DNA of 64,000 bases from Gammaproteobacteria bacterium (GTDB lineage: Bacteria > Pseudomonadota > Gammaproteobacteria > Pseudomonadales > Azotimanducaceae). Shown piece by piece: positions 1-64,000 of the stretch. Both the position numbers and the translations under genes were made by a program. The notes beneath the pieces were generated by a model that was not told the DNA's origin, ran no database searches, and saw nothing but the letters and a program-made list of their open reading frames with translations. Numbering within the stretch: position 1 is the first letter of the stretch; every line of letters begins with the position of its first letter. The stretch is taken from NCBI GenBank assembly GCA_009837185.1, contig VXUA01000083.1, positions 56,371 through 120,370 on the forward strand, in the 5' to 3' direction.

Positions 1-1
1 A

Positions 2-754
2 AAGCGTATCAAAGAACGCACACTTCCTTCAGCCGTACCCACGACCAAGAGGGACAACGCACACAAAGATCGTGTAAAGGGTACTGCTAAAAGAGATACT
101 GCCAAAAGAGATGCGAAGGCGGATACGCCACAAAGTGGCGAGCCAAAGAAAAAAGGTGGTAAAAAACCAAGTGGAACTAAAACTGCTGATACACCTACTT
201 CAAAGGAAAGGACGAAAAGCAAAACACACGCGCCGCTAAAAGTAGAAAAAGCAGTAACGAAACAAAAAGCAGACCAGAAACCAAGTCTCGAAAAAAGACC
301 CGTCGCTAAAACAGATGCACCAGAAGAAAAGAGCACACCTCAGCGTGCGGAAGCATCACAGGTAGAAGACTCACCCTCCCAGTCCAAGTCGCCGGGAAAG
401 ACCAAGAGTCATCACAAGCACGAAAAGCAGAAATTCGAGTACCTGAGTGCCCCTCCTTCAGAAGGATTACCAAACAACGACGAGAATCGAACGATACAAA
501 CATCAATGGAGTCGTCAGAAGAGATACCTACTAGTTCTGAAATGGAATCTCCGGAGACAGAAACGATGCCATCATCGAGTGTAGAGTCTGATCACACGAG
601 TAGTAACGATCTATACGGATCAAGCGACCGAACCAAAACTGATGTCGATGCTATGCTTATGGATGACGACTCATCCGACAGTAAAGCTCGAGCTTCAAAC
701 GATCCTCGTATTCGACCTAAGGAGAACCGACCGAGACCCGTAGTGTCTCAGTAG
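2..754 (+). CDS. 3' part of a CDS cut by the window edge. It has a Lys-rich basic segment followed by a Ser/Glu/Asp-rich acidic tail. Possibly the non-catalytic C-terminal scaffold of RNase E (synteny guess only).
   Basis: Frame 2 is open from nt 2 to the TAG at 752-754, 250 codons with no stop. The listed ORF 506..754 is only its last part. The translation runs KRIKERTLPS...KKKGGKKPSG...SMESSEEIPTSSEMESPETE...RIRPKENRPRPVVSQ. It is convergent with murB, the position rne occupies in Pseudomonas-type gene order as I remember it. Confidence 0.55.
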   Translation, partial: KRIKERTLPSAVPTTKRDNAHKDRVKGTAKRDTAKRDAKADTPQSGEPKKKGGKKPSGTKTADTPTSKERTKSKTHAPLKVEKAVTKQKADQKPSLEKRPVAKTDAPEEKSTPQRAEASQVEDSPSQSKSPGKTKSHHKHEKQKFEYLSAPPSEGLPNNDENRTIQTSMESSEEIPTSSEMESPETETMPSSSVESDHTSSNDLYGSSDRTKTDVDAMLMDDDSSDSKARASNDPRIRPKENRPRPVVSQ

Positions 755-777
755 TTCGCGGTACGGCAGCGAACTAC
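751..777. terminator. Hairpin between two convergent genes; candidate bidirectional terminator
   Basis: Perfect 9-bp stem, gtagttcgc (751-759) pairing with gcgaactac (769-777), and a 9-nt loop. It lies between the TAG at 752-754 and the murB stop at 779-781. There is no clear U-run on either side. Confidence 0.4.
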
Positions 778-778
778 T

Positions 779-1798
779 TCAACGATCGCTTCCCATAATC
801 ACCGGTTCGAGTACGAGACGAATGTCGTAATGACGTTCTACATCGTCGGACACGCGCGCGGCAACATCCAAAAACTCGGCCGCGCTCGCGCCCCCACAGT
901 TAACTAAAACAAGTGGTTGTCGATACCAGACCAGAACATTGCCAACTTGCTTTCCTTTCCACTTTTGCGCATCAATGAGCCTCGCAGCGGGTACCCGAAT
1001 CGATTCTCCTTGTGAAAATCCAACAATATCGATTTTGCCTCGTAAGCGATCATATTCTTCCTTCGATAGGGTAGGATTTTTAAAGAAGCTTCCGACATTT
1101 GGAAATTCGTCGAGATCGGGAAGTTTGCTTTGTCGTATGTCGATGACTGTTTCCGCGATTAGATCGTGATCTATTTCCTCAGATGAATACCCACTGAGTG
1201 TTTCGCGAACATCTCGATACTCTGTCATCAGTGGAAGTCTTCCGAGCAAAAAGGTTACATGAGTAATGATGACATTTGATACAACCTTGGTACGAAACAC
1301 ACTTTCGCGGTAGGAAAATTGACACTCTTCGTTGGATAAGACGCGAATTTCTTTCGTTGCTAAATCGAACACTTCTACAGTGTGCACAAGTTCCGAGAGT
1401 TCTCGACCGTAAGCGCCAATGTTTTGATACGGTGCTCCGCCAACATTTCCTGGAATCAGTGCTAGATTCTCTAAACCTCCAATACTCGCCTTGAGCGTGT
1501 GCATCACGAACTTGTGCCAGTTCTCTCCAGCACCAACTCGTACTAAGTGTTTATCTTCGCCTACCTGAGTAACGGAAATCCCTTCGATGCCGATATGGAG
1601 CAAGCGTCCTTCGATTCTAGATTGGAGGAGGAGATTTGATCCGCCACCCAAAAAATTTACCGGTCCTGAAAAATTTGAAGCCTCGACGAGTTGAGCAAGT
1701 GAAGAAATATGTACATATTCTTCGACATAGCTCTCTAACTTAAGGCTATTGAACGCGAAAAGCGAAAAGTTGCGTAAAACGGAAATGGGACGCGTCAG
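779..1798 (-). CDS. murB: UDP-N-acetylenolpyruvoylglucosamine reductase MurB
   Basis: Motifs GGGSNLL, VGAGENW, LENLALIPGNVGGAPYQNIGAYG, GSFFKNP and YRQPLVLVN match MurB. MurB-like sequence (LRNFSLFAFNSLKLESYVEEYVHISSLAQLVEA) continues upstream of the first canonical start (TTG at 1651) in the same open frame. I therefore extend the 5' end to a CTG at 1796-1798, which lies 8 nt downstream of a GGGAGG Shine-Dalgarno sequence. Confidence 0.85.
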   Translation of the reverse strand: MTRPISVLRNFSLFAFNSLKLESYVEEYVHISSLAQLVEASNFSGPVNFLGGGSNLLLQSRIEGRLLHIGIEGISVTQVGEDKHLVRVGAGENWHKFVMHTLKASIGGLENLALIPGNVGGAPYQNIGAYGRELSELVHTVEVFDLATKEIRVLSNEECQFSYRESVFRTKVVSNVIITHVTFLLGRLPLMTEYRDVRETLSGYSSEEIDHDLIAETVIDIRQSKLPDLDEFPNVGSFFKNPTLSKEEYDRLRGKIDIVGFSQGESIRVPAARLIDAQKWKGKQVGNVLVWYRQPLVLVNCGGASAAEFLDVAARVSDDVERHYDIRLVLEPVIMGSDR

Positions 1799-1819
1799 AT
1801 TGGCAACCTCCCGTTCAGT

Positions 1820-2590
1820 TTACTCGATTCCGGTCGCGAACAATTCTCTGACTCTTGCCAAGTCGTCGGGTGTGTCAACACCTGCTGGTACCGGTTCGTT
1901 AACGTGATCCAACACAATCGAAATTCCGTTCTCAAGAAATCGAAGTTGCTCCAAGCGTTCTACTTGTTCCAAGCGCGAGGGACTCCAAGACGCAAACTTC
2001 TGGAGCGCCCACACTCGATACCCATAGATTCCCAGATGACGATACCAATGGGATTCGACTTCAGCAGGTTCACCGTCTGCAAAGTTACTTCGGTCCCAAG
2101 GCATCGGAGCGCGTGAAAAGTACAGCGCGTGCGATTCGGAATTTAACACAACTTTCACGACGTTCGGATCAAAGATCTCTTGAACATTTGAGATAGTCGA
2201 ATACAAACTCGCTACGCCGTTTGTTGGTCTATCAATCAAAAGTCGAGCAACCTGATTTACGACTTGGGACGGAATTAAGGGTTCGTCGCCTTGCACATTG
2301 ACAACTATGTCATTCGGTCCAAATTCAAGGTCTTGGATTGCTTCTACGATGCGATCTGTACCAGACGCATGATCTAAGGAAGTCACGACCGAAATTGCGT
2401 CAGTGTCAACCAACGTATCGATAAGCTGCTGGTCGTCGGCCGCAACGTAAACATGTTTCGCATCGGACGAGAGAGCTCGTTCAACAACGTGTCTTAGCAT
2501 TGACTTACCCGCGATCGGTAAAAGTAACTTGCTAGGGAGCCGCGTGGAATTTAGCCTTGCTGGAATGATTACGGAAAAGGAACTATTCAA
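1820..2590 (-). CDS. kdsB: 3-deoxy-manno-octulosonate cytidylyltransferase (CMP-KDO synthetase) KdsB
   Basis: VIIPARLNSTRLPSKLL, VNVQGDEPLI and HLGIYGYR match the KdsB family. The TTG start overlaps the lpxK stop (TTGA). Confidence 0.9.
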   Translation of the reverse strand: MNSSFSVIIPARLNSTRLPSKLLLPIAGKSMLRHVVERALSSDAKHVYVAADDQQLIDTLVDTDAISVVTSLDHASGTDRIVEAIQDLEFGPNDIVVNVQGDEPLIPSQVVNQVARLLIDRPTNGVASLYSTISNVQEIFDPNVVKVVLNSESHALYFSRAPMPWDRSNFADGEPAEVESHWYRHLGIYGYRVWALQKFASWSPSRLEQVERLEQLRFLENGISIVLDHVNEPVPAGVDTPDDLARVRELFATGIE

Positions 2591-3585
2591 GTTCTAGCCT
2601 TTACGTTGATTCCGTGCTTGTAGAACAGTGACGTGAGGAATTCATCCATGTCCTCATTAAATTTCACGTTCACCTTTAGGTACCAAAAGTGACTTGTATC
2701 TATGGGTAACTCACGAATTTTTTGAGCATCTTTTTCGGTTACGATGATAACACTTCCGTTATGCTTAAGTTCATCTGTGCGAAAATGATGATGATCACGA
2801 AAGGGCTTTACTCTTGCTTGAATTTGGATTTGGTCTAACGTGTTCTGAAAACTGCTTGGATTACCGATCGCAGCGATTGCACGAAGTTGTCCAGCCTGCT
2901 GTCCCCTAAACTCATGAATAGATAACACTGAATTGTTCGATACGTTTACAAATTCAACGGGTTCAAGGTGCATAACAGATGTTGGCAAGTCATTGCAACT
3001 AGGTTCGCCTTTCACAACCAACCACTGAACGTCTTGCAACCTCGACTTCGGTTCGCGTAGAGGACCAAATGGCAACTGTAAGCCGTTACCCACGCCACGG
3101 GCACCGTCTAAAACCGAGATTTCAATATCTCGAGCTAATTTGTAGTGCTGCAGACCATCGTCGGCAATAATGAGGTCGATCGAATGATTGTCTATAAGGA
3201 ATTGGGTCGCGCGTACCCTGTTTGGATCTACTACGATTGGAACTCCTGTTCTTCTGCGCAACAAGACATTCTCTTCCCCCACGTCGCGACACAGAGATTG
3301 TTGACTGACCATCATTGGATATTGGGACGCTTTACCTCCATAGCCACGACTCACTATCCCAACCTTGATTCCTCTTCGAGTAAGCCACTCGCACAACCAT
3401 ATAACCAGTGGAGTCTTACCCGTTCCACCAACAGTAATGTTGCCGACAACACATACCGGTACAGAAGCTTTCCAAGCTCTATTCGTATCGCTCTTGTATC
3501 GCGCTCGACGATACTCGACTACTCTCCGCAAGATCCATGAAACAGGAGTAAAAACTTTCAGCCAACTATGCTTGGAATACCACAA
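2587..3585 (-). CDS. lpxK: Tetraacyldisaccharide 4'-kinase LpxK
   Basis: P-loop VVGNITVGGTGKTPLVIWL, VSRGYGGK and DDGLQH motifs. It sits in the msbA-lpxK-kdsB order. Confidence 0.9.
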   Translation of the reverse strand: MWYSKHSWLKVFTPVSWILRRVVEYRRARYKSDTNRAWKASVPVCVVGNITVGGTGKTPLVIWLCEWLTRRGIKVGIVSRGYGGKASQYPMMVSQQSLCRDVGEENVLLRRRTGVPIVVDPNRVRATQFLIDNHSIDLIIADDGLQHYKLARDIEISVLDGARGVGNGLQLPFGPLREPKSRLQDVQWLVVKGEPSCNDLPTSVMHLEPVEFVNVSNNSVLSIHEFRGQQAGQLRAIAAIGNPSSFQNTLDQIQIQARVKPFRDHHHFRTDELKHNGSVIIVTEKDAQKIRELPIDTSHFWYLKVNVKFNEDMDEFLTSLFYKHGINVKART

Positions 3586-3630
3586 CTTCCTTACCCCAAT
3601 ACACTTTAGTACCGAGCAACACCAACAGAC

Positions 3631-5469
3631 TTATTCGGCGTTGCGAAATTGCGATGCATGGAGCGTCGCATATCGACCCTGCTTCGCCAATAGTTCCTGA
3701 TGCGATCCTAGTTCAACGATTCGTCCGTGTTCGAGAACCGCAATGATATCAGCGTTTATGACGGTCGATAGTCGGTGTGCAACCACCAAAGTTGTCCGTC
3801 CTAACATCATTTCATCAAGAGCTGCTTGGATCAATCTCTCGGATTCAGTATCAAGCGATGAAGTTGCTTCGTCAAGGATCAACACAGGTGCGTCTTTCAG
3901 TATCGCACGAGCGATGAGTATGCGCTGTCTTTCTCCTTGTGATAGATTTGTACCACGATCGCCGACATTACTATCCAAACCGTTCTGCATCCTTTGCGTG
4001 AATATATCGACTCGAGCGCGTTGAACCGCACTCTCAATCTGCTCAGGAGTAGAGTTTCGAAGTCTCCCAAATGCAATATTGTTGCGAATCGTGTCATTGA
4101 AAAGAACAACTTCCTGACTCACAAAGGCGATGTGATTCCGTAGCGAATCTTTTGTATAACTTGAGAGAGGTTCGTCGTTAAGCAGTATTTGTCCTGACTC
4201 CGGTTCGTAAAAACGTAGTAATAGTTGAATTAGCGTAGTCTTACCGGCCCCCGTTGCACCAACGATCGCCAACGTTTGACCAGGAGCTACGTCCACCGAA
4301 ATATCGGTCAACGTTTGTTTGTCCGAGTTCTGGTACGAAAAGTCCACGTGATTGAACTGAATAGCCGCCTGCGTGGCTTGAAGTTCTTCTCGTCCGTTGT
4401 CGAGTTCGGTATCGCGGTCAATGTGGTCAAATATTTCACTTGCTGCGGCGAGTCCTATCTGTAGTCGTGCGTTCAAATCGGAAAGACGTTTTATAGGACT
4501 GGCCAATGCGCCTGCTAATCCAATATATGTGATGATGCCTGCCGCATCCATCCCACCTTTGATTTGATCAATGAAAAGGACTCCGACAAGCGCAGCTATC
4601 GCAAACGCGACTAGCAATTGAATGAACTGTGCACTCGTTGCTTTTGTAGCAACCATTTTCAAGTGCTGTTGACGATTCTTTGTGCTCGCGTCCTGAAAGG
4701 CTTGAGACTGTTGTTGCTGCGCGCCGTACGCTCGAATCGTCTTATGTAGGAGAACAGTTTCCTGCCCAAAGTGAGTTACCTCGCCCATGGAAGATTGAAT
4801 TCTGATGCTGAGTTCTCGAAATCTGCGCGATGCATAGTGGACGATCACGGCAACAATGGGAGCTAGGACAAAAAACAGTAGCGTCAGCCACAGATTGATC
4901 AGCAGCATCGCACCCAACATGAACATAAGCTTGCCACCGTCCTGCATCAAGATACGCAATACCTCCGTGGCGGTATCTCTTAGTTTGGAGGTCGTGTCCG
5001 TAAGACGGTTAGAAATGTCCCCTTGCCTACTCTCGTCGAAATACGAACAAGGTAACAGGAGCAATCGATCATGTAGCTCGCAACGAATCGTGTGTACCAC
5101 AAAGAACGACACTCGGGACAGCAAAAACTCGCCCACAACATTGGACAAAGCGCGTACAAAAGCAGCAACACCGATCATGCATGCAAACAATATTGGTATC
5201 GGCCAGGGAACGTAGTCAAGGAAGTAATTCGGTATCCAAAACCAAGACTTTGTCGCGGCGGTGTTCGTTGCGATGTCGCTGGCGGACGTGTCGGAACTTG
5301 CCTCAAACGAGCTTACGACTGAACCGAGAATCTGGGCAAAAAACACTTCCGCTATAGCTGCCAGAAAAAATGCCAATAGGGCAATCACGAAATACCAAGC
5401 TCGACTCCGCACATAAGAAGTTAGCCGGCCGTAAGTCTGCCAGTCGTTTCTTTCAGATTCAGTAACCAC
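3631..5469 (-). CDS. msbA: Lipid A export ABC transporter (fused permease/ATPase), MsbA-like
   Basis: N-terminal six-helix ABC exporter domain, Walker A GATGAGKTT, signature LSQGERQRI and Walker B LILDEATSSLD. It lies directly upstream of lpxK, as in E. coli. Confidence 0.8.
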   Translation of the reverse strand: MVTESERNDWQTYGRLTSYVRSRAWYFVIALLAFFLAAIAEVFFAQILGSVVSSFEASSDTSASDIATNTAATKSWFWIPNYFLDYVPWPIPILFACMIGVAAFVRALSNVVGEFLLSRVSFFVVHTIRCELHDRLLLLPCSYFDESRQGDISNRLTDTTSKLRDTATEVLRILMQDGGKLMFMLGAMLLINLWLTLLFFVLAPIVAVIVHYASRRFRELSIRIQSSMGEVTHFGQETVLLHKTIRAYGAQQQQSQAFQDASTKNRQQHLKMVATKATSAQFIQLLVAFAIAALVGVLFIDQIKGGMDAAGIITYIGLAGALASPIKRLSDLNARLQIGLAAASEIFDHIDRDTELDNGREELQATQAAIQFNHVDFSYQNSDKQTLTDISVDVAPGQTLAIVGATGAGKTTLIQLLLRFYEPESGQILLNDEPLSSYTKDSLRNHIAFVSQEVVLFNDTIRNNIAFGRLRNSTPEQIESAVQRARVDIFTQRMQNGLDSNVGDRGTNLSQGERQRILIARAILKDAPVLILDEATSSLDTESERLIQAALDEMMLGRTTLVVAHRLSTVINADIIAVLEHGRIVELGSHQELLAKQGRYATLHASQFRNAE

Positions 5470-5535
5470 GGTGACTGTTCAAGCCCAGAGTTGTTAAGAA
5501 ATAGTGCAACGACTGTGCATCAACGAACAGCAAAC

Positions 5536-5955
5536 CTAGTCGCGAGTTGCTTCTCGAACCAAGATGGACACATTCTTAATACCCAGTTCTGACAACGCGT
5601 CCAAAACCAGTACTATGGTTGCGTGTCGCACGTCGGCATCACCTCCGAGCACTACTTGAGCTTCGGGATAGTTCTGAAACGTAGCGGTGATATGTTTCAT
5701 CACAGCGTCTCGAGAGAAGGTTTCTAAACGCACATCGTTGACCATAACGACACCTTCACTGGAAACTAGTATTTGAATGTTGTCATGATCTTGCGTGGCT
5801 AGTTCACCCTGTGCTTCTGGGAGTACGATCGCAAGAATGTTTTCTCGAACGGTGGTCGAAGTGACCATAAAAAAGATCAGTAACAGAAAAACAACATCAA
5901 TTAATGGCGTGATTTCAATTGATACGTCTCGTCTTTGTGGCCGGTGGAACTTCAT
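5536..5955 (-). CDS. exbD: ExbD/TolR family biopolymer transport protein
   Basis: 139 aa with a single N-terminal transmembrane helix (ITPLIDVVFLLLIFFM), typical of ExbD/TolR. It overlaps exbB by 4 nt. Confidence 0.8.
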   Translation of the reverse strand: MKFHRPQRRDVSIEITPLIDVVFLLLIFFMVTSTTVRENILAIVLPEAQGELATQDHDNIQILVSSEGVVMVNDVRLETFSRDAVMKHITATFQNYPEAQVVLGGDADVRHATIVLVLDALSELGIKNVSILVREATRD

Positions 5956-6575
5956 TGTTTAGACTCGACATCGAAACCTACAACCATTACATCAACAAGT
6001 CGGCTCGCTTGCCACTCCAAGTGTACGATCAGATGGTCCACTCGACGCAGGAAGTACCGGTAGCCAATGAGTGCCAGAATGGCTACTCCCAACCCAAAAG
6101 CTGTCGTTATCAACGCTTGCGAAATTCCACCCGATAGTTGGGACGGATCACCACCTCCTGTCGATACCAGTTCAGTAAATACTTGAATCATGCCGATGAC
6201 GGTTCCCAACAATCCAAGTAATGGAGATATGGATGCGATCGTCCCTAGTACGGTGAGAAACCGTTGTAAGTCAAATATGACCGTGTTTGCGGTCTCTTCC
6301 ATAACGTTTTTGACAGCATCTATCCCGAAGTCGGTCTTCCGCAATCCAGCCGCCAAAATTTTCCCGGAGGGTGATTGCTCAAGTTGACCAAGAAACTCGG
6401 TATCAATGTAGCCTTCTTCTTTAATTCTCGCTTCAATTTTTGGAAGTAACCAAGTCGGTGCAATTGCTGTTCTCCGCAAAACCCAAGCACGTTCAATGCA
6501 CACCATGAACGCGATTACGCTGCAGGCGAGAATTGGCACCATAAGCCACCCCTCAGCTTGAATCAAGTCAATCAC
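5952..6575 (-). CDS. exbB: MotA/TolQ/ExbB proton-channel family protein
   Basis: 207 aa with three transmembrane helices and the conserved PLLGLLGTVIGMI segment. Confidence 0.8.
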   Translation of the reverse strand: MIDLIQAEGWLMVPILACSVIAFMVCIERAWVLRRTAIAPTWLLPKIEARIKEEGYIDTEFLGQLEQSPSGKILAAGLRKTDFGIDAVKNVMEETANTVIFDLQRFLTVLGTIASISPLLGLLGTVIGMIQVFTELVSTGGGDPSQLSGGISQALITTAFGLGVAILALIGYRYFLRRVDHLIVHLEWQASRLVDVMVVGFDVESKQ

Positions 6576-6616
6576 AATCTACGCTAGTCTTAAATTGAAA
6601 TTTCGACGGCGAAGAG

Positions 6617-9600
6617 CTACTCTCCGGTTCCAACTTGAACCCATCGAATCGCATCGCCAAATAGTTTCCCGTCGCTATTGCTTGGCTCCACACTGACAAC
6701 GGTGGTTCCTTGGTCCAATTGAGTTTCAGTAATGTATATCCAACCAAAATCACTCTCGCTGACATTCACGTCAATCACCTTAGAAACATCGCCAGCTTCA
6801 ACAGTGAACTTGTACTCTCCGGCTATGCTCTGCCAAAAAAAGTTATTCAAGTTAGCCGTTCCAATTCGACCTCGTGGTAATAACCCCCGAGGATAGTCAC
6901 CAAATTGACCTCGAAAATCGGGAAGATGAAACTCTAATAGCCACATCCCGGCACTTGGTAGGTCTGTTTGAAACGCAATGCTCTTTGGGTTTTCACTCTC
7001 ACTGTACACCATGGTTCGACGGGGACTCCCCCAGGCACTTGGGTAGTCGACACGCCGCCAAGTTTTGACATCATCGACGTGCCTGCCGTTTTCAACTGAA
7101 ACAGTTGAGTCTAGGTCATCAATCACAATACCAATTTCAGGTGGAGGGGAAGGTTTCCAATCGCTCGTTCGAAAACCGTGAAATTCTTCTAGTAGGTCTG
7201 GGTCGACGTTTCGAGTGTCTTGAACTAGTTTAGTGGGTACTGCGACCCGCCCCCCGCCAATCTTCAAGTTTAGAGGCTCCACGATTACGCGAATCGGCTC
7301 GCGCTCACTCACGATTCCTACTTCAACGCTTTCGCCGGGTTGTATGTAGACTACTGGTCCCTGACCAAATCCACCCATCCTCATATTCTGTGTGTCAAAG
7401 CTAGCCTGTAAGCCGATGTCGGCACCCAGGGCACCATACCCTTGAAATTCGGTAGTTACAGATGTTCGAAAGACTCCGGTGCCCTCACCGCTATTGAATA
7501 CATGAAACAAAATTTGATATTCGTCTTCAAGCTCATCGGGCACTGCTCGCTTGTAGGTCTGAGCGGATGAAACCTCCAATTGTGGTTGTTTATTTCCAGA
7601 AAACCAATTACCGAGTACTTCTTTTACGGGCAGCCCTAAGTCTGCACTAGTCTCGTACAGATCTTCGAGATTGAAATTGGAGTGTCTGTATCGAACCAAC
7701 AGCTCGTCCAACAGCAGCTTCGTGTCATCTCTACCCAAAACCTGAAACAGTTGGAAACTCAAATGAGCACAACGCAACCGGAGGGATTCGGCTAGGAAAG
7801 GGTTTAGATTTGACTTTATAGTCTGCTGAATCGACGACCCCAATGCTGCATTTTGAACTGCCTCCGTATTTAATCGTTTGCCCACAACGTCCTCTACGAC
7901 GTCAACATGTCTTAAAAGAGGTTTTAGTCTTCCAAAGATGCGAAGACCGGTTCGACCCATTCTGTTCCGACCTTGCCAACTCCAAAAACCTTGATTAGAC
8001 TCGCTTTGGGACGGTCTCATTTCTTTTGGAAAGTACCCGCTAGCGGAAAAACCATCCATGCTTGCATACCAGAACAAGTCATTCAGGTAGGACAATACTA
8101 AACTCAAAGCTTCAGCTTCTGGGCCAACGACACCAACTTCATGGTCCCAGTACGTATTGAACAGGTCAAGATGAAAATTAAATCCTTGAACATTTAATCG
8201 AAAATACTGCCTCAGAATCGTCACTAAATAGCTTCCCTGAGTCATGTCCATCTGTTCGAATAACGGGTACATGTACTCCGGAATGGTCTTCTGCCAGTCG
8301 ATTGAGATTACGTCAAATTCGCGTAGTAAATAGGAGCACTTGTCAGAAATCGACAAATTTAAAAACGTGCCTCCTCCGTACACTCGATAGTGTTGCGGTA
8401 CTGATATAAACCGGTAATCGCTACATGGGAACTCATAACCATCGGTTGAATTTGCTTCTAACTGTTCGGCTAGCGCGTCAGCAAGATCCTCTACGGATTC
8501 ACCAAGGAGACTTAGCCGGTTCAAATGGTGCTCTGAAATTAGAACTTCAAAATTGGTACCACTAATTTCTCGACTCAGTACCCTGAGAGGTCCCGCGTAT
8601 AAGCCGATAGAAGAGACAGGTACATCTGTAGTGAATTCATAGGTCTTGCTCGTTAATGGCGAGCCTTCCTCTTCTAACAAACGTCTCTTACCTGGTAGTG
8701 CGGGCTCCCAGTGTTTCGGTAATGTCAATTTAATACTTGAAGTAAAGAAGTCCTTGTGTTCTCGTAATTCGTGCAAAGGCAGAAATGCAGAAGGAAGCCA
8801 AGCAACTTCCTGTGGAAGCGCGACAAAATTAGAGCTGAAAATTCCGTGGGCATTCCCCATATAAGACAAAAGTTGATCCCAATATGGAATCTGTCTTATA
8901 TCGGTGGAACTATCGAAGTAACCATAAGCTAAGTCCGGTTTGCCCTGATATGTGATAGACAGGCTTATCCTCTGATCTTGTTTGAGTGGTTGTGTTAACT
9001 CCACTCGTAGCGCTCCTTTTGCGTCCAATTCCGAATTGACTTGGACCTCGTCAAGCTGGACCTCCGATACGACAAAACCAGGATTCAACCAAATGGTCAA
9101 GGGGTCATCGTCCGTATCTGCCAGCACAATTGCAGAGAGTTCGGTCGTAACAGAAAGGTGGTGCTTAGGATTGAGATTCACTATTGCATGAACGTCAATT
9201 ACGTCAATCTGTGGAACGATTGTTTCTGTACTGCGATCGCGCAAATCCGTCCATTGTCGGACCTTCGATGCTTGTTGCATAGCAATTGTGAAAGAAGTTC
9301 CGATACATACGACAAAGACTAGCCCGCACATTGATCCCACAATTAAATCTCGCCGCTTGAATACGTCCCGTCTCTGGTAGAACACAACAGCTAACAAAAA
9401 CAAACAAAAAATCGCTGAGAAGTAGCCGGAGTAGCGAACAATATCAAGAATTCCTAGTTGTTCAGGATCCAGATCTGAACCGAACGTCCCTATTAGTGGC
9501 AATCCCTCGAAGAGCACGTGCTGAGACAAAGAGAATTGCGTAATCAGGAAATAGCCTCCGATAACAGTTCCTAAAAGTGCGCTCATAGTCAGTAAATTGT

Positions 9601-10126
9601 TCCTGAACAAGACGTTAAACAATAATGAAAGAACCGCAACGAAGCTTAGCATAACAGGGCAAGTAAACAGCAAAAACTCTAACACTGACGCGGTCGAAAA
9701 GCTCTCAGCGATATTGAAGTCAATGAAGTTTTGTAAGAACCCACACAGTTGGATGGTGCCCAAGAAAGCTGCCATCGGTACCCAACCGACAATGACTAAC
9801 GCAAGGATCTTTGAAGCTAGTAGCTTCATATTTGAAAGCGGGTGAGTATCGACTACCTCGTGTATTCTGAAAAATTTGTCCCGCGTCAGTAGGTTCCGCC
9901 CCATGAAACATAGAAAACACGACATTAGTAAAAGGGGATAACCACCTAGGACTAGTAGCATGTGCTTCGGCGGCGGAGACATTACGTTATAATACTGTGA
10001 GGTGACATAATCCTCATAATACATTAAATACAGTGCTATAGATAGCAGTATAATAAGTGCAAATATTAGCCAGTAATAATACTGTTTAATGTATAATTTT
10101 ATATTATGTATAGTAAAATTTATCAA
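6617..10126 (-). CDS. Large polytopic membrane protein. The N-terminal ~280 aa have multiple transmembrane helices and look like an ABC-2 permease. The remaining ~880 aa form an extracytoplasmic region. Function unknown.
   Basis: 1169-aa ORF. The hydrophobic N-terminal third has about 6-7 predicted helices. There is no HEXXH zinc motif anywhere and no adjacent ABC ATPase gene. The start is uncertain because the first ~40 codons are extremely AT-rich. Confidence 0.6.
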   Translation of the reverse strand: MINFTIHNIKLYIKQYYYWLIFALIILLSIALYLMYYEDYVTSQYYNVMSPPPKHMLLVLGGYPLLLMSCFLCFMGRNLLTRDKFFRIHEVVDTHPLSNMKLLASKILALVIVGWVPMAAFLGTIQLCGFLQNFIDFNIAESFSTASVLEFLLFTCPVMLSFVAVLSLLFNVLFRNNLLTMSALLGTVIGGYFLITQFSLSQHVLFEGLPLIGTFGSDLDPEQLGILDIVRYSGYFSAIFCLFLLAVVFYQRRDVFKRRDLIVGSMCGLVFVVCIGTSFTIAMQQASKVRQWTDLRDRSTETIVPQIDVIDVHAIVNLNPKHHLSVTTELSAIVLADTDDDPLTIWLNPGFVVSEVQLDEVQVNSELDAKGALRVELTQPLKQDQRISLSITYQGKPDLAYGYFDSSTDIRQIPYWDQLLSYMGNAHGIFSSNFVALPQEVAWLPSAFLPLHELREHKDFFTSSIKLTLPKHWEPALPGKRRLLEEEGSPLTSKTYEFTTDVPVSSIGLYAGPLRVLSREISGTNFEVLISEHHLNRLSLLGESVEDLADALAEQLEANSTDGYEFPCSDYRFISVPQHYRVYGGGTFLNLSISDKCSYLLREFDVISIDWQKTIPEYMYPLFEQMDMTQGSYLVTILRQYFRLNVQGFNFHLDLFNTYWDHEVGVVGPEAEALSLVLSYLNDLFWYASMDGFSASGYFPKEMRPSQSESNQGFWSWQGRNRMGRTGLRIFGRLKPLLRHVDVVEDVVGKRLNTEAVQNAALGSSIQQTIKSNLNPFLAESLRLRCAHLSFQLFQVLGRDDTKLLLDELLVRYRHSNFNLEDLYETSADLGLPVKEVLGNWFSGNKQPQLEVSSAQTYKRAVPDELEDEYQILFHVFNSGEGTGVFRTSVTTEFQGYGALGADIGLQASFDTQNMRMGGFGQGPVVYIQPGESVEVGIVSEREPIRVIVEPLNLKIGGGRVAVPTKLVQDTRNVDPDLLEEFHGFRTSDWKPSPPPEIGIVIDDLDSTVSVENGRHVDDVKTWRRVDYPSAWGSPRRTMVYSESENPKSIAFQTDLPSAGMWLLEFHLPDFRGQFGDYPRGLLPRGRIGTANLNNFFWQSIAGEYKFTVEAGDVSKVIDVNVSESDFGWIYITETQLDQGTTVVSVEPSNSDGKLFGDAIRWVQVGTGE

Positions 10127-10195
10127 CTATAACTCTAAGAATTTAAGCATGTAATACTTAGGAGTTTCTCTTGGCTACGCGCATAGTTTATGCGG

Positions 10196-11017
10196 CTATC
10201 TTGGTAGTTTCTCATAACAATAGTTCGTGGCTGCGACGAAGCCTTCTATTGATCCGCAGTCAAAACGAATGCCTTCAAAGCGACAAGCAACGACTTTCTC
10301 TCGTCGAGCAATCGCGCCCAACGCGTCAGTCAGCTGAATTTCTCCGCCGTATCCAGGGGAAGTTCGTTCTAGTTCGCTAAAAATCTCTGGTATCAGAATA
10401 TACCGACCCACCACCCCTAAGTTGCTTGGCGCTTCATTCACGGGAGGTTTTTCAATCAAGTTGTGAACCAAGTAAGTACCGTCCTCTTGCTTGGTAGCAT
10501 CTATGATACCATAGCGTTCGGTCAACTCTGCCGGTACTTCCTCTACTGCGACGACGCAACACTGATGTTGCTGGAAGACTTCCACCATCTGTTCAAGGAC
10601 GCCTTTGGATGGATGCAAGCACAGGTCGTCTGACAGAACTACCGCAAACGGCGAATCTCCAACGATGATCTTCCCCGTAAGTATAGCATCACCCGTACCG
10701 CGCATTTCTTTCTGTCGGGTATAGGCAATTCGACAGGAATCAGTCAATCTCGTTAGTGCTTGCAACTTGGTCTCTCGCGCCGATCCTTGAAGGTGATGTT
10801 CTAACTCAAAATTAACGTCGAAATAGTCTTCGATCGCGCGTTTTCCGCGTCCGGTTACGACTCCAATTTCAGTTAGTCCTGCGGCGACAGCTTCTTCAAC
10901 TCCGTACTGGATCAACGGCTTATCAAGTATCGGCAACATTTCTTTGGGCATCGCCTTTGTCGCGGGTAGGAAACGCGTTCCGTATCCCCCCGCTAAAAAC
11001 AGGCATTTATTGAGCAC
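10196..11017 (-). CDS. galU: UTP-glucose-1-phosphate uridylyltransferase GalU
   Basis: AGGYGTRFLPATKAMPKEMLPILDKPLIQY and VGRYIL motifs. GTG start preceded by a GAGGA Shine-Dalgarno sequence. Confidence 0.9.
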   Translation of the reverse strand: MLNKCLFLAGGYGTRFLPATKAMPKEMLPILDKPLIQYGVEEAVAAGLTEIGVVTGRGKRAIEDYFDVNFELEHHLQGSARETKLQALTRLTDSCRIAYTRQKEMRGTGDAILTGKIIVGDSPFAVVLSDDLCLHPSKGVLEQMVEVFQQHQCCVVAVEEVPAELTERYGIIDATKQEDGTYLVHNLIEKPPVNEAPSNLGVVGRYILIPEIFSELERTSPGYGGEIQLTDALGAIARREKVVACRFEGIRFDCGSIEGFVAATNYCYEKLPR

Positions 11018-11087
11018 TATTTCCTCACCACTGTGCCAAAATCTATCTCAAAGATTTTAGTAAAGCACAGGTATGGTTAGATGTGTG

Positions 11088-11099
11088 TTGACTAGTCAA
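11088..11099. promoter_or_regulatory. Perfect 12-bp palindrome TTGACTAGTCAA upstream of galU
   Basis: Read directly from the sequence. It lies about 70 bp upstream of the galU GTG start, in the lolE-galU spacer. Any function as an operator or hairpin is unproven. Confidence 0.2.
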
Positions 11100-11145
11100 A
11101 GTTACAAAGCTAGCGAACCCTGTTAACTACCTGAAACAGTCGTGT

Positions 11146-12366
11146 TTAAGCGACTCTGTTAAGAGACTCTACTGGATCCTTCTTGAAAACGAGACGAAGT
11201 GGACGAAGAATTGCTACGAATCCTACAATCAACACTGCTAATATCGTCCAAATCAAGTCTTGTACCGCGACGTTTGCGCTCTCTAAGTACACAGTTAAGT
11301 CTGGTATGTTTCTTTCGTCCTCTTGGAACCGTTGGATGAAATGCATGATGTCGTGCGCATAGTGTGCCACAACGCATCCAAGGATCGCTCCCACGACGAT
11401 ACCACTGACTACGATAATCGCTCCTTGGCACATGAAGACAATGGAGACCCATCGCAACTCCGCTCCCAAAGTTTGTAAGATTGCAATGTCGCTACTCTTT
11501 CTATTGATGAACATCGCTTGACCGGAAATTACACTCATAATCACCAAACCGATGACAAACAATAGCAAAACGAACAGGATCGTTTTTTCCATCGCCAGAG
11601 CTTGATAGAGACTTCCAAAACGCTCCATCCAAGTTACTACCTCAGGATACTGACCCAAAATATTCCTTGCTCTTTTAGGTTCGTCCAACGTGATTCGATG
11701 ATGCACTTGATCTTCGGTGACGATTCCATGAGCTATGAGATCAGAAATTCGAACGTATAAGATCTTGGAATATGTTCCTTTGGAATCATTAGAGAGCCAC
11801 AGAGGACCAGCGTAGCGAAACGCTACGGTCTTGGAATGCACGCCACGTGAATTTACCAGAGGTACAGTCAACGAAAATGTGTCTCCCCTAGACAGCCCCC
11901 ACGCGCTTGCCTCATAGTAGTCCATGCCTGCAAGTGGAAGATCGCGCGGTTCTTTAAGAGCCGTATACATTTGACGAAACGTACGATTGGAACTGTCGGC
12001 ACTGAAACCATACACTGCTATACCTGATTCAGGCGTCAGGGCGCGGCCTCGTACGCTGAGCGATCCGTACAAATCCACAAACGGTTCTATCGAGGTGACG
12101 CCCGGTAAGGACTGCAACTCATCCAATAACTGAACTTGATCGGAATTTACGCGCGCGATCGCATGCGGGTAAACGCTAAATATGTAATCGTCAATTTCGT
12201 TTCGATTGCCATTCAATACTGCAAGAACAACTAAAAGAAGCGTAAGACCTAACACGAGGCCAATAAACGATATTACGTTGATGAGCCGGCTATTACCACT
12301 ACGTTTTGACAATAGATATCGGCTACTTACCCGCAGGATAAACAGAACTCGAGACTTATTCGTCAT
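11146..12366 (-). CDS. lolE: Lipoprotein-releasing system permease LolE
   Basis: FtsX-like permease of 406 aa with a large periplasmic loop. It is the third gene of a lolC-lolD-lolE arrangement. Confidence 0.8.
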   Translation of the reverse strand: MTNKSRVLFILRVSSRYLLSKRSGNSRLINVISFIGLVLGLTLLLVVLAVLNGNRNEIDDYIFSVYPHAIARVNSDQVQLLDELQSLPGVTSIEPFVDLYGSLSVRGRALTPESGIAVYGFSADSSNRTFRQMYTALKEPRDLPLAGMDYYEASAWGLSRGDTFSLTVPLVNSRGVHSKTVAFRYAGPLWLSNDSKGTYSKILYVRISDLIAHGIVTEDQVHHRITLDEPKRARNILGQYPEVVTWMERFGSLYQALAMEKTILFVLLLFVIGLVIMSVISGQAMFINRKSSDIAILQTLGAELRWVSIVFMCQGAIIVVSGIVVGAILGCVVAHYAHDIMHFIQRFQEDERNIPDLTVYLESANVAVQDLIWTILAVLIVGFVAILRPLRLVFKKDPVESLNRVA

Positions 12367-13048
12367 AGGGATTTAATGTACCTCGATCTAACCATAGTCG
12401 ACGATCCATTTGATTCGCCACAGCGTGATCGTGAGTTACTAGCACAAACGCCGTGTTGAGTTCCTGTCTTACCGAAACGATGATTTGTAAGACTCTCTCT
12501 GCATTTTCTACGTCCAAATTTCCGGTTATTTCGTCACCAAGTACTATAGCGGGATCACCTACAAGTGCACGGGCGACCGCTACGCGTTGTTTTTCACCAC
12601 CGGAAAGTTGGTGGGGGTAATGCTTCGCACGATCTACGAGGTCCATCAGCTCGAGAAGAGTTTGTGCTTTAGTTTTTGCGTTCTTCGCATCCTTTCCTCC
12701 ACGAATCCACAGCGGCATAGCAACATTCTCTAATGCTGTAAACTCTGGGAGAAGGTGATGAAATTGGTAGACGAATCCCATAGATTCATTTCGAATACGA
12801 CCTTGTTCCCGAACGCTAGCGCGACTCATCTCCCTCCCGGCAATATACACCTCGCCTTCATCCAAGCGCAGAAGTCCTCCCAAAATGTGCAAGAGTGTAC
12901 TTTTGCCACTACCAGAGCGACCAAGAATTACTACCTGATCACCACTCTGTACCTCTAAGTCCACGTGTTGAAGAATCTGCAGAGTCCGACTTCCGTCGTG
13001 GAAGGACTTAGAGACGCTTCGAGCTAATACGACTCCGGCGTCAGTCAC
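12356..13048 (-). CDS. lolD: Lipoprotein-releasing system ATP-binding protein LolD
   Basis: Walker A GRSGSGKST, signature LSGGEKQRVAVARAL and Walker B. It overlaps both flanking permease genes. Confidence 0.9.
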   Translation of the reverse strand: MTDAGVVLARSVSKSFHDGSRTLQILQHVDLEVQSGDQVVILGRSGSGKSTLLHILGGLLRLDEGEVYIAGREMSRASVREQGRIRNESMGFVYQFHHLLPEFTALENVAMPLWIRGGKDAKNAKTKAQTLLELMDLVDRAKHYPHQLSGGEKQRVAVARALVGDPAIVLGDEITGNLDVENAERVLQIIVSVRQELNTAFVLVTHDHAVANQMDRRLWLDRGTLNPYDE

Positions 13049-14327
13049 GACGAAGAACCTCTGCTGGGTCTAATTTCATTGCGCGCCAAGCCGGATAAAG
13101 AGAAGCTAAGACTGACAAACTCAACCCGATAATCACGACTAGCGCGAAGTCTGAAAGGACAAATTCAACATTGAGCGTTTTAGAGAAATATGCTTGCAAC
13201 AGATTTCTTCCGAAAAGATCATTGAAAACCGGAAAACCGATCTCCAAACCAATACCTAGCAACACGCCGAGAACACTCCCGAACAGTAATCCTAAAGACG
13301 AAATCATAAGTCCAGAAATGAGGAATAATGATCCAATGAACACTCTTCCGCCACCTAACGTTCGTAGTACCGCGATGTCTTGTTTGCGTTCGTTCACAAA
13401 CACAACGACGGAGGAAACTAAATTGAACGCGGCAATCGCTACCATCAACGAGAAAATCAAAACTAGCATATTGCGCGAAGCGACAATGCTTCGCACGAGA
13501 TATCCATAGTGTTCCGACCAAGCGGAGACGTTGTACCGACTGATATTACGGTATCGCCTAGGTACCAGATCATCGACCAAATTTTGAGCTTCAAAAGGAT
13601 CTTCTATCTGAAGCTTGTAGGTTGTAATACCCTTGGAAATCCGACTCAAGCGAGCCGCGTCCTCAACGTGAATGTAAACAAGTTCCGCGTCCAGAAACGT
13701 AAGGGTGTCAATTATTCCTGCAACTCGAAATCGTTTTTGACGGGGAATCGCACCTACAAGAGTGAGAGTTGGTTCCATTGTTACAACAGTAATAAAATCG
13801 CCTTCTGTTACCCCTAGTTCTCGAGCTTTATCTCGACCGACCAAAATTTGAAAGGAACCTGGTGCCAGTCGCGACATTGCTTCAGCTTCAACAAAGAGTC
13901 CCAGGGCTGAAGCGCGCAAGTGTCTGTCCGGATCAATTCCAATCAACCGCGCTGCTTCCACGCGTCCTTGCGACGGCTGTGCAGAAGTTGTGTCGAGTCC
14001 GGTTTGTGATTGCACCGCCAGTAAGACATTGCTTTCAATTTCGGGACTCCCTCGATATTCAATAGACAGTGCGTCCAGCTCTGCTTCGATATCGTCTACT
14101 TCCATGGTGCCACTACGACTTTGGATGGTGACATGAGGAACCAAATTAAGCACTCGGCTTCCTAATTCAGTTTCAAACCCTGACAGAATCGCTTGGGTAA
14201 CCACTAAGATCGCGATCGAAAACGCAAATCCTAGCATTGCGATAGATGCCACAGACCTAAGGAAATCTCGAGACGAACAGAAATATCGCCAACCGATACG
14301 TTGTGCTAGAGGTAACTTCACTGCCAA
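13041..14327 (-). CDS. lolC: Lipoprotein-releasing system permease LolC
   Basis: FtsX-like permease of 428 aa. It is the first gene of the lolCDE operon. Confidence 0.8.
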   Translation of the reverse strand: MAVKLPLAQRIGWRYFCSSRDFLRSVASIAMLGFAFSIAILVVTQAILSGFETELGSRVLNLVPHVTIQSRSGTMEVDDIEAELDALSIEYRGSPEIESNVLLAVQSQTGLDTTSAQPSQGRVEAARLIGIDPDRHLRASALGLFVEAEAMSRLAPGSFQILVGRDKARELGVTEGDFITVVTMEPTLTLVGAIPRQKRFRVAGIIDTLTFLDAELVYIHVEDAARLSRISKGITTYKLQIEDPFEAQNLVDDLVPRRYRNISRYNVSAWSEHYGYLVRSIVASRNMLVLIFSLMVAIAAFNLVSSVVVFVNERKQDIAVLRTLGGGRVFIGSLFLISGLMISSLGLLFGSVLGVLLGIGLEIGFPVFNDLFGRNLLQAYFSKTLNVEFVLSDFALVVIIGLSLSVLASLYPAWRAMKLDPAEVLRRD

Positions 14328-14601
14328 ATCTTCAAAGTAGTATTTGAATTAAAGCCGAGACATCGCATGCAGTGGCGATGGATCTATCACGCTCAAGAAA
14401 GATTCCACTTTTTCTTCATCAGTCTTGCAATATCGCGCGACAAAATATTGTTAGTGATTCTCCTTGGGTAGGGATACTGTCGTGGTAGGTACATGGAAAT
14501 CTCTCCTCCTATTCCACCTTCCAAATCGCAACCTTGCGAATCATGTTGTTCCAAGCACCATGACCTACCATGACAATCCCTTGGAATCCCACTGAGAATC
14601 A

Positions 14602-15651
14602 TCAATTCCCCTCTTTAATCAAGGCTCTCATCGCGGTTGAATAGCTAGCATTGTGTTTTTCTGAATCCGCGTCCCAAGTCGTCAACGCTACGGCAATGTC
14701 GTGCGATTCAGCAAATTCTAAAGCGTCGTCAAAACCCATAACGAAGAGAGCAGTCGCTAACGCATCTGCTTCGGTCGCGGTCGAACGATACACAGTAACT
14801 GCGGTTAAATTATGTGAAGTGGGGTAACCTGAACGTGGATCAATGACGTGCGTATACGACTTTTCATTAAAAACCCGATAGTTTCGATAACTGCCCGACG
14901 TCGCTAGAGCTCCAGAGGATAGCCTAAGAAAAACTTCTGATTGCCCAGTTCCGTCTGGTACTTCAAAGCCTATTCGCCAAGAATGACTTAACGCGTTGTG
15001 CCCTCGCACCCGAATTTCACCCCCGATATCGATCAAGAAGTCCGAACAGCGTTGATCTGCTAATACTTCTGCGATGTGATCGACCCCATAACCTTTTCCT
15101 ATTCCCGACAAGTCCAGTTTTATATTTGACAACTTTCGCAGTGTGTTGTCACTCTCATTTAACTCGAGCAACCTGTAATTCACACGACGCAACTCGCGCG
15201 CGATTGATTCGGCCGAAGGCGGCTGCGAGACTTCCTTCACTCCGAATCCCCACAACTCGACCAATGGCGCGACAGTAACGTCAAACGCACCGTTAGTTTG
15301 TTCGCTGATCGTTTGAGCCTTAGCAAGCACGTGTACTAATGTCTCGGGTACCGGTACCCACTCTCCTATATTTTCCGAGAGGTTAAATACGCTAATTTCA
15401 GATTCCACGTCATAGTTCGATAGAACAGACGTTAGCGAGAGAAGTTCAGACTCCAGGAGTTGATACGTAAGCGAATCCCTGCACTGTCCGATCACGCGAT
15501 AGTAAGTGCCCATCGTATCTCCCCGGAGTGATTTATAAAAAGACGCTTCACACCCATGCAGCAGTATCACAATCAGAAGCGACCCAATACCCTGAACAAT
15601 AGGTTTCACAAGGCTCTGTCTTACCCGTTTTCTTAAGGAACTTTCACACAC
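14602..15651 (-). CDS. apbE: FAD:protein FMN transferase ApbE (flavinylates the Rnf/Nqr subunits)
   Basis: ApbE motifs FDVTVAPL, GIGKGYGVD, ATSGSYRN and HVIDPRSG. N-terminal signal/lipoprotein-like sequence. Confidence 0.85.
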   Translation of the reverse strand: MCESSLRKRVRQSLVKPIVQGIGSLLIVILLHGCEASFYKSLRGDTMGTYYRVIGQCRDSLTYQLLESELLSLTSVLSNYDVESEISVFNLSENIGEWVPVPETLVHVLAKAQTISEQTNGAFDVTVAPLVELWGFGVKEVSQPPSAESIARELRRVNYRLLELNESDNTLRKLSNIKLDLSGIGKGYGVDHIAEVLADQRCSDFLIDIGGEIRVRGHNALSHSWRIGFEVPDGTGQSEVFLRLSSGALATSGSYRNYRVFNEKSYTHVIDPRSGYPTSHNLTAVTVYRSTATEADALATALFVMGFDDALEFAESHDIAVALTTWDADSEKHNASYSTAMRALIKEGN

Positions 15652-15711
15652 TATTACTGTCCTTAAAATGAGCCTCCAATTAACTAAATTACCAAGGAAT
15701 TACATTGACCG

Positions 15712-16332
15712 ATGAGAAAACATCGCTTGCTAATCTTATTGTTGTCGTTAGGGTATATGGTTAACTTGGCCGCGCAGGATACCGAAGACGACAACGAAAC
15801 TTCCGACGAGGAAACTGAAAATCCCAAAGTCTTGTTTGACACCTCGTTAGGCACATTTATGGTTGAGCTTTACCCCGACGAAGCTCCCTTGACCGTACAA
15901 CACTTTCTGAAACTAATCGACGAAGACTACTATGACGGATTGATCTTTCATCGTGTCATCAAAGATTTCGTCATTCAAACAGGTAGTTTTAATCAAGAAC
16001 TTGAACATCAAAACGTTGAAGACACTGTGAAAAACGAAGCAGATAGCGGCCTCTCGAACGAAAAAGGCACTATCGCCATGGCACGAGGGGATGATCCAGA
16101 TTCCGCTTCATCGGACTTTTACGTAAACTTGAAGGACAATTTAGGTCTAGATCCCGAAGGTCATCCAGAGAATCCTCACGGCTATACAGTATTCGGCAAA
16201 GTTATTCGCGGAATGGACGTAGTCGAAAAGATTGCGGAAGTGGAGACGGAAACTAAAGATCTAAACGACTATGATTGGGAAGACTTTCCCGTTGACAATG
16301 TCGTGATTAAACAAGCGTCGACCTACGAATAG
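15712..16332 (+). CDS. ppiA: Periplasmic cyclophilin-type peptidyl-prolyl cis-trans isomerase
   Basis: Signal peptide followed by the cyclophilin core FHRVIKDFVIQTG, GTIAMAR and YTVFGKVIRGMDVV. Confidence 0.85.
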   Translation: MRKHRLLILLLSLGYMVNLAAQDTEDDNETSDEETENPKVLFDTSLGTFMVELYPDEAPLTVQHFLKLIDEDYYDGLIFHRVIKDFVIQTGSFNQELEHQNVEDTVKNEADSGLSNEKGTIAMARGDDPDSASSDFYVNLKDNLGLDPEGHPENPHGYTVFGKVIRGMDVVEKIAEVETETKDLNDYDWEDFPVDNVVIKQASTYE

Positions 16333-16393
16333 ATCGACCGATCCAGTTTTCAAACTTTTCATTTTCTAGTCATCGAATAACCTAGGCTAATAC

Positions 16394-17092
16394 ATGTCTA
16401 AACGCGTCCTATTGCTTCTTGCGATCATTGGTTCAGCACTCTTTTGGGCAGCGCTGATTTCAGAAATTTCCTTTCGGTATGTAGACATGTCAGGTTCGGG
16501 TGATAGTCTGGAAGCCGCTTTGGACATTAAAGAGGAATCAGAAGGACTCCCACCGAGTGCAACAAGAAACGGCTTTTTAGTACTGTTCGCGCTTGTTTCC
16601 CTCGCTGTTGCTTCTTCCTCCTTCCTCACCTACCAAATCGCTAAACGAAATCTGCTGACTACACCTTCTAGTAATAAAGTAACAAACCGACGGCAAACGA
16701 AGAGACAGTCTCAAGGGAGTAAAACGTCTTTCAAAACGACTCAAGAACGTACGGGTCATAAAAAGGTTTCCAAACTTCCTAAAAACAAAAACACAGCTCC
16801 TTCAAAGCAATCGGTACGAACAGGTAGAGCTCCAAATACGGTTGATCCATCTAGTTCATCCAAAGGGCCAGCGATCAGCGGAGAGCGAGTCAAGGGGCGC
16901 GTTCGTGTGTACTACACTCGCAGATCCTACGGTTTCGTGGAAGACGAGAGTAAGCAAACTATTTTCTTCCATAAATCGGCTGTTGATCAAGACATAAACG
17001 AACGCGATCTGACTAAGAAACCGAGTGTCAGCTATATCGTTACACCAAGCGATCGTGGTCCCATCGCTACTGACATCCAGTTAGAGCAGTGA
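16394..17092 (+). CDS. Membrane-anchored protein with a basic low-complexity linker and a C-terminal cold-shock-like (CSD/S1-like) domain
   Basis: Two N-terminal hydrophobic helices, a Lys/Ser/Thr/Arg-rich linker (NRRQTKRQSQGSKTSFKTTQERTGHKK...), then GRVRVYYTRRSYGFVEDESKQTIFFHKSAV, which resembles the CspA-type G-x-V-KWF-x-GYGFI/FVH pattern. Confidence 0.55.
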   Translation: MSKRVLLLLAIIGSALFWAALISEISFRYVDMSGSGDSLEAALDIKEESEGLPPSATRNGFLVLFALVSLAVASSSFLTYQIAKRNLLTTPSSNKVTNRRQTKRQSQGSKTSFKTTQERTGHKKVSKLPKNKNTAPSKQSVRTGRAPNTVDPSSSSKGPAISGERVKGRVRVYYTRRSYGFVEDESKQTIFFHKSAVDQDINERDLTKKPSVSYIVTPSDRGPIATDIQLEQ

Positions 17093-17101
17093 GAGCTCCC
17101 A

Positions 17102-18814
17102 ATTAACCTAAGGCAATTACTCACCGAATATCTCGACAAGAGTTTTACCAGTCTAGGAGTCGAGAACCCTAGTGCTCTCGTTTTTGCTACTGCCAATGAA
17201 GAATTTGGTGACTACCAGGCCAATGGTGCAATGGCGATTGCCAAAAAACTTGGTCGAAATCCTCAAAGCATCGCACAGGAAATTGTCGATCGCGAGCCAC
17301 TAGCCGATTTAAAAGCAAATTTAGATATCGGCGGGCCTGGTTTCATAAACATTCGCCTCGATGACGACTTCTTAGCAACCACTCTATCACAGTCGACGCT
17401 GTCTCAGCCTTTGGAGTGCGCAGAAACAATCGTCGTCGATTATTCTTCCCCGAACATTGCGAAGGAACTCCATGTAGGACATCTACGAAGTACTGTAATT
17501 GGTGACGCATTAGTACGTCTCTTTGAGTTCGTCGGACATAGGGTTATTCGACAAAACCATGTTGGTGATTGGGGTACGGCGTTCGGCAAACTAATCGCCT
17601 ACGTTAACTCGGATCAAGACTCTAGTAACCTTTCCATAGGTGGTATTGAAAAGCTGTATGTCGCCGCGAGTCAGGAATTTGATGCAAATCTCGACTTCGC
17701 CCAGAAGGCTCGGAATGAAGTTATCAAACTCCAACAACAAGATCCCGTTACACTCAAGACGTGGGAACATATCGTTCGTGCGTCGCTTGAAGACGTACAA
17801 CGCATTTACTCGGAACTTGACATTTCACTACAACTGTCGGATGTTCGTGGTGAAAGCTCGTATAACTCTGGATTACCTTCGGTAGTGAATGATCTTGAAA
17901 ATGCAGGCCTCATTGTGGAATCAGAAGGTGCGAAATGTGTATTCGTCAATGGTTTTCAACGCAAGGATGGCTCGCCACTTCCAATGATCGTCCAAAAATC
18001 TGACGGCGGTTACCTCTACCACACGACAGATTTAGCAGCCCTGAAGCACCGAACACAAGAGTTAGACGCTGATCGAATCATCTATCTCACAGACTCTAGG
18101 CAGATACACCACTTTCAAATTCTGTTCGCTGTTGGCAGACTTGTTGGCTACATTCCGAAAGAAGTTTCAACCGAACACCTTGTGTTTGGTTCAGTTCTGA
18201 ACAAAGACGGGGAACCATTCCGAACCCGCAGCGGCGACAATGTACTGTTGCGACAACTTATAGAAGAAGGCGTTGAACGTGCGTTGGATATCGTAAGTTC
18301 GAAGAGTGAGCATTTGACCAAAGATGAACAGCAACAAGTTGCCCGTCAAGTAGCTGTAGGTGCGATCAAGTATGCGGATTTATCGAAAAATCGCACAAAT
18401 GACTACCGATTTGATTGGGAAGTGATGCTTTCCCTTGATGGCAATACGGCTCCTTACCTTCAATACGCGCATGCGCGCATCTGTTCCATATTCACTCGTG
18501 CTAAAAAAGATGTGAGCGAGTTTCTTGAAGGAGAGATCGAGCTGCAACACCCGAGTGAGCGCTCGCTCGCGCTAAGGCTCTTAAGATTCGCTGAGACTCT
18601 GGAACAGTGTCTCGACGAACGTAAGCCTCACTATTTATGCAACTATCTTTACGAGTTAACGGTGCACTTTATGCGATTCTACGAGAACTGCCCAGTTCTT
18701 AAGGCGCAAACGCCAAAGTTGATGGATAGCAGACTTTGCCTTTGTGCTAAAACCGCGCAGGTTCTGCGGGTCGGACTGGAGAATTTAGGTATTTCGCTAC
18801 CGTTACGTATGTAA
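17102..18814 (+). CDS. argS: Arginyl-tRNA synthetase ArgS
   Basis: Motifs SSPNIAKELHVGHLRS and MSTR-like (FRTRSGD), plus the conserved N-terminal FGDYQANGAMAIAKKLG. This N-terminal domain lies upstream of the first ATG (17231), and there is no ATG, GTG or TTG between the in-frame TGA (17090-17092) and 17231. I place the start at ATT 17102, where INLRQLL aligns with E. coli MNIQALL. The exact start is uncertain. Confidence 0.85.
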   Translation: MNLRQLLTEYLDKSFTSLGVENPSALVFATANEEFGDYQANGAMAIAKKLGRNPQSIAQEIVDREPLADLKANLDIGGPGFINIRLDDDFLATTLSQSTLSQPLECAETIVVDYSSPNIAKELHVGHLRSTVIGDALVRLFEFVGHRVIRQNHVGDWGTAFGKLIAYVNSDQDSSNLSIGGIEKLYVAASQEFDANLDFAQKARNEVIKLQQQDPVTLKTWEHIVRASLEDVQRIYSELDISLQLSDVRGESSYNSGLPSVVNDLENAGLIVESEGAKCVFVNGFQRKDGSPLPMIVQKSDGGYLYHTTDLAALKHRTQELDADRIIYLTDSRQIHHFQILFAVGRLVGYIPKEVSTEHLVFGSVLNKDGEPFRTRSGDNVLLRQLIEEGVERALDIVSSKSEHLTKDEQQQVARQVAVGAIKYADLSKNRTNDYRFDWEVMLSLDGNTAPYLQYAHARICSIFTRAKKDVSEFLEGEIELQHPSERSLALRLLRFAETLEQCLDERKPHYLCNYLYELTVHFMRFYENCPVLKAQTPKLMDSRLCLCAKTAQVLRVGLENLGISLPLRM

Positions 18815-20008
18815 CGGTTTGACACTTTTTGGAACTGTATAGATCCTCAAGTCTCGCACAAATAAGCGCAAGTGTTCTAAGCCGGTTTCTTCGGCTTCTC
18901 GGCACCAAGTACGAAACTGCGCCAGCATTTCGTCCGCGTTCCCGCTTCGCTTAGCCAAAATAGCGATCAGCGATAGTCGTAACTCGTAGATACGTTTGAG
19001 TGCAGGACTTCTTTCGGTGATTTGATTGATGCGGTTCTTATCTCGTTCATGTAATACCACTTCATGTGCGTTCATTGCCTTTCTTCCGCGGCGCAGCAAC
19101 TTGCGGAAGTAACTGTCAGCACCTCGACGTTCTTGCTTAATCGTCGGATGAATGACCTGGCTTGCATAGGTCGACATTACTCGAAACCGGTCATTGATCA
19201 CGGCCCAAAGTGTATCCATATCTATCGAGGACTTTCCAGTAATCGTCGTGGCTACAGGTTGAGTGTGAACTGGTCGAGCAAGTTTGAAAAGACTGAGGAC
19301 GCGAATGTAGAACCACCCGATGTCGAACTCCCAAGGTTTCACAGCAAAGCGGGCTGAATTTGGGTAGGTGTGGTGATTGTTATGCAATTCCTCACCACAG
19401 ATAAATATTCCGATCGGGCAAATATTGCGAGAATTGTCTGGAGATTCAAAGTTGCGATAGCCGATCGCATGACCAATACCGTTTACCACTCCAGCACCCC
19501 AAAAAGGAGTCCAAATCATTTGTAAAGCCCAAACAACTACTCCAAGAATCCCGAATAGTGCGACATCGACAAGTAATAGACCAGCCACACCAAACCAGGT
19601 GAACTTTGAGTACACATTGCGTTCCACCCAATCATCGGGAGTTCCTTTACCATAGCGCTTTAACGTTTCTTCATCAATCGCGTCGCGGTAATATTCAACG
19701 CCTTGGAGAAGAATTGCACTCAAGCCGTGTATGACTGGACTATGAGGATCTTCATCCGTTTCTGTTTTTGCATGATGTTTGCGATGAACTGCAGTCCACT
19801 CCTTCGTGACCATGCCTGTAGTCATCCATAAGACAAAACGAAAGAAATGACTTACAGCGGGGTGCAAATCAAGTGACCGGTGGGCGGAATGTCGGTGTAA
19901 ATATAACGTGATTGCGATAAAAGTGACATGGGTAAAAACAAGAAAATATACCAATGCCCAAAGAGGCGAGAATCCGACAACGCCGAATGCCCAGTCAAAA
20001 TAATTCAC
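18803..20008 (-). CDS. Membrane acyl-CoA/acyl-lipid delta-9-type fatty-acid desaturase
   Basis: Three histidine boxes, HRHSAHR, HRKHHAKTE and HNNHHTYP, with N-terminal transmembrane helices. The 3' end overlaps the argS 3' end by 12 nt (convergent). Confidence 0.8.
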   Translation of the reverse strand: MNYFDWAFGVVGFSPLWALVYFLVFTHVTFIAITLYLHRHSAHRSLDLHPAVSHFFRFVLWMTTGMVTKEWTAVHRKHHAKTETDEDPHSPVIHGLSAILLQGVEYYRDAIDEETLKRYGKGTPDDWVERNVYSKFTWFGVAGLLLVDVALFGILGVVVWALQMIWTPFWGAGVVNGIGHAIGYRNFESPDNSRNICPIGIFICGEELHNNHHTYPNSARFAVKPWEFDIGWFYIRVLSLFKLARPVHTQPVATTITGKSSIDMDTLWAVINDRFRVMSTYASQVIHPTIKQERRGADSYFRKLLRRGRKAMNAHEVVLHERDKNRINQITERSPALKRIYELRLSLIAILAKRSGNADEMLAQFRTWCREAEETGLEHLRLFVRDLRIYTVPKSVKPLHT

Positions 20009-20215
20009 TAAATATGAAGCCTGCTGAGTAATGTAAAAATAAAGGTGAAATTGATCCCACTCATAGTAAACACACGAATGCTTGAGGGAACAACGAAATT
20101 GTATGGAAGAGCGAAGATAGAGTGCAGAGGGCGTTCCTAGAATGCATAGTTTAAAGTCCCAAACGCATACAGCGGAAGGTAGGGACGTAATCGAAAGCTC
20201 AAGTTTGGAGGAAGC

Positions 20216-20572
20216 ATGAAAGAGTCTAGATACACGGTAAAAATGTCAGTTGCGGCAGCACTTAGATTTCGCGTGATGTTTCATTTTTTTCGGTTCCTAC
20301 AGATAGTCATAGCACCAGTACTGCTTTATGTCATGCTGTTTTACAAGAATACACGTGAAATTCATAAGTTCGATCTACCATCAAATTGTCTATTTACCGC
20401 TATCGATCAAACACCTTGGTGGAACATACCACCCTACGGGTTGATTCTGGTGGGCTTTCTGTTGTACGGTGTCATTGTCTGGATCTTTCATGACAGAAAT
20501 AATGAAAGCGGAATCGTAAATCTTGTGAACAAAAACATAAACAGTGATGAATCGATCGAGGTCAAAATATAA
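20216..20572 (+). CDS. Small hypothetical membrane protein (two predicted transmembrane helices)
   Basis: 118-aa ORF with two hydrophobic segments. No recognisable family. It lies just outside the left island repeat. Confidence 0.35.
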   Translation: MKESRYTVKMSVAAALRFRVMFHFFRFLQIVIAPVLLYVMLFYKNTREIHKFDLPSNCLFTAIDQTPWWNIPPYGLILVGFLLYGVIVWIFHDRNNESGIVNLVNKNINSDESIEVKI

Positions 20573-20586
20573 CATTATCGCCTGGA

Positions 20587-20597
20587 AAACAGTACAT
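20587..20597 (+). repeat. Left copy of an exact 11-bp direct repeat (AAACAGTACAT) bounding the accessory island
   Basis: Identical 11-mer at 27500-27510. A third partial copy, AACAGTAC, is at 27516-27523. CCGATT follows within about 15 nt in both flanks. Confidence 0.4.
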
Positions 20598-20681
20598 CCG
20601 ATTGGCAGTTTTGTTAGGATTCAGTACTTCAAATGTAAAACGATGTCTCCTTCGTTAAGTAATCTAATCTGCGCAACTTAA

Positions 20682-21356
20682 TTATTGTTGCACTAGAACC
20701 GAGAGTGTCTCCAATCCCTTTTTTACAATCACCCGCTCAATGTGATTCTGAATATCGGGAACAGCGTAAACCACAGTGAGTTCGACTACTCTTTCACCTC
20801 TTCGACGTCGCGTTTTCCAATGTGAGTATTTATACTCTTGAATTCTTGTAAAGCTTGCGTCGTCGCGGCTATGAGGCATCGGTTTGGTACACCCACTATT
20901 TATAGGACACAACCAAATGTTTGAGAAGTGAGCGTCAATCAATGATCTCGTATTCACTTCTAATATCTCATGTTCTCGGAGATGGTATTCCCTCGATGTT
21001 GTCATTCGATGAAGTCGTTCCTCACTCAACCAAAAAAACACTTTTGAATTTAGTAAAGCATACCAATCAGACGGTGTGATGTGGGACGGTAGACAACGAT
21101 ACAGTCCTGAGTCGCTCATGGCTTTTTGATCACGAATTACGGCATCATACAATCCTGGAGAACTTATAGTCGTACTTGATGGGCGATGTTCACGTTCAAG
21201 TGCTTCTCGCTTTGCTCCTCTTACGTCGTATAGGTCTAAGAGAGCCGAAGTACTACGTAAACCGTGCTTTCTAATGGAAGGCCAGGAGTGTCTCTCCGCC
21301 ATATGGTAGAGGATTGGGGAATCCTCAAGAAGTTCCTCTAGCTCTTGACTGGTCAC
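20682..21356 (-). CDS. Candidate DarT-like ADP-ribosyltransferase-fold protein (putative toxin/effector; may correspond to the family annotated DUF7002)
   Basis: N-terminal ILYHMAERHSWPSIRKHGL resembles the DarT/DUF4433 motif (YH-x-T-x-x-NL-x-SIL-x-x-GL, with the NAD-binding His). KVFFWLS resembles the DarT YVPFYF strand. C-terminal GERVVELTVVYAVPDI resembles the catalytic-Glu strand (AEFLVYEAFP). It overlaps the upstream gene by 4 nt. Motif-level similarity from memory only. Confidence 0.45.
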   Translation of the reverse strand: MTSQELEELLEDSPILYHMAERHSWPSIRKHGLRSTSALLDLYDVRGAKREALEREHRPSSTTISSPGLYDAVIRDQKAMSDSGLYRCLPSHITPSDWYALLNSKVFFWLSEERLHRMTTSREYHLREHEILEVNTRSLIDAHFSNIWLCPINSGCTKPMPHSRDDASFTRIQEYKYSHWKTRRRRGERVVELTVVYAVPDIQNHIERVIVKKGLETLSVLVQQ

Positions 21357-22987
21357 CAGGTTCTCCTGTCAATAATATTGCGCCAACCAAACCCAGTAGA
21401 CAATAGCGACACGGGTCGACCTGACACTCTCTCAATTTCTTCAACAAATCGAATGGTCTCTTCACTGAGTTGTTCAAACCGGTATGCTCTTCTATTCTCA
21501 ACCCCTAAGTAGTCTACAAACGTCAGGGCAATGTCGGTTGGTCCGTTTAACTGTATGGAATCCTTGAACTGTTCCCAATCGAATTCGGCGATACGTCGAG
21601 ACCTCTTTGTTGTAGTTGTGGTCTCAGTTGCTCTAAGCTCTTCCAAATCAATCTTACTACGTTCGTTTAGCTCTTCAATGTTTATTTCATATTTCAATGG
21701 TCCTGAAGGTCCGGCGACACGAATAGGATATGTACGACACACCATCACTATGTTTCTAACATTTGAAGGAGCGATACCAGCGTCTGAAAGGCATCCAGCA
21801 ACAGTGGTGTCTCGTGAGGTAACATACGGATATTGACCATGATGTAGACTCAACGTGGTACCCTGTGTTCCTTCTAACAAAATTTTTTTGTTCCTAACGA
21901 ATGCTTCGGCTAGCACCTCCCGGGCACTTCCAATATAGGGTTTCAACGCGTTGATATCTCGTGCTAATGCGCGTATAGTGTGGTTTTCATATCCAGATCT
22001 CCCTGTCACTTTGTGTGCAGTAGCCACTCCGACACCTTGCGCAGTAGAACCGATGTTTGAAAAGTTCTCTTCTTCGTACTTGATGTCCTCTTCTTGTATA
22101 GTCATGGCTTGGTGATCGATTGTAAGACGGTCGACGGTCACCTTGTGCTGTGCGATCTCTTGGAGCAGTTTGGTCGGATTTATAACCATGCCTGGACCTA
22201 GGAGCAATTTCGCCTCCGGAGCGCGTTGAGTACCCGATGGTAAGTGAAAGTATTTTTCTGGCGTGGGTTCAGCGTATACTTGGTGGCCTGCGTTCGGTCC
22301 GCCAGTTCGAATTAATAGGTTGTATTCAGGAGAAAGATATCCGACTATGTTTCCCTTTCCTTCACTGCCGTATTGTCCACCCACCAGCACGTCCACGATG
22401 TTTGTGTTAGACCGAGGGTATAGATTTAGAAGCGCTGTCGCTCGGATGAGTACATCCTCTTTACTACATCTGTCTGTAGGTACGACCGTATCGGCAATAG
22501 TTGCTAGTTGTTCGACTTTACGTTCAGTTTGGTTCCGAATTGCATCTACATAGTTAGTATTCGTGTCAGAAGTACGATCGCGTTCGTGATAACGTTCTTC
22601 CAAAACATTTGAAGCCGCTGTCAAATGAATATGATGGACACAATTCCCGTACGCACTACGAATAGCTTCTACTTGACCGGAGTTTCTTACACAGTCCACT
22701 ACAAACAACCCACTGGGTACCACGGAATTACTTGTCGCGAAGTCAATTTCACGTTGTATGTGATGAGCTAACCATTGACCTCCATCCCTTCTGTCTAGAC
22801 GATCACCAGCGCGTTGAAGAGCTAATCTATTAGACTGAATACGTGGACTACGACTTTTAATGAAGTCTTTAGTTTTTAAAACTGTTGCACCATATTGGCT
22901 TTCCAATTCCTTAGAAAGGATGGACTTCCCAGAACATATGGGACCAGAAATGAGAACTATACGAAGGGCGTCATCTCGGTGGTTCAA
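21353..22987 (-). CDS. Fusion protein: N-terminal P-loop nucleotide-kinase-like domain plus C-terminal short (archaeal/PurZ-like) adenylosuccinate-synthetase-family domain
   Basis: Residues 1-190 carry Walker A LISGPICSGKS and a Walker-B-like FVVDCVR. Residues about 195-544 align with PurA landmarks. GGQYGSEGKGN corresponds to GDEGKGK, with the catalytic Asp replaced by Ser. GGPNAGH corresponds to GGHNAGH and IGSTAQGVG to IGTTGRGIG. LEGTQGTTLSLHHGQYPYVTSR corresponds to [22 protein letters not shown], and TTTTKRSRR to TTGRRRR. Confidence 0.75.
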   Translation of the reverse strand: MNHRDDALRIVLISGPICSGKSILSKELESQYGATVLKTKDFIKSRSPRIQSNRLALQRAGDRLDRRDGGQWLAHHIQREIDFATSNSVVPSGLFVVDCVRNSGQVEAIRSAYGNCVHHIHLTAASNVLEERYHERDRTSDTNTNYVDAIRNQTERKVEQLATIADTVVPTDRCSKEDVLIRATALLNLYPRSNTNIVDVLVGGQYGSEGKGNIVGYLSPEYNLLIRTGGPNAGHQVYAEPTPEKYFHLPSGTQRAPEAKLLLGPGMVINPTKLLQEIAQHKVTVDRLTIDHQAMTIQEEDIKYEEENFSNIGSTAQGVGVATAHKVTGRSGYENHTIRALARDINALKPYIGSAREVLAEAFVRNKKILLEGTQGTTLSLHHGQYPYVTSRDTTVAGCLSDAGIAPSNVRNIVMVCRTYPIRVAGPSGPLKYEINIEELNERSKIDLEELRATETTTTTKRSRRIAEFDWEQFKDSIQLNGPTDIALTFVDYLGVENRRAYRFEQLSEETIRFVEEIERVSGRPVSLLSTGFGWRNIIDRRTW

Positions 22988-24325
22988 TCAAAACAGCTCC
23001 ACTTTGGGCTTCGAAGGTGGAGAGTCGTACACGTTTACAGTCAGTCCCGCTCTAATAAGAGTGTCGTCCAATATTTCCTCAATTACTTCCCACTTTCCCT
23101 GTGCGCTACCCGTACCAATTCTCGGCATGTGGACACTTGCACCGTTTGTCAATGCAATCTCAGATAATGTGTCTAAACAGCATTCCAATGCAGCGTAGCG
23201 AATTCTGGGAAACATTGACTTTCCATATCCTTCTTGCGCGATTAAGCTCGCTATCGTGGTTTCTTCGTCTACCTTGGTTAGGATTACTTGACCCAACCGT
23301 TTGTCACGAGGAATAGCTCGAATCGCTAGCGAGAAATCACTCTCAGCATCAGGATACATTGATGCCATTTGTTTCGCAACACCTCCTCCCCATCGTCCTG
23401 CTTGATCGTTAACGAGTTGGCAGAGAATCCTCGGAGCATCTCCTCTTGGAGTCAGAACGTTGCCATGAAAATACTCGACTGATGCTAAAGAACTCGTAGT
23501 CGGTTGGAATCCAACAAGTGTAGCAACACGAGGATAGGTTCTTCCGGGATATGCTGGAATTCCAACGCACTCAATAAGACTCCTCGTACCTACAACCCAG
23601 CTTTCTTCGGCTCGATTAGTGTAACCAATGGCCGTGCATTGGGTTACGACACTCTCGTCGGGTACAGGTCGGTTTGATAAGTGGACAGCGGGGGCATTTC
23701 GAGACGCTACGAAATAGTCTATGCGGTAACTCCTTGATGTATCGCTATCACCTCTAGGAGACGCAAAGAACACTATGGTAGGCTGGGCAGAAACCTTTAC
23801 TAGTCGAATGAAAAAGGCCTCCACAGATACGTCGTAGGCACAACATTGTTGCATGAGATCTTCAATTGGTGCAATTTGGGTATTTGGTGTCAAACTTCCG
23901 ATGGGGAGAACAAATTCTGCGGCAGCTAAATTACAAAGCAACTCGAGCTGCCAGGTATCGTCGGAATCTCTGTCGCCGCTGCGATTACGGGTTCGGCAAT
24001 GCCAATCCGAAAACAACAAATGTGCAACTTCGTGTGCAATAGAAAATCGAACCCTAGCTCTAACTTGGTGGGGGTTAAATTCAATGATCGGTTGTGCCTC
24101 ACTCCCAATTAACCTTGCATCTGAAATACTAGAATTTGCTCTGATTTTTGCGTTTAGCATTTCCGCGATAAAGGTCGGATTGAAGGGAGGACCTTCCCAG
24201 CCTGTTTCTTGTGCTTTCAGAACCAAATCTTGTGATCTCTCCTTAATCTTGTGTATTGGATCAGCATTGCCAGCGAATGCGAGAACCGATTCGTTCGTCC
24301 AGTTTATATTGGAATCTTTATCCAT
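22988..24325 (-). CDS. Fusion protein: N-terminal ImmA/IrrE-type (COG2856/M78) zinc metalloprotease, an unassigned middle region, and a C-terminal TARG1/DarG-like macrodomain
   Basis: HEXXH within FSIAHEVAHLLFSD in an ImmA-like N-terminal context. The C-terminal sequence ILCQLVNDQAGRWGGGVAKQMASMY...VHMPRIGTGSAQGKWEVIEEIL...VNVYD parallels TARG1 ([23 protein letters not shown]...[25 protein letters not shown]...ITVYT). The stop abuts the next gene's start (22988/22987). Confidence 0.75.
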   Translation of the reverse strand: MDKDSNINWTNESVLAFAGNADPIHKIKERSQDLVLKAQETGWEGPPFNPTFIAEMLNAKIRANSSISDARLIGSEAQPIIEFNPHQVRARVRFSIAHEVAHLLFSDWHCRTRNRSGDRDSDDTWQLELLCNLAAAEFVLPIGSLTPNTQIAPIEDLMQQCCAYDVSVEAFFIRLVKVSAQPTIVFFASPRGDSDTSRSYRIDYFVASRNAPAVHLSNRPVPDESVVTQCTAIGYTNRAEESWVVGTRSLIECVGIPAYPGRTYPRVATLVGFQPTTSSLASVEYFHGNVLTPRGDAPRILCQLVNDQAGRWGGGVAKQMASMYPDAESDFSLAIRAIPRDKRLGQVILTKVDEETTIASLIAQEGYGKSMFPRIRYAALECCLDTLSEIALTNGASVHMPRIGTGSAQGKWEVIEEILDDTLIRAGLTVNVYDSPPSKPKVELF

Positions 24326-24447
24326 AAATTAACGTCTAATTCTAAAATGCACGTCCTACCTTTCATGATTCGACCAGTCTAGAGTCGTTTGGTCAGAACA
24401 ACTTTTGGAACTGACATGTGACAACTCCAGTAGTGAGCAGTTTCGGG

Positions 24448-27400
24448 CTAATCTTTTTCAACCGTAACGATGCCTATTGCGACTTTATCTATAGCCTGCT
24501 TCATCGACACCGATAAATTCTCTCGTATGAACTTACTCAGCCGTCTCTGATTCCAATCTTCATGTTTACTGACAATATCAAGTGCACTCTCTTCAGCTTG
24601 TATTACTAACTTAACAAGATCTCGATGTCGAGAATTTTCAGTGTCAAAGATCGGAATTGGTACTTTCTTCCAAAATTGAGCATGAAAGTGACGATCAGTT
24701 TCCCGTGTAGCAGAAAATCGATCCTTCAACGACTCCGCATTCAATATCCCCACTAAATATTGAGCCTCCTCTTCGCTAGAAGCATCGAAATAGAAACAAG
24801 ACTCATCTACTAACAGATTGTTCGGAACTCGCGCGGCTCGCAGAATCTTACCGCCTTCGTTGTAGACAACACGAGAACCTTCATTCTTTGACCAAAATTG
24901 CGAAGTAACTTTGTTATAGTGGTTCAGATTCTCGATCAATGTTCTCGGCGTGCCGGCACCTTTGTTGCTCGGACTATCTTCCCATCTTGAACACGCGTTT
25001 CGCCAAAAAGGCACTTGCATTGCGCTCTCATTGTTCACCAAAGTAAACTGCTCAGAGTCCAAAGGTATGATGACCTTTGAGCAAACTGGTCTCACTGAAT
25101 AAGGAAAGAGGTCATAAGAGCGAACAACTGAGTGAATCCATCCTTCAGGTACTTCGAATTCTATCGGTGGATAGTTTTTCCAATGACTCTGTTTTGAAGA
25201 AACCGTCCAACCTCGCGCAGTTCCGTTGTGGTTCAGTCGTAGCGTTGAAGGATTAACGAGTACTAATACATGGGGTCGAAAACATGCACCCTGACGAAAG
25301 ACTGATTTCGCGGTTTTTTCAGAAAAATACTCTGATACGTCTGTGTCATATTGTTGTACGGATTGAGGTACCCGAACAACTTGATCTTGAACAATGTACC
25401 ACGGATCGTTGGGTTTGATTCTCGCCTTTTCAGTACTCATTCGCAGACTTTCATTCTTCTTTCCAATACCAATATACCACACACATGAAGCAGCGGTCGT
25501 AAAAGGTGGCTTTCTAGTCATTAATTCAAGTGAAGAAACGAGTGAATAGTCGTCGCGGAGCCGTTCGCGAAATTTCGCCCAAGTACCGGCACTCAAGGAG
25601 GCAGCATTCAAAACCCACCCAGCTCGGCTAGATTCGTTTGATAAATACATTTGTGAGCACTGTAGGACAAAAGTGCCTGCAACGTCAAAACTTGAAGCAC
25701 GTCTCCCACCGACCCAGAGTTTTAGTCGTTCCGCCAGATCCTTAAAAGTTGTTTTTCGATGTGGATTCTGGACAGTGTTTAATGTGATCCAAGGTGGGTT
25801 TGCGAGTATTCGATTGACTTTACGTTCCGCCAATAGTATCGGTGATATCCAGTTGTTGACATGGTACGCCCAAATACCATTTCCATCGAAATGACAAATA
25901 TCTTTTAACTCGCCAAAACTCTGTTCCAGTAGTTCGGAGTCGACCAAAGACAAATCCACAAACAAATCTGATGGAAATTTCTTCTGAGCGTTCGCTAAAT
26001 CGGTGAACCGTTTCATATCGCGAGCAAAATCCGCACGAGTAACGAACGAGCGAGGTAGGGTGAAAGATCGACCACTCTTTGGGGATCGAAACGTAAAGCT
26101 CTCTTGGCCAGGACGCACTCTCATGAAATCTAGTTCTTGCATTCCCTGACCCCATTCAGCTAAGAGCGAGTCACCCTGCCAAACGTTCAATGCTGAATCC
26201 CCTAGTGTGGGTGGCGCGGGCAGACTTCGTAGTAACGTAGTCTGGGCAAATTCCACTGCCACAGGATGTATATCGATTCCGAAGACTAATCGAGCCACGA
26301 CATCTGCTTGTTCTTCACGCGTCAACTCCATCTCTCTAAGTTTTGATACTTCAACGATTCGCCGAACCGCGTGGTACAGAAATGTCCCTGAACCACAGGT
26401 AGGATCTAGTACTCCCCAAGGCCGTACAATTTCCGATTTCTTCGTACGTCCACAACGCAAAGAGGCTTGAACCGCTTGCCGACACCAATCCTCGTCGAGC
26501 ACCTCTTCCGCAAGCATTTCTGCCAACCAATCGGGAGTGTAATATTCCCCATATATCTTTCGTTGGTCTTTCGGCACAATCTCTTGATACAACACCTGTA
26601 AGATATCGCCTTTTCTTTTACGCCAATCGAACATGTCCGTTTTATCCTGTACAGTCAGCAGCCAAGAATGTCCTTCTTGCACCTGACAAATCCAGTTGAT
26701 GAATCCCTCCGTTTGTAGACGCTCGCGTTCGTGCGAATCATGTGCATCTGGATCTACAAGAGCATTTCGTACAGCACGAGCAAAAGACACTAGCGCACAA
26801 TGACGTACAAACATAGTTTGTGCTTCTGATTCGTTACCATAGTCCATACCTGAAGCACGTATTGCATCCCACCAAAGATTAAACTGAATTTGGGCACCGC
26901 GCAGTTCTCTAGCTTGCTCCCAAATAGTCTGTAGTTGAGTCGCGTCATTAGCATACAGAATGTGAGGATTGAGCGGCGCTAACGGTTTACTTCCGTCTGA
27001 GCCTAATAAACGTAAGAACTCAACAATCGAACTTGGATCATTTCTAACATCCAATCGGACGGGTTCTGGCGAAAGTGGTTCCATTGCTCCAGGAGCATCT
27101 TGCCATTTCCACACCAACCATTGCTGGCCATCGGTAAGCACCACCGTCCACTCAAGTCTCTGCGCACTTTCAAGTTGTAGGTAACTAGCCTCCAACTGAC
27201 GAATACTTACTACGTAGCGTCGTACTTGTTCGAATTGAGTACCACCTGTTTGAAGTTGCGACTTCACGATCTTTCCAGTCGGTTTGCATTCAATCAATGT
27301 CCGATGCCCATGTAAATAGATGTCTACCGGGCCATCCCCCGTTTCCCATTGTTGCTCTGGTGAGAGTTTTAGTTCCTCGCAGAGATTGACTAGTGCTGTC

Positions 27401-27510
27401 TCCAACGATGCTTCTTTCGCATGTTTCTTACTCACCACGCTCAACAAGTCAACGAGCTTTTCTGAAATTTCTAATTGCAATTTATGCTGTCGAGTGTTTA
27501 AACAGTACAT
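24448..27510 (-). CDS. Type IIG/IIL-like (MmeI-like architecture) fused restriction endonuclease / N6-adenine DNA methyltransferase / target-recognition protein
   Basis: 1020 aa. N-terminal PD-(D/E)xK-like motif VDIYLHGHRTLIECKP. Gamma-class methyltransferase motifs in the order X, I, IV: YGEYYTPDWLAEML, VLDPTCGSGTFLYHAV and ILANPPWITL. The C-terminal ~400 aa would serve as the specificity domain. No separate S, R or BREX genes are nearby. Confidence 0.65.
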   Translation of the reverse strand: MYCLNTRQHKLQLEISEKLVDLLSVVSKKHAKEASLETALVNLCEELKLSPEQQWETGDGPVDIYLHGHRTLIECKPTGKIVKSQLQTGGTQFEQVRRYVVSIRQLEASYLQLESAQRLEWTVVLTDGQQWLVWKWQDAPGAMEPLSPEPVRLDVRNDPSSIVEFLRLLGSDGSKPLAPLNPHILYANDATQLQTIWEQARELRGAQIQFNLWWDAIRASGMDYGNESEAQTMFVRHCALVSFARAVRNALVDPDAHDSHERERLQTEGFINWICQVQEGHSWLLTVQDKTDMFDWRKRKGDILQVLYQEIVPKDQRKIYGEYYTPDWLAEMLAEEVLDEDWCRQAVQASLRCGRTKKSEIVRPWGVLDPTCGSGTFLYHAVRRIVEVSKLREMELTREEQADVVARLVFGIDIHPVAVEFAQTTLLRSLPAPPTLGDSALNVWQGDSLLAEWGQGMQELDFMRVRPGQESFTFRSPKSGRSFTLPRSFVTRADFARDMKRFTDLANAQKKFPSDLFVDLSLVDSELLEQSFGELKDICHFDGNGIWAYHVNNWISPILLAERKVNRILANPPWITLNTVQNPHRKTTFKDLAERLKLWVGGRRASSFDVAGTFVLQCSQMYLSNESSRAGWVLNAASLSAGTWAKFRERLRDDYSLVSSLELMTRKPPFTTAASCVWYIGIGKKNESLRMSTEKARIKPNDPWYIVQDQVVRVPQSVQQYDTDVSEYFSEKTAKSVFRQGACFRPHVLVLVNPSTLRLNHNGTARGWTVSSKQSHWKNYPPIEFEVPEGWIHSVVRSYDLFPYSVRPVCSKVIIPLDSEQFTLVNNESAMQVPFWRNACSRWEDSPSNKGAGTPRTLIENLNHYNKVTSQFWSKNEGSRVVYNEGGKILRAARVPNNLLVDESCFYFDASSEEEAQYLVGILNAESLKDRFSATRETDRHFHAQFWKKVPIPIFDTENSRHRDLVKLVIQAEESALDIVSKHEDWNQRRLSKFIRENLSVSMKQAIDKVAIGIVTVEKD
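27500..27510 (+). repeat. Right copy of the exact 11-bp direct repeat (AAACAGTACAT); overlaps the start codon of the methyltransferase gene
   Basis: Identical to 20587-20597. AACAGTAC recurs 6 nt further on, at 27516-27523. Confidence 0.4.
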
Positions 27511-27722
27511 ATTCTAACAGTACCCGAAACCGATTTTACTACTATTCACGTTTATCTTGTTAGTTTAGACGATATCGGAACGTGATACAAATGCTTCCCC
27601 TAAAATTGTTACCGTTCGTGACTAAGATCACACGTGTCGTCAGTCGGCGCGAAAATAGAATATTCGTTTAGTTGTCCAGAGATTGAACAATGAAACTTTT
27701 GAAAAGAACTAGTGAGTAAAAA

Positions 27723-28265
27723 ATGCTCAATCGACGAAAATTCACTATCGCATCCACTACTATTCCGCTTTCCATCGTAATGACTCGATCTATGATCGGA
27801 CAAACAGAGGACGAGACCACTGAGGTCGATGTAGCCGAGTCTGAAGAAGAATCTTTAAAAACTGAAATACCAGAAGAACTCGAGACTGCAAAGCTTATTT
27901 ATCTCACCCCTATTAAAACAGATGGAGAAGAAAGCAAGTGTCAAGGCGAAGTCTGGTTCGTGTATTTAGATTCCAAACTTTATATAACGACTGCATCTGA
28001 TGCATGGCGAGCTGAGGCAATTCGTAAAGACCTAAAAGACACGCGTATTTGGATAGGTGATTACGGAGTTTGGACTCGAGCAAAGGAAAAGTACAAAGAA
28101 GGGCCAGAACTCATGCTAGAAGGTTCGATCTTTGACGACGAAGACAAACTCCCTGAGATTCTTGAAGCGTTTACCGAAAAATACGGTACCGGTCGATATC
28201 CTCGCGTTTTCAAAGAGGAAATCGAAGAGGAGAAGCGAGTCGTATTGGAATATGAGGTAAAGTAG
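27723..28265 (+). CDS. Hypothetical exported protein with a Tat-type signal peptide
   Basis: N-terminal LNRRKFTIASTTIPLSIVM has the twin-arginine pattern. An acidic linker and a ~120-aa globular domain follow. I did not recognise a family. Confidence 0.5.
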   Translation: MLNRRKFTIASTTIPLSIVMTRSMIGQTEDETTEVDVAESEEESLKTEIPEELETAKLIYLTPIKTDGEESKCQGEVWFVYLDSKLYITTASDAWRAEAIRKDLKDTRIWIGDYGVWTRAKEKYKEGPELMLEGSIFDDEDKLPEILEAFTEKYGTGRYPRVFKEEIEEEKRVVLEYEVK

Positions 28266-28266
28266 A

Positions 28267-29088
28267 TTGATGTGGAGACCCGAAGATAATGTCATCTCGG
28301 TTGACGAATTAGTCGCAATCCAGGACGACCCAAAAACTGTAATTTTCGACTGTAGCTACGAACTAACAAATCCGGATGCCGGCCACAAACTGTATACCCA
28401 AGGGCACATCCCGAACTCGATTTTCGCACATGTCACAGGTGATCTTGCAGAGCCTCCAGGTGAGCGAGGACGACACCCTCTCCCGACACGTGCGATGTTC
28501 CTTGAAACCGTACGTTCTTGGGGAGTTAAAAACGATTCTCACGTAATTTCGTACGATCAAGGGCTTGCGATTTTCGCGTGCCGATTGTGGTGGATGTTTC
28601 GTTGGCTTGGACACGAAAAAGTGTCAGTTCTCGATGGAGGATTGAGTGCATGGAAGGCTGCTGGGCAACCGCTCAGTACCGATGTAAACGAACTTTGTCG
28701 AAGTACGTTCGAACCAAAACCGTCTCTAACGAGCCTTGTCGATGCCAATGATGTCTTAAATCACAACGGGGTATTGATCGACGCGCGTGCTGAGAACCGG
28801 TTCCGCGGAGAGATTGAACCGATTGATCATACGGCGGGGCATATTCCCGGTGCTATATGTCGACCGAGTAGCAAAAACTTAGACGAATCGTTCAAATTTA
28901 CACGAGACGGATCGCGGTTTGATGTTCTGACTGAGGATGCAAGGGTCATCTGCTATTGTGGTTCAGGAATTAGCGCCACCCATAACATTTTGTCAATATT
29001 GCTTGCCGGACACAAAGAGCCCTCGCTTTACTCAGGGTCCTGGAGTGAATGGATCGAAGATCCCTCTCGACCCGTCGTTACCGGATGA
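28267..29088 (+). CDS. sseA: 3-mercaptopyruvate/thiosulfate sulfurtransferase (tandem rhodanese)
   Basis: Two rhodanese repeats. The active-site loop is CYCGSGISATH (MST-type CGSG). HIPNS and HIPGA motifs are present. Confidence 0.8.
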   Translation: MMWRPEDNVISVDELVAIQDDPKTVIFDCSYELTNPDAGHKLYTQGHIPNSIFAHVTGDLAEPPGERGRHPLPTRAMFLETVRSWGVKNDSHVISYDQGLAIFACRLWWMFRWLGHEKVSVLDGGLSAWKAAGQPLSTDVNELCRSTFEPKPSLTSLVDANDVLNHNGVLIDARAENRFRGEIEPIDHTAGHIPGAICRPSSKNLDESFKFTRDGSRFDVLTEDARVICYCGSGISATHNILSILLAGHKEPSLYSGSWSEWIEDPSRPVVTG

Positions 29089-30845
29089 GACCGGCCGTCG
29101 CACGTTTTGTCGACGGCAGACTCTTTTCACCTAATTTCAACGACTACTACGCGGCGCGAGATCCCGTCGCGGAAACCTTTCACGTTCACATCCAGCCAGC
29201 TAATCTCGTGGAGAGAATGTGCCGTGCTAGAACATTCACAATTTTTGAGTTTGGTTTCGGCGCAGGGATTAATTTCCTTACAACGGGTTCAGCGTTCCTA
29301 AAGCATGCGGATTCCAATACTCGGTTGCGTTTTATTAGTTGTGAAGCGCTTCCGCTTTCGAGTGCCCTCATTTCCGAAGCACATGCTATTACATCTGTTG
29401 ATCGAACTCTATCCGAACAGTTTTTAGACTTCTACCCGCCATTAGTTTCTGGCATCTACCGTCGGTTATTCGCGAGCGACCAAATTGAACTTACCCTCTT
29501 CTTTGCTGATGCAAAAACGGCTTTGAATGAATTTCTTGATCAAGACTCGTTGGGTGTCGACGCGTGGATTCTCGACGGGTTTGCGCCCGATCGGAATCCA
29601 GAGATGTGGGATCTTGATCTTCTTTCAAAACTCGAGAAGTGTACAAAACCTAACGGAACAGTTACGACTTTTAGTTCCGCTAGTAGCGTGCGTCAAAGTT
29701 TAGAAAGAAACGGTTTTGCTGTTCGTCGAATTGAAGGAACTCCGTTTAAGCGACAAACCTCACTCGCGACGCTGAACAAACCCGGTCTTGCAGGCAGAGA
29801 ACCACCGACGAAAACTACCATCGTAGGAGGTGGTTTTGCCGGCACTGCGACTGCACGTGCCCTCGCTCGACGTGGTGTGCAAGTTAGATTGATAACTCCC
29901 ACAGGGACAGTTGGCGATGCTACGTCCGGGATACCAACGGCTGTCCTACATCCTCGATTGAGCGCAAGCATGGATGTCCCCGCATATTTCAGAACACAAA
30001 CCTACTTCTTCTCTGCGGCGATGAAGGGCTACCCTCTTCCAACAGCTATGTCTGGTGCTGTACAACTTACTGGTAAAAACATGGCAGCAAGTAGATTAAG
30101 AGATATTTCTGATTTATTAGGTGAAAAATGGGCACAGTGGATGGACACTAACGAACTAAATGAACTTACTGGTATTAAGCACGATCATGATGCAGCGTTC
30201 TTCCCGAAGTCGTTTGTAGTCGAAGGTGAAAAATTTTGTCATTCGCTAACCCAGCATCCGAACATTGACGTCGTCGCTCAGGAACTTACAGAACCATTAC
30301 TTGATGAACGGACGATCTACGCTACGGGCTCAGCATCTCTACTTGGCGACCAAGCAGACTCTTGGGAAGTTCTAACGATTGAGGGACAACTTGATACATT
30401 CACTCACACGAACGAACTTGCTGTACCACGACGGGTACTTATTCAAGATGGTTACGTTGTACCAAATCAATCAGTTTGTGAGGTGGGGTCCACCTACGAA
30501 TATGCGAAGTGGGAGCCTGGCATAGCAACGGCAACAAATCTAGAAAAATTGCAAACACTGACGAACGAAGAAAATTGGACTCACTTGCGATCTTTTCGTG
30601 GTCACCGCACAGTCACCTCCGACAAACTGCCTATCGTAGGGCAGATTAGCCCCAATTCTTGGGTAAATCTTGCCCATGGAAGTGCAGGTACGGCAAGCAC
30701 TCCCTACTGCGCAGAGATTCTCGCAAGCCAATATTTAGGTGAACTTGCTCCGCTTTGGCTGGAGTGCATTGATCGATTACATCCTAACAGATTTAGCGAA
30801 AGACAAGTTCGCCGACCTAATCCATTACAGCGGTACCGAAAGTAA
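29085..30845 (+). CDS. mnmC: Bifunctional tRNA mnm5s2U34 methyltransferase / FAD-dependent cmnm5s2U34 oxidoreductase MnmC
   Basis: DAWILDGFAPDRNPEMW methyltransferase motif and the FAD motif IVGGGFAGTATARALARRG. I chose the ATG at 29085, which overlaps the sseA stop (ATGA), because FSPNFNDYYAA aligns with the MnmC N-terminus. The listed ORF start at 29049 is probably too early. Confidence 0.85.
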   Translation: MRPAVARFVDGRLFSPNFNDYYAARDPVAETFHVHIQPANLVERMCRARTFTIFEFGFGAGINFLTTGSAFLKHADSNTRLRFISCEALPLSSALISEAHAITSVDRTLSEQFLDFYPPLVSGIYRRLFASDQIELTLFFADAKTALNEFLDQDSLGVDAWILDGFAPDRNPEMWDLDLLSKLEKCTKPNGTVTTFSSASSVRQSLERNGFAVRRIEGTPFKRQTSLATLNKPGLAGREPPTKTTIVGGGFAGTATARALARRGVQVRLITPTGTVGDATSGIPTAVLHPRLSASMDVPAYFRTQTYFFSAAMKGYPLPTAMSGAVQLTGKNMAASRLRDISDLLGEKWAQWMDTNELNELTGIKHDHDAAFFPKSFVVEGEKFCHSLTQHPNIDVVAQELTEPLLDERTIYATGSASLLGDQADSWEVLTIEGQLDTFTHTNELAVPRRVLIQDGYVVPNQSVCEVGSTYEYAKWEPGIATATNLEKLQTLTNEENWTHLRSFRGHRTVTSDKLPIVGQISPNSWVNLAHGSAGTASTPYCAEILASQYLGELAPLWLECIDRLHPNRFSERQVRRPNPLQRYRK

Positions 30846-30923
30846 TTTCTCAAGAAATTCCCGGCTCCGTGCAAAATTAATAATTCGTTGCATTTTGAAC
30901 ACCCAACTGGGAGGGATCCTTTC

Positions 30924-32669
30924 ATGCGCCGCGTTCCAGCAATCGTACTGCTTGCTTTACCCACCTTGTTTCTCGCTTCATGTTCTCAAGAATCGACATC
31001 TGAAGCTCCTGTTGACGCGGAAGTCACAGAAACTACTCAAGATAGAAATCTGAAAATCCTTTACTGGCAAGCTCCGTCAAAGTTAAATCCGTATCAATCT
31101 AGTGGCACCAAAGATATTGAGGCTTCGTCAATCGTTGTCGAGCCGTTAGCTCACTACGATGTTGATGCAAACATGGTACCCATACTTGCGGCTGAGATTC
31201 CAACCTCTGAGAACGGGGGAGTAGCAGAAGATCATAGGAGCATCACTTGGAAGTTGAAAAAAGATGTTCTTTGGTCCGACAGCACACCTCTAACTGCGGC
31301 AGATGTCGTTTTTACATGGGAATACTGCACGGCCGAAGGTGGTGGTTGTGCGGCACTAAATGCATTCGAATATGTTGAGCAGGTAGTAGCACTTGACGAC
31401 CATACGGTTCGCGTCGAATTTATCAAACCAACACCGTTTCCATACGGTCCTTTCGTTGGCTCTGCGAGTCCTATTATTCAACGAGAACAGTTCAAAGATT
31501 GTCTTGGAATGCGTGCGAATCAGTGTGTGGAGGAGAATTCATTTCCTGTAGGTACAGGTCCATATATGGTTGACGAGTTCAGGGCGCAGGATACAGCACA
31601 ATTTCGAGCCAATCCCCTTTATCGAGAGCAAGGAAAACCTTACTTTCAAACCGTTTTGCTTAAGGGTGGTGGCGATGCCGCCGCTGCGGCCCGCACTGTA
31701 CTACAAACAGGTGAATTCGACTATGCGTGGAACTTACAAGTTGAACCCGAGATCCTCGAAAACATGAGAAACGCAGGCAAAGGCGAAATCCTCACTGGCT
31801 TTGGTTCGCAAGTAGAACGTATTATGGTTAATCAAACAAATCCAGATCCGAAGCTTGATGCCGAGCAACGCTCGATCAACATAGACGGTACAAACCCACA
31901 TCCAATACTTTCAGATATCCGAGTCCGACGCGCCCTTACGTTAGCAATCGACCGTGAAATCTTGGTCGAAGTAGGTTATGGGATAACGGGTCAACCTACT
32001 TGTAACGTCATTCCTCTTCCTGAGAAGTATGTTTCGTCAAACAACGACGAGTGTTTAACTCAAAACCTTGAAGAGGCAAACCGGCTACTCGACGAAGCCG
32101 GGTGGGTACTCGGATCAGACGACGTACGAGTAAAAGATGGTATACGTTTAAGTCTACTATACCAGACATCAACGAATCCCGTAAGACAGGGAGCTCAGTC
32201 TCTGATAAAGGGCTGGTGGAAAGAGATTGGTGTTGAGACTGAGTTAAAAAATATAGACGGCAGTGTATTCTTCGGTACTGATGCCGCAAGCCCGTTTACG
32301 TTGTATAAATTTTATTCTGATGTTCAAATGTATACTAACAGTTTTGAAGGAAACGATCCGTCTAATTACGTAGAAGCTTGGAAATGTGACAAAGCACCTG
32401 GACCTCACAATGCATGGCTTGGCACAAACATTTCTCGTGGCTGTTCCGAAGAACTAGATGCGCTCCTCGACACCCTGTCCGAAACTTTTGATGCTGATGA
32501 ACGCGTAGAAATTATTAAACAAATCAACGATACAGTCGTTCAAAACGTATACGAAATTCCTCTAATTCACCGCGCCAGGGTGTCTGCTAGAGCAAATGAT
32601 TTAAAAGGTGTCGTGATGAACGGATGGGATTCTGAACTTTGGAGCATTGCCGACTGGTATCGAGAATAG
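30924..32669 (+). CDS. ABC transporter substrate-binding lipoprotein, family 5 (peptide/nickel, Dpp/Opp-like)
   Basis: Lipobox LFLASC after MRRVPAIVLLALPT. The ~580-aa family-5 binding-protein fold is recognised by length and motifs. A GGGAGGGA Shine-Dalgarno sequence precedes the ATG at 30924. Confidence 0.85.
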   Translation: MRRVPAIVLLALPTLFLASCSQESTSEAPVDAEVTETTQDRNLKILYWQAPSKLNPYQSSGTKDIEASSIVVEPLAHYDVDANMVPILAAEIPTSENGGVAEDHRSITWKLKKDVLWSDSTPLTAADVVFTWEYCTAEGGGCAALNAFEYVEQVVALDDHTVRVEFIKPTPFPYGPFVGSASPIIQREQFKDCLGMRANQCVEENSFPVGTGPYMVDEFRAQDTAQFRANPLYREQGKPYFQTVLLKGGGDAAAAARTVLQTGEFDYAWNLQVEPEILENMRNAGKGEILTGFGSQVERIMVNQTNPDPKLDAEQRSINIDGTNPHPILSDIRVRRALTLAIDREILVEVGYGITGQPTCNVIPLPEKYVSSNNDECLTQNLEEANRLLDEAGWVLGSDDVRVKDGIRLSLLYQTSTNPVRQGAQSLIKGWWKEIGVETELKNIDGSVFFGTDAASPFTLYKFYSDVQMYTNSFEGNDPSNYVEAWKCDKAPGPHNAWLGTNISRGCSEELDALLDTLSETFDADERVEIIKQINDTVVQNVYEIPLIHRARVSARANDLKGVVMNGWDSELWSIADWYRE

Positions 32670-32718
32670 TATTTCTCTCTCAATGAGTTAAAACCTTCAC
32701 ACACCGGGGTAGTTCCAA

Positions 32719-33732
32719 TTGCTTAAATACGTGAGCAAGCGATTGTTTTTTGCAATCCCAACGCTCATCATAATTAGTTTCGCACTCTTCGCGATCTTGG
32801 ATTTAGCACCCAACGACCCGACTAGTGACCTACCCATTACGATTCCACCTGAAGTGCGACAGGAAATTCGAGAGTCCCTAGGTCTCGATAAACCTTTCCA
32901 CGTTCGCTATTTCAAATGGATGGAGCAATTCTTCATCAACGAACCGCTTAACTTGATTGAAGGAGTAACGGGACTGCAGATCGGTGATTCGGAGTCGCGG
33001 TTGCGCGTGACTTCCTGGTCTTCATATCGACCCGTGGTGGATTTGATCATCGAAAGACTCCCACAGACTCTGTGGGTCGTTGGTTTATCGTATGTCGTTG
33101 GAATAATGATCGCACTCCCGATCGGGGTCATCTCAGCTTTCAAACAATATAGTATGTTTGACCAAATAGGAACCTTTATCTCAATGGTTGGGTTCTCCAT
33201 ACCAACGTTCTTCACAGGACTGGTCATGATTATTGTGTTTAGCGTGTGGCTAGGTTGGTTGCCGTCTACATACGATACGACGCATGTGGTGAAAGATTTT
33301 CCCTCTTTTTGGGTCCAAGTAAAACAAATGATCATGCCTGTATTGGTATTGGCGTTCTACAACGCTGCGCAGCTTAGTAGATTCATGCGCGCTTCCGTAC
33401 TTGAAAATCTGAATTTGGACTACGTTCGTACTGCTCGTGCCAAAGGTTTGCGGGATCGTGCAATACTGCTAAAACACGTTCTTCGCAATAGTTTGCTCCC
33501 GGTAGTTACGATGATAGCACTCGGGGTTCCGACAATTTTTACAGGCGCGATAATTACAGAACAAATCTTTCGTGTAAACGGAATTGGACAGCTGCTTATC
33601 GCGGGAATAAACAGTGCAGACATACCTCTCGTTCAGTCTCTTTCTTTTCTATTTGCGGTACTAATTGTCACATTCAATCTTCTCGCTGACATTATTTATG
33701 GATTTTTGGACCCAAGGATAAAGTACGAGTAA
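32719..33732 (+). CDS. ABC peptide transporter permease (DppB/OppB-like)
   Basis: Six transmembrane helices and the EAA-type loop YVRTARAKGLRDRAILLKHVLRNSLLP. Confidence 0.85.
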   Translation: MLKYVSKRLFFAIPTLIIISFALFAILDLAPNDPTSDLPITIPPEVRQEIRESLGLDKPFHVRYFKWMEQFFINEPLNLIEGVTGLQIGDSESRLRVTSWSSYRPVVDLIIERLPQTLWVVGLSYVVGIMIALPIGVISAFKQYSMFDQIGTFISMVGFSIPTFFTGLVMIIVFSVWLGWLPSTYDTTHVVKDFPSFWVQVKQMIMPVLVLAFYNAAQLSRFMRASVLENLNLDYVRTARAKGLRDRAILLKHVLRNSLLPVVTMIALGVPTIFTGAIITEQIFRVNGIGQLLIAGINSADIPLVQSLSFLFAVLIVTFNLLADIIYGFLDPRIKYE

Positions 33733-33734
33733 TT

Positions 33735-34670
33735 ATGAAAGTCGAAAAGTTAGCTCAAGCTAATCAATCCATCCAAGAAGCTCGAGAACATCCATCTCCA
33801 TGGATGATCGTTTGGATTGCGCTAAGGAACCATAAAGGAGCAATGGTAGGTGCTGGTGTATTCACCGTGATCGTTTTAGGAGTGCTGCTTGGGCCTTTTA
33901 TATACACCGTTGATCCACAATTTACCGATATCGAGGCGCGCAATCTGGGAATGTCCTGGCAACACCCGCTAGGCACTGACAACTACGGACAAGACATGCT
34001 CGCGCGGTTGCTTTGGGGGGGTAGAACTGCAATTGCAGTTGGATTCGCTGCGATGTTTCTCTCTCTCGGATTAGGTACTACAATCGGATTGATTGCTGGC
34101 TATTACAAGCGACTTGATGGACTGCTAATGAGATTAACTGATTTGTTCCTCGCGCTGCCGCTATTACCGTTATTGCTTGTTATCATCTTGGTCTTCCGCG
34201 AACCACTAGATGAACTGTTTCCTGGCAATCCCGAAATTGGGACCTTCTTATTGATTGTGTTTGTGATCGGGATCACGAGTTGGATGCAAACTGCAAGAAT
34301 CGTTCGAAGCGAGACTCTCGCACTAAAAGAGCGCGAGTTTGTGTTAGCTGCAACCAGTATAGGAACCTCAGGTCCGCATATCATTACCACACATATTCTT
34401 CCCAATATATTGAGTCCGATAATGGTGTCAGCGACTCTGGGTGTTGCTAGTGCGATCATTACCGAGTCAGCGCTGTCGTTCCTCGGACTAGGATTCCCTC
34501 CTGACTTTCCTACTTGGGGAAGATTACTCTATGACGGAGCTAACTTCATGGAAATTGCACCAGCTCGAGTGATCTGGCCAGGATTAGCAATTTCATTGAC
34601 AGTATTGAGTGTTAATTACATAGGTGATGCATTGCGCGACGCGATTGACCCTCGAGTACGAAATCAGTGA
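33735..34670 (+). CDS. ABC peptide transporter permease (DppC/OppC-like)
   Basis: HPLGTDNYGQDMLARLLWG N-terminal motif and the EAA-type loop EFVLAATSIGTSGPHIITTHILPN. Confidence 0.85.
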   Translation: MKVEKLAQANQSIQEAREHPSPWMIVWIALRNHKGAMVGAGVFTVIVLGVLLGPFIYTVDPQFTDIEARNLGMSWQHPLGTDNYGQDMLARLLWGGRTAIAVGFAAMFLSLGLGTTIGLIAGYYKRLDGLLMRLTDLFLALPLLPLLLVIILVFREPLDELFPGNPEIGTFLLIVFVIGITSWMQTARIVRSETLALKEREFVLAATSIGTSGPHIITTHILPNILSPIMVSATLGVASAIITESALSFLGLGFPPDFPTWGRLLYDGANFMEIAPARVIWPGLAISLTVLSVNYIGDALRDAIDPRVRNQ

Positions 34671-34739
34671 GGGCTGAGCTTCGGTAAAAATTTCTATTTC
34701 GTGGAGTGTCATAGTGGAACAAACCCGCTGAGAAAATTC

Positions 34740-35885
34740 TCAGCCATAACGCCCTTCCCAAAGGTAGTCCAGAAATGTCATATAGGGCAACACTTCGATA
34801 CCATCGACTTGCTTCGGTAGAGATCCCATATACACACAGACGAAATTTTTAAAAATCTCTTCCTCTTTAAGTGCTTTTAACGATCGGAGATCACGTAGTC
34901 CGACATTTGGCTTAGCTTTAACTTCGATCGCAGTATGATCATGGATAAGAAAATCTACCTCGTAGCCGGATTTCGATTTCCAGTAGTGTAAAGCATCGTC
35001 GCGTTCGTTGTAGTTGATCCAACATCTTATCTCATGCAACATCCAAGTTTCGAACGAGAATCCTTCCGATTGTGCAAAGCGAAAGGCACTACGACTTTGA
35101 ATTGCGTTCACTACGCCAATGTCAAACAGGTAGTACTTCGAACTAACAATGGGTTTACGTTTGGGGGAGTGTCGCCAAGCCTGTAGTTCAAATGCAATTA
35201 GTGTGTCCTTAAGAATATCGAAGTAGTTGTAGACGGTATTGCGAGAAACTTGAGCGTCGCTTGCCAAGTTTTCATAGTTAACTATAGTGGCGTTACAGTG
35301 TGAAGCTAGGTCGAGGAAACGCACAAAGGCAGGGAGGTCACGCACGACTCCTTCAGCGGCTATCTCCTGTCGAAGGTAATTGCCAATGTAATCTCGAAGG
35401 ACGCGACTAGGCTCATCAGAACAGTACACAGCAGGCACGGTGCCATAGCGCAAAGCGCGTTTAAGCTTGAAGTCATCTCCTAATTCCCGGGCTATAAATG
35501 GATGAAAGTGCACGGTTCCTGCGCGACCGCCCAAGAGGTTCACTCCTCCTCGTCTGAGTTTACGAGCACTAGACCCTGTGAGTAAAAAGCGTATACCCTT
35601 CAACTCGATCAGTCGATGCACTTCGTCAAGTAGTTGAGGTGCTTTCTGAATCTCGTCGATCACCACGATTTCCGTATTCGCAGAAACCACATTTTCGAGC
35701 GAAAATGATTTTTCGAGTAGAGAAAAGTAGACGTCGTTACTTAAAAGATCAAAAACTAAGGCATCTGGAATGGTTTCATGAATCAGTGTGGACTTCCCGG
35801 TCAAGCGTGGTCCTAAGAAAAAACAGGATCTAGAATTCAGAATAGACGACAAGTCCAACGCTCGAGGGTAAATTTTTTGCGTCAT
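34740..35885 (-). CDS. AAA+ ATPase with a C-terminal DUF4143 / PD-(D/E)xK-like domain (COG1373 family)
   Basis: Walker A GPRLTGKST, Walker B VVIDEIQ, and C-terminal GYEVDFLIHDHTAIEVKAK (D...E-x-K). The start is ambiguous among ATG 35885, ATG 35897 and TTG 35930. Confidence 0.7.
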   Translation of the reverse strand: MTQKIYPRALDLSSILNSRSCFFLGPRLTGKSTLIHETIPDALVFDLLSNDVYFSLLEKSFSLENVVSANTEIVVIDEIQKAPQLLDEVHRLIELKGIRFLLTGSSARKLRRGGVNLLGGRAGTVHFHPFIARELGDDFKLKRALRYGTVPAVYCSDEPSRVLRDYIGNYLRQEIAAEGVVRDLPAFVRFLDLASHCNATIVNYENLASDAQVSRNTVYNYFDILKDTLIAFELQAWRHSPKRKPIVSSKYYLFDIGVVNAIQSRSAFRFAQSEGFSFETWMLHEIRCWINYNERDDALHYWKSKSGYEVDFLIHDHTAIEVKAKPNVGLRDLRSLKALKEEEIFKNFVCVYMGSLPKQVDGIEVLPYMTFLDYLWEGRYG

Positions 35886-35891
35886 TTTAGT

Positions 35892-35921
35892 TGTCATTTG
35901 ACACGTTAAATGACAATTATA
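35892..35921 (-). promoter_or_regulatory. Candidate promoter/operator of the AAA+/DUF4143 gene
   Basis: On the minus strand there is a perfect TATAAT (35921-35916). It is followed immediately by a perfect 8-bp inverted repeat, TGTCATTT-N8-AAATGACA (35892-35915), which covers one candidate ATG. Confidence 0.3.
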
Positions 35922-36542
35922 TTGACACAACTCGTCGAAGTGATGGAATCCTACAGAATATGCTCTGTGATTAACCTACTCAAAATGTACATATTTAATG
36001 TGCGTGTTTTTCAGGGACCGTATATTGAAGCAATCCACGATATACCGGACAGAAAGATTAGCCAGATTGCACAAACAGTATCCGCAAATGTGAGAAACTC
36101 TCAATGAGCTTCAATTCGTATCGAGGAAGATAGACCTGTTTAGGCGAGTCGAACTGACAGGTTCCGCTCTCGATTTGGGAGCTGATCTAGTATGGAAAAA
36201 TTTAGGTACCGCCCGGAGCTACGTGGAGGTAAGTGATCGTCGAATTTGATGTCGAAGAGCAGGGATTTGTGAACTGGCCTAAAATTGAGGCTTCAATTCT
36301 CAAACAGTATTTCAGTGCCCTATCACAAGTGTTAATCAAAAACTCTCGCTACTACCGGTTGATCATAGCCGGTGAGCATGTTGCAGTACTCGGATTAGGA
36401 AATTGTTTACTTTGAAGATTACAACATCAACGATTCTTATAGGATTCACATTCACGATCAAAAACTGCGTTTGGGAATCAGTTCAATCGAATCACGTAGC
36501 ACGAATACTTAGCCTCTGCAATAAAAAGGCCTGTCTAACCAA

Positions 36543-37871
36543 ATGAAACTCTACGTCAAGACTTACGGTTGCCAAATGAATGACTACGACTCTCAGCGTA
36601 TGTCAGAGTTGTTGCAACAGAGCCATGACGCGGAAGGTACCAACACACCGGATGACGCAGATGTCATCTTAGTCAACACTTGTTCAATTCGTGAGAAAGC
36701 ACAAGAGAAAGTGTTCCACGAACTCGGTCGCTATCGCAAGTTGAAAATTAAAAAGCCGAATCTGTTAATCGGTGTCGGTGGATGTGTAGCTTCGCAAGAA
36801 GGAGAAGAAATCACCAAACGCGCACCCTACGTTGATCTCGTGTTCGGACCGCAAACACTCCACCGATTGCCTGCGATGATCGAGCAAACCCGACAACTCA
36901 AAAAACCGGTAATAGACATCAGCTTCCCCGAAATCGAAAAGTTCGACCACCTCCCTACCCCCATCACCAGCCAAGTTTCCGCCTATGTTTCAGTCATGGA
37001 GGGATGTAGTAAGTTTTGCACATTCTGCGTCGTCCCATACACTCGTGGACCCGAGGTTAGTCGGCCCGTGAATGACGTGATGAGAGAAGTAGTTTCTTTG
37101 GTCGATCAAGGTGTTCGAGAAATTCACTTTTTGGGGCAGAACGTCAATGCATATCGAGGTGAATTCAAAGGAAGCACTGCAGATCTCGCGGAATTGATCT
37201 ATTACACCTCGCTTGTTGAGGGCGTGGAAAGAATTCGATTTACTACCTCGCATCCAGTTGAGTTTTCTGAGACGCTCATCGAAGCGTACCGAACTGTTCC
37301 TAAACTTGTAAGTCATTTACACTTGCCGGTGCAGTCCGGGTCCGACCGAGTGTTAGCGATGATGAAGCGAGGCCATACAGTGTTGGAGTACAAGTCAAAA
37401 ATACGTCGATTGCGCGACGCGCGACCTGAAATCGCTCTTTCTTCCGACTTCATCGTCGGATTCCCAGGTGAGACGGATGCAGACTTTGAAGGCACGATGA
37501 ATTTAATTCGAGAACTTGACTATGACATCTCCTTTAGCTTCATCTACAGTGCTCGACCAGGAACCCCTGCTGCGTCAATGCCGGACCCCACTCCTCAGAA
37601 TGTCAAACAAGAACGTCTTGAACGATTACAGGCGCAACTGCGCATGCAATCCGAAACGCACGCCCGAAGGATGGTTGGTACCACTCAGCGGGTGTTGGTT
37701 ACAGGCCCTTCACGCAGAACTGAGGGTGCGGTGCAAGGACGGACTGAGAACAATCGAGTCGTAAATTTCTTCGCACAGGCGGATTCCCTACCGTTGGTGG
37801 ATGTTAAGATCAAAGAAGCACTACCCAACTCGCTACGTGGCGAACTGGTAGCGGAAGAGGAGTACGCTTAG
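36543..37871 (+). CDS. miaB: tRNA-2-methylthio-N6-dimethylallyladenosine synthase MiaB
   Basis: N-terminal TYGCQMN, radical-SAM motif [15 protein letters not shown] and a TRAM C-terminus. Confidence 0.9.
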
Positions 37872-39088
37872 AGTTCGTTTGAGTTCCTGCGTCCTAAGGC
37901 GCGTACTCGAACAACGTTTGGCACTGAAAGCAGCTCCGTTCTGAGTGAGTCAGTAACCTCGCCATCGACTTCGAGGATGTTGTACGCGACGTTTTCCCTG
38001 CTCTTGTTAATCATGTCTGTTATGTTGAGTCCGACATTTGAACAAACGGCCAAGATTTCCTGCAATACACCTGGCTGGTTCCAGTTAGTTATCGTGAAGC
38101 GATAGTCTAAAGATCGCTCTAGTTTGACAGATGGAAAGTTAACCGAATTTTCGATATTTCCATTGATCAAGAAATCTTGTATTTGTCGCACTGCCATAAC
38201 AGCACAATTCTCTTCCGCTTCAGCTGTACTCGCACCGAGATGGGGTGTCGTAAAGACCTTCGGATGGTTAAGAAATTCCCTCCGAGGAAAGTCGATGAAA
38301 TACTTAGATAGCTGACCGTGGTCTAGAGCTCGCAAAATCGCGTCAGGGGCGACCACTTCAGATCGCGCAAAGTTCAATATACACGTACCCTCGTGACAGT
38401 AGTTCAGTAATTCATCATTGACGAACGCGTTTGTTTTGGGGCTCAGTGGTACGTGAAGAGATATAAACTGTGCTCTCGCAAACAAATCTTTGAGTTCGTC
38501 TACCAATTCGACGCGTGAGTCAACATTCTGTCTGGATGTTTCTGAGAGAAATGGGTCGTACCCAAGAACTTGCATCCCTAGCGTACAAGCAATATTCGCA
38601 ACGGGCGTCCCAATCGCGCCCAGTCCGACAACACCCAAGGTCCTGCCGGACAATTCTCTGCCAGCAAAACGACGCTTGCCTTCCTCTACATGTTGTTTTA
38701 AGTCACCCTCGGGAATTACGTTCGGTAAATTGTTTACATATTCGATGCCTCCAATCACGTCTCGAGCACACAACAAGAGTGCTGCTATAACAAGTTCTTT
38801 GACCGAATTGGCGTTGGCACCAGGAGTGTTGAACACCAAAATTCCTTGCTTGGTGCACTCGTCGACAGGAACATTGTTTACTCCTGCTCCTGCTCGTGCA
38901 ATCGCTAACAAGTTAGAAGACAAGTGGTCTGTAGTGAGTGGAAAACTCCGAAGTATGATCGCATGTGGAGAGTGCTGATTTTCTCGGACACTGTACTGAG
39001 GCGTCGTCAGCAATTTGAGCCCGCGCGGTGCGATTTGATTGAACGTCTGGATTCGAAACTTTTCGGTACGCGGTTTAGGTTCTACCAA
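37868..39088 (-). CDS. serA: D-3-phosphoglycerate dehydrogenase SerA (with a C-terminal ACT domain)
   Basis: NAD motif [13 protein letters not shown], catalytic HLGAST and an ACT-like C-terminus. I prefer the TTG at 39088, which follows GGAGAGAGG, over the ORF-track start at 39175. The stop overlaps the miaB stop by 4 nt (convergent). Confidence 0.8.
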
Positions 39089-39188
39089 TAGCCTCTCTCC
39101 TTCATCTCTAAAACTCGGTTCCCTGAACCACTCAAAATATACATCAGAAGTTCGCCAATGAACTGACCAAAGCAACCAAATAGCTACA

Positions 39189-40256
39189 CTACTTCAGAAC
39201 TTGATCAAGTTCTGCGACAATTAAGCTTGCACTATCCTTGACTTCAAAAGTTTGTAATTTTGCTTGCCATTGCGTCAAATTTTCAAAGATCGATGAAATT
39301 TTTGCAATGAGTGTTTCTTGATTACACTCATCTTGGGGGAGTACTACGCTCCATCCGCTAGTTTCCGCGAGTTCTGCGTTTTCTATCTGGTCCCCGCGAC
39401 TTTGTGCCAAAGGTAAGGGAATTAATAAGTTGGGTTTACGCATCGATAGCAGTTCAAATAAAGCGTTCGCCCCAGACCTCGAAACAACAACATCAGCTAG
39501 AGCTAATACATCACCCCATTGCTCGTCGATATATTCAAACTGAAAATAGTTTTTGACGGTACGCAAATTTTCATCGAGATTTCCCTTACCACATACGTGA
39601 ATCACCACAAATTCTTGCGCGAGCTCTTTGATGCTCGAGTGTATGACTTGGTTGATTGCCTCCGCACCAAGACTACCACCGACCACGACTAATACGTGCG
39701 ATCTCGTGTCTAACTTGAGCCAAGACTTTGCTCTCTCTGCATCTCCTGCTAAGAGTTCGGCACGTATTGGTGTACCGGTAACTACTACTCGTTTCGCGTT
39801 CGTTTTTGTTTGATCGAACGACACACATTGAGTCATCACAAATCGTGTACACATTCGGGTCGCCAAACCGGGCGACAAATCAGATTCGTGGGCAACCACG
39901 GGAATCCGCAATAACCATGCTGCAGCCACCACCGGAAATGCCACATACCCGCCTTTAGAAAAGACGGCGTTCGGCTTGAGTTTTAATAGCAAAAACAGAG
40001 CTTGCAATATTCCGATCGGTACGCGAAACGCATCTATGACATTCTCGAATGACAAATACCGGCGAAGTTTTCCAGCCGTAATGTCGTAGAATTCAACATC
40101 CCAGTCTTCGACAAGCCGACGTTCTAATCCACTCTTAGAGCCAATAAAGACAACACGGTCTCCGCGATGTTGGCACCTCTCTATGACAGGCTTTGTTGGT
40201 AGTACATGACCGGCAGTACCCCCGCCAGTAAATACTATCGTACGGGAAGCATTCAC
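39189..40256 (-). CDS. MurG-family (GT28) UDP-GlcNAc transferase, Firmicutes-like subtype
   Basis: FTGGGTAGHV, GKLRRY, FSKGGYV, HESDLSPGLA, SRSGANALFE and QSRGDQIENA closely follow the Staphylococcus-type MurG pattern as I remember it. The gene is not in a dcw cluster context here. Confidence 0.7.
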   Translation of the reverse strand: MNASRTIVFTGGGTAGHVLPTKPVIERCQHRGDRVVFIGSKSGLERRLVEDWDVEFYDITAGKLRRYLSFENVIDAFRVPIGILQALFLLLKLKPNAVFSKGGYVAFPVVAAAWLLRIPVVAHESDLSPGLATRMCTRFVMTQCVSFDQTKTNAKRVVVTGTPIRAELLAGDAERAKSWLKLDTRSHVLVVVGGSLGAEAINQVIHSSIKELAQEFVVIHVCGKGNLDENLRTVKNYFQFEYIDEQWGDVLALADVVVSRSGANALFELLSMRKPNLLIPLPLAQSRGDQIENAELAETSGWSVVLPQDECNQETLIAKISSIFENLTQWQAKLQTFEVKDSASLIVAELDQVLK

Positions 40257-40897
40257 AGGCTGAATACTTCCTTTACAAGTGGTATAGAAATGGTTCGATT
40301 GCGAAAAATCGATTCCTCATTTAGCCGACTTACTGCTTGAACCAACCCGAACTGCGAACGCGTGACATGCCGAAGTAAATATCGCCCGACTTCCGTACTC
40401 AGCGTTGCTCCCTTTTTCTTCACTAGGTCTTGCAAAAAACCTAATTGCTCTTCTGGTGGTAGCGGCAACATGTGATAACAGCTGAACATATTAAATCGAG
40501 ACTTTAGGTCGGGCAGTACAAATTCGAGTCTTTCTAGCTTCCACCCAGAAGTTATTACGAGTCTGTGTTTTGCTCGTACTAAACGTTCATACAAACCAAA
40601 TATTTGAAGTTCCTTTTCCGCGCTACCAATCCATTGGCCAATACCATCGAGAACAACTGTAGAGAACGCTTCCAACCCAGTCAGTTCATATTCATCGTCG
40701 GTAACAAGGATCGCGGAGTCAAGTTCTGACACCAATATGTGCATCGCGTGAGTCTTACCCACCGCAGAATCTCCGTGTACCCAAAGATGGTCCGGTGAAA
40801 ATAGAGCCGAGAACAAATTTTGATTAACCCCGAGACGAAATCCTTCGCGCGTGTAGGTCTCGTTCGGTTCTAGAGGTAATACGAAACTATCTATCAA
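40253..40897 (-). CDS. hda: DnaA-inactivating protein Hda (DnaA family AAA+)
   Basis: Walker A HGDSAVGKTH, a Walker-B-like VVLDGI, LKSRF, and the N-terminal clamp-binding-like SFVLPL. I chose the TTG at 40897, which overlaps the upstream stop (TTGA). The longer ORF-track start would overlap the upstream gene by 130 nt. Confidence 0.75.
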   Translation of the reverse strand: MIDSFVLPLEPNETYTREGFRLGVNQNLFSALFSPDHLWVHGDSAVGKTHAMHILVSELDSAILVTDDEYELTGLEAFSTVVLDGIGQWIGSAEKELQIFGLYERLVRAKHRLVITSGWKLERLEFVLPDLKSRFNMFSCYHMLPLPPEEQLGFLQDLVKKKGATLSTEVGRYLLRHVTRSQFGLVQAVSRLNEESIFRNRTISIPLVKEVFSL

Positions 40898-41487
40898 GGT
40901 AGTTCGTCGGTATCGGTCGAACTCTGTTTCTTGTGTTCCAAGTATGCGCGGTGTCCCCACAATCGAACATAATCTAACCCCGAGGTGATTGAGAACAGTG
41001 CAACGAGTCCATATCCACCCCACACATCTAAGCCTCGAGCAGCAATTGCCTGATACTTGAAATCGATTTGCGCGATCACTTCGAGCACGATCACGCTGAC
41101 CAGTATGATGGTATTGGTTTTACTCAACAGTGTTGGTTCAATGTCCAATCGTTTATACAACAACTTGTAGGCTGCTGCACCGCCGAGAATCACGCCCTCT
41201 CGAGCTAGGACGATAGTTAATAGCCATAGGGGCCAAAGTCCCTCTAGAGTAAGCAACACACACGCGCCACCAAAGGTCACTTTATCGGCAATTGGATCCA
41301 CAATCTCCCCGAATCTTGAAGTCCATTCGAAGCGACGTGCTACATAACCATCGAGTAAATCGGTTAACCCGGCAATGACAAGCATGATCAACACAAACTC
41401 CCAGTGTTTATACAGGATACCATAGGCTACCGGCACAATTAAAAAGAGTCTGAGTACCGAAATAATGTTTGGGATCTGATCAATCAC
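40894..41487 (-). CDS. CDP-alcohol phosphatidyltransferase family protein (PgsA-like)
   Basis: Family signature DLLDGYVARRFEWTSRFGEIVDPIADK (D-x2-DG-x2-AR...G-x3-D-x3-D) and multiple transmembrane helices. Confidence 0.8.
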   Translation of the reverse strand: MIDQIPNIISVLRLFLIVPVAYGILYKHWEFVLIMLVIAGLTDLLDGYVARRFEWTSRFGEIVDPIADKVTFGGACVLLTLEGLWPLWLLTIVLAREGVILGGAAAYKLLYKRLDIEPTLLSKTNTIILVSVIVLEVIAQIDFKYQAIAARGLDVWGGYGLVALFSITSGLDYVRLWGHRAYLEHKKQSSTDTDELP

Positions 41488-42545
41488 TTCGGTGGTGCCC
41501 AGGAGAATAGCTGCATGATTTTCTTATCGGTTATAGGTTCTTCGAGATCCACCGCTTCAAGTGAATCTGTCGCATCAACCAGTTCCACGAAAAGCTCCGC
41601 AGATGAGGGTGTGTACACGTCAAAAATCAATACCTCTTTATGGAGTGAAACAAGCACGAAGTCATCAACGAAATCTAACCCATTCAGCAGTTTTAATACT
41701 GCTGCATAAGACTCTACGCTCTCGACATTTACAACCCCGATACGATGAATTTCTTCGTGTTCGCGAACGATAGCATGTTTGGTAACGAGAACATCTACGA
41801 TGTGATCGACTACGTTAATCGGTATGTCCTCCCGTGCTCGCAAAATGCGATGATCGAATTGCTCCGTTCCTTGATACCAATAGGTTATATCGGTTTGATA
41901 GCGACCGAAAAAGTCTTTCTGGCAAGAGACTGCGGCGACGAACTCTGCGTTATACCGTGCTGATACCGTGGCGAGATCAGACCAAAATCGACCTACCAAA
42001 GACGACGAAGTGATTGTGGTATGTTCTTGCAGATCCATGATGGGAATAACCAGTTCGATACCGCGTTCTAAAGCTCTCCTTCGAAGTTCTAAAGCCACCT
42101 GTGTCCCATCCCGGACTAATTCAGATTCAGATGTTTCATGAATGGACAGCCAAAGTAGAACCGACGGTCGGTCTGCAGGCCATACTGGAAATCTCGCCTC
42201 TTTGATTAGTTCTCGAATCAGGGAACTATTAAATCGAGCGACTAGTGCGTCACCGATCCCTATCGGAGAATTCACCGGAAGCTTCGTAAATTCATACTGT
42301 TTCACAAAGGAGTTGAGATTCGCAAACGCAGTTTGTACTTCTGGAATTCTTGGAATATCTGCAAGACCAGTTAAGCGCATTAGCAGAACTTCGATGCAAC
42401 GGGGAAGTACTTTTTCTGCCTCTGCTTGAGTTCGCTCGCTTACTGGTATCTTTACATCGTACAACCAATCTACCGGTTCAGCGCGCAAACTCTCTATCGT
42501 AAACACGAACACGAGCAGCACTAGTGGTAGACGAATGATGGGCAT
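41484..42545 (-). CDS. Exported hypothetical protein, probably the DUF2066 family
   Basis: Signal peptide. It lies divergent from purM and upstream of hda, the place the DUF2066 gene occupies in Pseudomonas-like genomes. Assignment rests on synteny and size, not on motifs. Confidence 0.45.
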   Translation of the reverse strand: MPIIRLPLVLLVFVFTIESLRAEPVDWLYDVKIPVSERTQAEAEKVLPRCIEVLLMRLTGLADIPRIPEVQTAFANLNSFVKQYEFTKLPVNSPIGIGDALVARFNSSLIRELIKEARFPVWPADRPSVLLWLSIHETSESELVRDGTQVALELRRRALERGIELVIPIMDLQEHTTITSSSLVGRFWSDLATVSARYNAEFVAAVSCQKDFFGRYQTDITYWYQGTEQFDHRILRAREDIPINVVDHIVDVLVTKHAIVREHEEIHRIGVVNVESVESYAAVLKLLNGLDFVDDFVLVSLHKEVLIFDVYTPSSAELFVELVDATDSLEAVDLEEPITDKKIMQLFSWAPPK

Positions 42546-42639
42546 GCTATGTCAGTTGAGAGGCTATAAGAGAACGGAAATTCATGTATATATTGGTAAA
42601 TATGGTACCCACGTGCTGTTTATCCCGATAATTCGCGTT

Positions 42640-43650
42640 ATGGGAATTACATATCAACAGAGCGGGGTCGACATTGATGCAGCTAACCGTTTGATCAATC
42701 GCATCAAAGAACCGATCAAGCAGACCAACCGACCGGAAATCTTGACAGATGTAGGCGGATTTGCGGCACTAGCGACGCTGCCCACAAAATTCCAGCAGCC
42801 CGTTTTAGTCTGTGGCACGGACGGTGTCGGAACGAAAGTGGAACTAGCGATCGAACATGATCGACATGAAGTGATCGGACAGGATCTCGTGGCTATGTGC
42901 GTTAACGACATCTTAGTGTACGGAGCCGAACCACTGTTATTTCTAGACTACTTTGCAACCGCGAAACTGGATATCGCGATCGCTGAGAGAGTTATCTCGG
43001 GTATTGCTGATGCATGTAAGCAAGTCGGTTGCGCACTGGCAGGCGGCGAGACGGCAGAACTACCGGGCTTATATGCTCCAAACATTTATGACCTCGCTGG
43101 ATTCTGTGTCGGCGTCGTCGAAAAAGAGACATTAGATGTTCGCAAAAACGTGCAAGTTGGAGATATTCTGCTCGGACTTGCAAGCGACGGACCACATTCA
43201 AACGGCTACTCGCTTATCCGCGCTTTGTTGCGAGAACACAAAGCACCGGACTCGATTCTTGAAGAAATGCTGACTCCTACTCGTCTTTACGGTCCCGCGG
43301 TACTAAGTATCGCGGATTCGGCCACCGGTATGGCTCACATAACAGGTGGTGGTCTCATCGAAAATCCACCTCGCATGCTCACCGAGGACCTCGCGATCGA
43401 ACTCAGTCCAAATGTCTGGGAACAACCCGAGAGTTTCAAGTGGATTAATGCGAAAGGACAACTTGAACCCATTGAAATGTTGCGTACTTTTAACTGTGGT
43501 ATTGGCTTTGTCATCGCAACTCGGGCGGAAGATTCAGCTCAGGTGAAATCTAAATTGGAGGGAGGCGGAGAACGAGTCTACAACATCGGTCGAGTCGTCG
43601 CCAGCGGTGCCAGACCAAGTTCAGATTCGATAATTCTGACTAGAGAGTAG
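42640..43650 (+). CDS. purM: Phosphoribosylformylglycinamidine cyclo-ligase PurM
   Basis: YQQSGVDIDA, GGFAAL, DGVGTK and GGETAE motifs. The ATG at 42640 matches the family N-terminus; the ORF-track start at 42535 is an upstream extension. Confidence 0.9.
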   Translation: MGITYQQSGVDIDAANRLINRIKEPIKQTNRPEILTDVGGFAALATLPTKFQQPVLVCGTDGVGTKVELAIEHDRHEVIGQDLVAMCVNDILVYGAEPLLFLDYFATAKLDIAIAERVISGIADACKQVGCALAGGETAELPGLYAPNIYDLAGFCVGVVEKETLDVRKNVQVGDILLGLASDGPHSNGYSLIRALLREHKAPDSILEEMLTPTRLYGPAVLSIADSATGMAHITGGGLIENPPRMLTEDLAIELSPNVWEQPESFKWINAKGQLEPIEMLRTFNCGIGFVIATRAEDSAQVKSKLEGGGERVYNIGRVVASGARPSSDSIILTRE

Positions 43651-43668
43651 CCCCCGTCGCAGGGCTAC
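43647..43668. terminator. Hairpin spanning the two convergent stop codons of purM and dcd
   Basis: 7-bp stem, gtagccc (43647-43653) pairing with gggctac (43662-43668), and an 8-nt loop. The purM TAG and the dcd stop lie in opposite arms. Confidence 0.35.
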
Positions 43669-44231
43669 AACTTCGGTAAAGTGACTCCGACCTGACCCTG
43701 ATACTTACCGTTCCGATCCTTGTAGGACATTTCACAAGGCTCATCAGCTTGGAAAAAGAGCATCTGGGCGACGCCTTCGTTCGCATAGATTTTTGCTGGA
43801 AGATTCGTCGTATTTGAAAACTCAAGCGTCACATGCCCTTCCCACTCAGGTTCTAGTGGGGTTACATTTACTATGATTCCGCAACGTGCATAGGTTGACT
43901 TGCCGACGCAGATTGTCAGCACGTCTCGAGGAATCCGAAAGTACTCTATGGTACTGGCAAGGACGAATGAGTTTGGAGGAATGACACACGTCTCGCCCTC
44001 GGTCGGTACGAAGCTCCTTTCATCAAACTCTTTGGGATCTACCGTTGCCGAAAAAATGTTGGTGAACACCTTGAATTGAGGTGCACAACGTACGTCATAA
44101 CCGTACGACGAAGTTCCCCACGACACCACTCTGTTGTTCCCGACCGTACGGACTTGGTTCGGTTCATAGGGATCGATCATACCATGCTCTTTAGCCATGC
44201 GTCGTATCCAACTGTCTGCTTTAATTGTCAT
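43665..44231 (-). CDS. dcd: dCTP deaminase Dcd
   Basis: 188 aa with the typical N-terminus ([11 protein letters not shown]), GWEGHVTLE-like [12 protein letters not shown] and [11 protein letters not shown]. Confidence 0.9.
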
Positions 44232-44233
44232 TT

Positions 44234-45268
44234 CTAAGTCATCTTAATGGTTGGTGGAGGAGCAGCATGCAACCCGTGCACCCAGAGTTGCGCTGCAACC
44301 AAACGCGCGCAGTCGATGAAAGACTCCGTAATCGCACTCGAGGGATCGGCAACAACCGGCGGTGCACCATTGTCCATGTATTCCCGTAACTGGGAATCGA
44401 GTGGAAATGTACCTAGTAATTTCGTCCCATATTCTTCTGCGACTCGACTGCCCCCTTCTGCCGCAAAAATTGTGTGGGACTTCCCACATTGGTCGCAAAC
44501 GAAATAGCTCATATTTTCGATGACTCCAAGAATAGGTACATTCACCTTAGCAAACATTTCGATTCCTTTCCGTGCATCAGAGAGCGCAATATCTTGTGGC
44601 GTAGTCACAATAACCGCCCCGGCCAAAGCGACCTGCTGAGAGAGCGTCAGTTGAATATCTCCAGTACCCGGCGGCATATCGACGATCAGATAGTCTAAAT
44701 CGTTCCAAAGAGTTTGAGTCAGCATCTGTTGTAATGCGCCTGATGCCATCGGTCCGCGCCACACCATCGGTGTTTTATCTGACACCAACATACTCATCGA
44801 CATTACTTCAATACCAGAAACCTTTATTGGCTCGAAATACTTCTCGTCTCGTACTTTGGGTCGACGGTCAGGTTCAATTCCCAACATAACCCCTTGGCTA
44901 GGACCGTAAATATCCGCATCAAGGAGTCCCACCTTACTACCTGCTCGCTCCAATCCAAGTGCAAGGTTAACTGCGATGGTAGATTTGCCGACACCGCCTT
45001 TCCCGGACGCGACAGCAACTACGTTTCTGGTACCGGGTAATTTGCACGTTCTCGGGGAGCGAAATTCCAACTCTAAGTTGAGCTCGGTTTCGTTCAGCCA
45101 AGTAGTAAGAGACTCGCGAAGTCTCTTCTCGATACCCGCCACGGGATAGCCCAGTTCAGCACGAATATGCGTCTTGTTGTCAATAGACTTCGACTTAGTC
45201 GCAGTCGGCAACTCTCCCCAAGTCTTTTCAAGAATGGGGTCTAGAAAGTTTGAAATCGTTTGGGTCAT
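44234..45268 (-). CDS. apbC: Fe-S cluster carrier ATPase ApbC/Mrp
   Basis: Deviant Walker [21 protein letters not shown] and the CxxC motif (CDQCG). Confidence 0.85.
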
Positions 45269-45371
45269 GCAAAATTTAACAGTTGGACGCAGGTTCTATT
45301 GTAAGATTGGAACCCTGTGCCATTAAATACTTCCTTAATCGAATATCGCCACCAAGGCTTCTAAGCTCGTT

Positions 45372-47369
45372 ATGAGACGAATACTGGTCACAGCAGCACT
45401 ACCTTACTCGAACGGTTCGATCCACCTAGGACACTTGCTCGAGCACATCCAAACGGACATTTGGGTTCGCTTTCAAAAACTTCGTGGCCACGAATGTTAC
45501 TTCATCTGTGCAGAAGACACTCACGGTACCGCGACCATGATTGGAGCGGAAGAAGCTGGAGTCACACCAGAAGTGTGGGTTGAAGAGCTCCGACAACAGC
45601 ACATCACTGACTTTGACGCATTCGCGATCAGCCACGACAACTACTACACTACTCACTCGCCAGAAAACGAGCATTTCGCCCGTGAAATATATAAAAAGCT
45701 AAAGGCTAATGACGCGATTTACACGGCTACGGTCGAACAACTCTATGACTCTGAGAAGAAGCTGTTTCTGGCAGATAGGTATGTTCGAGGGACCTGTCCA
45801 CGTTGTGGCGCAGAAGACCAGCCCGGTGATAACTGTGACAATTGTGGGGCGACTTATGCGGCCACTGAACTAAAGAATCCGCGCTCAGCACACTCCAACA
45901 CCACTCCCGTCTTGCGATCTTCAACCCACTATTTCTTCAATCTTCCCAAGTTTGAAGACTTTTTGCGTACATGGACCGAAAGCGGTACCGTACGACCCGA
46001 AATTGCCAACAAACTAAAGGAATGGCTAGACGGTGGAATGAAAGCGTGGGACATCAGTCGCGATGCGCCCTATTTCGGCTTTCGCATACCCGATACAGAC
46101 GACAAGTATTTCTATGTGTGGCTAGACGCACCCATGGGATATATGGCTAGTTTCCAAAATTGGTGTGATCGAGCTGGGATAAATTTCGATGATTTTTGGA
46201 ACAAGGACAGCCTTGCGGAAGTTCATCATTTCATCGGCAAAGACATCGTAAACTTTCACGCTTTGTTTTGGCCCGCAGTACTCCATTGCGCGGGATATCG
46301 CACACCGACCTCGGTTCGCGTTCACGGTATGATCACGGTGAACGGAGAAAAAATGTCAAAGTCTCGCGGAACGTTTATTAACGCTTCGATTTTTCGCGAA
46401 GTCTTAGATCCGGATACGCTCCGTTACTACTACGGAGCTCGACTGAATGCTTCAATGGGGGACATTGACATCAGCTTTGAGGATTTCGTTAATCGAGTCA
46501 ATTCGGATTTAATTGGGAAGTTTGTAAATATCCCTTCTCGGTGCGCTAATTTCTTACTGAGACACTTCGATTCAACACTCTCGACGAAGTTATCGCAGCC
46601 AGAGCTCTATGAAGAATTCTCCGCAAAACAGCAACTGATTGAAGAACTCTACGAAGAAGGCGAAACTAGTAGAGTTGTGCGGGAAATCATGGCATTGGCG
46701 GATCGTGCGAATCAATATATTGCAAACAATCCTCCCTGGGAACTTGCAAAGACGGCCGGCCGCGAACAAGAAGTACAAGCAATCTGTACCATGGCTATCA
46801 ATCTATTTCGCACTCTATGTGTATACCTGAAACCGATCGTACCTGGGCTCATAGCCCGTAGCGAGCAGTATCTCAACGCGGGTGAGCTCAAATGGGGTGA
46901 TGCAAATCAACCGTTGCTTGGGCATCAACTAGCTCCTTTCAAGCGACTGATGTCCCGGATTGACCTAAAGCAGATCGACAAGATTGTTAAAGCATCAAGA
47001 GATTCAAGTGCTGACGACTCCGACAGCGAACAAAGCACTTCCCAGACAATAGAGTTAGCTGAATTTCAAAAAGTTGATCTCCGAGTAGCGCAGATTGATA
47101 GTGCTAGTGTTGTGGAAGGAGCTGATAAACTACTCAAGTTAGAGCTCAAGGTAGGTGGTGAGAGTCGTACAGTGTTTGCAGGTATTCGTTCCGCGTATGA
47201 TCCAGTTGATTTGGTCGGTCGATATGTCGTCGTCGTCGCGAATTTGAAACCGCGCAAAATGCGTTTTGGCACTTCCGAAGGTATGGTGCTCGCCGCCGGG
47301 CCGGGCGATAAAGACATCTTCCTCTTATCGCCGGACGAAGGCGCAGTCGCCGGAATGGAAGTGAGTTGA
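45372..47369 (+). CDS. metG: Methionyl-tRNA synthetase MetG (with a C-terminal tRNA-binding domain)
   Basis: PYSNGSIHLGH, the zinc knuckle CPRCG...CDNCG, KMSKS and a C-terminal EMAPII/Trbp111-like domain. Confidence 0.9.
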   Translation: MRRILVTAALPYSNGSIHLGHLLEHIQTDIWVRFQKLRGHECYFICAEDTHGTATMIGAEEAGVTPEVWVEELRQQHITDFDAFAISHDNYYTTHSPENEHFAREIYKKLKANDAIYTATVEQLYDSEKKLFLADRYVRGTCPRCGAEDQPGDNCDNCGATYAATELKNPRSAHSNTTPVLRSSTHYFFNLPKFEDFLRTWTESGTVRPEIANKLKEWLDGGMKAWDISRDAPYFGFRIPDTDDKYFYVWLDAPMGYMASFQNWCDRAGINFDDFWNKDSLAEVHHFIGKDIVNFHALFWPAVLHCAGYRTPTSVRVHGMITVNGEKMSKSRGTFINASIFREVLDPDTLRYYYGARLNASMGDIDISFEDFVNRVNSDLIGKFVNIPSRCANFLLRHFDSTLSTKLSQPELYEEFSAKQQLIEELYEEGETSRVVREIMALADRANQYIANNPPWELAKTAGREQEVQAICTMAINLFRTLCVYLKPIVPGLIARSEQYLNAGELKWGDANQPLLGHQLAPFKRLMSRIDLKQIDKIVKASRDSSADDSDSEQSTSQTIELAEFQKVDLRVAQIDSASVVEGADKLLKLELKVGGESRTVFAGIRSAYDPVDLVGRYVVVVANLKPRKMRFGTSEGMVLAAGPGDKDIFLLSPDEGAVAGMEVS

Positions 47370-47381
47370 TCAAGGAACCTT

Positions 47382-47951
47382 TTGTTCGATCTCGTAACAA
47401 TCCTAGGGGGTGCTGCCCTAGTAAATAATTTCGTTCTCGTCCAACTTCTCGGCTTGTGTCCCTTCATGGGAGTGTCGAATCGACTAGCCACTGCACTACC
47501 GATGGGGATTACAACGACATTCGTAATAACAATTTCTACACTCTTAACGAATCTTCTTAACAATTACTTGTTAATACCTTATAACATTGAATTTCTGCGA
47601 CTCGTCCTATTCATCACTGTTATTGCAAGCGTAGTCCAACTTACCGAACGATACATTAAATACACCAGTAAGCTACTGCATCAAATGCTGGGTATCTACC
47701 TACCATTGATTACCAGTAATTGCGCGATTCTTGGTGTAGTGCTAACCGTCGCGGACCTGTCTCTCATTCAATCGCTAGCTATAGGGATTGGATCCGCTAT
47801 TGGGTTCACATTAGTGCTCGTTCTTTTTTCCGGATTACGAGCTCGTTTAGACGAACAGCATGTTCCGAAGGCATTCCAAGGAGCTCCCATTGCTTTTATA
47901 ACGGTCGGCATGTTAGCACTAGCTTTTCTAGGTTTTAAAGGTATGTTGTGA
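47382..47951 (+). CDS. rnfA: Rnf/Rsx electron transport complex subunit A
   Basis: LVNNFVLVQLLGLCPFMGVS matches the RnfA/RsxA N-terminus. TTG start after an AAGGAA Shine-Dalgarno sequence. Confidence 0.9.
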   Translation: MFDLVTILGGAALVNNFVLVQLLGLCPFMGVSNRLATALPMGITTTFVITISTLLTNLLNNYLLIPYNIEFLRLVLFITVIASVVQLTERYIKYTSKLLHQMLGIYLPLITSNCAILGVVLTVADLSLIQSLAIGIGSAIGFTLVLVLFSGLRARLDEQHVPKAFQGAPIAFITVGMLALAFLGFKGML

Positions 47952-48481
47952 TCGCACCAATCGTTATACCGACACTAGTGCTCAGTTCGAGCGCATTCTT
48001 ACTCGCTTGTTCTGTAGTCTTAACCGAGCGCGTATTGCGAAATAAACAAAAGCCCGACAATCTAATTACCCTAATCAACGAATTATTACCACAAACACAG
48101 TGTGCTCAGTGCGGTTATCCTGGTTGTTTACCCTATGCCGAAGCAGTTGCACACGGAGAAAGCATCAGTCTGTGTAAACCCGGTGGCGTAACAACTCAAA
48201 ATGCCCTCAGTACGCTGCTAAACCGACCGATTGAGGACGAGTTTCAAAGCGATCCGAACCCTCCCCTCGCTCGTATTCGAGAATCCGAGTGCATCGGTTG
48301 TGGACTGTGTGTTGCTGCGTGTCCTGTGGATGCAATAATAGGTGCTCCTAACTATCTTCACACTGTACTGGAATTGCACTGCACCGGATGCGAACTCTGT
48401 CTACCCCCATGTCCCGTAGACTGTATTGATCTAATCCAGTCAAACGATGTAGATCGAGTCCGAAACTATGCCGCGTCCTAG
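47948..48481 (+). CDS. rnfB: Rnf complex subunit B (Fe-S)
   Basis: N-terminal transmembrane helix, CAQCGYPGC cluster motif and two ferredoxin-type motifs (CIGCGLCVAACP, CTGCELCLPPCP). Confidence 0.9.
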   Translation: MIAPIVIPTLVLSSSAFLLACSVVLTERVLRNKQKPDNLITLINELLPQTQCAQCGYPGCLPYAEAVAHGESISLCKPGGVTTQNALSTLLNRPIEDEFQSDPNPPLARIRESECIGCGLCVAACPVDAIIGAPNYLHTVLELHCTGCELCLPPCPVDCIDLIQSNDVDRVRNYAAS

Positions 48482-49517
48482 TTTTACACCCATAAATTGG
48501 GTACGCGCGACTCCAGACAGCCTTTTGGACCGTATCGCTGAAGCAAACATTGTCGGCATGGGGGGCGCGGGATTTCCTACAGCCGAAAAAATCGCACTTG
48601 CTCGAAAACACGCTCCTAACTTCGTTATCGCGAATGGCATGGAAACCGATCCCGGTGTAAATGCAGACAAAGTACTGTTAGAACGACACTTGAACGATGT
48701 GCTCACTGGCTTGAGGATAGTTGCCAAAATTCTTTCAGCCGTACACAGTTTTGTCGCAACATCCCGCGAAAGAACCGGTCAGGTTGCACAAAGTCTGCTA
48801 AACGACAATGAGACCGTGCATTACATGAAGCCAACATATCAAAACGGTGCCGAAAGAGAACTCATTCAAATCCTTACCGGTCATGTAATAAAAGACAACA
48901 GTTTTCCTGCATTTGAGGGATATCTAGTCTTAAACGTCCACACTCTGTTTGCGATCGCGCAAGCGATTGCGGGCAAACCATTGACTAAACGACTGGTAAC
49001 GGTCAACGACGAAACTCATTGGATCGATATTGGTACACCTGTTGAAGCGATACTGGCATCAAGTGATCCAATTCGTGTCGGTTGTTATGCGACTGGACAC
49101 CGCCCCCGAGCGAACGAAGTGTTGACCGCACCGGTAAACGCTATTTCCACCGACAAATCTGTACAGGCACTACCGTGTATCCATTGTGGGTGGTGTGATG
49201 AAGCGTGTCCACGCGATGTTCCGGTAGAGTTGCTGTTTGTGTTGGCCGAACAACTAAAGCCGAATTTGGACGCGCAGGATGCGTTGAACCGTTGTAATGA
49301 CTGTGGAGCTTGCGTTGTAGCTTGTCCAAGCAACATTCATCTCCTTGACCACGTACGAGCATTACGCCAGCGAAATGACACTAAACGGGAGCGAATATCG
49401 AGAGCAACGCAGGCTCGAATACGCGTCGATGCGCGCGAGCATCGTATGCGCTCAGATGTCATCAGGTCCGATACCAAGCGCTCCGAACGTATGCAACAGC
49501 AACACAAGTGGCAGTAA
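48468..49517 (+). CDS. rnfC: Rnf complex subunit C, short form lacking the usual N-terminal ~130-aa domain
   Basis: GMGGAGFPTAEKI and two ferredoxin-type motifs (CIHCGWCDEACP, CNDCGACVVACP). Only 349 aa. Confidence 0.8.
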   Translation: MPRPSFTPINWVRATPDSLLDRIAEANIVGMGGAGFPTAEKIALARKHAPNFVIANGMETDPGVNADKVLLERHLNDVLTGLRIVAKILSAVHSFVATSRERTGQVAQSLLNDNETVHYMKPTYQNGAERELIQILTGHVIKDNSFPAFEGYLVLNVHTLFAIAQAIAGKPLTKRLVTVNDETHWIDIGTPVEAILASSDPIRVGCYATGHRPRANEVLTAPVNAISTDKSVQALPCIHCGWCDEACPRDVPVELLFVLAEQLKPNLDAQDALNRCNDCGACVVACPSNIHLLDHVRALRQRNDTKRERISRATQARIRVDAREHRMRSDVIRSDTKRSERMQQQHKWQ

Positions 49518-50392
49518 CCGACCGCCCTAAATTCCAAACTACAGGGATCATGGTCCACGTAGTGATTGCTCTTCTGCCTGGTCTAGGAGTCAGTGCTTGG
49601 TTCTTAGGTCCCAAAGTGTTTTTGGTGGTGCTAGTCTCGATTCTTGCGGCAGTTGCCACCGAAGCGATTGGCACTAGGTCAGTTCAGACTCTCCGCGATG
49701 GAAGTGCAGTGGTTACCGGAATGTTAATCGGGTTGTGTCTACCTCCCAGTGTCGCAATCTGGGTGCCGATTGTCGCGTCGGTGAGCGCAATCGCGCTGGG
49801 CAAACTGGTATTCGGAGGACTTGGTAAGAACCTCTTTAACCCAGCGATGGTGGGATATGCTCTCGTCCTAATCGCTTTTCCAATGCAGCTAGTTTATCTC
49901 GATGGATTGACCGGAGCGACGGCATTAGACGTACTAAAACATCAAGAGAAGGAATCACTTGACCTACTCGTTAATCATCCTGCTTTCGGTTTAGTCGGTG
50001 CGAAACACTTTGAATGGATGAATTTGGCGTTTTTGGTCGGCGGTCTCTATCTCGTATTACTCCGAATCGTGCCATGGTTACTCCCACTGAGTGTGCTCCT
50101 CGGAATCGCGGTTCCAGCACTCGTTTTTCTCCCTCTTGGCGATGCAACGTACAGTTTTGGTCCTCCATGGTTTCATTTATTTGCGGGAGGAACAATGCTA
50201 ACGGCTTTCTTTATAGCGACAGATCCAGTTACCTCGCCTTCAGCAAAATTACCCCAAATAGTCTACGGTTTTTTTGTTGGAAGCGTCGCATTTTTTATTC
50301 GATATTTCGGCACTTGGGCTGATGGATTCGCGTTTGCAATCCTGTTGGCAAATGCGTTTTTACCTCTTTTGGAACCAAAAAAGTTGCCTTAG
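49508..50392 (+). CDS. rnfD: Rnf complex subunit D (short, 294 aa)
   Basis: NPAMVGYALVLIAFP, the FMN-attachment-type TGAT (LTGATALD), ATDPVTSP and LLANA. Confidence 0.85.
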   Translation: MAVTDRPKFQTTGIMVHVVIALLPGLGVSAWFLGPKVFLVVLVSILAAVATEAIGTRSVQTLRDGSAVVTGMLIGLCLPPSVAIWVPIVASVSAIALGKLVFGGLGKNLFNPAMVGYALVLIAFPMQLVYLDGLTGATALDVLKHQEKESLDLLVNHPAFGLVGAKHFEWMNLAFLVGGLYLVLLRIVPWLLPLSVLLGIAVPALVFLPLGDATYSFGPPWFHLFAGGTMLTAFFIATDPVTSPSAKLPQIVYGFFVGSVAFFIRYFGTWADGFAFAILLANAFLPLLEPKKLP

Positions 50393-50396
50393 ACAA

Positions 50397-50840
50397 ATGA
50401 AGGCGATTGCCACACTTACACTACTAGCACTTGTCGCAGGCTGTTTGCTTGCGTTGTTGCAACTATTCACAGCAGACCGAATTGAACAAAACCAACGCGC
50501 TGCCGAGAAACAAATACTCGCAGGTTTAGTGGATTCAACAGATCCAGAGATTCTCCGCGAACAGGGTATTGAGTTAGTAAACACTGAGATTAGAGGATAC
50601 GGAGGTACCATGAAAATTGTTGTTGCGTTTCGCGGCGAGGAAATACTGGGTGTTCGCGTTCTCAGTCATGGAGAAACACCCGGATTTTCTGAGGTATTGA
50701 AACCTAATGACTGGATCGGTCGATTCGAAAGGCAATCAGTACATGAAGTTGATGCAGTTAGTGGCGCGACGATTACCACCAATGCATTAATTCGTGCAGT
50801 TAAAGACTCATTGCGCGGACGCGAGGGTAGTAAGCCGTGA
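50397..50840 (+). CDS. rnfG: Rnf complex subunit G (short, 147 aa)
   Basis: N-terminal transmembrane helix MKAIATLTLLALVAG and FMN-attachment motif VDAVSGATITTNA. The ORF-track start at 50274 lies inside rnfD and is rejected. Confidence 0.8.
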   Translation: MKAIATLTLLALVAGCLLALLQLFTADRIEQNQRAAEKQILAGLVDSTDPEILREQGIELVNTEIRGYGGTMKIVVAFRGEEILGVRVLSHGETPGFSEVLKPNDWIGRFERQSVHEVDAVSGATITTNALIRAVKDSLRGREGSKP

Positions 50841-51457
50841 CGCTTACTCAGAGACTTATCGATGGTCTGTGGACTCGAAACGTCGCTACGACGCAACTGT
50901 TAGGTCTTTGCCCACTACTCGCTGTTAGCTATAACGTTAAGAATGCTGTGGGTTTAGCCGTCGCGAGCACGTTTGTTTTGGTGTCCTCTTCCTGTTTGAT
51001 CTCACTGTTCAGGAAGGGAATTCCAGAAAACATCAGGTTGCCCTGCTTTGTTCTAGTCATTGCGACGTTCACAACGATCGCGCACATGATCATGCAAGCT
51101 TATGCGTGGGATGTGTATCAGCAAATCGCACTGTTCGTCCAAATCATCGTTACCAACTGTATGATTCTTGGTCATGTCGAGTCCGTAGCATCAAAGAAAG
51201 ACGTGAAAACGTCTGTGGTGATCGCAATGGGTACTGCTTTAGGATTTTCGCTTGTACTCATTATGCTAGGTGGTATACGGCAGTTGCTCGGTCTGTTGAC
51301 ACCGTTTGCAACTCAACCAGTCGGTTCTTTTTTTGTTATCGGAATTGCACTGGCTATGATCAACTATCTGAAGGGTTATTCTCCTCAAGGGCGCACCGAC
51401 GAACGGCAACAAGAACCAGACTATATGCAACCGGATAATGAACGAGCCGCTGAGTAG
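50837..51457 (+). CDS. rnfE: Rnf complex subunit E
   Basis: GLWTRNVATTQLLGLCPLLAVS matches the RnfE/RsxE N-terminus. Confidence 0.9.
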   Translation: MTLTQRLIDGLWTRNVATTQLLGLCPLLAVSYNVKNAVGLAVASTFVLVSSSCLISLFRKGIPENIRLPCFVLVIATFTTIAHMIMQAYAWDVYQQIALFVQIIVTNCMILGHVESVASKKDVKTSVVIAMGTALGFSLVLIMLGGIRQLLGLLTPFATQPVGSFFVIGIALAMINYLKGYSPQGRTDERQQEPDYMQPDNERAAE

Positions 51458-52136
51458 ATCTGAAGTCCTTAGTGATCTAGTTCGAAGCTACCGCATATTC
51501 GGAGCATTGGGCTGGGGCGATCTGGGCGATGGGCACATAAGCGCGAGGGACCCGGAGCACACAGAGTGTTTCTGGCTCCTTAGAAATGGAGTTCCCTTTA
51601 CTCAAGCGACAGTTGACGATATGGTGTTGTTAGACCAATCCGGAGACACAGTGCTTGGAGAGGGAAACGTGAATTCGCCAGCTTTCAACATCCACTGTCC
51701 AATCTTAACAGCTCGAACCGACCTAAACTCTGCCGCGCATACACACACTCCTTGGGGAACCCCTTTCTCTGCAGAAGTTCGACCCATATTGCCGATCACG
51801 CAAGAAGCTTGTATCTTCGTAGACGATTGCGCACTCTTTGATGATGAAGAAGTTCAAATTCGAGATTTAGCTGGCGGCACCCGAATCGCCCAGTGTTTAG
51901 GACACAAACATGCCATTATTCTTCGCAATCATGGGTTACTGACAGCAGGAGCTTCTGTAGCCAGCGCAGTTGTACGGTTCGTCACCTTAGAGCGCGTCGC
52001 TGAGGCGCATTTAAAGGTACAGAACCCAGTACCGATATCCGACGAGTCTGCCAAACAAGCACAAGGTGGACTATTTCGCGAGGCTCGTGTTCGTGCTAAG
52101 TTTGAATACTTGGCAAAATCTCATGGGATCACATAG
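51438..52136 (+). CDS. Class II aldolase/adducin-family protein
   Basis: GHISARDP, a zinc-ligand-type HTHTP segment and RNHGLLTAG are typical of the family. It is inserted between rnfE and nth. Confidence 0.7.
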   Translation: MNEPLSRSEVLSDLVRSYRIFGALGWGDLGDGHISARDPEHTECFWLLRNGVPFTQATVDDMVLLDQSGDTVLGEGNVNSPAFNIHCPILTARTDLNSAAHTHTPWGTPFSAEVRPILPITQEACIFVDDCALFDDEEVQIRDLAGGTRIAQCLGHKHAIILRNHGLLTAGASVASAVVRFVTLERVAEAHLKVQNPVPISDESAKQAQGGLFREARVRAKFEYLAKSHGIT

Positions 52137-52153
52137 TTCTAGGCCCAGTTGAA

Positions 52154-52795
52154 ATGAACCACGACAAACGCAGACAAATATTCGAGCGTTTCCGCGAGAA
52201 AGATAGTGACCCGGACACCGAACTCCATTACCAATCTCCATTTCAATTATTAGTCGCGGTAATACTCTCAGCACAAGCGACCGATGTAAGCGTCAACTTA
52301 GCAACAAAAGAGTTGTTTTCCGTCGCACCTACCCCAAGCAAAATGTTTGCACTTGGCGTTGACGGTCTGAAGGAGTACATTAGAACGATCGGACTCTACA
52401 ACGCAAAAGCAGAGAACGTACACAGTACATGCAAGATCCTGCTAACAGATCATAATGGAAAAGTGCCTAGCACCCGAGAAGAACTAGAGCGACTACCAGG
52501 TGTGGGTCGCAAGACAGCCAATGTCGTACTCAACACTGCATTCGACCATCCGGTGATAGCCGTCGACACTCACATTTTCCGTGTTGCAAATCGTACAAAT
52601 ATTGCTCGAGGCAAGAATCCCAGAGAAGTGGAAGACCGATTAACCAAGTGGATCCCGATTGAATTCAAGAAGGGAGCACATCACTGGTTGATACTCCACG
52701 GACGATACGTCTGTACGGCACGAAAACCAAAGTGTTATCTGTGTGAAATCGAAGATCTCTGCGAATTCAGAGACAAGACACCTTTGCCTGACTAA
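52154..52795 (+). CDS. nth: Endonuclease III Nth
   Basis: The HhH-GPD region LPGVGRKTANVVL, DTHIFRV, and the C-terminal 4Fe-4S motif CTARKPKCYLCEIEDLC. Confidence 0.9.
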   Translation: MNHDKRRQIFERFREKDSDPDTELHYQSPFQLLVAVILSAQATDVSVNLATKELFSVAPTPSKMFALGVDGLKEYIRTIGLYNAKAENVHSTCKILLTDHNGKVPSTREELERLPGVGRKTANVVLNTAFDHPVIAVDTHIFRVANRTNIARGKNPREVEDRLTKWIPIEFKKGAHHWLILHGRYVCTARKPKCYLCEIEDLCEFRDKTPLPD

Positions 52796-52933
52796 TCTCT
52801 ATTTGTCTAATTTAGCGAGAAAAAGCCCAAATTGACAAGATGTTGCGTATAACGATAGAGAAGCGTCGCGCGGATCCACCTAAGACTCTCCGCAAGCACG
52901 CGAAACAAATCTTGTTGAAAAAGTTACAGACCT

Positions 52934-53554
52934 ATGGAGTTAAAAGATCGATTTCGCGGCTATCTGCCCGTTGTACTTGATCTCGAAACCGGCGGGGTTG
53001 ATCCCTACAACCACGCGATCATAGAAATTGCTATCGTTTTTCTTGATTGGCGCGACGACATGTTATACCCAAGCAAACACCATCGATGGGCAGTTCTTCC
53101 ACATCCAGATACATGCATAGAGGACTCATCATTAGATTTGATTGGAATCGATCCTTTTGACCCCGCTCGCGGTGCTGAACTAGAAGAAACTTGCCTGAGA
53201 GATTGTTTTCGTACCATTCGGAAGAAGCTAAAAGCAACATCCTGTACTCGAGCTTATTTAGTTGGACACAACGCTTATTTTGACCACAACTTTATTAGAG
53301 CCGCCGCACAACGTAATAATGTTGGGCAAAATCCTTTTCACCTCTTCACGGTAATCGATACAGCCTCTTTAGCAGCAGTAAATTTTGGGCACTCTGTGCT
53401 ATCTGTAGCGTGCACCCGGGCTGGAATCGAGTTCGACGATAAAAAAGCGCACTCTGCGCTATACGATGCGACCGTTACCGCTCAACTCTTCTGTATGATC
53501 GTAAATGATTGTGAATTAAATCCAGATTGGATCAATCTCAACACTGCCGACTAA
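52934..53554 (+). CDS. rnt: Ribonuclease T
   Basis: DEDDh exonuclease motifs: VVLDLETGG, GHNAYFDHNF and HSALYDA. Confidence 0.85.
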   Translation: MELKDRFRGYLPVVLDLETGGVDPYNHAIIEIAIVFLDWRDDMLYPSKHHRWAVLPHPDTCIEDSSLDLIGIDPFDPARGAELEETCLRDCFRTIRKKLKATSCTRAYLVGHNAYFDHNFIRAAAQRNNVGQNPFHLFTVIDTASLAAVNFGHSVLSVACTRAGIEFDDKKAHSALYDATVTAQLFCMIVNDCELNPDWINLNTAD

Positions 53555-53576
53555 ATACGGCTCTTCACATCGTAGC

Positions 53577-53912
53577 TTAGGGCGAACCTTGATCCTCGGT
53601 CGCGGACTCTAAGAGTGGTTGTAGTTCACCTTGAGCGTGCATTTCGCTCACGATGTCGCACCCACCAACGAGTTCACCATTCACATACAGCTGAGGAAAC
53701 GTCGGCCAATTTGCGATCGCTGGTAACTCTTGTCGGATCGCCGGATTACTCAGAATATCGACATATGAGAAACGCTGATTGCACTCCATCAAACACTGCA
53801 CGGTTCGTGCTGAAAAACCACACTGTGGAGCATTGGGCGAACCTTTCATATATAACAAAATTGGATTATTCGCGATTTGCTCTTTAATTGCCGTAGCAAT
53901 ATCTTCGGTCAT
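53577..53912 (-). CDS. grxD: Monothiol glutaredoxin Grx4/GrxD
   Basis: Active site CGFS, WPTFPQLYVNGELVGGCDI. Confidence 0.9.
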   Translation of the reverse strand: MTEDIATAIKEQIANNPILLYMKGSPNAPQCGFSARTVQCLMECNQRFSYVDILSNPAIRQELPAIANWPTFPQLYVNGELVGGCDIVSEMHAQGELQPLLESATEDQGSP

Positions 53913-54137
53913 TCGAGTATCTCATCACTAATTAATAGAAGGATTATTGTAATCTGAGTGTCGTGCTCGATTCACGTAGAGAAAAACTCAGGACAACCAA
54001 CCCTCGATAACATTTATTCTTGAGTCATAGTGTCGATCACCGACTAATTCGACTTGAGCGCGTCGAAAATCCACAATTTGATAACGCGCAAACCCTAATT
54101 TTTCAACTGTCCATTTCACCAATTAGGAGGAGCAACA

Positions 54138-55280
54138 TTGAATTTCGACTTTGATACTGTTATCGACCGACGAGCGTGGCACAGCATTAAATGGGATAAG
54201 TATCGCGATCTTGATGTTTTACCGCTTTGGATTGCAGACATGGATTATCCGACCCCAGAGTTTATAGTTCAAGCAATACGTAAACGATTGGAGCATCCAA
54301 TTCTGGGATGTTCATCAATCCCGGATGATCTGAATGAAACCTTCATCCAATGGGCAGAGAGAAAATTTGGTTGGCAAATCGATGTCGATTGGCTTGTGTG
54401 GATGCACTCCGTGATGACAGGTGTCGACATTGCAGTTCGCATAATTGGAAATCGGGGCGATCAGTGTGTTATGACCGTACCGACCTATCCACCCTTCATT
54501 GCTGTACCAAAACGGCAGGATAGAGTTCCAGTGTTTTCTCCGCTACTTCAACTTGAAGGTGGGTGGGAGATGAACTTTGATGACATCCGACGTGCTACGA
54601 CGACCGCACCAACGTTCTTGTTCTCCAATCCACAAAACCCTACTGGTCGAGTGTACAACGCACGGGAATTAAAAGAACTAGCATCCACATGTATGCAGAA
54701 CGACACGATCTTGATTTCCGATGATGTTCACTGGGGGCTAGTATTAGAAGAGGAACTAGTGTACACTCCCATAGCTAGTCTGGATACCGAGATCGCCGAA
54801 AGGACCATCTCTCTATTCTCTCATACCAAAACTTACAACGTCGCGGGAGCTTCCGCCGCCGTCGCAGTAATTCCTGACCCTGAAATTCGTCAAGCCTTCA
54901 GATCGGAGGCTCTAAGAATTCATCCTACCATCTCACCTTTAGCGCTTGCCGGGGCTACGGCAGCCTACGGCGATGAATCATCATGGCTAAGTGAGTTGAA
55001 TTCCTATCTTCGTCAGAATCGCGATTTACTGCGGCAGGTGATTGAAGATTCGGAATTATTGCGAACAACAAACGTCGAAGGTACGCATCTCATGTGGATC
55101 GACGCGACACGACTACCCGTTTCAAATCCACAAAAACACTTCGAATCGTTTGGACTAGGACTGTCCGATGGCATTGAATTTCATGGATCGGGCTTTGTTC
55201 GTTTGAACTTTGCGATACCAAGATCGCTGTTGGACAAGTGTCTCGAGAAACTCCTCGAAGCGTGTACAACTTTTTGTTGA
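54138..55280 (+). CDS. PLP-dependent class I/II aminotransferase-fold C-S lyase (MalY/PatB-like cystathionine beta-lyase)
   Basis: WIADMDYPTP, NPQNPTGRVY and the PLP-lysine segment FSHTKTYNVAG. TTG start after an AGGAGG Shine-Dalgarno sequence. Confidence 0.75.
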   Translation: MNFDFDTVIDRRAWHSIKWDKYRDLDVLPLWIADMDYPTPEFIVQAIRKRLEHPILGCSSIPDDLNETFIQWAERKFGWQIDVDWLVWMHSVMTGVDIAVRIIGNRGDQCVMTVPTYPPFIAVPKRQDRVPVFSPLLQLEGGWEMNFDDIRRATTTAPTFLFSNPQNPTGRVYNARELKELASTCMQNDTILISDDVHWGLVLEEELVYTPIASLDTEIAERTISLFSHTKTYNVAGASAAVAVIPDPEIRQAFRSEALRIHPTISPLALAGATAAYGDESSWLSELNSYLRQNRDLLRQVIEDSELLRTTNVEGTHLMWIDATRLPVSNPQKHFESFGLGLSDGIEFHGSGFVRLNFAIPRSLLDKCLEKLLEACTTFC

Positions 55281-55780
55281 ATTACGTCAGAACGCGCCTT
55301 CGCTGCAAACTTTAAACTGTAAATATGTATAATATTTAACATTGATGAAAATCTTGGTTCAAATCTCGACGGGCTGTATTCTCCAGCGCGCTTGTCTTGC
55401 CAGTCAATTACGGAGGTCTCTTGACGAGAAACCTGGACGACAACCGGTCACATTTGAGATTACCCCTCAAGGTGAAAACTGATCACACACTAGCCAGCTA
55501 TAGAAAACGAAAAATTTACTTCACTAGACATATTTTTTAAAATATACAATTATTCAGTATATTAAATTATTCTTCATTGATACCATAGGATCAACTGAAA
55601 CAGGAATCTGATCAGCATTCAATTGGAATTTAGTTTACTCTATAGTTCGTAACTCCAGGAAAAGAGATTTGGCAGGACACTGGTAGGTTGATCGAGATTA
55701 GTAGAGTCGAACTCTTCGTACCCGCTCACCCTATGAAATCGAACGATTATCGAGACAATTTTTAGAACGAATCGCCTCTC

Positions 55781-55827
55781 ATCTAGTTGTTAGTAGAATG
55801 TCACTTATTCAAATCTAACAAGTAGTA
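55781..55827. promoter_or_regulatory. Two copies of ATCTA-N5-TAGTA spaced 32 bp apart in the nrdA leader (possible NrdR-type or other operator pair)
   Basis: ATCTAGTTGTTAGTA at 55781-55795 and ATCTAACAAGTAGTA at 55813-55827. The central pentamers are near reverse complements. The 32-bp centre-to-centre spacing equals three helical turns, as for paired NrdR boxes. The half-site spacing differs by 1 bp from the NrdR consensus I remember. Confidence 0.25.
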
Positions 55828-56042
55828 AATAATTTGAAGAATTTCTAATTTTCGGTGCATTTTCACGCATAAAGTCGGAAAATATTTGTAAGATTATGAC
55901 TTGTTAGAGAGCGCGCTACTGCTTGTACCAAATTTGTGAGAACCAGGTTGGGTAGCGACGGGAATCGCCCAGAAGCGGACTGACTAGAATCGCCAGGGAT
56001 TGGCTAAACCCAAAGGATTATCAAGGAAGATATTGAAGGAGA

Positions 56043-58934
56043 GTGGGAGAATTGAACGAAGCAGGAACTAATCGAGTCATCAAACGCGACGGTAGTGTCG
56101 TAGCATTTGACGAAGCAAAAATTCACAATGCTATTTCAAAGGCTTTTGTCGAAGTCGAAGGACCGGCTTCGTCAAGTTCACAAAAAATACGAGACCAAAT
56201 ACACGAACTTGCCGAAAGTGTAACTTCTCGGATTCATCGAGGTAATCCCGAAAGGGCTGCCGTCGATATAGAAGATATTCAAGATCAGGTTGAACTGGCC
56301 CTCATGAGGGCTGGTCTCCAACGGATAGCGCGCGCGTACGTAATTTATCGAGAGGAACGAGCCCAGGCACGGAAGCAAGAGCAGGTAGACTCTTTTGAGC
56401 TCACCGATACGACTATCAATTACCTCCGTTCTGACGGTGTTGAAGTGCCTTTGGAACAAAAGTCTTGGTCTATCGTACTGGACCAAGTTTGTAGTGATTT
56501 GGAAGACGTAGACTCCGAACGACTGTTCTCGCAAACTCTGAGTGACGCTTTCAACGGGATCACTGAAGAGGAAGTGCTGCAATCGTTGACTCTGGCAGCG
56601 AAAACACTTATCGAAAACGAACCTAACTATGGATACGTGGCGGCGCGACTGCTCATGCTACGTCTCCGCAGAGAGGCTACTGCCTTCTTATTCCCAGAGC
56701 TCGGTGAACAATCGATTATGTCTCTACCGGCAGACATGTCGAAACTCTATAAAGAAACATTTTCGGTCTATATTGACAAAGCCGTAGAGCTTGGTTTCTT
56801 ATCCCCAGAACTCGCACAATTCGACCTCGTGAAGCTGGGCGACCATCTGGTTGCTGAACGCGACAAGCAATTTTCCTATTTAGGCATTCAAAATCTGTAC
56901 GACCGCTACTTCCTTCACTCCGATGGTGTCCGATTTGAATTACCGCAGATCTTCTTCATGCGGATTGCTATGGGATTAACAATCAATGAAACCAATCGAG
57001 AAACGAGGGCGATTGAGTTTTACAACCAATTGTCGTCGTTCGACTTTATGAGTTCGACACCTACCCTGTTTAACTCTGGTACAGTGCGTCCTCAATTGTC
57101 GTCGTGCTACATATCCACAGTACCCGATGATCTACACGGTATCTTTTCTTCGATGCGCGATAACGCGTTGCTCAGCAAGTGGGCCGGTGGTCTGGGGAAC
57201 GATTGGACCCGAGTACGGGCAATGGGATCTTACATTCAAGGTACTAATGGTAAATCGCAAGGAGTCGTACCGTTTCTCAAGATCGTTAACGACACTGCTG
57301 TTGCGGTCAATCAAGGTGGCAAGAGAAAAGGAGCAGTGTGTTCTTATTTAGAAACGTGGCACATGGATATTGAGGAATTCCTCGATCTGAGAAAAAACAC
57401 TGGTGACGATCGACGCCGAACGCATGACATGAACACCGCAAATTGGATTCCTGACCTCTTTATGGAACGCGTCATGCAAAAGGATCAATGGACACTCTTT
57501 TCACCTTCGGACGTTCCTGAATTACACGATCTTTGCGGGAATGATTTCCGTAGTGCATACGAAGCGGCGGAGGCAAAAACACGTAGTGGTGAAATTACCA
57601 ATTTCCGCGTCGTGAATGCGGAAACGCTTTGGCGCAAGATGCTGGAATCGCTGTACGAAACAGGTCATCCATGGATGACTTTCAAAGACCCGTGTAATGT
57701 ACGATCACCACAACAACATGTTGGCGTCGTGCACTCTTCCAATTTGTGCACCGAAATTACTCTAAACACATCCGACAACGAAATTGCCGTCTGTAATCTG
57801 GGTTCGATAAACCTATCAAACCACGTCACAGAGAACGGAGAAATTGATCACGATAAATTAAGATCAACCGTACGTACCGCTATTCGCATGTTGGACAACG
57901 TAATTGACATTAATTACTATGCGGTTAGAGCGGCGCGAGACTCAAACATAAGACATCGACCAATTGGGCTAGGACTCATGGGCTTTCAGGATGCGTTGTA
58001 TAAGAAACGCGTTCCTTATGGTAGTCTCTCTGCGATACAGTTTGCTGACGAAAGTATGGAAGCAGTCTCTTACTACGCGATAGAAGCATCATCCGATCTT
58101 GTCGTTGAGCGGGGTGTATATTCGACGTATCAAGGTTCGCTGTGGAGTCGAGGAATCCTACCGATCGATTCACTCAAGGTGCTAGCGGAACAAAGGAGTT
58201 CGGAAGAGTTCGCGACCTTTGACTTTAATACAACCTTGGACTGGGATGAATTACGCGAGAAAGTGAAACAACAGGGCATGCGCAATTCCAATGTCATGGC
58301 AATCGCTCCTACAGCAACGATCGCAAATATCGTTGGCATCACCCAGTCTATTGAACCAGCGTATCAAAATCTCTACTCAAAACAGAACATCTCCGGAGAT
58401 TTTGTCGTGTTGAACCCCTATCTGATCGAAGACTTGAAGAAACTAGGGGTATGGGATCAGTGGATGGCTGTCGACTTGAAAGCGAAAAACGGTAGTGTTC
58501 AAGAAATGGAGCGAGTACCCGCAAACTTACAGGAGCTTTATAAGACAGCATTTGAAATTGAACCCCATTGGATCATTGCCGCAGCAGCGCGCCGACAAAA
58601 ATGGATCGACCAATCACAATCTCTCAACCTTTACATGGCCGAAGCCAGCGGTCGCGTACTAGACCAAATGTATCGTGAAGCATGGAAGAGCGGTCTAAAG
58701 ACGACCTACTATCTCAGGTCACTTGGAGCAACGGATTCTGAGAAATCCACAATTGAAGAAGATCACGCGCTAGCGGCAGTACCACGGCATCAATTACAAG
58801 CCGAGAGTACTCCGACGCCAACGGAAGCACCAACAAGTAAAGCACATGCGCCAGAAGAGTTTGCTTTAGGGACGGCTGCTCCCGTTCCGGATGCGTGCGA
58901 CATCGATGATCCGGATTGCGAGGCATGCCAGTAA
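56043..58934 (+). CDS. nrdA: Class Ia ribonucleotide reductase alpha subunit NrdA (Pseudomonas-like long form)
   Basis: ATP-cone VIKRDGSVVAFDEAKI, catalytic NLCTEI and the C-terminal redox pair CEAC. GTG start after an AAGGAG Shine-Dalgarno sequence. Confidence 0.9.
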   Translation: MGELNEAGTNRVIKRDGSVVAFDEAKIHNAISKAFVEVEGPASSSSQKIRDQIHELAESVTSRIHRGNPERAAVDIEDIQDQVELALMRAGLQRIARAYVIYREERAQARKQEQVDSFELTDTTINYLRSDGVEVPLEQKSWSIVLDQVCSDLEDVDSERLFSQTLSDAFNGITEEEVLQSLTLAAKTLIENEPNYGYVAARLLMLRLRREATAFLFPELGEQSIMSLPADMSKLYKETFSVYIDKAVELGFLSPELAQFDLVKLGDHLVAERDKQFSYLGIQNLYDRYFLHSDGVRFELPQIFFMRIAMGLTINETNRETRAIEFYNQLSSFDFMSSTPTLFNSGTVRPQLSSCYISTVPDDLHGIFSSMRDNALLSKWAGGLGNDWTRVRAMGSYIQGTNGKSQGVVPFLKIVNDTAVAVNQGGKRKGAVCSYLETWHMDIEEFLDLRKNTGDDRRRTHDMNTANWIPDLFMERVMQKDQWTLFSPSDVPELHDLCGNDFRSAYEAAEAKTRSGEITNFRVVNAETLWRKMLESLYETGHPWMTFKDPCNVRSPQQHVGVVHSSNLCTEITLNTSDNEIAVCNLGSINLSNHVTENGEIDHDKLRSTVRTAIRMLDNVIDINYYAVRAARDSNIRHRPIGLGLMGFQDALYKKRVPYGSLSAIQFADESMEAVSYYAIEASSDLVVERGVYSTYQGSLWSRGILPIDSLKVLAEQRSSEEFATFDFNTTLDWDELREKVKQQGMRNSNVMAIAPTATIANIVGITQSIEPAYQNLYSKQNISGDFVVLNPYLIEDLKKLGVWDQWMAVDLKAKNGSVQEMERVPANLQELYKTAFEIEPHWIIAAAARRQKWIDQSQSLNLYMAEASGRVLDQMYREAWKSGLKTTYYLRSLGATDSEKSTIEEDHALAAVPRHQLQAESTPTPTEAPTSKAHAPEEFALGTAAPVPDACDIDDPDCEACQ

Positions 58935-59035
58935 AGATTCGATTTTTCGCAAAATTTTTGACGATATGTTAGAAATTGTTGATAATAAGTTCCTTGAAAG
59001 GAACTCAACTTAACATACCTAGGGAGAGGTAAATT

Positions 59036-60292
59036 ATGGGACTGCTTTGGGACGAAGACAAGGATGTGACGACCAAACCAACAGAGTCTGACTCAACCAG
59101 CGCGACCGCGCAACCAACAAACACAACTACACAACAAACACCACCGGGTTCAGATACCACCACGAAGTCGTGGGTAACCGAACTCAAACCTTACGACGAA
59201 GGATTACGTCTAAACAAGCAAGCTGAACAACATCGAAACGTAACAGGAATCGCTCCTCCGCAAGGAGAAAGTTACGATCGTGTAACGGTTGATCAGAAGA
59301 AGATCATTAATTGTCGTGCTGACTTAAATCAGTTAGTACCGTTTAAATATATGTGGGCATGGCAAAAGTATCTCAATGGGTGCGCGAACCACTGGATGCC
59401 TCAAGAAGTAAGCATGAACGATGATGTGGAACTATGGAAGAGTCCAAACGGCCTGACGGAAGACGAGCGACGCGTAGTGAAACGTAGTCTCGGGTTTTTC
59501 TCAACCGCGGATTCTCTAGTCGCGAACAATCTGGTGCTAGCGATTTATCGTTTGATCACGAATCCGGAATGCCGGCAATACCTTTTGCGACAAGCGTTTG
59601 AAGAAGCCATTCACACGCACGCCTATCAGTACTGCATTGAATCTCTCGGCATGGACGAAGGTGAGATCTTCAACATGTACCATGAGATACCATCAGTAGA
59701 AGCCAAAGCTACGTGGGCGTTGAATTACACTAAAGAATTATGCGATCCGAATTTCACAACAGGAACTGTGGAAACAGACAAAATATTGTTAAAGAATTTG
59801 ATCGCCTTCTACTGCGTGTTGGAGGGAATTTTCTTCTACTGCGGCTTTTCGCAGATCCTATCCATGGGCCGACGTAACAAGATGACCGGGACTACGAAGC
59901 AGTTTCAGTTCATCTTACGCGATGAATCCATGCATCTCAACTTCGGTATCGACGTGATTAATACGATTGTCGCTGAGAATCCGCATGTTTGGGACGATGA
60001 AATGCAGCAATTGGCGACTGATATGATTATCGAAGGAACGGAGTTAGAAATCGCGTACGCCGAAGACACGATGCCTCGAGGCATTCTTGGGATGAATGCA
60101 CGCGAAATGACTAAATTCCTTAAATATATTGCCAACCGACGACTCAACAGTATTGGGTTGCCGAAGCACTACAGTGACGCTTCCAACCCATTCCCGTGGA
60201 TGGCTGAAATGATGGATTTGAAGAAAGAAGAAAATTTCTTCGAAACTAGTGTCACACAGTATCAAGATCGAAGTATGCTGAACTGGGACTAA
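59036..60292 (+). CDS. nrdB: Class Ia ribonucleotide reductase beta subunit NrdB (with a Thr/Gln-rich N-terminal extension)
   Basis: [22 protein letters not shown] matches the Pseudomonas-type NrdB N-terminal region. Diiron motifs EEAIHTHAY and RDESMH are present. Confidence 0.9.
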
Positions 60293-60302
60293 ACTCTGTC
60301 CC

Positions 60303-60321
60303 TAGTCGTCTGCAACGACTA
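60303..60321 (+). terminator. Hairpin 10 nt after the nrdB stop
   Basis: 7-bp stem, tagtcgt pairing with acgacta, and a 5-nt loop. No U-run follows, so this is not a canonical intrinsic terminator. Confidence 0.25.
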
Positions 60322-60549
60322 CTAAACTAGACACTGACGCTTTATTGGTGCGCCTTGACGCGCCGAGTTCGAATACTTCCGACTCTTGCGCTCGCCGTCG
60401 CTATCGAACCTGGCGGTTGGAGGTATATCGAAAGTATCACCGTTGATTCGTCATCTTACGATATCGTTCTTTTCAAAGATTTACGAAATTTACAACACAA
60501 TGCGAAATCTCGCTTCATTTCCCATATTTAATTTACAGAGGAATTAACA

Positions 60550-60774
60550 ATGGGTACCGATTGGGAGTCTTGTCCCGCGGTGGAACGAAAACCAGAAAGA
60601 GTCAGTGGTGCGTGGGTGTTTACTGGGACACGCATTCCTCTGGTAGCGTTATACGAAAATCTTGCCGATGGTGCTACTATTGACGACTTCGTTGAGTGGT
60701 TTCCTGGGGTTAATAGAGAACAAGTTCGCGTGGTACTCGAATTTGAAACACAAGCATGCCGCTCAATAGTGTAG
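60550..60774 (+). CDS. DUF433-domain protein (antitoxin-like small DNA-binding protein)
   Basis: 74 aa. RVSGAWVFTGTRIPLVALYENLADGATIDDFVEWFPGVNREQV fits the DUF433 pattern as I remember it (G-x-P-x-x-x-GTRIPV...G-x-S-x-E-E-I-x-x-x-YP). Confidence 0.65.
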   Translation: MGTDWESCPAVERKPERVSGAWVFTGTRIPLVALYENLADGATIDDFVEWFPGVNREQVRVVLEFETQACRSIV

Positions 60775-61061
60775 CATTAGCGGCACTACTTGATCGAGGC
60801 ATCTCTGCTTCTTCGATTACATTACATACTCCAAGGACTCACACAGACGGTTTGACGGACGCATCTCGTTGTTCGACTATCTACCGCTCAGCTGCACAGA
60901 AGATCCGCGAGAATTATGCGAAACATTTTGTAATAAATTGACATAAAACTCGAAATTTTGAGCGCGATTGCTTCCAAAAATTCTTCTGTCGTAGTGTAGA
61001 AAGATTAGAATTCATTCTCCCATAAATAGCTTCCAGAAATAGATAGGGGCGAAGCCCCAAT

Positions 61062-63806
61062 ATGCTCAAAAATCTGTTCAAACGCAAACCAAGCGTTGAC
61101 GATCCAAATCCTGCCGTTCGTAAAGAGGTAGTCGAACGGTCGAAAGATCTCTCACGCGACAAATTCGCAGAAATCGCGCGTACTGACGCCGATGTCGAAA
61201 CGCGAAAGTCGGCGCTTGCTCGCGTAAATTCCGTCGATCTGTACGCTGAATTCTTGGATCATGATCAACTAGGTACGTTCTGTCGTACAAAAATCGCAGA
61301 AAAAATTGATGAACAGCACCATCTAGCACGCGATTTAAGAATCCTTCCTCTTCGGCTATCCACGCGTGCCGACCCTCAACAGGTGCTTGCAGATTTGAAC
61401 AAAATCGAATCTTCGGTCGATCAAGCTAGAGTTCTCGTAGGTATGCCACTTCGAGCGTTGCGCTTGGACGTGACCAATTTAATTCATAGTGAGCGCACCC
61501 TTGTCGAAATTGAAAAGTCTAGCCGTGCTAAAGACAAAAACTTAAACCGACTCGTTCGAGATAAATTACAAGATCTGAAGACTCTCGAAGGATCACGGAA
61601 TGATTTATTGGAACGAGCGGAACGAGCGATTAACACGGCACAGAGCATCAACGCGGCAGATGCCCATTACGACGCGCAACGGACCGCTATTGAACAAGAA
61701 TGGGAAAGCTGTCTCCAACAAGTTCGTTCCCTCAATCAGCAGTTAACTACATTCCAGCGTGAATTGATTGCCATTGAACCGCTGGAACAACGTTTCCCAG
61801 CGCGACTTACCGCTGAACAAGCAGATTCCACACAGCGACCACAATTTGACTTTATTCTTAAACATTTGAAAGAGAGTCCTGTGAGCGAGAGTTCGATCGA
61901 AGAATGTGAGAAAGCGTGGTTAAATGCTCTAAAGATTGAACCCGCACCAAAAGCTATCGCAGACCAGTTTTATCAGTTAGCGAACGCGAAACGGCGTGAA
62001 CTGAAAAAGATAAAAGATCAAGACAGCGAACGCACCGAAATTGAGAAATTGGTCTCTCCAATGAAATTTCAAGAGCCCGATGCTCGAACTCGAAGTTGGC
62101 GCTATGTCTGGAGACTTCAATCAGATGCTAAATCACGATTGCGTGACGTTCAGCAATGCCAGAAGAAGCTACGAGCTCGACCAACCAACGACGAAACAGA
62201 GGAGTTCTTGAAACGACTGGACGAGGCAGAGAACCATTTGACGAACAACGTCCTCGATCGAATCAGTCAGCTTCGTCAAGATATTGTGGTGCAAATCGAG
62301 AGTAATTTCGCTTCTTTAAGCAAATTTTTGGAAGGCGGCGAACTCCAGCGCGCGCAGTCAGCCGAACGCAACATCGCGGCCATGATTCAACGATTGCCTC
62401 GTCCGGCACAAGGAAAATACAAGACTCAACTCGCACCTATCTCCGCTGAGATTAAGCAACTTCTTGGTTGGCAACAATTCGCCGAATCACCAAAGCGACA
62501 GGTGCTCTGTGAAGAGGTCGAAGAACTAGTAGAAAACCCACTCGCTCCGCAAGAGCAATTTAACCGAATTCGTGATCTACGAGAGGCTTGGAACCAGTTG
62601 GGACCACCGAGATCCAGGGAAGACCGAGATTTTCAAACCCGCTACGAAGAGGCGGCTGCTGCTGCTTTTAAAGTTTGTGAGGCTTGGTTTCAAAAACTTG
62701 CCGAGGTACGAGCTAAAAATCTTGTGGAACGTACATCAATTTGCGAATCTCTGGAATCCTTTTTAGAAGAATACGATTGGGACCAAGCAGACTGGAAAGC
62801 CGTTAATAAGACCCTTCGTACCGCGCAAAGCGAATGGCGAAAACTGATCCCGATCGACAAAAGATACGCTAAAAAAATCAACACTCGCTTCCGACAAATT
62901 ACTGGAGAACTTGAGTCGCGCTTAGAAGCAAATTGGACTGCGCGCGCAGAAGAGAAACAAGCACTCATCGATGAAGTAAAAGAGGCTCTAGCCGACGAGA
63001 ATTCCTCGGTTGGGGAACTCATTGATTTTGTAAAGGCGGCACAGGAACGCTGGCGCAATATAGGATCTGCCGGAAACCAAAGAGAACAACCGCTGTGGGA
63101 AGATTTTCGAAATTGTTGCAATGAAGCTTTCGATCTACGTACGACCCAACGCGAACAACGTCGATCGGAGATCAACGAAAACATTGAGCAAGGTGAAAAA
63201 ATCGTTGGCGACCTTGAATCAAAAGTGTTTACCGACGATGCGACGTTAAACGATCTCGACATGTCACACGTCAATCAGATTCGAAACCAGCTCACTCAGT
63301 TAGATTTGTCCCAACGGGTGCAAGGGCGTCTGAATGAGAAGCTCAAAGATATCGCCGGCGAGTTAAAGCGTAAAGTAGCCTTGTTGGAAACACAACAAAC
63401 AACGACTACTCTGCGAGATCTCCTTGACCTCGACGATCAAATAGCTCGTTTAGAACAAGAAGGCAAGCAAGTAAGTGAAGAGTTAATTGATTCAATACCT
63501 GGTGCATCAAATTTGTTTCGGATTCGCAGTGCGGACGTTGCCAATAAGAGTGCTATCACGATACACGAACTCGTTCTTCGCGCGGAAGTGCTAGCCGATA
63601 TCCCGTCGCCCACTGAGGATAGCGGCAAGCGCATGCAAGTCCAAGTAGCTCGACTTCAACACGGTCTAACACGTGGTGGAGAGTCCGATGAACAGCGTGT
63701 AGAACATTTAATTCAAGAGTGGTGCAAACTCGCCCATGGTGAGCATCCACTGCGCGAACGTTTTCAAACGGCGATCCGCAAACATCTAGACTCTTTGGTT
63801 TCTTGA
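61062..63806 (+). CDS. DUF349-repeat protein (large all-helical, Glu/Arg/Gln-rich)
   Basis: 914 aa with repeated modules of the form L...AW..LG/IG...R...LW..F. Examples are IRDLREAWNQLGPP, LRTAQSEWRKLIPI and VKAAQERWRNIGSAGNQREQPLWEDF, which are characteristic of DUF349. Confidence 0.6.
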   Translation: MLKNLFKRKPSVDDPNPAVRKEVVERSKDLSRDKFAEIARTDADVETRKSALARVNSVDLYAEFLDHDQLGTFCRTKIAEKIDEQHHLARDLRILPLRLSTRADPQQVLADLNKIESSVDQARVLVGMPLRALRLDVTNLIHSERTLVEIEKSSRAKDKNLNRLVRDKLQDLKTLEGSRNDLLERAERAINTAQSINAADAHYDAQRTAIEQEWESCLQQVRSLNQQLTTFQRELIAIEPLEQRFPARLTAEQADSTQRPQFDFILKHLKESPVSESSIEECEKAWLNALKIEPAPKAIADQFYQLANAKRRELKKIKDQDSERTEIEKLVSPMKFQEPDARTRSWRYVWRLQSDAKSRLRDVQQCQKKLRARPTNDETEEFLKRLDEAENHLTNNVLDRISQLRQDIVVQIESNFASLSKFLEGGELQRAQSAERNIAAMIQRLPRPAQGKYKTQLAPISAEIKQLLGWQQFAESPKRQVLCEEVEELVENPLAPQEQFNRIRDLREAWNQLGPPRSREDRDFQTRYEEAAAAAFKVCEAWFQKLAEVRAKNLVERTSICESLESFLEEYDWDQADWKAVNKTLRTAQSEWRKLIPIDKRYAKKINTRFRQITGELESRLEANWTARAEEKQALIDEVKEALADENSSVGELIDFVKAAQERWRNIGSAGNQREQPLWEDFRNCCNEAFDLRTTQREQRRSEINENIEQGEKIVGDLESKVFTDDATLNDLDMSHVNQIRNQLTQLDLSQRVQGRLNEKLKDIAGELKRKVALLETQQTTTTLRDLLDLDDQIARLEQEGKQVSEELIDSIPGASNLFRIRSADVANKSAITIHELVLRAEVLADIPSPTEDSGKRMQVQVARLQHGLTRGGESDEQRVEHLIQEWCKLAHGEHPLRERFQTAIRKHLDSLVS

Positions 63807-63813
63807 TTCTCTT

Positions 63814-63829
63814 GACCGGGTTGCCGGTC
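63814..63829. terminator. Hairpin between two convergent genes
   Basis: GACCGG-GTTG-CCGGTC, a perfect 6-bp stem with a 4-nt loop, 8 nt after the DUF349 gene stop. No U-run. Confidence 0.2.
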
Positions 63830-63880
63830 GGAGGATCTATCGAATTGCCCGATGACCGGCTATACTGGTTAAGATCTTTT

Positions 63881-64000
63881 TTAGTCTCGTTTCGATAGTG
63901 GGTACTGTGTGACGATCCCATAGTCCGGCAAGGAATCGAAAATGCGTTTACCGTAGTTTCTCTTCACTACCCGAATGTCCAAAATCGTAATTTGACCAAA
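63881..64000 (-). CDS. 3' end of an unidentified CDS that enters from the right window edge
   Basis: The minus-strand frame is open from nt 64000 to a TAA (63883-63881). It translates as FGQITILDIRVVKRNYGKRIFDSLPDYGIVTQYPLSKRD. Too short to identify. Confidence 0.35.
   Translation of the reverse strand, partial: FGQITILDIRVVKRNYGKRIFDSLPDYGIVTQYPLSKRD

Follow-up and report, generated by a model that had tools for sequence, protein, structure and literature searches.

The window analysed here, a 64,000-nucleotide stretch of a gammaproteobacterial contig (VXUA01000083.1), carries three minus-strand open reading frames of 445, 544 and 224 amino acids (aa), and gene calls made independently on three further contigs from this organism gave products of the same lengths. 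A sequence-only reading had described them as translationally coupled through one abutting and one 4-nt overlapping junction, which the sequence confirms. The cassette and the region upstream of it comprise the following features:

22988-24325, minus strand: gene 1, 445 aa, ATG start; M78 metalloprotease (CapP/IrrE-type) and macrodomain (SCO6735/Bt_1257-type)
21353-22987, minus strand: gene 2, 544 aa, TTG start; P-loop kinase and short Ser-type (PurZ-like) adenylosuccinate synthetase (AdSS)
20682-21356, minus strand: gene 3, 224 aa, GTG start; DUF7002, predicted remote DarT-like ADP-ribosyltransferase (ART) fold
22985-22990, minus strand: gene 1/gene 2 junction, TGA abutting TTG, read from the sequence
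21353-21356, minus strand: GTGA overlap of the gene 2 stop and the gene 3 start, read from the sequence; translational coupling
24339-24366, minus strand: weak sigma-70-like promoter match upstream of gene 1, 9/12 positions, a consensus match only
24448-27510, minus strand: type IIG restriction-modification (R-M) gene, PADLOC REase_MTase_IIG 3.7e-38, context only

Gene 1 ends in TTT TGA and is followed directly by TTG AAC, the start of gene 2, with no gap; across related loci the distance lies between -4 and +2 nt in 31 of 32. Gene 2 ends in TGG TGA, and the GTG within this sequence starts gene 3, 8 nt downstream of an AGGAGA Shine-Dalgarno sequence. The 4-nt overlap is kept in all 37 related loci, as GTGA (34), ATGA (2) or TTGA (1), so that the conservation of the junctions is far beyond chance. 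The sigma-70-like match is a lead and not evidence, because the region contains fewer such matches than its own shuffles. The type IIG R-M gene is indeed upstream, as first noted, and adjoins the cassette in none of the 61 other loci; it is not part of the conserved cassette. Here the R-M gene and the cassette are flanked by housekeeping genes, with argS and a desaturase gene on one side and a rhodanese gene and mnmC on the other, and show no marked GC shift.

Co-occurrence of the three genes in other genomes had been proposed as a check, and 34 of 61 genomic loci, drawn from several phyla, were found to contain all three with the gene order kept. The hosts include Alpha-, Gamma- and Deltaproteobacteria and Binatia, among others, and the cassette is also present on rhizobial, Agrobacterium, Ralstonia and Burkholderia plasmids. 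It occurs only here and there, with 61 loci in a set of 185,579 species genomes, at identities of about 60% for gene 3 and about 70% for the AdSS. Searches for gene 3 found no match among 50,697 phage genomes and, in IMG/VR, matches on just 2 contigs out of 2.9 million. The three cassette genes are the only ones conserved across the 61 loci, the next commonest neighbour occurring in 9. Gene 3 is present in 48 loci, gene 2 in 40 and gene 1 in 35, with gene 1 directly upstream of gene 2 in 34-35. The stable core is therefore gene 2 plus gene 3, and gene 1 is replaceable: some plasmid and chromosomal variants have no gene 1 at all, among them two-gene modules of gene 2 and gene 3, and in variant cassettes a YfbR-like HD 5′-deoxynucleotidase takes the place of the macrodomain protein. 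This HD protein matches Atu1052/YfbR, not DatZ, and points to dNMP chemistry. In nine loci, an extra Lit/U41-like protease gene overlaps the gene 3 stop.

Listed descriptively, the flanks of the cassette contain many defence and mobile genes. Among the listed neighbours are Tyr and Ser recombinases/integrases, IS elements, HTH-PIN and VapBC; type I R-M, Aga REase, Kiwa, PDC-S19, PDC-M03B and AbiJ; and HEPN, RelA/SpoT, PDDEXK and Wadjet-type genes. In Binatia the cassette sits between HsdS and HsdR of a type I R-M system, and some loci are flanked by housekeeping genes.

Pfam, PADLOC and PDB matches bear out the proposal that gene 1 fuses an ImmA/IrrE protease to a TARG1/DarG-like macrodomain:

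23621-24214, minus strand: M78/CapP-like protease region, aa 38-235, from PADLOC, Pfam and PDB matches
24020-24034, minus strand: HExxH motif, H98-E99-x-x-H102, invariant in 31 homologues
23012-23491, minus strand: macrodomain, aa 279-438, from PDB matches
23234-23236, minus strand: candidate catalytic Gln364, aligned with Gln85 of SCO6735 and invariant in 31 homologues
23105-23131, minus strand: phosphate-binding loop HMPRIGTGS of the macrodomain, from the sequence

The protease region matches PADLOC capP (1.2e-17, aa 38-235) over nearly the full model length, Pfam Peptidase_M78 at 24.1 bits (cut-off 22) and the IrrE structure 3dte at 1.4e-3. CapP and PprI/IrrE are peptidases stimulated by ssDNA. 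Neither a CapH/ImmR-type nor any other cognate HTH repressor was found adjoining the M78 gene, and the classical scheme of repressor cleavage, suggested earlier, is thus not evident here. The macrodomain (PDB 2afc, 4.8e-21; 2fg1, 6.7e-21; 5e3b, SCO6735, 2.9e-18) belongs to the ALC1/TARG1/DarG class, with SCO6735/Bt_1257 as its nearest characterised kin. SCO6735 strips DarT-made dT-ADPr and rescues cells from DarT, which makes it a proven functional DarG homologue, and macrodomains of this type also hydrolyse protein ADP-ribose (PMC9411070).

The assignment of gene 2 as a P-loop kinase joined to an AdSS-like enzyme is upheld by Pfam and PDB matches, and PurZ-type signatures refine it:

22418-22966, minus strand: adenylate-kinase-type P-loop domain, aa 8-190, from Pfam AAA_18/AAA_33, PADLOC and PDB
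22922-22945, minus strand: Walker A motif GPICSGKS, from the sequence
21362-22396, minus strand: AdSS domain, aa 198-542, from PDB, PHROG and signature alignment
22352-22369, minus strand: AdSS P-loop GSEGKG, from signature alignment
22034-22051, minus strand: AdSS motif GSTAQG, from signature alignment
21701-21727, minus strand: AdSS motif PIRVAGPSG, from signature alignment
21512-21526, minus strand: AdSS motif LTFVD, from signature alignment

The kinase domain resembles the archaeal AdkA-like structure 3lw7 (3.3e-4) and the kinase region of the anti-phage dCTP deaminase (PADLOC 5e-6; NCBIfam 5.8e-4). The second domain matches adenylosuccinate synthetase in Pfam (1.1e-57), Pyrococcus PurA (1e-51) and S-2L PurZ (8e-34) in the PDB, and the PHROG PurZ family (1.4e-68). 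Where PurA has GDEGKG, gene 2 has GSEGKG, with the catalytic Asp replaced by Ser; the corresponding S23, specific to PurZ, lies next to the 2-NH2 of dGMP (PMC8342488). All 38 fused copies, and the variants too, carry the signatures GSEGKG, GP-NAGH, STxQG and PIRVGGxSG. Of the nearest representatives, 149 yielded the motif, and nearly all of these have GSxGKG, mostly GSEGKG (3 GDEGKG, 3 GGEGKG). The Asp of the GTP-specificity motif is retained. On overall similarity archaeal PurA outscores cultured-phage PurZ, with 281 against 213 bits in NCBIfam and 180 against 121 bits in the PDB, and identity to the phage enzymes is 31–33%. The domain falls under the curated NCBIfam cut-offs of both PurA, including every PurA equivalog, and PurZ. 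Full-length fused homologues number in the hundreds, and all public annotations of gene 2 read 'adenylosuccinate synthetase'. At one locus, L036, a canonical PurA (579 bits) adjoins the Ser-type enzyme. The active-site signatures allow a narrower call for gene 2 than 'AdSS-like', namely PurZ-type, with GMP, dGMP or IMP as putative substrate.

Gene 3 had been read as DarT-like, a claim that stands for the fold and not for membership in the DarT family. It belongs to Pfam PF22531 (DUF7002; 3.7e-70), and its sequence has no DarT match in Pfam, NCBIfam or PADLOC. In a Foldseek search of the PDB with an AlphaFold (AF2) model (pLDDT 94.8), which is the check on the fold proposed earlier, the top 50 matches were all ARTs. 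The best were Mtb DarT (7.8e-4), DarT1 (1e-3) and cholera toxin A1 (1.2e-3), and cholera and pertussis toxins scored almost level with DarT. On this model gene 3 folds as an ART, and the solved structures nearest to it are those of DarT enzymes, at a remote TM of about 0.4; with the DUF7002 assignment and the missing sequence match, we rejected it as a DarT family member. Because the likeness is only remote, gene 3 could act on a protein or on a small molecule instead. Three sites stand out:

21303-21305, minus strand: His18, invariant family-wide
21246-21254, minus strand: S35-T36-S37, with S35/T36 invariant or nearly so
20781-20783, minus strand: Glu192, invariant family-wide

H18, S35/T36 and E192 show little or no variation even in homologues as distant as 21% identity, and the family has many invariant Arg residues. 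The catalytic motifs are intact in all three proteins. Eleven genomes carry an uninterrupted gene 3 with all invariant residues and no adjoining macrodomain gene, and solo copies are under purifying selection.

No named system or description of the three-gene cassette was found in PADLOC, NCBIfam or the literature searched, in line with the earlier impression of novelty. Together, these results describe a conserved, horizontally mobile cassette that is probably a phage defence or toxin system. The sequence-only observation is confirmed, and its interpretation is partly supported. We tentatively favour a self-contained mobile conflict cassette, most likely acting in anti-phage defence or abortive infection with toxin–antitoxin-like logic. 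Gene 2 and gene 3 would form an invariant two-enzyme core whose stoichiometry is fixed by the start/stop overlap. Gene 3 would modify a macromolecule with ADP-ribose from NAD+, its most likely target being single-stranded nucleic acid, as for DarT, and gene 2 would use GTP and aspartate to turn a guanine (deoxy)nucleoside monophosphate into N6-succino-2-aminoadenylate, its kinase domain feeding or processing the nucleotide. Replication could then stall as the G pool is drained or 2-aminoadenine-pathway nucleotides are created. Gene 1 would silence the system, its DarG-like macrodomain erasing ADP-ribose marks and possibly binding gene 3, and its CapP/IrrE-type protease domain would make release depend on a sign of infection or DNA damage, for example ssDNA.

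The same data admit a different wiring, in which gene 2 is the sole effector and is kept off or on through ADP-ribosylation, by gene 3, of gene 2 itself or of some other protein, the mark being reversed by the gene 1 macrodomain when the protease/sensor domain detects infection. DraT/DraG, the ADP-ribosylation on/off control of nitrogenase, is the model for such a switch. We consider it unlikely on balance but worth serious attention: the overlap in 37/37 loci argues for a stoichiometric pair, the 11 genomes tolerate a lone gene 3 whose catalytic residues are intact, gene 1 is optional or replaceable, SCO6735-type macrodomains also act on protein ADP-ribose (PMC9411070), cholera toxin A1, which targets protein, matches gene 3 about as well as DarT, and the fused-kinase design parallels the anti-phage dCTP deaminase. 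However, the gene 2–gene 3 interaction and the modification site are hypothetical, the best structural neighbours of gene 3 are DNA-targeting DarTs, and a solo gene 3 would be targetless, yet purifying selection keeps all its invariant residues. Those solo copies, together with the two-gene modules, also suggest that gene 3 may not be toxic alone and make it doubtful that the macrodomain is an obligatory antitoxin. They and the replaceability of gene 1 weaken a strict DarT/DarG reading, the earlier model of a gene 3 toxin and gene 1 antitoxin with gene 2 as a separable purine-metabolic effector or passenger. We regard that model as rather improbable: gene 1 is the least conserved gene and missing from the two-gene modules, the main clade never separates gene 2 from gene 3, and the DarT and DarG sequence models fail to match, even though DarT tops the matches to the ART fold, neutralisation of DarT has been shown for the subclass to which the macrodomain belongs, the antitoxin-like gene is the upstream one, and DarTG variants with three genes exist, such as DarHTG (PMC13069673).

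Macrodomains can bind or hydrolyse free ADP-ribose derivatives. That capacity, the swap of the macrodomain protein for a YfbR-like 5′-deoxynucleotidase, a small-molecule nucleotide enzyme, and the many invariant Arg residues of gene 3, which suit phosphate binding, are consistent with a pathway in which the enzymes jointly make an unusual nucleotide, for example an ADP-ribosylated or succinylated purine nucleotide, that serves as immune signal or toxic antimetabolite and is degraded by gene 1 or the HD nucleotidase. This is slightly less probable again, as no signal-receiving effector is among the conserved genes of the 61 loci, and the model is purely inferential, with no precedent found. The PurZ-type signatures and PHROG match, with an HD hydrolase in variants recalling the DatZ that accompanies PurZ in phages (PMC8342488), could instead indicate a mobile 2-aminoadenine (Z-base) DNA-modification or anti-restriction module akin to the phage Z-cluster. 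Near-absence of gene 3 from the phage genomes and IMG/VR contigs, the lack of DatZ, MazZ and DpoZ (the HD protein being YfbR-like) and the lack of any role for ART, macrodomain or protease in Z synthesis make this very improbable. Least credible is an ordinary second purA with unrelated neighbours, for which the 'adenylosuccinate synthetase' of all public annotations speaks, given the Asp-to-Ser change, scores below every PurA equivalog cut-off, the kinase fusion, the coupling to an ART, the sporadic mobile distribution and the canonical PurA beside the Ser-type enzyme at L036.

Compared with known systems, the cassette shares with DarTG the pairing of an ART-fold enzyme (nearest structures DarT2 and DarT1) with an ALC1/TARG1/DarG-class macrodomain, whose closest characterised relative reverses the DarT DNA adduct, and a mobile, defence-associated context. 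It differs in that gene 3 is a DUF7002 protein without sequence match and with a TM of about 0.4, that the macrodomain, a Gln-type one of the SCO6735 subclass, is joined to an M78 protease, free of the DarG C-terminal domain and dispensable in variants, and that the gene order is reversed around an inserted kinase–synthetase that is the more constant partner. With CapP/CapH, ImmA/ImmR and IrrE/DdrO it has in common an M78 HExxH peptidase, the N-terminal half of gene 1, with a near full-length CapP match; unlike theirs, this peptidase lacks a neighbouring HTH repressor as substrate, carries a fused macrodomain and lies inside the operon that it supposedly regulates. Gene 2 resembles phage PurZ (N6-succino-2-amino-2′-deoxyadenylate synthase of Z-genome phages) in its short archaeal-type AdSS scaffold, its GSxGKG Ser for the PurA Asp, its P-NAGH, STxQG and PIRVGGxSG motifs and its PHROG match, whereas it is chromosomal or plasmid-borne in bacteria, kinase-fused, has Asp in the GTP-specificity motif where S-2L PurZ has Asn, is only 31–33% identical to cultured-phage PurZ, scores under the NCBIfam cut-off for PurZ, and lacks DatZ, MazZ and DpoZ as partners. 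With the anti-phage dCTP deaminase, gene 2 shares residence in defence islands and the joining of an N-terminal P-loop kinase-like domain (weak similarity, 5e-6) to an enzyme that converts DNA precursors; its catalytic domain, however, is a synthetase that ligates aspartate rather than a deaminase, and its partners are an ART and a macrodomain protein.

The three genes form one compact minus-strand cassette, and an ORF check returned exactly the reading frames that the sequence-only reading had drawn:

22988–24325, minus strand: gene 1, 445-aa ORF, M78 protease plus macrodomain
21353–22987, minus strand: gene 2, 544-aa ORF with a TTG start, kinase plus adenylosuccinate synthetase (AdSS)
20682–21356, minus strand: gene 3, 224-aa ORF with a GTG start, DUF7002 protein

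At the DNA level, gene 1 ends in TTT TGA and gene 2 begins directly after it with TTG AAC; gene 2 in turn ends in TGG TGA, and the GTG start of gene 3 overlaps this stop codon, with AGGAGA 8 nt upstream. The 445-, 544- and 224-aa products were also called, in an unchanged context, on three further contigs from this organism, and a 99%-identical fragment of gene 2 is on record, with a Gammaproteobacteria MAG as its annotated source. A promoter scan yielded fewer promoter-like matches than shuffled sequences did, and a terminator scan 3′ of gene 3 revealed no convincing one. Upstream, just 122 bp from gene 1, we recovered the type IIG restriction–modification (R–M) gene that had been read as adjoining the cassette (24448–27510, minus strand; PADLOC, 3.7e-38). 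It was rejected as a component of the system because it is not conserved at other loci.

A fatty-acid desaturase gene adjoining the cassette (18803–20008, minus strand) shares 12 nt with the 3′ end of argS and has a precomputed Pfam match to an ISL3 transposase domain besides FA_desaturase. A 118-aa hydrophobic ORF (20216–20572, plus strand), convergent with gene 3, is also among the genes called on each of the organism's other three contigs; its adjacency to the cassette is not conserved elsewhere. The window also encodes a 232-aa protein of unusual architecture (16394–17092, plus strand), with a hydrophobic N terminus, a long Ser/Lys/Thr-rich low-complexity linker and a C-terminal cold-shock domain.

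Scanning one genome per species (185,579 species) uncovered 61 loci. By tblastn and ORF clustering, gene 3 recurred at 48 of these, gene 2 at 40 and gene 1 at 35, and the next commonest neighbour at 9. All three genes occur in the window's order at 34 loci; the overlap of genes 2 and 3 is kept in 37 of 37 loci, and the junction of genes 1 and 2 lies between −4 and +2 nt in 31 of 32. The hosts are Alphaproteobacteria of several orders, Gamma- and Deltaproteobacteria, Binatia and others, and identities of ~60% for gene 3 and ~70% for the AdSS domain across them indicate that the cassette spread horizontally. None of 50,697 phage genomes matched gene 3, and among 2.9 million IMG/VR contigs just 2 carry it.

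Flanking genes differ between loci. Some loci are bordered by housekeeping genes, and others by tyrosine integrases (8 loci), serine recombinases, an HTH–PIN pair, helicases or IS elements; at locus L025, an IS4/IS5-family transposase (5514–6356) separates genes 1 and 2, and the cassette is otherwise intact. A type I R–M operon encloses the entire cassette, between HsdS and HsdR, in two Binatia genomes (L042, 3776–13349; L046, 3810–14420); other abortive-infection genes, PrrC for example, are known from this position. Other defence flanks comprise an argonaute-associated REase, Kiwa, PDC-S19, PDC-M03B, methyltransferases, HEPN, AbiJ and CHAT. Nine loci carry a fourth gene of ~380 aa that overlaps the stop codon of gene 3 and encodes a Lit/U41-like zinc protease (PADLOC peptidase_U41, 6.9e-9; Lit, 2.5e-4), a protease type of abortive infection; among them are L007 (8666–9832), L004, L009, L013, L014, L035, L051 and L075.

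A two-gene core lacking gene 1, in which the kinase–AdSS gene overlaps the DUF7002 gene, occurs at loci L052, L054 and L057 and on plasmids and megaplasmids of rhizobia, Agrobacterium, Burkholderia and Ralstonia. Its accessories are a YfbR-like HD 5′-deoxynucleotidase, a protein of 450–500 aa or, in Ralstonia, a small extra AAA ATPase. The HD protein matches Atu1052 in the PDB (6e-17), and its identification as DatZ was rejected, given this Atu1052/YfbR match and no DatZ entry. The 450–500-aa protein is conserved among the variants and has no match in Pfam, NCBIfam or PADLOC.

Genes for the HD phosphohydrolase and the 450–500-aa protein at loci of the variant form
L052: 5571–6149 and 8702–10204
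L062: 7738–9860
L065: 2771–3319 and 5678–7048

Neighbours of this core include AbiJ, RelA/SpoT, PDDEXK, UvrD with a metallophosphoesterase, VapBC, integrases and a Wadjet-type gene. Uninterrupted gene 3 copies with all invariant residues and no adjoining gene 1 were present in 11 genomes, four of which retain a truncated remnant of gene 2, and more distant DUF7002 members (30–40% identity) are solo genes. At L036 (6877–11711), the neighbours of gene 3, encoded on the opposite strand, are a stand-alone AdSS with Ser in its P-loop (Ser-type; 367 aa), a 550-aa protein and a canonical housekeeping AdSS, PurA (444 aa, 579 bits). On these comparative grounds, genes 2 and 3 are an apparently obligate pair, gene 1 is an exchangeable accessory and gene 3 is tolerated alone. 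The 11 intact solo copies count, indirectly, against obligate toxicity of gene 3.

More distant kinase–AdSS fusions pair with other small proteins in toxin–antitoxin-rich islands. Those at L079 (4273–7241), L080 (637–3503) and L077 (1829–4011) are translationally coupled to proteins of 210–240 aa; one such fusion, with a further domain at its N terminus, reaches 746 aa, and the island holds ParE, PIN, Phd and RelB toxin–antitoxin genes. None of these partners detectably resembles DUF7002, and those at L077 and L079 were rejected as cryptic DUF7002 proteins (hhalign probability, ~0.3%). A complete DUF7002 domain also occurs in a 451-aa protein (L047, 7323–8678), fused behind an N-terminal region of 240 aa.

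Gene 3, publicly annotated as 'hypothetical' or 'DUF7002 family protein', belongs to Pfam PF22531 (DUF7002; 3.7e-70) and had no match in NCBIfam, PADLOC, PHROGs or PDB sequence (phmmer) and profile searches. Across 25 family members, Pfam gave no link to DarT or any ADP-ribosyltransferase (ART) family at E≤10. A first AF2 model (pLDDT 75.9) left the most conserved loop (aa 152–175) disordered and matched ARTs only, at E≥3.9e-3. Adding 11 divergent DUF7002 members gave a second model with pLDDT 94.8 and pTM 0.90, for which the top 50 Foldseek matches in the PDB were all ARTs. The best were Mycobacterium tuberculosis DarT (7.8e-4; probability 1.00), Escherichia coli DarT1 (1.0e-3) and cholera toxin A1 (1.2e-3), followed by pertussis toxin, other DarTs and Tpt1/KptA, with TM-scores of just ~0.3–0.45. 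The BFVD viral fold library returned no significant matches.

In members down to 21% identity, H18 (β1), R58, D76, N153, G155, F169 and E192 (start of β5) are invariant, and S35, T36, R50, R75, R114 and R164 nearly so. The model places the His on β1 and the putative catalytic Glu on β5 of an ART fold, and the invariant and near-invariant residues give the H/S-T/E layout of an active ART. Together, the ART-only matches and this layout argue that gene 3 represents a new predicted ART family, whose nearest solved relative, DarT, is still remote. The DarT likeness proposed from sequence is thus borne out at the level of the fold, where DarT ranks first, and not by sequence; with the fold as sole link, and no sequence match in Pfam (DUF4433/DarT), NCBIfam, PADLOC or PDB searches, membership of the DarT family itself was rejected.

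Gene 2, publicly annotated as 'adenylosuccinate synthetase', combines two enzymes. Residues 8–190 form an adenylate-kinase-type P-loop domain (Pfam AAA_18/AAA_33; the top PDB match is an archaeal AdkA-like protein, 3e-4). This domain weakly resembles the kinase part of the anti-phage dCTP deaminase (PADLOC, 5e-6; NCBIfam, 5.8e-4). The protein scores 18.8 bits against the NCBIfam model of that deaminase, the cut-off being 400, and PADLOC and NCBIfam detected no deaminase domain in it. Residues 198–542 are a short AdSS. By overall score, archaeal PurA comes closest to this domain (Pyrococcus 2d7u/5k7x, 1e-51; NCBIfam PRK04293, 281.5 bits, cut-off 368), followed by PurZ, the phage succino-amino-deoxyadenylate synthase, of S-2L (8e-34; NCBIfam NF038379, 213.2 bits, cut-off 300); the PurA equivalog TIGR00184 scores 210 against a cut-off of 395.55. 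Despite this ranking, its active-site motifs are of PurZ type as read from the alignment.

Active-site motifs of the gene 2 family, PurA and S-2L PurZ
P-loop: gene 2 family, GSEGKG; PurA, GDEGKG; S-2L PurZ, GSTGKG
Before NAGH: gene 2 family, GP-NAGH; PurA, GT-/GH-NAGH; S-2L PurZ, MP-NAGH
IMP loop: gene 2 family, (G/A)ST.QGVG.A; PurA, GTT..G.GPA; S-2L PurZ, GSTGQGSMAA
RVG region: gene 2 family, PIRVGG.SG; PurA,.TRVG.GPF; S-2L PurZ, PIRVGGTSGG
GTP-specificity motif: gene 2 family, LTF.D; PurA, T(K/M)LD; S-2L PurZ, NFCN

The gene 2 motifs are kept in 38 of 38 fused homologues, in divergent variants and in the stand-alone copy beside gene 3 at L036. Ser replaces the catalytic Asp13 of the PurA motif GDEGKG. 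In PurZ, the P-loop Ser is S23, a PurZ-specific residue beside the 2-amino group of dGMP (PMC8342488), and the numbering of that paper maps consistently to the PDB chain only for S23, N49–T53, T132 and R244. Two PurZ features are missing: the Asp of the GTP-specificity motif, lost in PurZ with its ATP/dATP donor and replaced by Asn in the S-2L enzyme, is kept in the gene 2 family, and gene 2 lies in chromosomal and plasmid contexts rather than in a phage Z-cluster with DatZ, MazZ or DpoZ.

In PHROGs, the AdSS domain matches the phage PurZ family phrog_1211 (1.4e-68), and its identity to annotated cultured-phage PurZ is 31–33%. When 1.84 billion cluster representatives were searched exhaustively, 8348 proved to be AdSS relatives, 638 of them at E<1e-30. 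Of the 149 closest representatives with a recognised P-loop motif, nearly all have GSxGKG, mostly GSEGKG, with three GDEGKG and three GGEGKG; ~45 of them carry a fused N-terminal domain, and the others stand alone at 330–370 aa. This Ser-type clade (representatives P0241–P0389) is very large, unannotated and metagenomic, with kinase-fused and stand-alone forms. One stand-alone member lies on a phage-like contig (L068, 5205–6254), which suggests that many clade members may be PurZ-like enzymes. Because gene 2 has PurZ-type motifs and scores below both cut-offs, we place it in a large putative Ser-type clade that includes PurZ, and in neither curated family.

The N-terminal half of gene 1 is an M78 peptidase of the CapP/ImmA/IrrE type (Pfam, 24.1 bits, cut-off 22). 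The PADLOC CapP model covers aa 38–235 (1.2e-17), the IrrE match is weak, and the HExxH motif (aa 98–102) is invariant in 31 homologues. CapP/IrrE-like peptidases are stimulated by single-stranded DNA. No cognate HTH repressor (CapH/ImmR/DdrO) was found beside gene 1 and no fourth gene is conserved across the 61 loci; an HTH/CapH-like fourth gene was rejected, as no conserved one was found among them. The C-terminal 170 aa form a macrodomain closest to 2afc (4.8e-21), Bt_1257 (2fg1; 6.7e-21) and SCO6735 (5e3b; 2.9e-18), with ALC1 and TARG1 as more distant matches. Its LIAQEG aligns with MIGQHG of SCO6735, so that Gln364, invariant in the 31 homologues, corresponds to Gln85; similarity and the Gln in place of the TARG1/DarG Lys put it in the SCO6735/Bt_1257 subclass of ALC1-like macrodomains. 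SCO6735 strips DarT-made thymidine-linked ADP-ribose from DNA and rescues cells from DarT; it is also active on proteins and relies on Gln85, not the DarG/TARG1 lysine (PMC9411070). The subclass to which the gene 1 macrodomain belongs is one with proven DarG-like action. The DarG antitoxin model, which includes a C-terminal DarT-binding domain, scores 13.1 bits in NCBIfam (cut-off 250), and PADLOC DarG matches the macrodomain part only (4e-4).

Together, these results establish a real, conserved and mobile cassette whose three proteins are, judged by their motifs, probably catalytically intact. The domain assignments of the sequence-only reading hold, and its proposal of a DarTG-related system survives in part: the DarT-like fold of gene 3 and the DarG-acting macrodomain subclass support it, whereas the exchangeable gene 1 and the obligate pairing of gene 3 with gene 2 do not. 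An obligate gene 2–gene 3 pair, an exchangeable gene 1 and a gene 3 tolerated alone favour a defence-type module over a gene 3 toxin with the gene 1 macrodomain as antitoxin. We tentatively favour a full scheme in which gene 2, as a PurZ-like guanylate converter, and gene 3, as an NAD+-dependent ART, would act in concert, with gene 1 as eraser and also, through its CapP/IrrE-like peptidase, as sensor. A further reading, which we hold to be rather unlikely, makes gene 2 a cellular PurZ-type immune effector. On infection, the kinase–synthetase would turn guanine deoxynucleotides into succino-2-aminoadenylate, starving replication of dGTP and/or flooding it with Z-pathway nucleotides, jointly with or controlled by the new ART family. 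In that case, phage PurZ would derive from a cellular source, the large Ser-type AdSS clade (638 clusters, E<1e-30), or the reverse, and genes 2 and 3 would be a new two-enzyme defence module unrelated to DarTG.

The main rival, likewise rather improbable, is a DraT/DraG-like writer–eraser switch in which gene 3 would control gene 2. A strict DarTG-like toxin–antitoxin pair with gene 2 as an add-on shares the fold and macrodomain evidence; of the readings, it fits the variant cassettes worst, and we consider it unlikely. A small-molecule pathway is more doubtful still. The PurZ-type motifs could also suit a Z-DNA modification module, but the HD partner is not DatZ-like and gene 3 is absent from the 50,697 phage genomes, and we regard this reading as very improbable. 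Least credible is a housekeeping purA paralogue: gene 2 scores below the PurA equivalog cut-offs and has Ser in place of the catalytic Asp.

The suggestion that this gene combination is not a named defence system was confirmed: neither PADLOC-DB v2 nor NCBIfam release 20 has a model that places gene 3 or the gene 2 synthetase in a defence system, and no description of the cassette was found in full-text searches on DUF7002/PF22531, PurZ/AdSS and defence, macrodomain and ART, or in a 2026 domain-centric discovery paper. If the cassette functions as we propose, it would give Pfam DUF7002 its first function, define a new ART family and identify a large cellular Ser-type 'PurZ-like' synthetase clade that genome annotation now mislabels as housekeeping AdSS. 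Effector, regulator and sensor could be told apart along a natural series made up of the two-gene core, the three-gene cassette and the variants with HD nucleotidase or Lit-like protease. We rate the cassette as an ART/macrodomain conflict system merged with a kinase-fused nucleotide-converting effector, both of known kinds, and its gene 2–gene 3 core could be a new kind of system. If functional as proposed, the cassette would tie reversible ADP-ribosylation, as in DarTG, to nucleotide-pool manipulation, as in dCTP deaminase and dGTPase defences, linking two themes so far separate through enzyme chemistry until now known only from phages with 2-aminoadenine genomes.

Follow-up and report, generated by a model that had tools for sequence, protein, structure and literature searches.

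A kinase-fused PurZ0-like enzyme partnered with DUF7002 in an apparently mobile macrodomain cassette

In a 64,000-nucleotide stretch of gammaproteobacterial DNA (contig VXUA01000083.1; hereafter the window), a gene whose product the source databases label "adenylosuccinate synthetase" encodes a serine at the position of the enzyme's catalytic aspartate. This raises the question of whether the protein takes part in AMP synthesis, as its label implies, or whether it has been turned toward another nucleotide. A sequence-only reading of the locus had favored the second possibility. It described a kinase domain fused to a short, archaeal-like PurA homologue that shares its serine with phage PurZ, lying between a macrodomain gene and an ADP-ribosyltransferase (ART)-like gene, and it proposed aligning the substrate pocket with those of PurA and PurZ.

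The gene (gene 2 of the cassette; 21353..22987, reverse strand, as are all features below) encodes 544 aa, identified from Pfam and NCBIfam matches and an AF2 model (pLDDT 91.8, pTM 0.86). The proposed architecture holds: all of the listed motifs are present, and the domain matches are much stronger than chance would give. The motifs are GPICSGKS (aa 15-22), GSEGKG (207-212), NAGH (232-235), IGSTAQG (312-318), EGTQG...YPYVTS (372-391), and TTTTTKRSRR (456-465).

The kinase portion (aa 9-186; 22430..22963) was assigned to the NMP-kinase fold from Pfam (AAA_18, 6e-06; AAA_33, 5e-05), PADLOC, PDB, and Foldseek matches. The Sulfolobus AdkA-like protein 3lw7 was matched both by sequence (3e-04) and, in its AMP-bound structure, by fold (TMt 0.79), with AK1 and AK5 next. 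Beyond the P-loop (G15-S22) and R132, the domain contains a D98-x-x-R101-x-x-x-Q105 segment that we read as a putative NMP-binding motif, and K21, D98, R101, Q105, and R132 are near-invariant in the family alignment. The same region matches the anti-phage dCTP deaminase (PADLOC "dCTPase," 5e-06, profile positions 156-286 of 630; NCBIfam NF041025, 5.8e-04), which likewise joins a homologous N-terminal kinase-like domain to a base-modifying domain. Such a fusion of a kinase-like domain to a nucleotide-base-converting domain suggests manipulation of the nucleotide pool. The two systems nevertheless differ, in that ours has a PurA/PurZ-type ligase instead of a deaminase, a predicted guanine instead of cytosine target, and a multigene cassette. 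Since only the kinase-like region matches and the C-terminal domain is an adenylosuccinate synthetase (AdSS), we rejected assignment to the dCTP deaminases.

That C-terminal domain (aa 198-542; 21362..22396), delimited with Pfam, NCBIfam, Foldseek, and a residue table, has the short archaeal-type fold that had been suggested. Pfam Adenylsucc_synt matches the protein at 1.1e-57, and the best NCBIfam model is PRK04293 (281.5 bits; cut-off, 368). By both sequence (2e-51 for Pyrococcus horikoshii PurA and 1.2e-34 for phiVC8 PurZ) and structure (Foldseek TMt 0.91 for 5k7x, with 0.91-0.92 and rmsd 2.2 A for archaeal short PurA, then 0.84 for 6fko and 0.82 for 7odx, both PurZ, and 0.78 for 7vf6), the fused protein is nearer to archaeal PurA than to PurZ. 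It stays below the other PurA cut-offs as well (TIGR00184, 210 versus 395.55; PRK01117, 181.4 versus 402) and does not reach that of the PurZ model NF038379 (213.2 versus 300 bits).

Ser208 (codon 22364..22366; 22355-22375 translates as QYGSEGK) falls exactly on Asp13 of E. coli PurA and on Ser23 of S-2L PurZ, so the Asp-to-Ser change is real. Serine occupies this column in the S-2L, VP2, and Acinetobacter-phage PurZ sequences and in an Arthrobacter-phage homologue that we take as PurZ0, which bears out the trait shared with phage PurZ. Serine is also not characteristic of canonical PurA: a published survey reports Asp13 in 99% of PurA and serine in 100% of 147 phage PurZ sequences (PMC12884076). 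In all, three base-pocket positions show the changes that separate PurZ and PurZ0 from PurA (Trp11 to Tyr206, Asp13 to Ser208, and Thr128 to Ser314). When the pocket was aligned, all 13 compared dGMP-pocket residues of S-2L PurZ (Y21, G22, S23, N49, A50, G130, S131, T132, Q190, Y203, T205, R240, and V241; PMC8342488) were identical in the window's fused protein. Across the fused family, position 13 is serine in 47 of 49 cluster representatives (32-68% identity), while position 128, which covaries with it, is serine in all 47 compared.

The alignment further shows that the residues expected to carry out two-step ligase chemistry are all present, including P-loop Lys211, Asn232, His235, Gln375, Thr390, Arg423/Val424, and an intact aspartate loop (Thr459/Thr460/Arg462/Arg464, equivalent to E. 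coli Thr300/301, Arg303, and Arg305). Asp492 and Ser530 align with Asp333 and Ser414 of E. coli PurA, which we take to be guanine-recognizing residues. Judged by these positions, the donor pocket is of the GTP type, as in PurA and PurZ0, and unlike the ATP-type pocket of PurZ. D492, S530, T459/T460, R462, and R464 are kept across the fused family (equivalents of D333 and of R305 each in 41 of 41 representatives). Position 303 is Arg462 in the fused protein, whereas PurZ has Leu or Lys there. Work by Honzatko and Fromm is reported to tie aspartate binding by E. coli PurA to the 2'-OH of IMP through Arg303. Because this arginine is kept, the ribonucleotide GMP, instead of dGMP, is a possible substrate, and the serine pocket could accept another 6-oxopurine. 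Given the pocket residues together with the gene context, we infer, as the sequence-only reading did, that the substrate has probably been retargeted away from IMP.

We compared the fused protein with three known classes. It resembles PurZ0 of Arthrobacter and Gordonia phages (7VF6) in its short AdSS fold, GSE(G/A)KG motif, Tyr11, Ser13, Ser128, Asp333, and intact aspartate loop. PurZ0 reportedly uses GTP, according to the original PurZ0 paper, although another paper is ambiguous about its donors. The two proteins are only ~33% identical (Foldseek TMt 0.78) and fall in apparently separate clades, and the window protein differs in its NMP-kinase fusion, in having Arg at position 303 where PurZ0 has Lys, and in its partners, which are ART and macrodomain proteins in cellular and plasmid contexts, as opposed to DutZ, DmtZ, and DpoZ. 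PurZ proper (phiVC8, S-2L, and Acinetobacter phages; 6FM1 and 7ODX) shares the serine for Asp13, the dGMP-pocket residues, and the two-step ligase chemistry, but its position 333 is Asn or Gln and its donor is ATP or dATP, where the window protein has the GTP-type Asp. PurZ also sits with Z-cluster partners, whereas DatZ, MazZ, DutZ, DmtZ, DpoZ, and phage structural genes were all sought in the window and none was found. Short archaeal PurA (P. horikoshii PH0438; 2D7U and 5K7X) is the best overall match, with equal length class and a GTP-type pocket, but it has GDEGKG, Trp11, and Thr128, positions at which the fused protein reads Ser, Tyr, and Ser. In a neighbor-joining tree with 100 bootstraps, support was 97-100 for the short-type superclade, 100 for phage PurZ, 44 for the fused clade, and below 20 at deeper nodes; the nodes linking the fused clade to PurZ and PurZ0 have support of at most 44. 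We rejected classification as PurZ proper, given the score below the PurZ cut-off, the GTP-type donor pocket, and the apparently separate clade.

The two neighboring genes are as the sequence-only reading had placed them. Upstream, gene 1 (22988..24325) encodes a 445-aa protein whose N-terminal part is an M78 (ImmA/IrrE/CapP-like) zinc peptidase and whose C-terminal part is a macrodomain (Pfam Peptidase_M78, 3.4e-05; PADLOC capP, 1.2e-17; RmrA, 4.5e-07; DarG, 4e-04). The peptidase region (aa ~38-235; 23621..24214) carries an HExxH motif (HEVAH) and is delimited by the capP match at aa 38-235, with IrrE 3dte matching at 1.4e-03. The macrodomain (aa ~272-441; 23003..23512) has GGGV and PRIGTG loops and matches BT1257 (2fg1/2afc, 3-4e-20) and SCO6735 (5e3b, 1.5e-18) in the PDB, and more weakly the ALC1 macrodomain (3e-08) and an ADP-ribose-1''-phosphate phosphatase (4e-07). 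A possible sigma-70-like promoter for the three-gene operon (24339..24366; ATGAAA-16-TAGAAT, 9 of 12 matches) is weak and does not rise above chance, with 8 such sites in the region against 13.7 expected from shuffles.

Downstream, gene 3 (20682..21356) encodes a 224-aa DUF7002 protein (Pfam, 3.7e-70) with a predicted DarT-like ART fold (AF2 pLDDT 81). The best Foldseek matches of this model are all ART folds, headed by DarT1 (8baq, 1.2e-03) and including Mycobacterium tuberculosis and Thermus DarT, cholera toxin, and Tpt1/KptA. The DarT1/DarT matches are weak (E 1.2e-03 to 7e-03; TM 0.40-0.45), and neither PADLOC nor Pfam gave a DarT sequence match. Its invariant residues (H18, F107-F108-W109, and E192) fit the Hxx, FFW, and xxE motifs given for the "Lmac_3114" ART family in a 2025 BMC Genomics survey (PMC12522546). 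Neither DUF7002 nor the cassette is covered by a model in PADLOC, NCBIfam, or PHROGs.

The three genes are tightly packed. Gene 2 begins at a TTG immediately after the TGA that ends gene 1, and DUF7002 begins at a GTG that shares bases with the gene 2 stop (GTGA), the sequence AGGAGA lying 8 nt before it; the junctions of the cassette abut or overlap. In 71 of 80 related loci the gene directly before the fused one encodes the M78-macrodomain protein, and the full order from peptidase-macrodomain through kinase-PurZ-like enzyme to DUF7002 is found in 65 of the 80. The enzyme and DUF7002 form one protein in one genome; locus L055 has a triple fusion. These arrangements show that the fused gene is translationally coupled to DUF7002 and that the pair is the invariant core of the cassette. 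Two-gene plasmid variants consist of the enzyme and DUF7002 without the macrodomain, so a simple DarT-toxin, macrodomain-antidote logic fails for the core. As in DarTG, an ART-fold protein nearest to DarT1/DarT is accompanied by a macrodomain protein encoded upstream, but here the macrodomain sits on an M78 peptidase, a DarT-binding domain is lacking, and it is the PurZ-like enzyme, rather than the macrodomain, that always accompanies the ART. We therefore rejected a DarTG two-gene module, given the M78 fusion and the enzyme gene between macrodomain and ART.

The fusion itself had been called unusual. The architecture is real; its supposed rarity is not, since at least 545 of the 185,579 species genomes carry the fusion, in about ten phyla including Thaumarchaeota, with an obligate DUF7002 partnership. 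Its distribution is sporadic, with ~50% identity between bacterial and thaumarchaeotal fusions. The flanks are unrelated from locus to locus (137 neighbors fall into 110 Pfam families) and rich in restriction-modification (RM), toxin-antitoxin, and integrase genes; PIN, Fic, CHAT, Bil, MADS, and transposase genes are also among them. A type IIG RM-like gene adjoins the cassette in the window, and conjugative plasmids carry it near AbiE, SIR2, VapBC, and RelA/SpoT genes. The cassette thus looks like a horizontally spread, mobile unit resembling an anti-phage or toxin-antitoxin module.

The explanation to which we give about an even chance is that the fused protein is a bifunctional nucleotide enzyme of a mobile conflict cassette, converting guanine nucleotides and not serving AMP biosynthesis. 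It would catalyze a PurZ0-type reaction, (d)GMP + GTP + L-aspartate -> N6-succino-2-amino-(d)AMP + GDP + Pi, while the NMP-kinase domain would perform the adjacent step between NMP and NDP, either feeding guanine nucleotides in or pulling the product onward. A phage or stress cue might then lead the module to rewire the guanine (deoxy)nucleotide pool, resulting in (d)GTP depletion, toxic 2-aminoadenine-type or succinyl-purine nucleotides, or both. NAD-dependent ADP-ribosylation by DUF7002 would act alongside; the macrodomain would serve as its eraser or as an antidote, and the M78 peptidase would be the switch. DarTG, RosmerTA/CapP, and the kinase-fused anti-phage dCTP deaminase would be parallels, and a phage Z-cluster is toxic when expressed in E. 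coli (PMC8342488). Also in favor are rhizobial variants with an additional HD gene, weakly YfbR/DatZ-like, and a Sinorhizobium plasmid on which an unfused Ser-type paralogue lies with HD and dCTP-deaminase/dUTPase-like genes, reminiscent of phage Z-clusters. A bolder version, possible although we lean against it, holds that this is a widespread immune or toxin module doing PurZ-type chemistry. Succino-2-aminoadenine nucleotides made from (d)GMP would become Z nucleotides via host PurB and kinases, replication would be poisoned or starved together with the action of a DarT-like ART, and the cellular Ser-type clade would be the source of phage PurZ/PurZ0 or, in reverse, a defense that makes use of captured phage Z-genome chemistry.

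Alternatively, the enzyme could be the sole effector, a guanine-nucleotide sink that DUF7002 and the macrodomain toggle by reversible ADP-ribosylation, much as DraT and DraG act on nitrogenase. The obligate, translationally coupled, and once-fused core is consistent with such regulation, as are the plasmid variants that do without a macrodomain and the parallel with the dCTP deaminase, which joins a kinase to a base-modifying domain in a single protein. We consider this unlikely, since DUF7002 is structurally nearest to DNA-modifying DarT and not to protein-arginine ARTs like DraT, and there is no candidate target residue.

The invariant, once-fused enzyme pair would also fit if the enzyme and the ART jointly made a new nucleotide conjugate, a signal or toxin, that the macrodomain degrades. 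ADP-ribose might, for example, be placed on the carboxylate of a succinyl-purine nucleotide as an ester, on its 5'-phosphate, or on its 2-amino group. The window's macrodomain matches SCO6735, the ALC1 macrodomain, and ADP-ribose-1''-phosphate phosphatases, relatives of a kind that cleaves ADP-ribose esters. In addition, published docking put NAD at a nonstandard site in an Lmac_3114/DUF7002 model (PMC12522546). This proposal is purely inferential and the cassette conserves no receptor or effector protein, which makes it, in our judgment, distinctly unlikely.

We give still less credence to genuine Z-base modification, in which a PurZ would supply dZTP so that 2-aminoadenine protects prophage, plasmid, or host DNA against restriction. 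The PurZ-type pocket would fit, as would the weakly DatZ/YfbR-like HD partners, which occur only in rhizobial plasmid variants, and a Z-cluster-like gene set at locus L098. However, the window cassette lacks DatZ, MazZ, DpoZ, and phage structural genes; the family sits between unrelated flanks in chromosomes of many phyla; its matches in phage records (219 of 50,697) never exceed 33% identity; and ART and macrodomain partners are not used by Z-phages.

An ordinary or backup adenylosuccinate synthetase (IMP to sAMP) with an incidental kinase fusion is very improbable. The database label, the intact GTP and aspartate sites, and the best match to archaeal PurA speak for it, but Asp13 is replaced family-wide, all PurA equivalog cut-offs are missed, the gene is sporadic and horizontally spread across domains, the survey of 137 neighbors never placed it beside purine-biosynthesis genes, and locus L040 also has a canonical purA (430 aa, GDEGKG) ~3 kb away. 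We accordingly rejected housekeeping PurA, as the sequence-only reading had suggested. In an RNA repair or modification module, phosphates would be removed or capped by a Tpt1-like ART, ADP-ribose-1''-phosphate would be handled by the macrodomain, and RNA ends would be phosphorylated by the kinase. This idea gains something from the Tpt1/KptA fold matches and the 4e-07 phosphatase match, but it is hardly credible given an NMP-kinase instead of polynucleotide-kinase fold, the lack of a ligase, Tpt1 matches (E 0.2-0.5) weaker than those to DarT (1e-03), and an AdSS fold that binds mononucleotides.

We found no experimental work on the fused family or the cassette in the literature; one 2025 survey had noted the ART-AdSS association (PMC12522546). 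In this bioinformatic study, AdSS domains occur in 60% of "Lmac_3114" neighborhoods, and AAA domains occur as well. Its accessible part assigns the AdSS partner to normal purine synthesis, through which NAD availability would be regulated, and says nothing of a Ser13/PurZ-type pocket, of kinase fusions as a family, or of the M78-macrodomain gene. PurZ chemistry has so far been known from Z-genome phages, apart from four uncharacterized archaeal Ser/Gly homologues listed in a survey (PMC12884076). Its active-site signature now appears in a large cellular family, kinase-fused and locked to an ART-fold protein in a mobile cassette. If the predicted activity is true, it would represent a new kind of nucleotide-pool manipulation in immunity, directed at guanine rather than cytosine or adenine, would give DUF7002 its first function, and would offer a concrete route to test the origin of phage Z-base synthesis. 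Moreover, because database records call the protein an adenylosuccinate synthetase, and RefSeq plasmid records assign it the GO term purine nucleotide biosynthesis, our results correct a systematic misannotation.

The fusion gene (21353..22987, minus strand) translates into a 544-aa protein whose N-terminus matches the P-loop kinase families AAA_18/AAA_33 in Pfam (aa 11-157, both under gathering scores) and whose C-terminal part matches Adenylsucc_synt (1.1e-57); every motif that the sequence-only reading had quoted is present in it. We aligned the protein with E. coli PurA, with PurZ from phage S-2L, from VP2 (a relative of phiVC8) and from an Acinetobacter phage, and with an Arthrobacter-phage homolog that we took as PurZ0. 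The column of the catalytic Asp13 of PurA is filled by Ser208 in the fusion (codon 22364-22366, minus strand, in QYGSEGK) and by Ser in every PurZ aligned, which bears out the Asp-to-Ser change first proposed. According to a 2026 survey, position 13 is Asp in 99% of sequences of the PurA type and Ser in 100% of 147 sequences of phage PurZ/PurZ0 (PMC12884076), so the serine is not a common variant of canonical PurA, a finding that the sequence-only reading had named as one that would count against it.

Overall, the C-terminal domain most resembles the short, archaeal type of adenylosuccinate synthetase (AdSS), again as first suggested: the top NCBIfam model is PRK04293 (281.5 bits), and the best PDB sequence match is P. 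horikoshii PurA (2e-51), followed by phiVC8 PurZ (1.2e-34) and PurZ0 (7VF6, 5e-22). The AdSS domain of an AlphaFold model (pLDDT 91.8, pTM 0.86) gave TM values of 0.91 against 5K7X, 0.82-0.84 against PurZ and 0.78 against PurZ0 on superposition. Scored against curated NCBIfam cut-offs, the fusion is outside PurA (281.5 against 368; 210 against 395) and outside PurZ/PurZ0 (213 against the PurZ cut-off of 300). The phylogeny leaves the fused clade unplaced relative to PurA, PurZ and PurZ0: neighbor-joining bootstrap values were 97-100 for the short-type superclade, 100 for phage PurZ and 44 for the fused clade. Because this tree does not settle, at its deep nodes, the order in which the fused clade, PurZ, PurZ0 and the Asp-type PurA of archaea branch, we make no claim about ancestry. 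Four archaeal Ser/Gly sequences placed basal to PurZ (PMC12884076) may belong to the kinase-fused family.

The residues for phosphoryl transfer and aspartate attack (E. coli numbering: Lys16, Asn38, His41, Gln224, Thr239, Arg272/Val273, Thr300/Thr301, Arg303 and Arg305) are retained in the fusion and conserved in its family. Also retained are the equivalents of Asp333 and Ser414, which we take to be the guanine-recognizing residues of PurA, and GTP is therefore the predicted donor. Arg462 is the counterpart of E. coli Arg303, a residue through which the 2'-OH of IMP is linked to the binding of aspartate; PurZ has Leu or Lys in its place, and the sugar of the substrate may be ribose or deoxyribose. 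PurZ carries Asn or Gln at position 333 and uses ATP/dATP (PMC8342488). In our alignment, too, PurZ has Asn/Gln there and the Arthrobacter-phage PurZ0-type homolog has Asp333, which conflicts with the statement that PurZ0 and PurZ prefer "ATP and GTP, respectively" (PMC12884076); this wording, in a paper whose own introduction gives ATP for PurZ, is probably a word-order slip.

The base pocket is in the PurZ states, with Tyr206 for PurA Trp11, Ser208 for Asp13 and Ser314 for Thr128, and all 13 of the dGMP-pocket residues listed for S-2L PurZ (PMC8342488) are identical in the fusion. Positions 13 and 128 co-vary: Ser128 occurs in 47/47 fused representatives with Ser13, and Thr128 in four of five Asp-type sequences. 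From this PurZ-type pocket, whose residues the sequence-only reading had proposed to align, we infer that the substrate is a guanine (2-amino-6-oxopurine) nucleotide; the enzyme would ligate aspartate to (d)GMP, not IMP, and would work much as PurZ0 does. Residue by residue, the fusion reads as a catalytically intact, GTP-type AdSS with a PurZ pocket, joined to an intact NMP kinase.

The N-terminal domain is an NMP-kinase fold. Among PDB sequences it matches the Sulfolobus AdkA-like protein 3LW7 (3e-04), and Foldseek returned AMP-bound 3LW7 (TMt 0.79), then AK1 and AK5. The P-loop Lys21, Arg132 and the segment D98-x-x-R101-x-x-x-Q105, which we read as a putative NMP-binding motif, are nearly invariant in the family, and the domain may handle the adjacent NMP/NDP step. 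It is homologous to the kinase-like region of an anti-phage dCTP deaminase (PADLOC 5e-06; NCBIfam 5.8e-04). Two Burkholderia/Ralstonia replicons carry a free-standing, adenylate-kinase-like paralog of the domain, directly 5' of the fusion gene and overlapping it in one (L102:3447-3992), and about 4.7 kb upstream, beyond transposase genes, in the other (L097:13-291). A further relative, P0259 (locus L092), has two tandem kinase domains in a single 746-aa protein within a ParE/PIN/Phd/RelB island.

The fusion is the middle of three abutting minus-strand genes, and the setting between a macrodomain gene and an ART-like gene described from the sequence holds. Upstream, gene 1 (22988-24325, minus strand) encodes, by profile and PDB sequence matches, an M78 peptidase and a macrodomain in one protein. 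The peptidase part has an HEVAH motif and resembles CapP (1.2e-17), RmrA and IrrE; the macrodomain part resembles BT1257 and SCO6735 (1e-18 to 1e-20), the macrodomain of ALC1 and ADP-ribose-1''-phosphate phosphatases. The fusion begins with a TTG immediately after the TGA stop of gene 1, and its own stop overlaps the GTG start of gene 3 in a GTGA, with AGGAGA upstream. Gene 3 (20682-21356, minus strand) encodes a DUF7002 protein (3.7e-70) with no sequence match in PDB, PADLOC, NCBIfam or PHROGs. The fold matches of its model (pLDDT 81) are all ADP-ribosyltransferases, DarT1 (8BAQ, 1.2e-03) first and then Mtb and Thermus DarT, cholera toxin and Tpt1/KptA, a modest structural match that supports an ART fold. 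Its invariant His18, Phe-Phe-Trp107-109 and Glu192 correspond to the Hxx/FFW/xxE motifs of the "Lmac_3114" ART-like family. In its passages on this family, a 2025 survey reports an AdSS domain in 60% of neighborhoods and reads this partner as ordinary purine synthesis (PMC12522546).

The next gene upstream of the cassette (24448-27510, minus strand) encodes a 1020-aa protein resembling type IIG restriction-modification enzymes (PADLOC REase_MTase_IIG 3.7e-38; N6_Mtase/MmeI_Mtase), and the intervals 20-22 kb and 24-26 kb have a GC content of 0.426-0.430, lower than the value of about 0.46 elsewhere. Together, these features suggest a defense islet of about 7.5 kb between a desaturase-like gene (18803-20008) and position 27723 onward. 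We found no convincing att-like direct repeats as island boundaries and no tRNA gene in the 64-kb window, and promoter and terminator scans gave no excess over shuffled expectation. The gap between the desaturase-like gene and the cassette contains a candidate 118-aa ORF (20216-20572, plus strand), which has hydrophobic segments and matches no family.

The cassette is an uncharacterized and very widespread system. A protein database search returned 120 full-length fusions at 63-69% identity and, from a Gammaproteobacteria MAG, one partial entry that is 99% identical. When the AdSS domain was used as query in an exhaustive search, fused forms were recovered down to about 40% identity; in a set made up of the top 140 cluster representatives of at least 320 aa and the reference sequences, 129 had Ser at position 13. 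Scanning one genome per species placed the fusion in at least 545 genomes, the best 80 loci (48-72% identity) coming from Alpha- and Gammaproteobacteria, Binatia, Planctomycetota, Verrucomicrobiota, Acidobacteriota, Chloroflexota, Gemmatimonadota, Myxococcota and Thaumarchaeota. One Thaumarchaeota MAG contig carries two copies tail to tail (L045:5992-11366). Among sequenced phages there was no close relative: identity was at most 33%, to proteins annotated as adenylosuccinate synthetase, "PurA-like" or "2-aminooxy adenylosuccinate synthetase", which are PurZ/PurZ0-type genes.

The complete order, M78-macrodomain, fusion, DUF7002, was kept in 65/80 loci, making the first gene a frequent partner of the fusion; the first gene was absent from six loci and the last gene from six, some of these loci being at contig ends. 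Loci lacking the M78-macrodomain gene had no replacement eraser, their upstream genes being Fic, Mrr or integrases. In a Bryobacterales MAG (L055:5992-8265, plus strand), kinase, AdSS and DUF7002 form a single uninterrupted 757-aa ORF. The two core genes may have fused naturally here, which would suggest that their products form a complex, or a stop codon may have been lost through a sequencing error. About seven marine alphaproteobacterial loci (L016, L017, L019, L020, L022, L025, L031; ~8273-9436) add a fourth, coupled gene that overlaps the DUF7002 stop and encodes a zinc peptidase of ~385 aa resembling Lit/peptidase_U41/M48 (PADLOC, 1e-08 to 1e-09; the NCBIfam model of phage exclusion protein Lit, 1.6e-03). 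Immediate neighbors differ from locus to locus (110 Pfam families in 137 ORFs, surveyed on a reduced set of ORFs) and include RM subunits, PIN, Fic, CHAT, Bil, MADS, ArdC, integrases and transposases. The 25 most frequent neighbor families listed include no recurrent purine-biosynthesis family, and one locus (L040) has a canonical 430-aa GDEGKG purA about 3 kb from the fusion.

The plasmid-borne loci of rhizobia, Burkholderia and Ralstonia have a core of just the fusion and DUF7002 (hhalign 1e-51 to 1e-60), without the M78-macrodomain gene, and these two-gene loci adjoin AbiE, SIR2, VapBC and RelA/SpoT-type genes. The partnership of fusion and DUF7002 is invariant and the two are coupled, and the cassette is horizontally mobile and sits in conflict-system neighborhoods, with defense-island enrichment judged qualitatively.

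Since the macrodomain is dispensable in the plasmid variants, it is the link between enzyme and ART that needs explaining. We favor a module, whether anti-phage, abortive-infection or toxin-antitoxin-like, that would manipulate guanine (deoxy)nucleotides together with ADP-ribosylation. Expression of a phage Z-cluster is toxic to E. coli (PMC8342488), so a version encoded by the host could be poisonous. By analogy with DarTG, RosmerTA/CapP and the kinase-fused dCTP deaminase, the M78-macrodomain protein may serve as antidote or as switch. Likeness to DarTG is limited to the ART fold and the macrodomain. Two other explanations of the enzyme-ART link are live alternatives: that the enzyme is regulated by ADP-ribosylation, or that enzyme and ART jointly synthesize a nucleotide conjugate. 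A housekeeping PurA, a true phage PurZ and an RNA-repair module were each considered and ranked low. Our literature searches found no paper on DUF7002, one unrelated mention of adenylosuccinate synthetase in an anti-phage context, no experimental study of the cassette and, as the sole prior note, the 2025 bioinformatic survey of Legionella ARTs (PMC12522546).

Some plasmid loci carry further nucleotide-related genes. All four rhizobial loci (L096, L099, L100 and L101, on Agrobacterium/Rhizobium plasmids) share a conserved HD protein of ~182 aa, weakly YfbR 5'-deoxynucleotidase/DatZ-like (Pfam 1.5e-04; BLASTP to S-2L DatZ 6e-04), and three of the four have a 456-aa protein with no family match. 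On a Sinorhizobium medicae conjugative plasmid (L098:4296-7057), an unfused Ser-type AdSS (GSEGKG) overlaps a 340-aa dCTP-deaminase/dUTPase-like gene, with the same HD gene upstream and toxin-antitoxin genes adjoining; this set is reminiscent of phage Z-clusters (PurZ with DatZ/DutZ) but is plasmid-borne. A phage-like metagenome contig (L091:4558-6254) encodes a short Ser-type AdSS, P0267, that is 46% identical to the window domain and is directly preceded by an HD gene homologous to the rhizobial one (5e-13), a link between the gene sets of cells and viruses.

Follow-up and report, generated by a model that had tools for sequence, protein, structure and literature searches.

ADP-ribosylation systems acting on nucleic acids and proteins, among them DarTG, CmdTAC and the phage Alt and Mod enzymes, are a fast-growing theme in phage defense and toxin biology. 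The DarT enzymes (Pfam PF14487) are ADP-ribosyltransferases (ARTs) of single-stranded DNA, with DarT2 being specific for thymidine and DarT1 for guanosine. A second relevant group is the “Lmac_3114” ART-like family of a survey of Legionella ARTs (BMC Genomics 2025, PMC12522546). In the parts of that survey that treat the family, it is predicted to be a DarT-like member of the HYE clade with the motifs Hxx/FFW/xxE and DNA as its target. The same parts report an adenylosuccinate synthetase neighbor in 60% of cases and a structural model in which NAD+ is docked in a non-standard place.

We analyzed a 64,000-nucleotide stretch of a gammaproteobacterial genome of the Azotimanducaceae (the window), which encodes a 224-residue protein of the Pfam family DUF7002. 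To judge from its motifs, neighborhood and taxa, the Lmac_3114 family appears to be the same as DUF7002. The pattern described for Lmac_3114 is found in the window: the protein carries H18, F107-F108-W109 and E192, and a gene with an adenylosuccinate synthetase domain lies directly upstream. A full-text literature search found no paper naming DUF7002 or PF22531, and searches combining PurZ with anti-phage activity and ADP-ribose, or covering PurA-like defense, returned nothing relevant. The Aravind survey of NAD-ADP-ribose systems makes no mention of the DUF7002 cassette.

The DUF7002 gene and its predicted fold

The gene occupies positions 20682..21356 and, like every cassette feature located below, lies on the minus strand. 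As read directly from the sequence, it starts with a GTG codon (21356-21354) that overlaps the TGA of the upstream gene as GTGA. This four-nucleotide overlap (21356-21353) and a ribosome-binding site, AGGAGA (21367-21362), together form a site of translational coupling (21353..21367) with the upstream kinase-PurA/PurZ-like fusion. The gene is real, and its family match is far beyond chance: the Pfam DUF7002 (PF22531) match reaches 235.9 bits (E = 3.7e-70; cut-off 27 bits) and extends over residues 14-205 of the protein and positions 1-194 of the 195-position profile. The family comprises 2,695 homologues in 1,493 clusters at 50% identity. Profile searches of PADLOC and NCBIfam found no model matching the protein, and sequence searches of PDB chains, with the single protein and with a profile, matched no solved structure. 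Foldseek against a viral library gave non-significant matches only, and tblastn for DUF7002 in phages found no phage record.

An ART-like assignment had been made from the sequence alone in the original prediction, and comparison of predicted structures supports it. Two AlphaFold models, with pLDDT values of 83.9 and 94.5, were searched against the PDB with Foldseek; one structure prediction was made from an alignment without plasmid-derived rows. With the first model the top 50 matches were all ART-fold proteins, and with the second 48 of 50 were. DarT ranked first in both searches (7yk3, E = 3.2e-4; 8baq, 1.4e-3), and behind it came the A chains of cholera and pertussis toxin as well as Tpt1. 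The likeness is distant, with TM scores of 0.40-0.46, E-values no better than 3e-4 and probabilities of 0.9-1.0 for the best matches. Alignment of 122 diverse DUF7002 sequences with 12 DarT sequences in hhalign gave E = 7.3e-4 and a separate run gave E = 0.001, DarT being the sole ART family compared by profile alignment; with the shallow alignment A1 (Neff 1.9), hhalign covered 28 N-terminal columns only. Neither the Pfam DarT profile (PF14487/DUF4433), even at E ≤ 0.1, nor any DarT model of PADLOC or NCBIfam matches the protein. On these grounds the DUF7002 protein is supported as a predicted ART fold that most resembles DarT, and the suggestion that it represents a separate ART clade holds.

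The peptides singled out in the original prediction are all present and follow the order given there. The first, ILYHMAERHSWPSIRKHGL (residues 15-33, 21258..21314), forms strand β1 and the following helix and represents motif I. Its H18 (codon 21303-21305) and G32 are invariant and were paired by hhalign with the DarT histidine (confidence 9) and an invariant DarT glycine, respectively. The strand RVVELTVVYAVPDI (residues 189-202, 20751..20792) contains invariant E192 (20781-20783), the predicted catalytic glutamate, which was paired with the invariant catalytic glutamate of DarT in “QAEFLV”. The proposed equivalence of the histidine motif and glutamate strand with those of DarT is thus borne out. 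The predicted structure places H18 in strand 15-21 and E192 in strand 191/192-196, so that the protein has both the motif I and the β5 glutamate by which the ART superfamily is recognized. In an alignment of 40 sequences sharing 37-65% identity with the query, H18, R58, D76, N103, F107, F108, N153, G155, R164 and E192 are invariant, and W109 is at least 90% conserved. R58 (in HRP, 21183..21185; conserved in 99-100% of sequences) may correspond to the arginine of the DarT “KxRR” motif, an assignment that we infer because hhalign places it one column off the invariant DarT residue.

Less firmly placed is the aromatic strand KVFFWLS (residues 105-111, 21024..21044; predicted β2), which had been likened to the YVPFYF strand of DarT. 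The order of elements fits, since strand 105-109 is followed by a helix, strand, helix and strand as in DarT, and the “FFW” motif II assigned to Lmac_3114 in PMC12522546 agrees. However, alignment of the C-terminal halves, which pairs VFFW with the DarT VPFYF, is non-significant (E = 0.14). The full-length alignment instead pairs R75-D76-Q77 with D-Y-V of DarT (RDQ-P against DYVPF), an option that was dropped in view of its confidence of 2/9 and the skipping of a DarT strand. F107-F108-W109 is therefore regarded as a candidate motif II, and its assignment is not secure. A further triplet, S35-T36-S37, was considered as a mark of the R-S-E (cholera-toxin-like) clade and rejected: it directly follows helix 1, off the β2-equivalent strand, and in place of the arginine and E-x-E of that clade β1 carries invariant H18 and the glutamate strand reads V-V-E.

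A basic stretch, KTRRRRGER (residues 181-189, 20790..20816), is seen in the translation just before the glutamate strand and had been proposed to contact nucleic acid. In the predicted structure it falls in the long loop between β4 and β5 (strands 147-150 and 192-196), the position of the ARTT substrate loop, and its R184 is at least 90% conserved in the alignment. A role in contacting the substrate, whichever this is, would fit that position.

Partner genes, distribution and mobility

The upstream gene (gene 2; 21353..22987) encodes a P-loop kinase (Pfam AAA_18/AAA_33) fused to a short PurA/PurZ-like domain (Adenylsucc_synt, 1e-57). The kinase carries the Walker motif GPICSGKS (22922-22945), and the PurA-like domain has GSEGKG in place of GDEGKG (22352-22369). 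A serine instead of the catalytic Asp13 is a PurZ hallmark that is present in 100% of phage PurZ and only about 1% of PurA (PMC12884076). The nearest solved structure for this domain is Pyrococcus PurA (2e-51), with PurZ at 1e-34, and its scores against the NCBIfam models of archaeal PurA and PurZ both fall below cut-off.

Gene 1 (22988..24325) abuts gene 2 and encodes an IrrE/CapP-like metallopeptidase with a C-terminal macrodomain (Pfam Peptidase_M78 and Macro). The peptidase contains the HExxH sequence HEVAH (24020-24034), and the macrodomain spans about 22991-23479. Its PADLOC matches are capP (1.2e-17) and DarG (4e-4), the latter to the macrodomain only. The operon had been described as beginning with a macrodomain protein, and the first conserved gene does carry this domain, albeit only as the C-terminal part of an M78/IrrE/CapP-like peptidase; the kinase-PurA-like gene also stands between it and the ART gene. 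The best matches of the macrodomain, at E about 1e-21 to 1e-19, are BT1257 and SCO6735, and its N-terminal part also matches an ADP-ribose-1''-phosphate phosphatase (6lfu, 1.5e-8). SCO6735, which removes ADP-ribose from protein glutamate and is not known to remove it from DNA, is the nearest solved macrodomain relative with a published function.

Upstream of the cassette, a consensus scan of the 122-nt gap found a weak promoter-like site (24339..24366, minus strand; 9/12 matches). The type IIG restriction-modification gene at 24448-27510 was considered as an operon member and rejected because it is conserved in none of 80 related loci.

The complete trio was found in 43 of 72 informative loci, ranging across Pseudomonadota, Myxococcota, Acidobacteriota, Verrucomicrobiota, Gemmatimonadota and Binatota. 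An Adenylsucc_synt-containing gene is directly upstream in the window and in 45 of the 72 loci. Several two-gene modules, consisting of the kinase-PurA-like and DUF7002 genes and no macrodomain, occur on plasmids and chromosomes, including Burkholderia and Rhizobium plasmids. DUF7002 stands alone in 22 loci, likewise with no macrodomain. The kinase-PurA-like gene, not the macrodomain, is hence the most constant partner of DUF7002. Identities of the three cassette proteins co-vary across loci (r = 0.91-0.95), and in the Ktedonobacterales an ADP-ribosylglycohydrolase (ARH; PF03747, 1.6e-80) is encoded upstream in 3 of 5 loci. In two of these it is the neighboring gene, and in the remaining one it lies at a distance of about 1 kb. 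The macrodomain had been taken as the classic antidote to an ART toxin. This logic is weakened by the two-gene and solitary copies. As H18 and E192 are retained in nearly all of these copies, they argue against a toxin whose lethality is constitutive and must be held in check by the macrodomain.

The genes are coupled and the cassette is mobile. The family is represented in 24 plasmid records, and the DUF7002 tree disagrees with taxonomy. Within the window's own genus, only 2 of 29 genomes contain DUF7002, the second as a divergent trio at another site. One relative adjoins Trb conjugation genes and a Lit-like U49 peptidase, and another adjoins HsdR/HNH.

Proposed function and competing explanations

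The explanation that we favor, with somewhat better than even confidence, is that DUF7002 is an H-aromatic-E (DarT/PARP-like) ART serving as effector of a mobile three-gene conflict cassette. As it moves together with genes for an ADP-ribose eraser and a nucleotide enzyme resembling PurZ, the gene probably forms one arm of an uncharacterized bacterial conflict system, either defensive or of the toxin-antidote type. H18 on β1 and the F107-F108-W109 strand would hold NAD+, E192 at the start of β5 would act as the catalytic glutamate, and the long basic β4-β5 loop (152-190) would hold the acceptor. The enzyme would most likely take one ADP-ribose unit from NAD+ and attach it to a macromolecule, our first guess being a nucleic acid. 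The DUF7002 protein would then be the writer or effector, potentially toxic when active, and the gene 1 macrodomain the eraser. The IrrE/CapP-type peptidase fused to this macrodomain would serve as a stress- or infection-responsive switch, and the kinase-PurZ-like fusion would supply or remove a nucleotide on which the system depends. Weighing against this explanation are the distant structural likeness, the lack of a sequence match to any solved structure, the insecure motif II, the non-standard NAD+ docking reported for Lmac_3114, the many copies without an eraser and the protein-glutamate activity of SCO6735.

A bolder proposal, which we put forward tentatively and consider doubtful, is that an immune or conflict system of a new kind is built around DUF7002 and the kinase-PurZ-like enzyme and couples ADP-ribosylation to the chemistry of 2-aminopurine/guanine nucleotides. 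The writer might, for example, modify bases or nucleotides of the guanine or 2-aminoadenine type, recognized or produced by the PurZ-like domain, and the eraser of the trio would be gated by the fused infection- or damage-sensing protease. If so, the cassette would be a protease-switched, nucleotide-coupled relative of DarTG. To our knowledge, such a relative has no characterized precedent.

Among the alternatives, the one that survives best, while still being unlikely, is a protein-directed mono-ADP-ribosyltransferase whose substrate is a protein of the host or of a phage, or else its own partner enzyme, with the macrodomain stripping ADP-ribose from an acidic side chain. In both fold searches the A chains of cholera, heat-labile and pertussis toxins score almost equally to DarT. 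The kinship of the macrodomain with BT1257 and with the protein-glutamate hydrolase SCO6735 fits this explanation, as do the ARH enzymes upstream in the Ktedonobacterales, since ARH enzymes act mostly on protein substrates. Against it, β1 has a histidine rather than the arginine of R-S-E toxins, E192 lies in V-V-E rather than E-x-E, and DarT is the top match twice, although it is also the only ART family compared by profile alignment. The sections of PMC12522546 on Lmac_3114 also predict DNA as the target.

It is less probable again that the protein works in a small-molecule pathway with the kinase-PurZ-like enzyme, whether by ADP-ribosylating a (2-amino)purine nucleotide or an aspartyl adduct from gene 2, or by making an ADP-ribose-derived signal, with macrodomain, ARH or NUDIX partners trimming the product. 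The overlapping reading frame of its most constant neighbor, the macrodomain-free two-gene modules, the hallmark serine and the apparent tolerance of solitary copies all suit such a pathway, as does the adenylosuccinate synthetase neighborhood that PMC12522546 gives for Lmac_3114. The IrrE/CapP peptidase, the Lit-like peptidase and the restriction and conjugation context, however, fit an effector that acts on macromolecules. Furthermore, we know of no ART of DarT-like fold that produces a nucleotide signal.

A Tpt1/KptA-like enzyme acting on phosphate groups, by RNA 2'-phosphate removal or 5'-phosphate end capping, or an NAD+ glycohydrolase that depletes NAD+, is very improbable. Both fold searches list Tpt1/KptA structures at low rmsd (4-5 Å), the N-terminal macrodomain part resembles the phosphatase 6lfu, and the fused kinase could create a phosphate acceptor. 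Yet these fold matches are weaker (E 0.06-0.4), and an NAD+ glycohydrolase would make an eraser partner needless. Assignment as a Tpt1/KptA RNA 2'-phosphotransferase, defined by an R-H-R-R tetrad and the PTS_2-RNA profile, was rejected: Pfam gives no PTS_2-RNA match, and Y17-H18 occupies what we take to be the position of R-H in the Tpt1 motif. The invariant glutamate is also absent from Tpt1, as stated in the parts of PMC12522546 that compare these families.

A non-catalytic ART-fold protein, binding or regulating the kinase-PurA-like enzyme, can be dismissed almost entirely: despite the tolerated solitary and two-gene forms and the atypical NAD+ docking in the PMC12522546 model of Lmac_3114, the invariance of the histidine, the glutamate and some ten further polar residues among sequences with 37-65% identity to the query, together with the retention of the first two in nearly all solitary copies, is an active-site pattern.

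Comparison with known systems

The DUF7002 family is large, forming about 1,500 clusters when grouped at 50% identity, and its assignment to the ARTs is computational. The window adds an intact, translationally coupled copy and a reproducible predicted ART fold with DarT as the nearest relative. It also provides evidence that the gene is transferred together with two others, one for an ADP-ribose eraser fused to a protease and one for a cellular enzyme that has the serine typical of PurZ, and it highlights the kinase-PurA-like gene, rather than the macrodomain, as the most constant partner. Should the cassette prove to be a defense system, it would link ADP-ribosylation to purine-nucleotide chemistry and provide a cellular context for PurZ-like enzymes.

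Of the described families, Lmac_3114 corresponds most closely to that of the window. Both are assigned to the H-Y-E clade, have DarT and Tpt1 as nearest relatives and overlap in taxa, for example Mesorhizobium and Burkholderia. An adenylosuccinate synthetase with an AAA/kinase domain is the commonest neighbor of Lmac_3114 (about 60%), comparable to the 43 complete trios in 72 loci plus the two-gene modules found here. In contrast, the peptidase-macrodomain gene, the PurZ-type serine, the ARH-linked branch and the mobile-element context do not feature in the passages of PMC12522546 examined for mention of macrodomains.

The fused partner enzymes each recall a known group and depart from it. In gene 2, the PurA-like domain belongs to the short type, has its nearest matches in Pyrococcus PurA and phage PurZ and shares with PurZ the serine instead of Asp13. 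Unlike PurZ, it is encoded by a cell and not by a phage, forms a fusion with a P-loop kinase and has no partner genes for making the base 2-aminoadenine (Z), and it scores below the NCBIfam cut-offs for PurZ and archaeal PurA alike. Similarly, the N-terminal half of gene 1, with its CapP and Peptidase_M78 matches and HExxH motif, resembles the peptidases of the CapH/CapP, ImmR/ImmA and IrrE/DdrO switches; however, it has no adjacent HTH repressor and is fused to a macrodomain.

DarTG offers a further parallel. DarT is the best structural match of the DUF7002 protein, the N-terminal “(I/L)YH...G” motif and glutamate strand align, and strands and helices follow the same order. The operon macrodomain belongs to the same broad ALC1/TARG1/DarG-like class, and both systems occur in mobile and defense contexts. 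The two also differ: DUF7002 has no Pfam DarT match, a TM score of only about 0.4, an identity of 11-14% to DarT and an FFW aromatic strand instead of YVPFYF. The macrodomain shares one protein with an M78 peptidase and lacks the C-terminal domain of DarG, and the NCBIfam model antitoxin_DarG gives 13.1 bits against a cut-off of 250. Finally, in place of the two-gene arrangement of DarTG, a kinase-PurZ-like gene stands between the putative eraser and writer, and many DUF7002 copies occur without an eraser.

An invariant core within a large protein family

The gene occupies positions 20682-21356 on the minus strand and encodes a protein of 224 residues. This agrees with the original prediction, and the peptides quoted there are found at residues 15-33, 105-111, 181-189, and 189-202. 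The GTG start codon (21356-21354) shares GTGA with the TGA stop codon of the upstream gene, and AGGAGA is located 5 nt 5' of the start. Translation of the gene is thus coupled to that of its upstream neighbour. Pfam assigns the protein, over its full length, to the family DUF7002 (PF22531; E=3.7e-70; 236 bits, where the cut-off is 27). Searches of PADLOC, NCBIfam, and, by sequence, the PDB chains gave no match.

DUF7002 is a large family. A search of 5.8 billion proteins returned 2,695 relatives, and a full HMMER scan yielded 1,493 clusters at 50% identity, including 350 with E below 1e-30. Across 40 sequences that are 37-65% identical to the query, the residues H18, G32, L33, S35, T36, R58, D76, L85, W98, L102, N103, F107, F108, N153, G155, R164, F169, and E192 are invariant. 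They are likewise prominent among 122 cluster representatives, whose identity to the query is 31-51%. The window copy retains every one of them and its frame is undamaged.

Likeness to ADP-ribosyltransferases

Two AlphaFold2 models were built on different alignments, one of close homologues only (pLDDT 83.9, pTM 0.83) and one of 40 diverse sequences from genome loci (pLDDT 94.5, pTM 0.91). When searched with Foldseek, ADP-ribosyltransferase (ART) folds accounted for every one of the top 50 PDB matches with the first model and for 48 with the second. DarT of M. tuberculosis (7yk3) was the top match for both (E=8e-4 and 3.2e-4, respectively), and E. coli DarT1 (8baq) and the Thermus and Thermosipho structures were also among the leaders. 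The A chains of cholera, heat-labile, and pertussis toxins were interspersed with the DarT matches, followed by Tpt1/KptA (E 0.06-0.4). With TM scores of 0.40-0.46 and identities of 9-15%, the likeness of the predicted structures to ART folds is distant but real.

Profile comparison was made with a DarT set collected from 12 genomes, each gene adjoining a DarG-like macrodomain gene. The alignment of 122 diverse DUF7002 sequences matched DarT with E=7.3e-4 across 182 columns in hhalign, pairing H18 with the histidine of the DarT motif IYHITH (confidence 9/9), G32 with an invariant DarT glycine, and E192 with the invariant glutamate of QAEFLV. A second alignment (A3) matched over the N-terminal 55 columns (E=0.001) and set H57-R58 against the DarT RR, while a shallow alignment (A1) aligned only the histidine motif. 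From residue 105, the predicted elements are the strand KVFFW, a helix, a strand, a helix, a strand, a long loop, the glutamate strand, and a further strand. This is the order in DarT, namely YVPFYF, helix, IVHLVS, helix, PWAFT, ARTT loop, AEFLV, and IGV. Aligning the C-terminal halves alone exactly reproduced the KVFFW-to-YVPFYF order, although the match was non-significant (E=0.14); the full-length alignment instead set R75-D76-Q77 against the DarT D-Y-V with low confidence. Because the alignment is less certain in the middle of the protein, H18 as the ART histidine and E192 as the catalytic glutamate are supported, whereas the assignment of the FFW strand as motif II is likely but unproven.

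The proposal that this protein is an ADP-ribosyltransferase is thus strengthened by fold searches with two models, both led by DarT, and by profile-profile alignment of the histidine and glutamate. We consider it probable that the protein is an active ART. The basic stretch KTRRRRGER is situated in the beta4-beta5 loop, the position of the ART substrate-recognition (ARTT) loop, which suggests a role there. R75 (21132-21134) is retained in all intact copies linked to the two partner genes described below. Of the 22 solitary copies, 8 have N or S there, with the other invariant residues unchanged; this position may determine a specificity tied to those partners.

A mobile three-gene cassette and its variants

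Two genes on the same strand precede the DUF7002 gene. The first (22988-24325) encodes an M78/IrrE peptidase with the motif HEVAH (CapP match 1.2e-17) and a C-terminal macrodomain. The operon was originally described as headed by a macrodomain protein; such a gene does lie upstream, but its macrodomain forms only the C-terminal part of a peptidase fusion. The closest relatives of this domain are BT1257 and SCO6735 (E about 1e-21 to 1e-19), with ALC1, Poa1-like, and TARG1 macrodomains more distant. In the product of the second gene (21353-22987), a P-loop kinase (matching AAA_18/AAA_33 and, weakly, dNK) is joined to a PurA-like domain of the short type (Pfam 1e-57); the kinase part is similar to anti-phage dCTP deaminases in their N-terminal domain. 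The PurA-like domain is nearest to Pyrococcus PurA (2e-51) and phage PurZ (1e-34), and falls under the NCBIfam cut-offs for both. It carries GSEGKG (22352-22369, minus strand), compared to GDEGKG in every aligned PurA structure; in PurA, Asp13 is conserved at 99%, and serine takes its place in 100% of phage PurZ sequences (PMC12884076).

Scanning a single genome for each species recovered 80 loci, of which 72 had enough upstream sequence to judge. The complete trio was present in unchanged order in 43, mostly with overlapping or abutting genes, seven contained remnants or the kinase-PurA-like gene only, and 22 contained DUF7002 alone. The trio ranges across Pseudomonadota, Myxococcota, Binatota, Verrucomicrobiota, Gemmatimonadota, and Acidobacteriota, and the three proteins co-vary across loci in how closely they match the window copies (identities, r = 0.91-0.95, a descriptive value given that the loci are related).

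The cassette is a horizontally mobile accessory unit of the kind that gathers in defence islands, as reflected by its plasmid, conjugation, and restriction contexts, its patchy distribution within the genus, and the disagreement of the DUF7002 tree with taxonomy. Members of the family occur in 24 plasmid records and were not found in phage records by tblastn. In Mariluticola, the trio lies between a Trb conjugation cluster and a Lit-like Peptidase_U49 gene; in another genome, it lies beside HsdR, HNH, and UvrD/kinase genes. Only two of 29 genomes in the window's own genus encode the family. In the second, from another species (G002:C1:1314000-1333000; L112 6557-10127), the trio is divergent (45/47/39% identity) and lies at a chromosomal site unrelated to that of the window, which indicates independent acquisition within the genus.

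In the window, a type IIG restriction-modification gene (24448-27510, minus strand, 1020 aa) lies upstream of the cassette, beyond a 122-nt gap that contains a promoter-like site. This gene is conserved in none of the 80 related loci and was therefore rejected as a cassette member; it is an independent neighbour, as would fit a defence island. Convergent to the cassette end is an ORF of 118 aa (20216-20572, plus strand) with predicted membrane segments and no significant Pfam match. About ten alphaproteobacterial loci (L107 10666-11790, L004, L007, L009, L012, L013, L023, L031, L049, L059) carry a fourth gene overlapping the DUF7002 end, absent from the window, whose 374-aa product contains HExxH and weakly matches Peptidase_U49 (Lit-like).

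The DUF7002 gene is co-inherited with the macrodomain, an ADP-ribose hydrolase domain, and with the PurZ-like enzyme, but the original reading of a toxin with a macrodomain antidote is qualified by loci that have no macrodomain gene. Plasmids of Burkholderia thailandensis (L110 5305-7648) and Rhizobium sp. Kim5 (L111 5395-7687), together with loci L064 and L080, carry a two-gene module in which the kinase-PurA-like gene overlaps DUF7002; no macrodomain gene was annotated or detected close to it. The plasmid pairs are annotated as 'adenylosuccinate synthetase' (537-571 aa) and 'hypothetical protein', and adjoin transposase, integrase, PDDEXK, AbiJ-NTD4, and RelA/SpoT-domain genes. Solitary copies form two deep clades, in Pelagibius-like bacteria and Ktedonobacterales, and are also dispersed within trio clades, a pattern that needs six or more changes on branches with good support. 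In three of five Ktedonobacterales loci, which are closely related and counted as one lineage, an ADP-ribosylglycohydrolase (PF03747, E=1.6e-80) is encoded, in place of a macrodomain gene, directly upstream (L075 4088-5035; L078 7019-7966) or about 1 kb upstream (L079 1462-2406). Nearly all 22 solitary copies keep H18, R58, NFFW, N-x-G, R164, and E192; the exceptions are one copy with serine in place of W109 and another in which the E192 column is missing. Some partial loci have truncated upstream genes and an intact ART gene. The kinase-PurA-like enzyme, rather than the eraser, is therefore the steadiest partner of DUF7002, which is evidently tolerated without a dedicated eraser. Possible grounds are that the enzyme requires activation, that its product is non-lethal, or that other cellular hydrolases suffice.

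Proposed mechanism and relation to known systems

In the proposed mechanism, H18 and the aromatic strand would bind NAD+, and E192 would direct ADP-ribose transfer onto an acceptor gripped by the basic beta4-beta5 loop. By analogy with DarT, the acceptor would most likely be nucleic acid, an assignment we make tentatively; a protein, or a nucleotide made by the second gene, are alternatives. The macrodomain may reverse or limit the modification, and the CapP/IrrE-type peptidase fused to it could couple the system to stress or infection. We rate a role of the cassette in defence or addiction as about as likely as not. Taken jointly, we favour DUF7002 as the ART-fold writer or effector of a mobile three-gene conflict cassette.

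A full-text literature search returned no mention of DUF7002 or PF22531. However, a computational study of Legionella ART-like families (PMC12522546, 2025) describes, in the passages retrieved, an Lmac_3114 family of the H-Y-E clade with motifs Hxx, FFW, and xxE. DarT and Tpt1 are its nearest relatives, DNA is its predicted target, and atypical NAD+ docking is remarked upon. An adenylosuccinate-synthetase domain lies near its members in 60% of cases. Its operons occur in Rhizobium and Mesorhizobium, and a variant from Pseudomonas aeruginosa combines AAA, adenylosuccinate synthetase, and NUDIX domains. Because motifs, neighbourhood frequency, and taxa match closely, we equate DUF7002 with this family, on those features rather than by direct sequence comparison. 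On the evidence of those passages, the clade had already been predicted, in silico only; they mention neither a peptidase-macrodomain gene nor a PurZ-type serine nor a mobile setting. The literature searched contained no description of the full cassette in which the clade is embedded. The earlier suggestion of a separate ART clade is borne out, given the distant likeness (TM 0.40-0.46): DarT is the structural nearest neighbour of the DUF7002 protein, yet this protein falls outside the DarT family, and its locus does not form a DarTG system.
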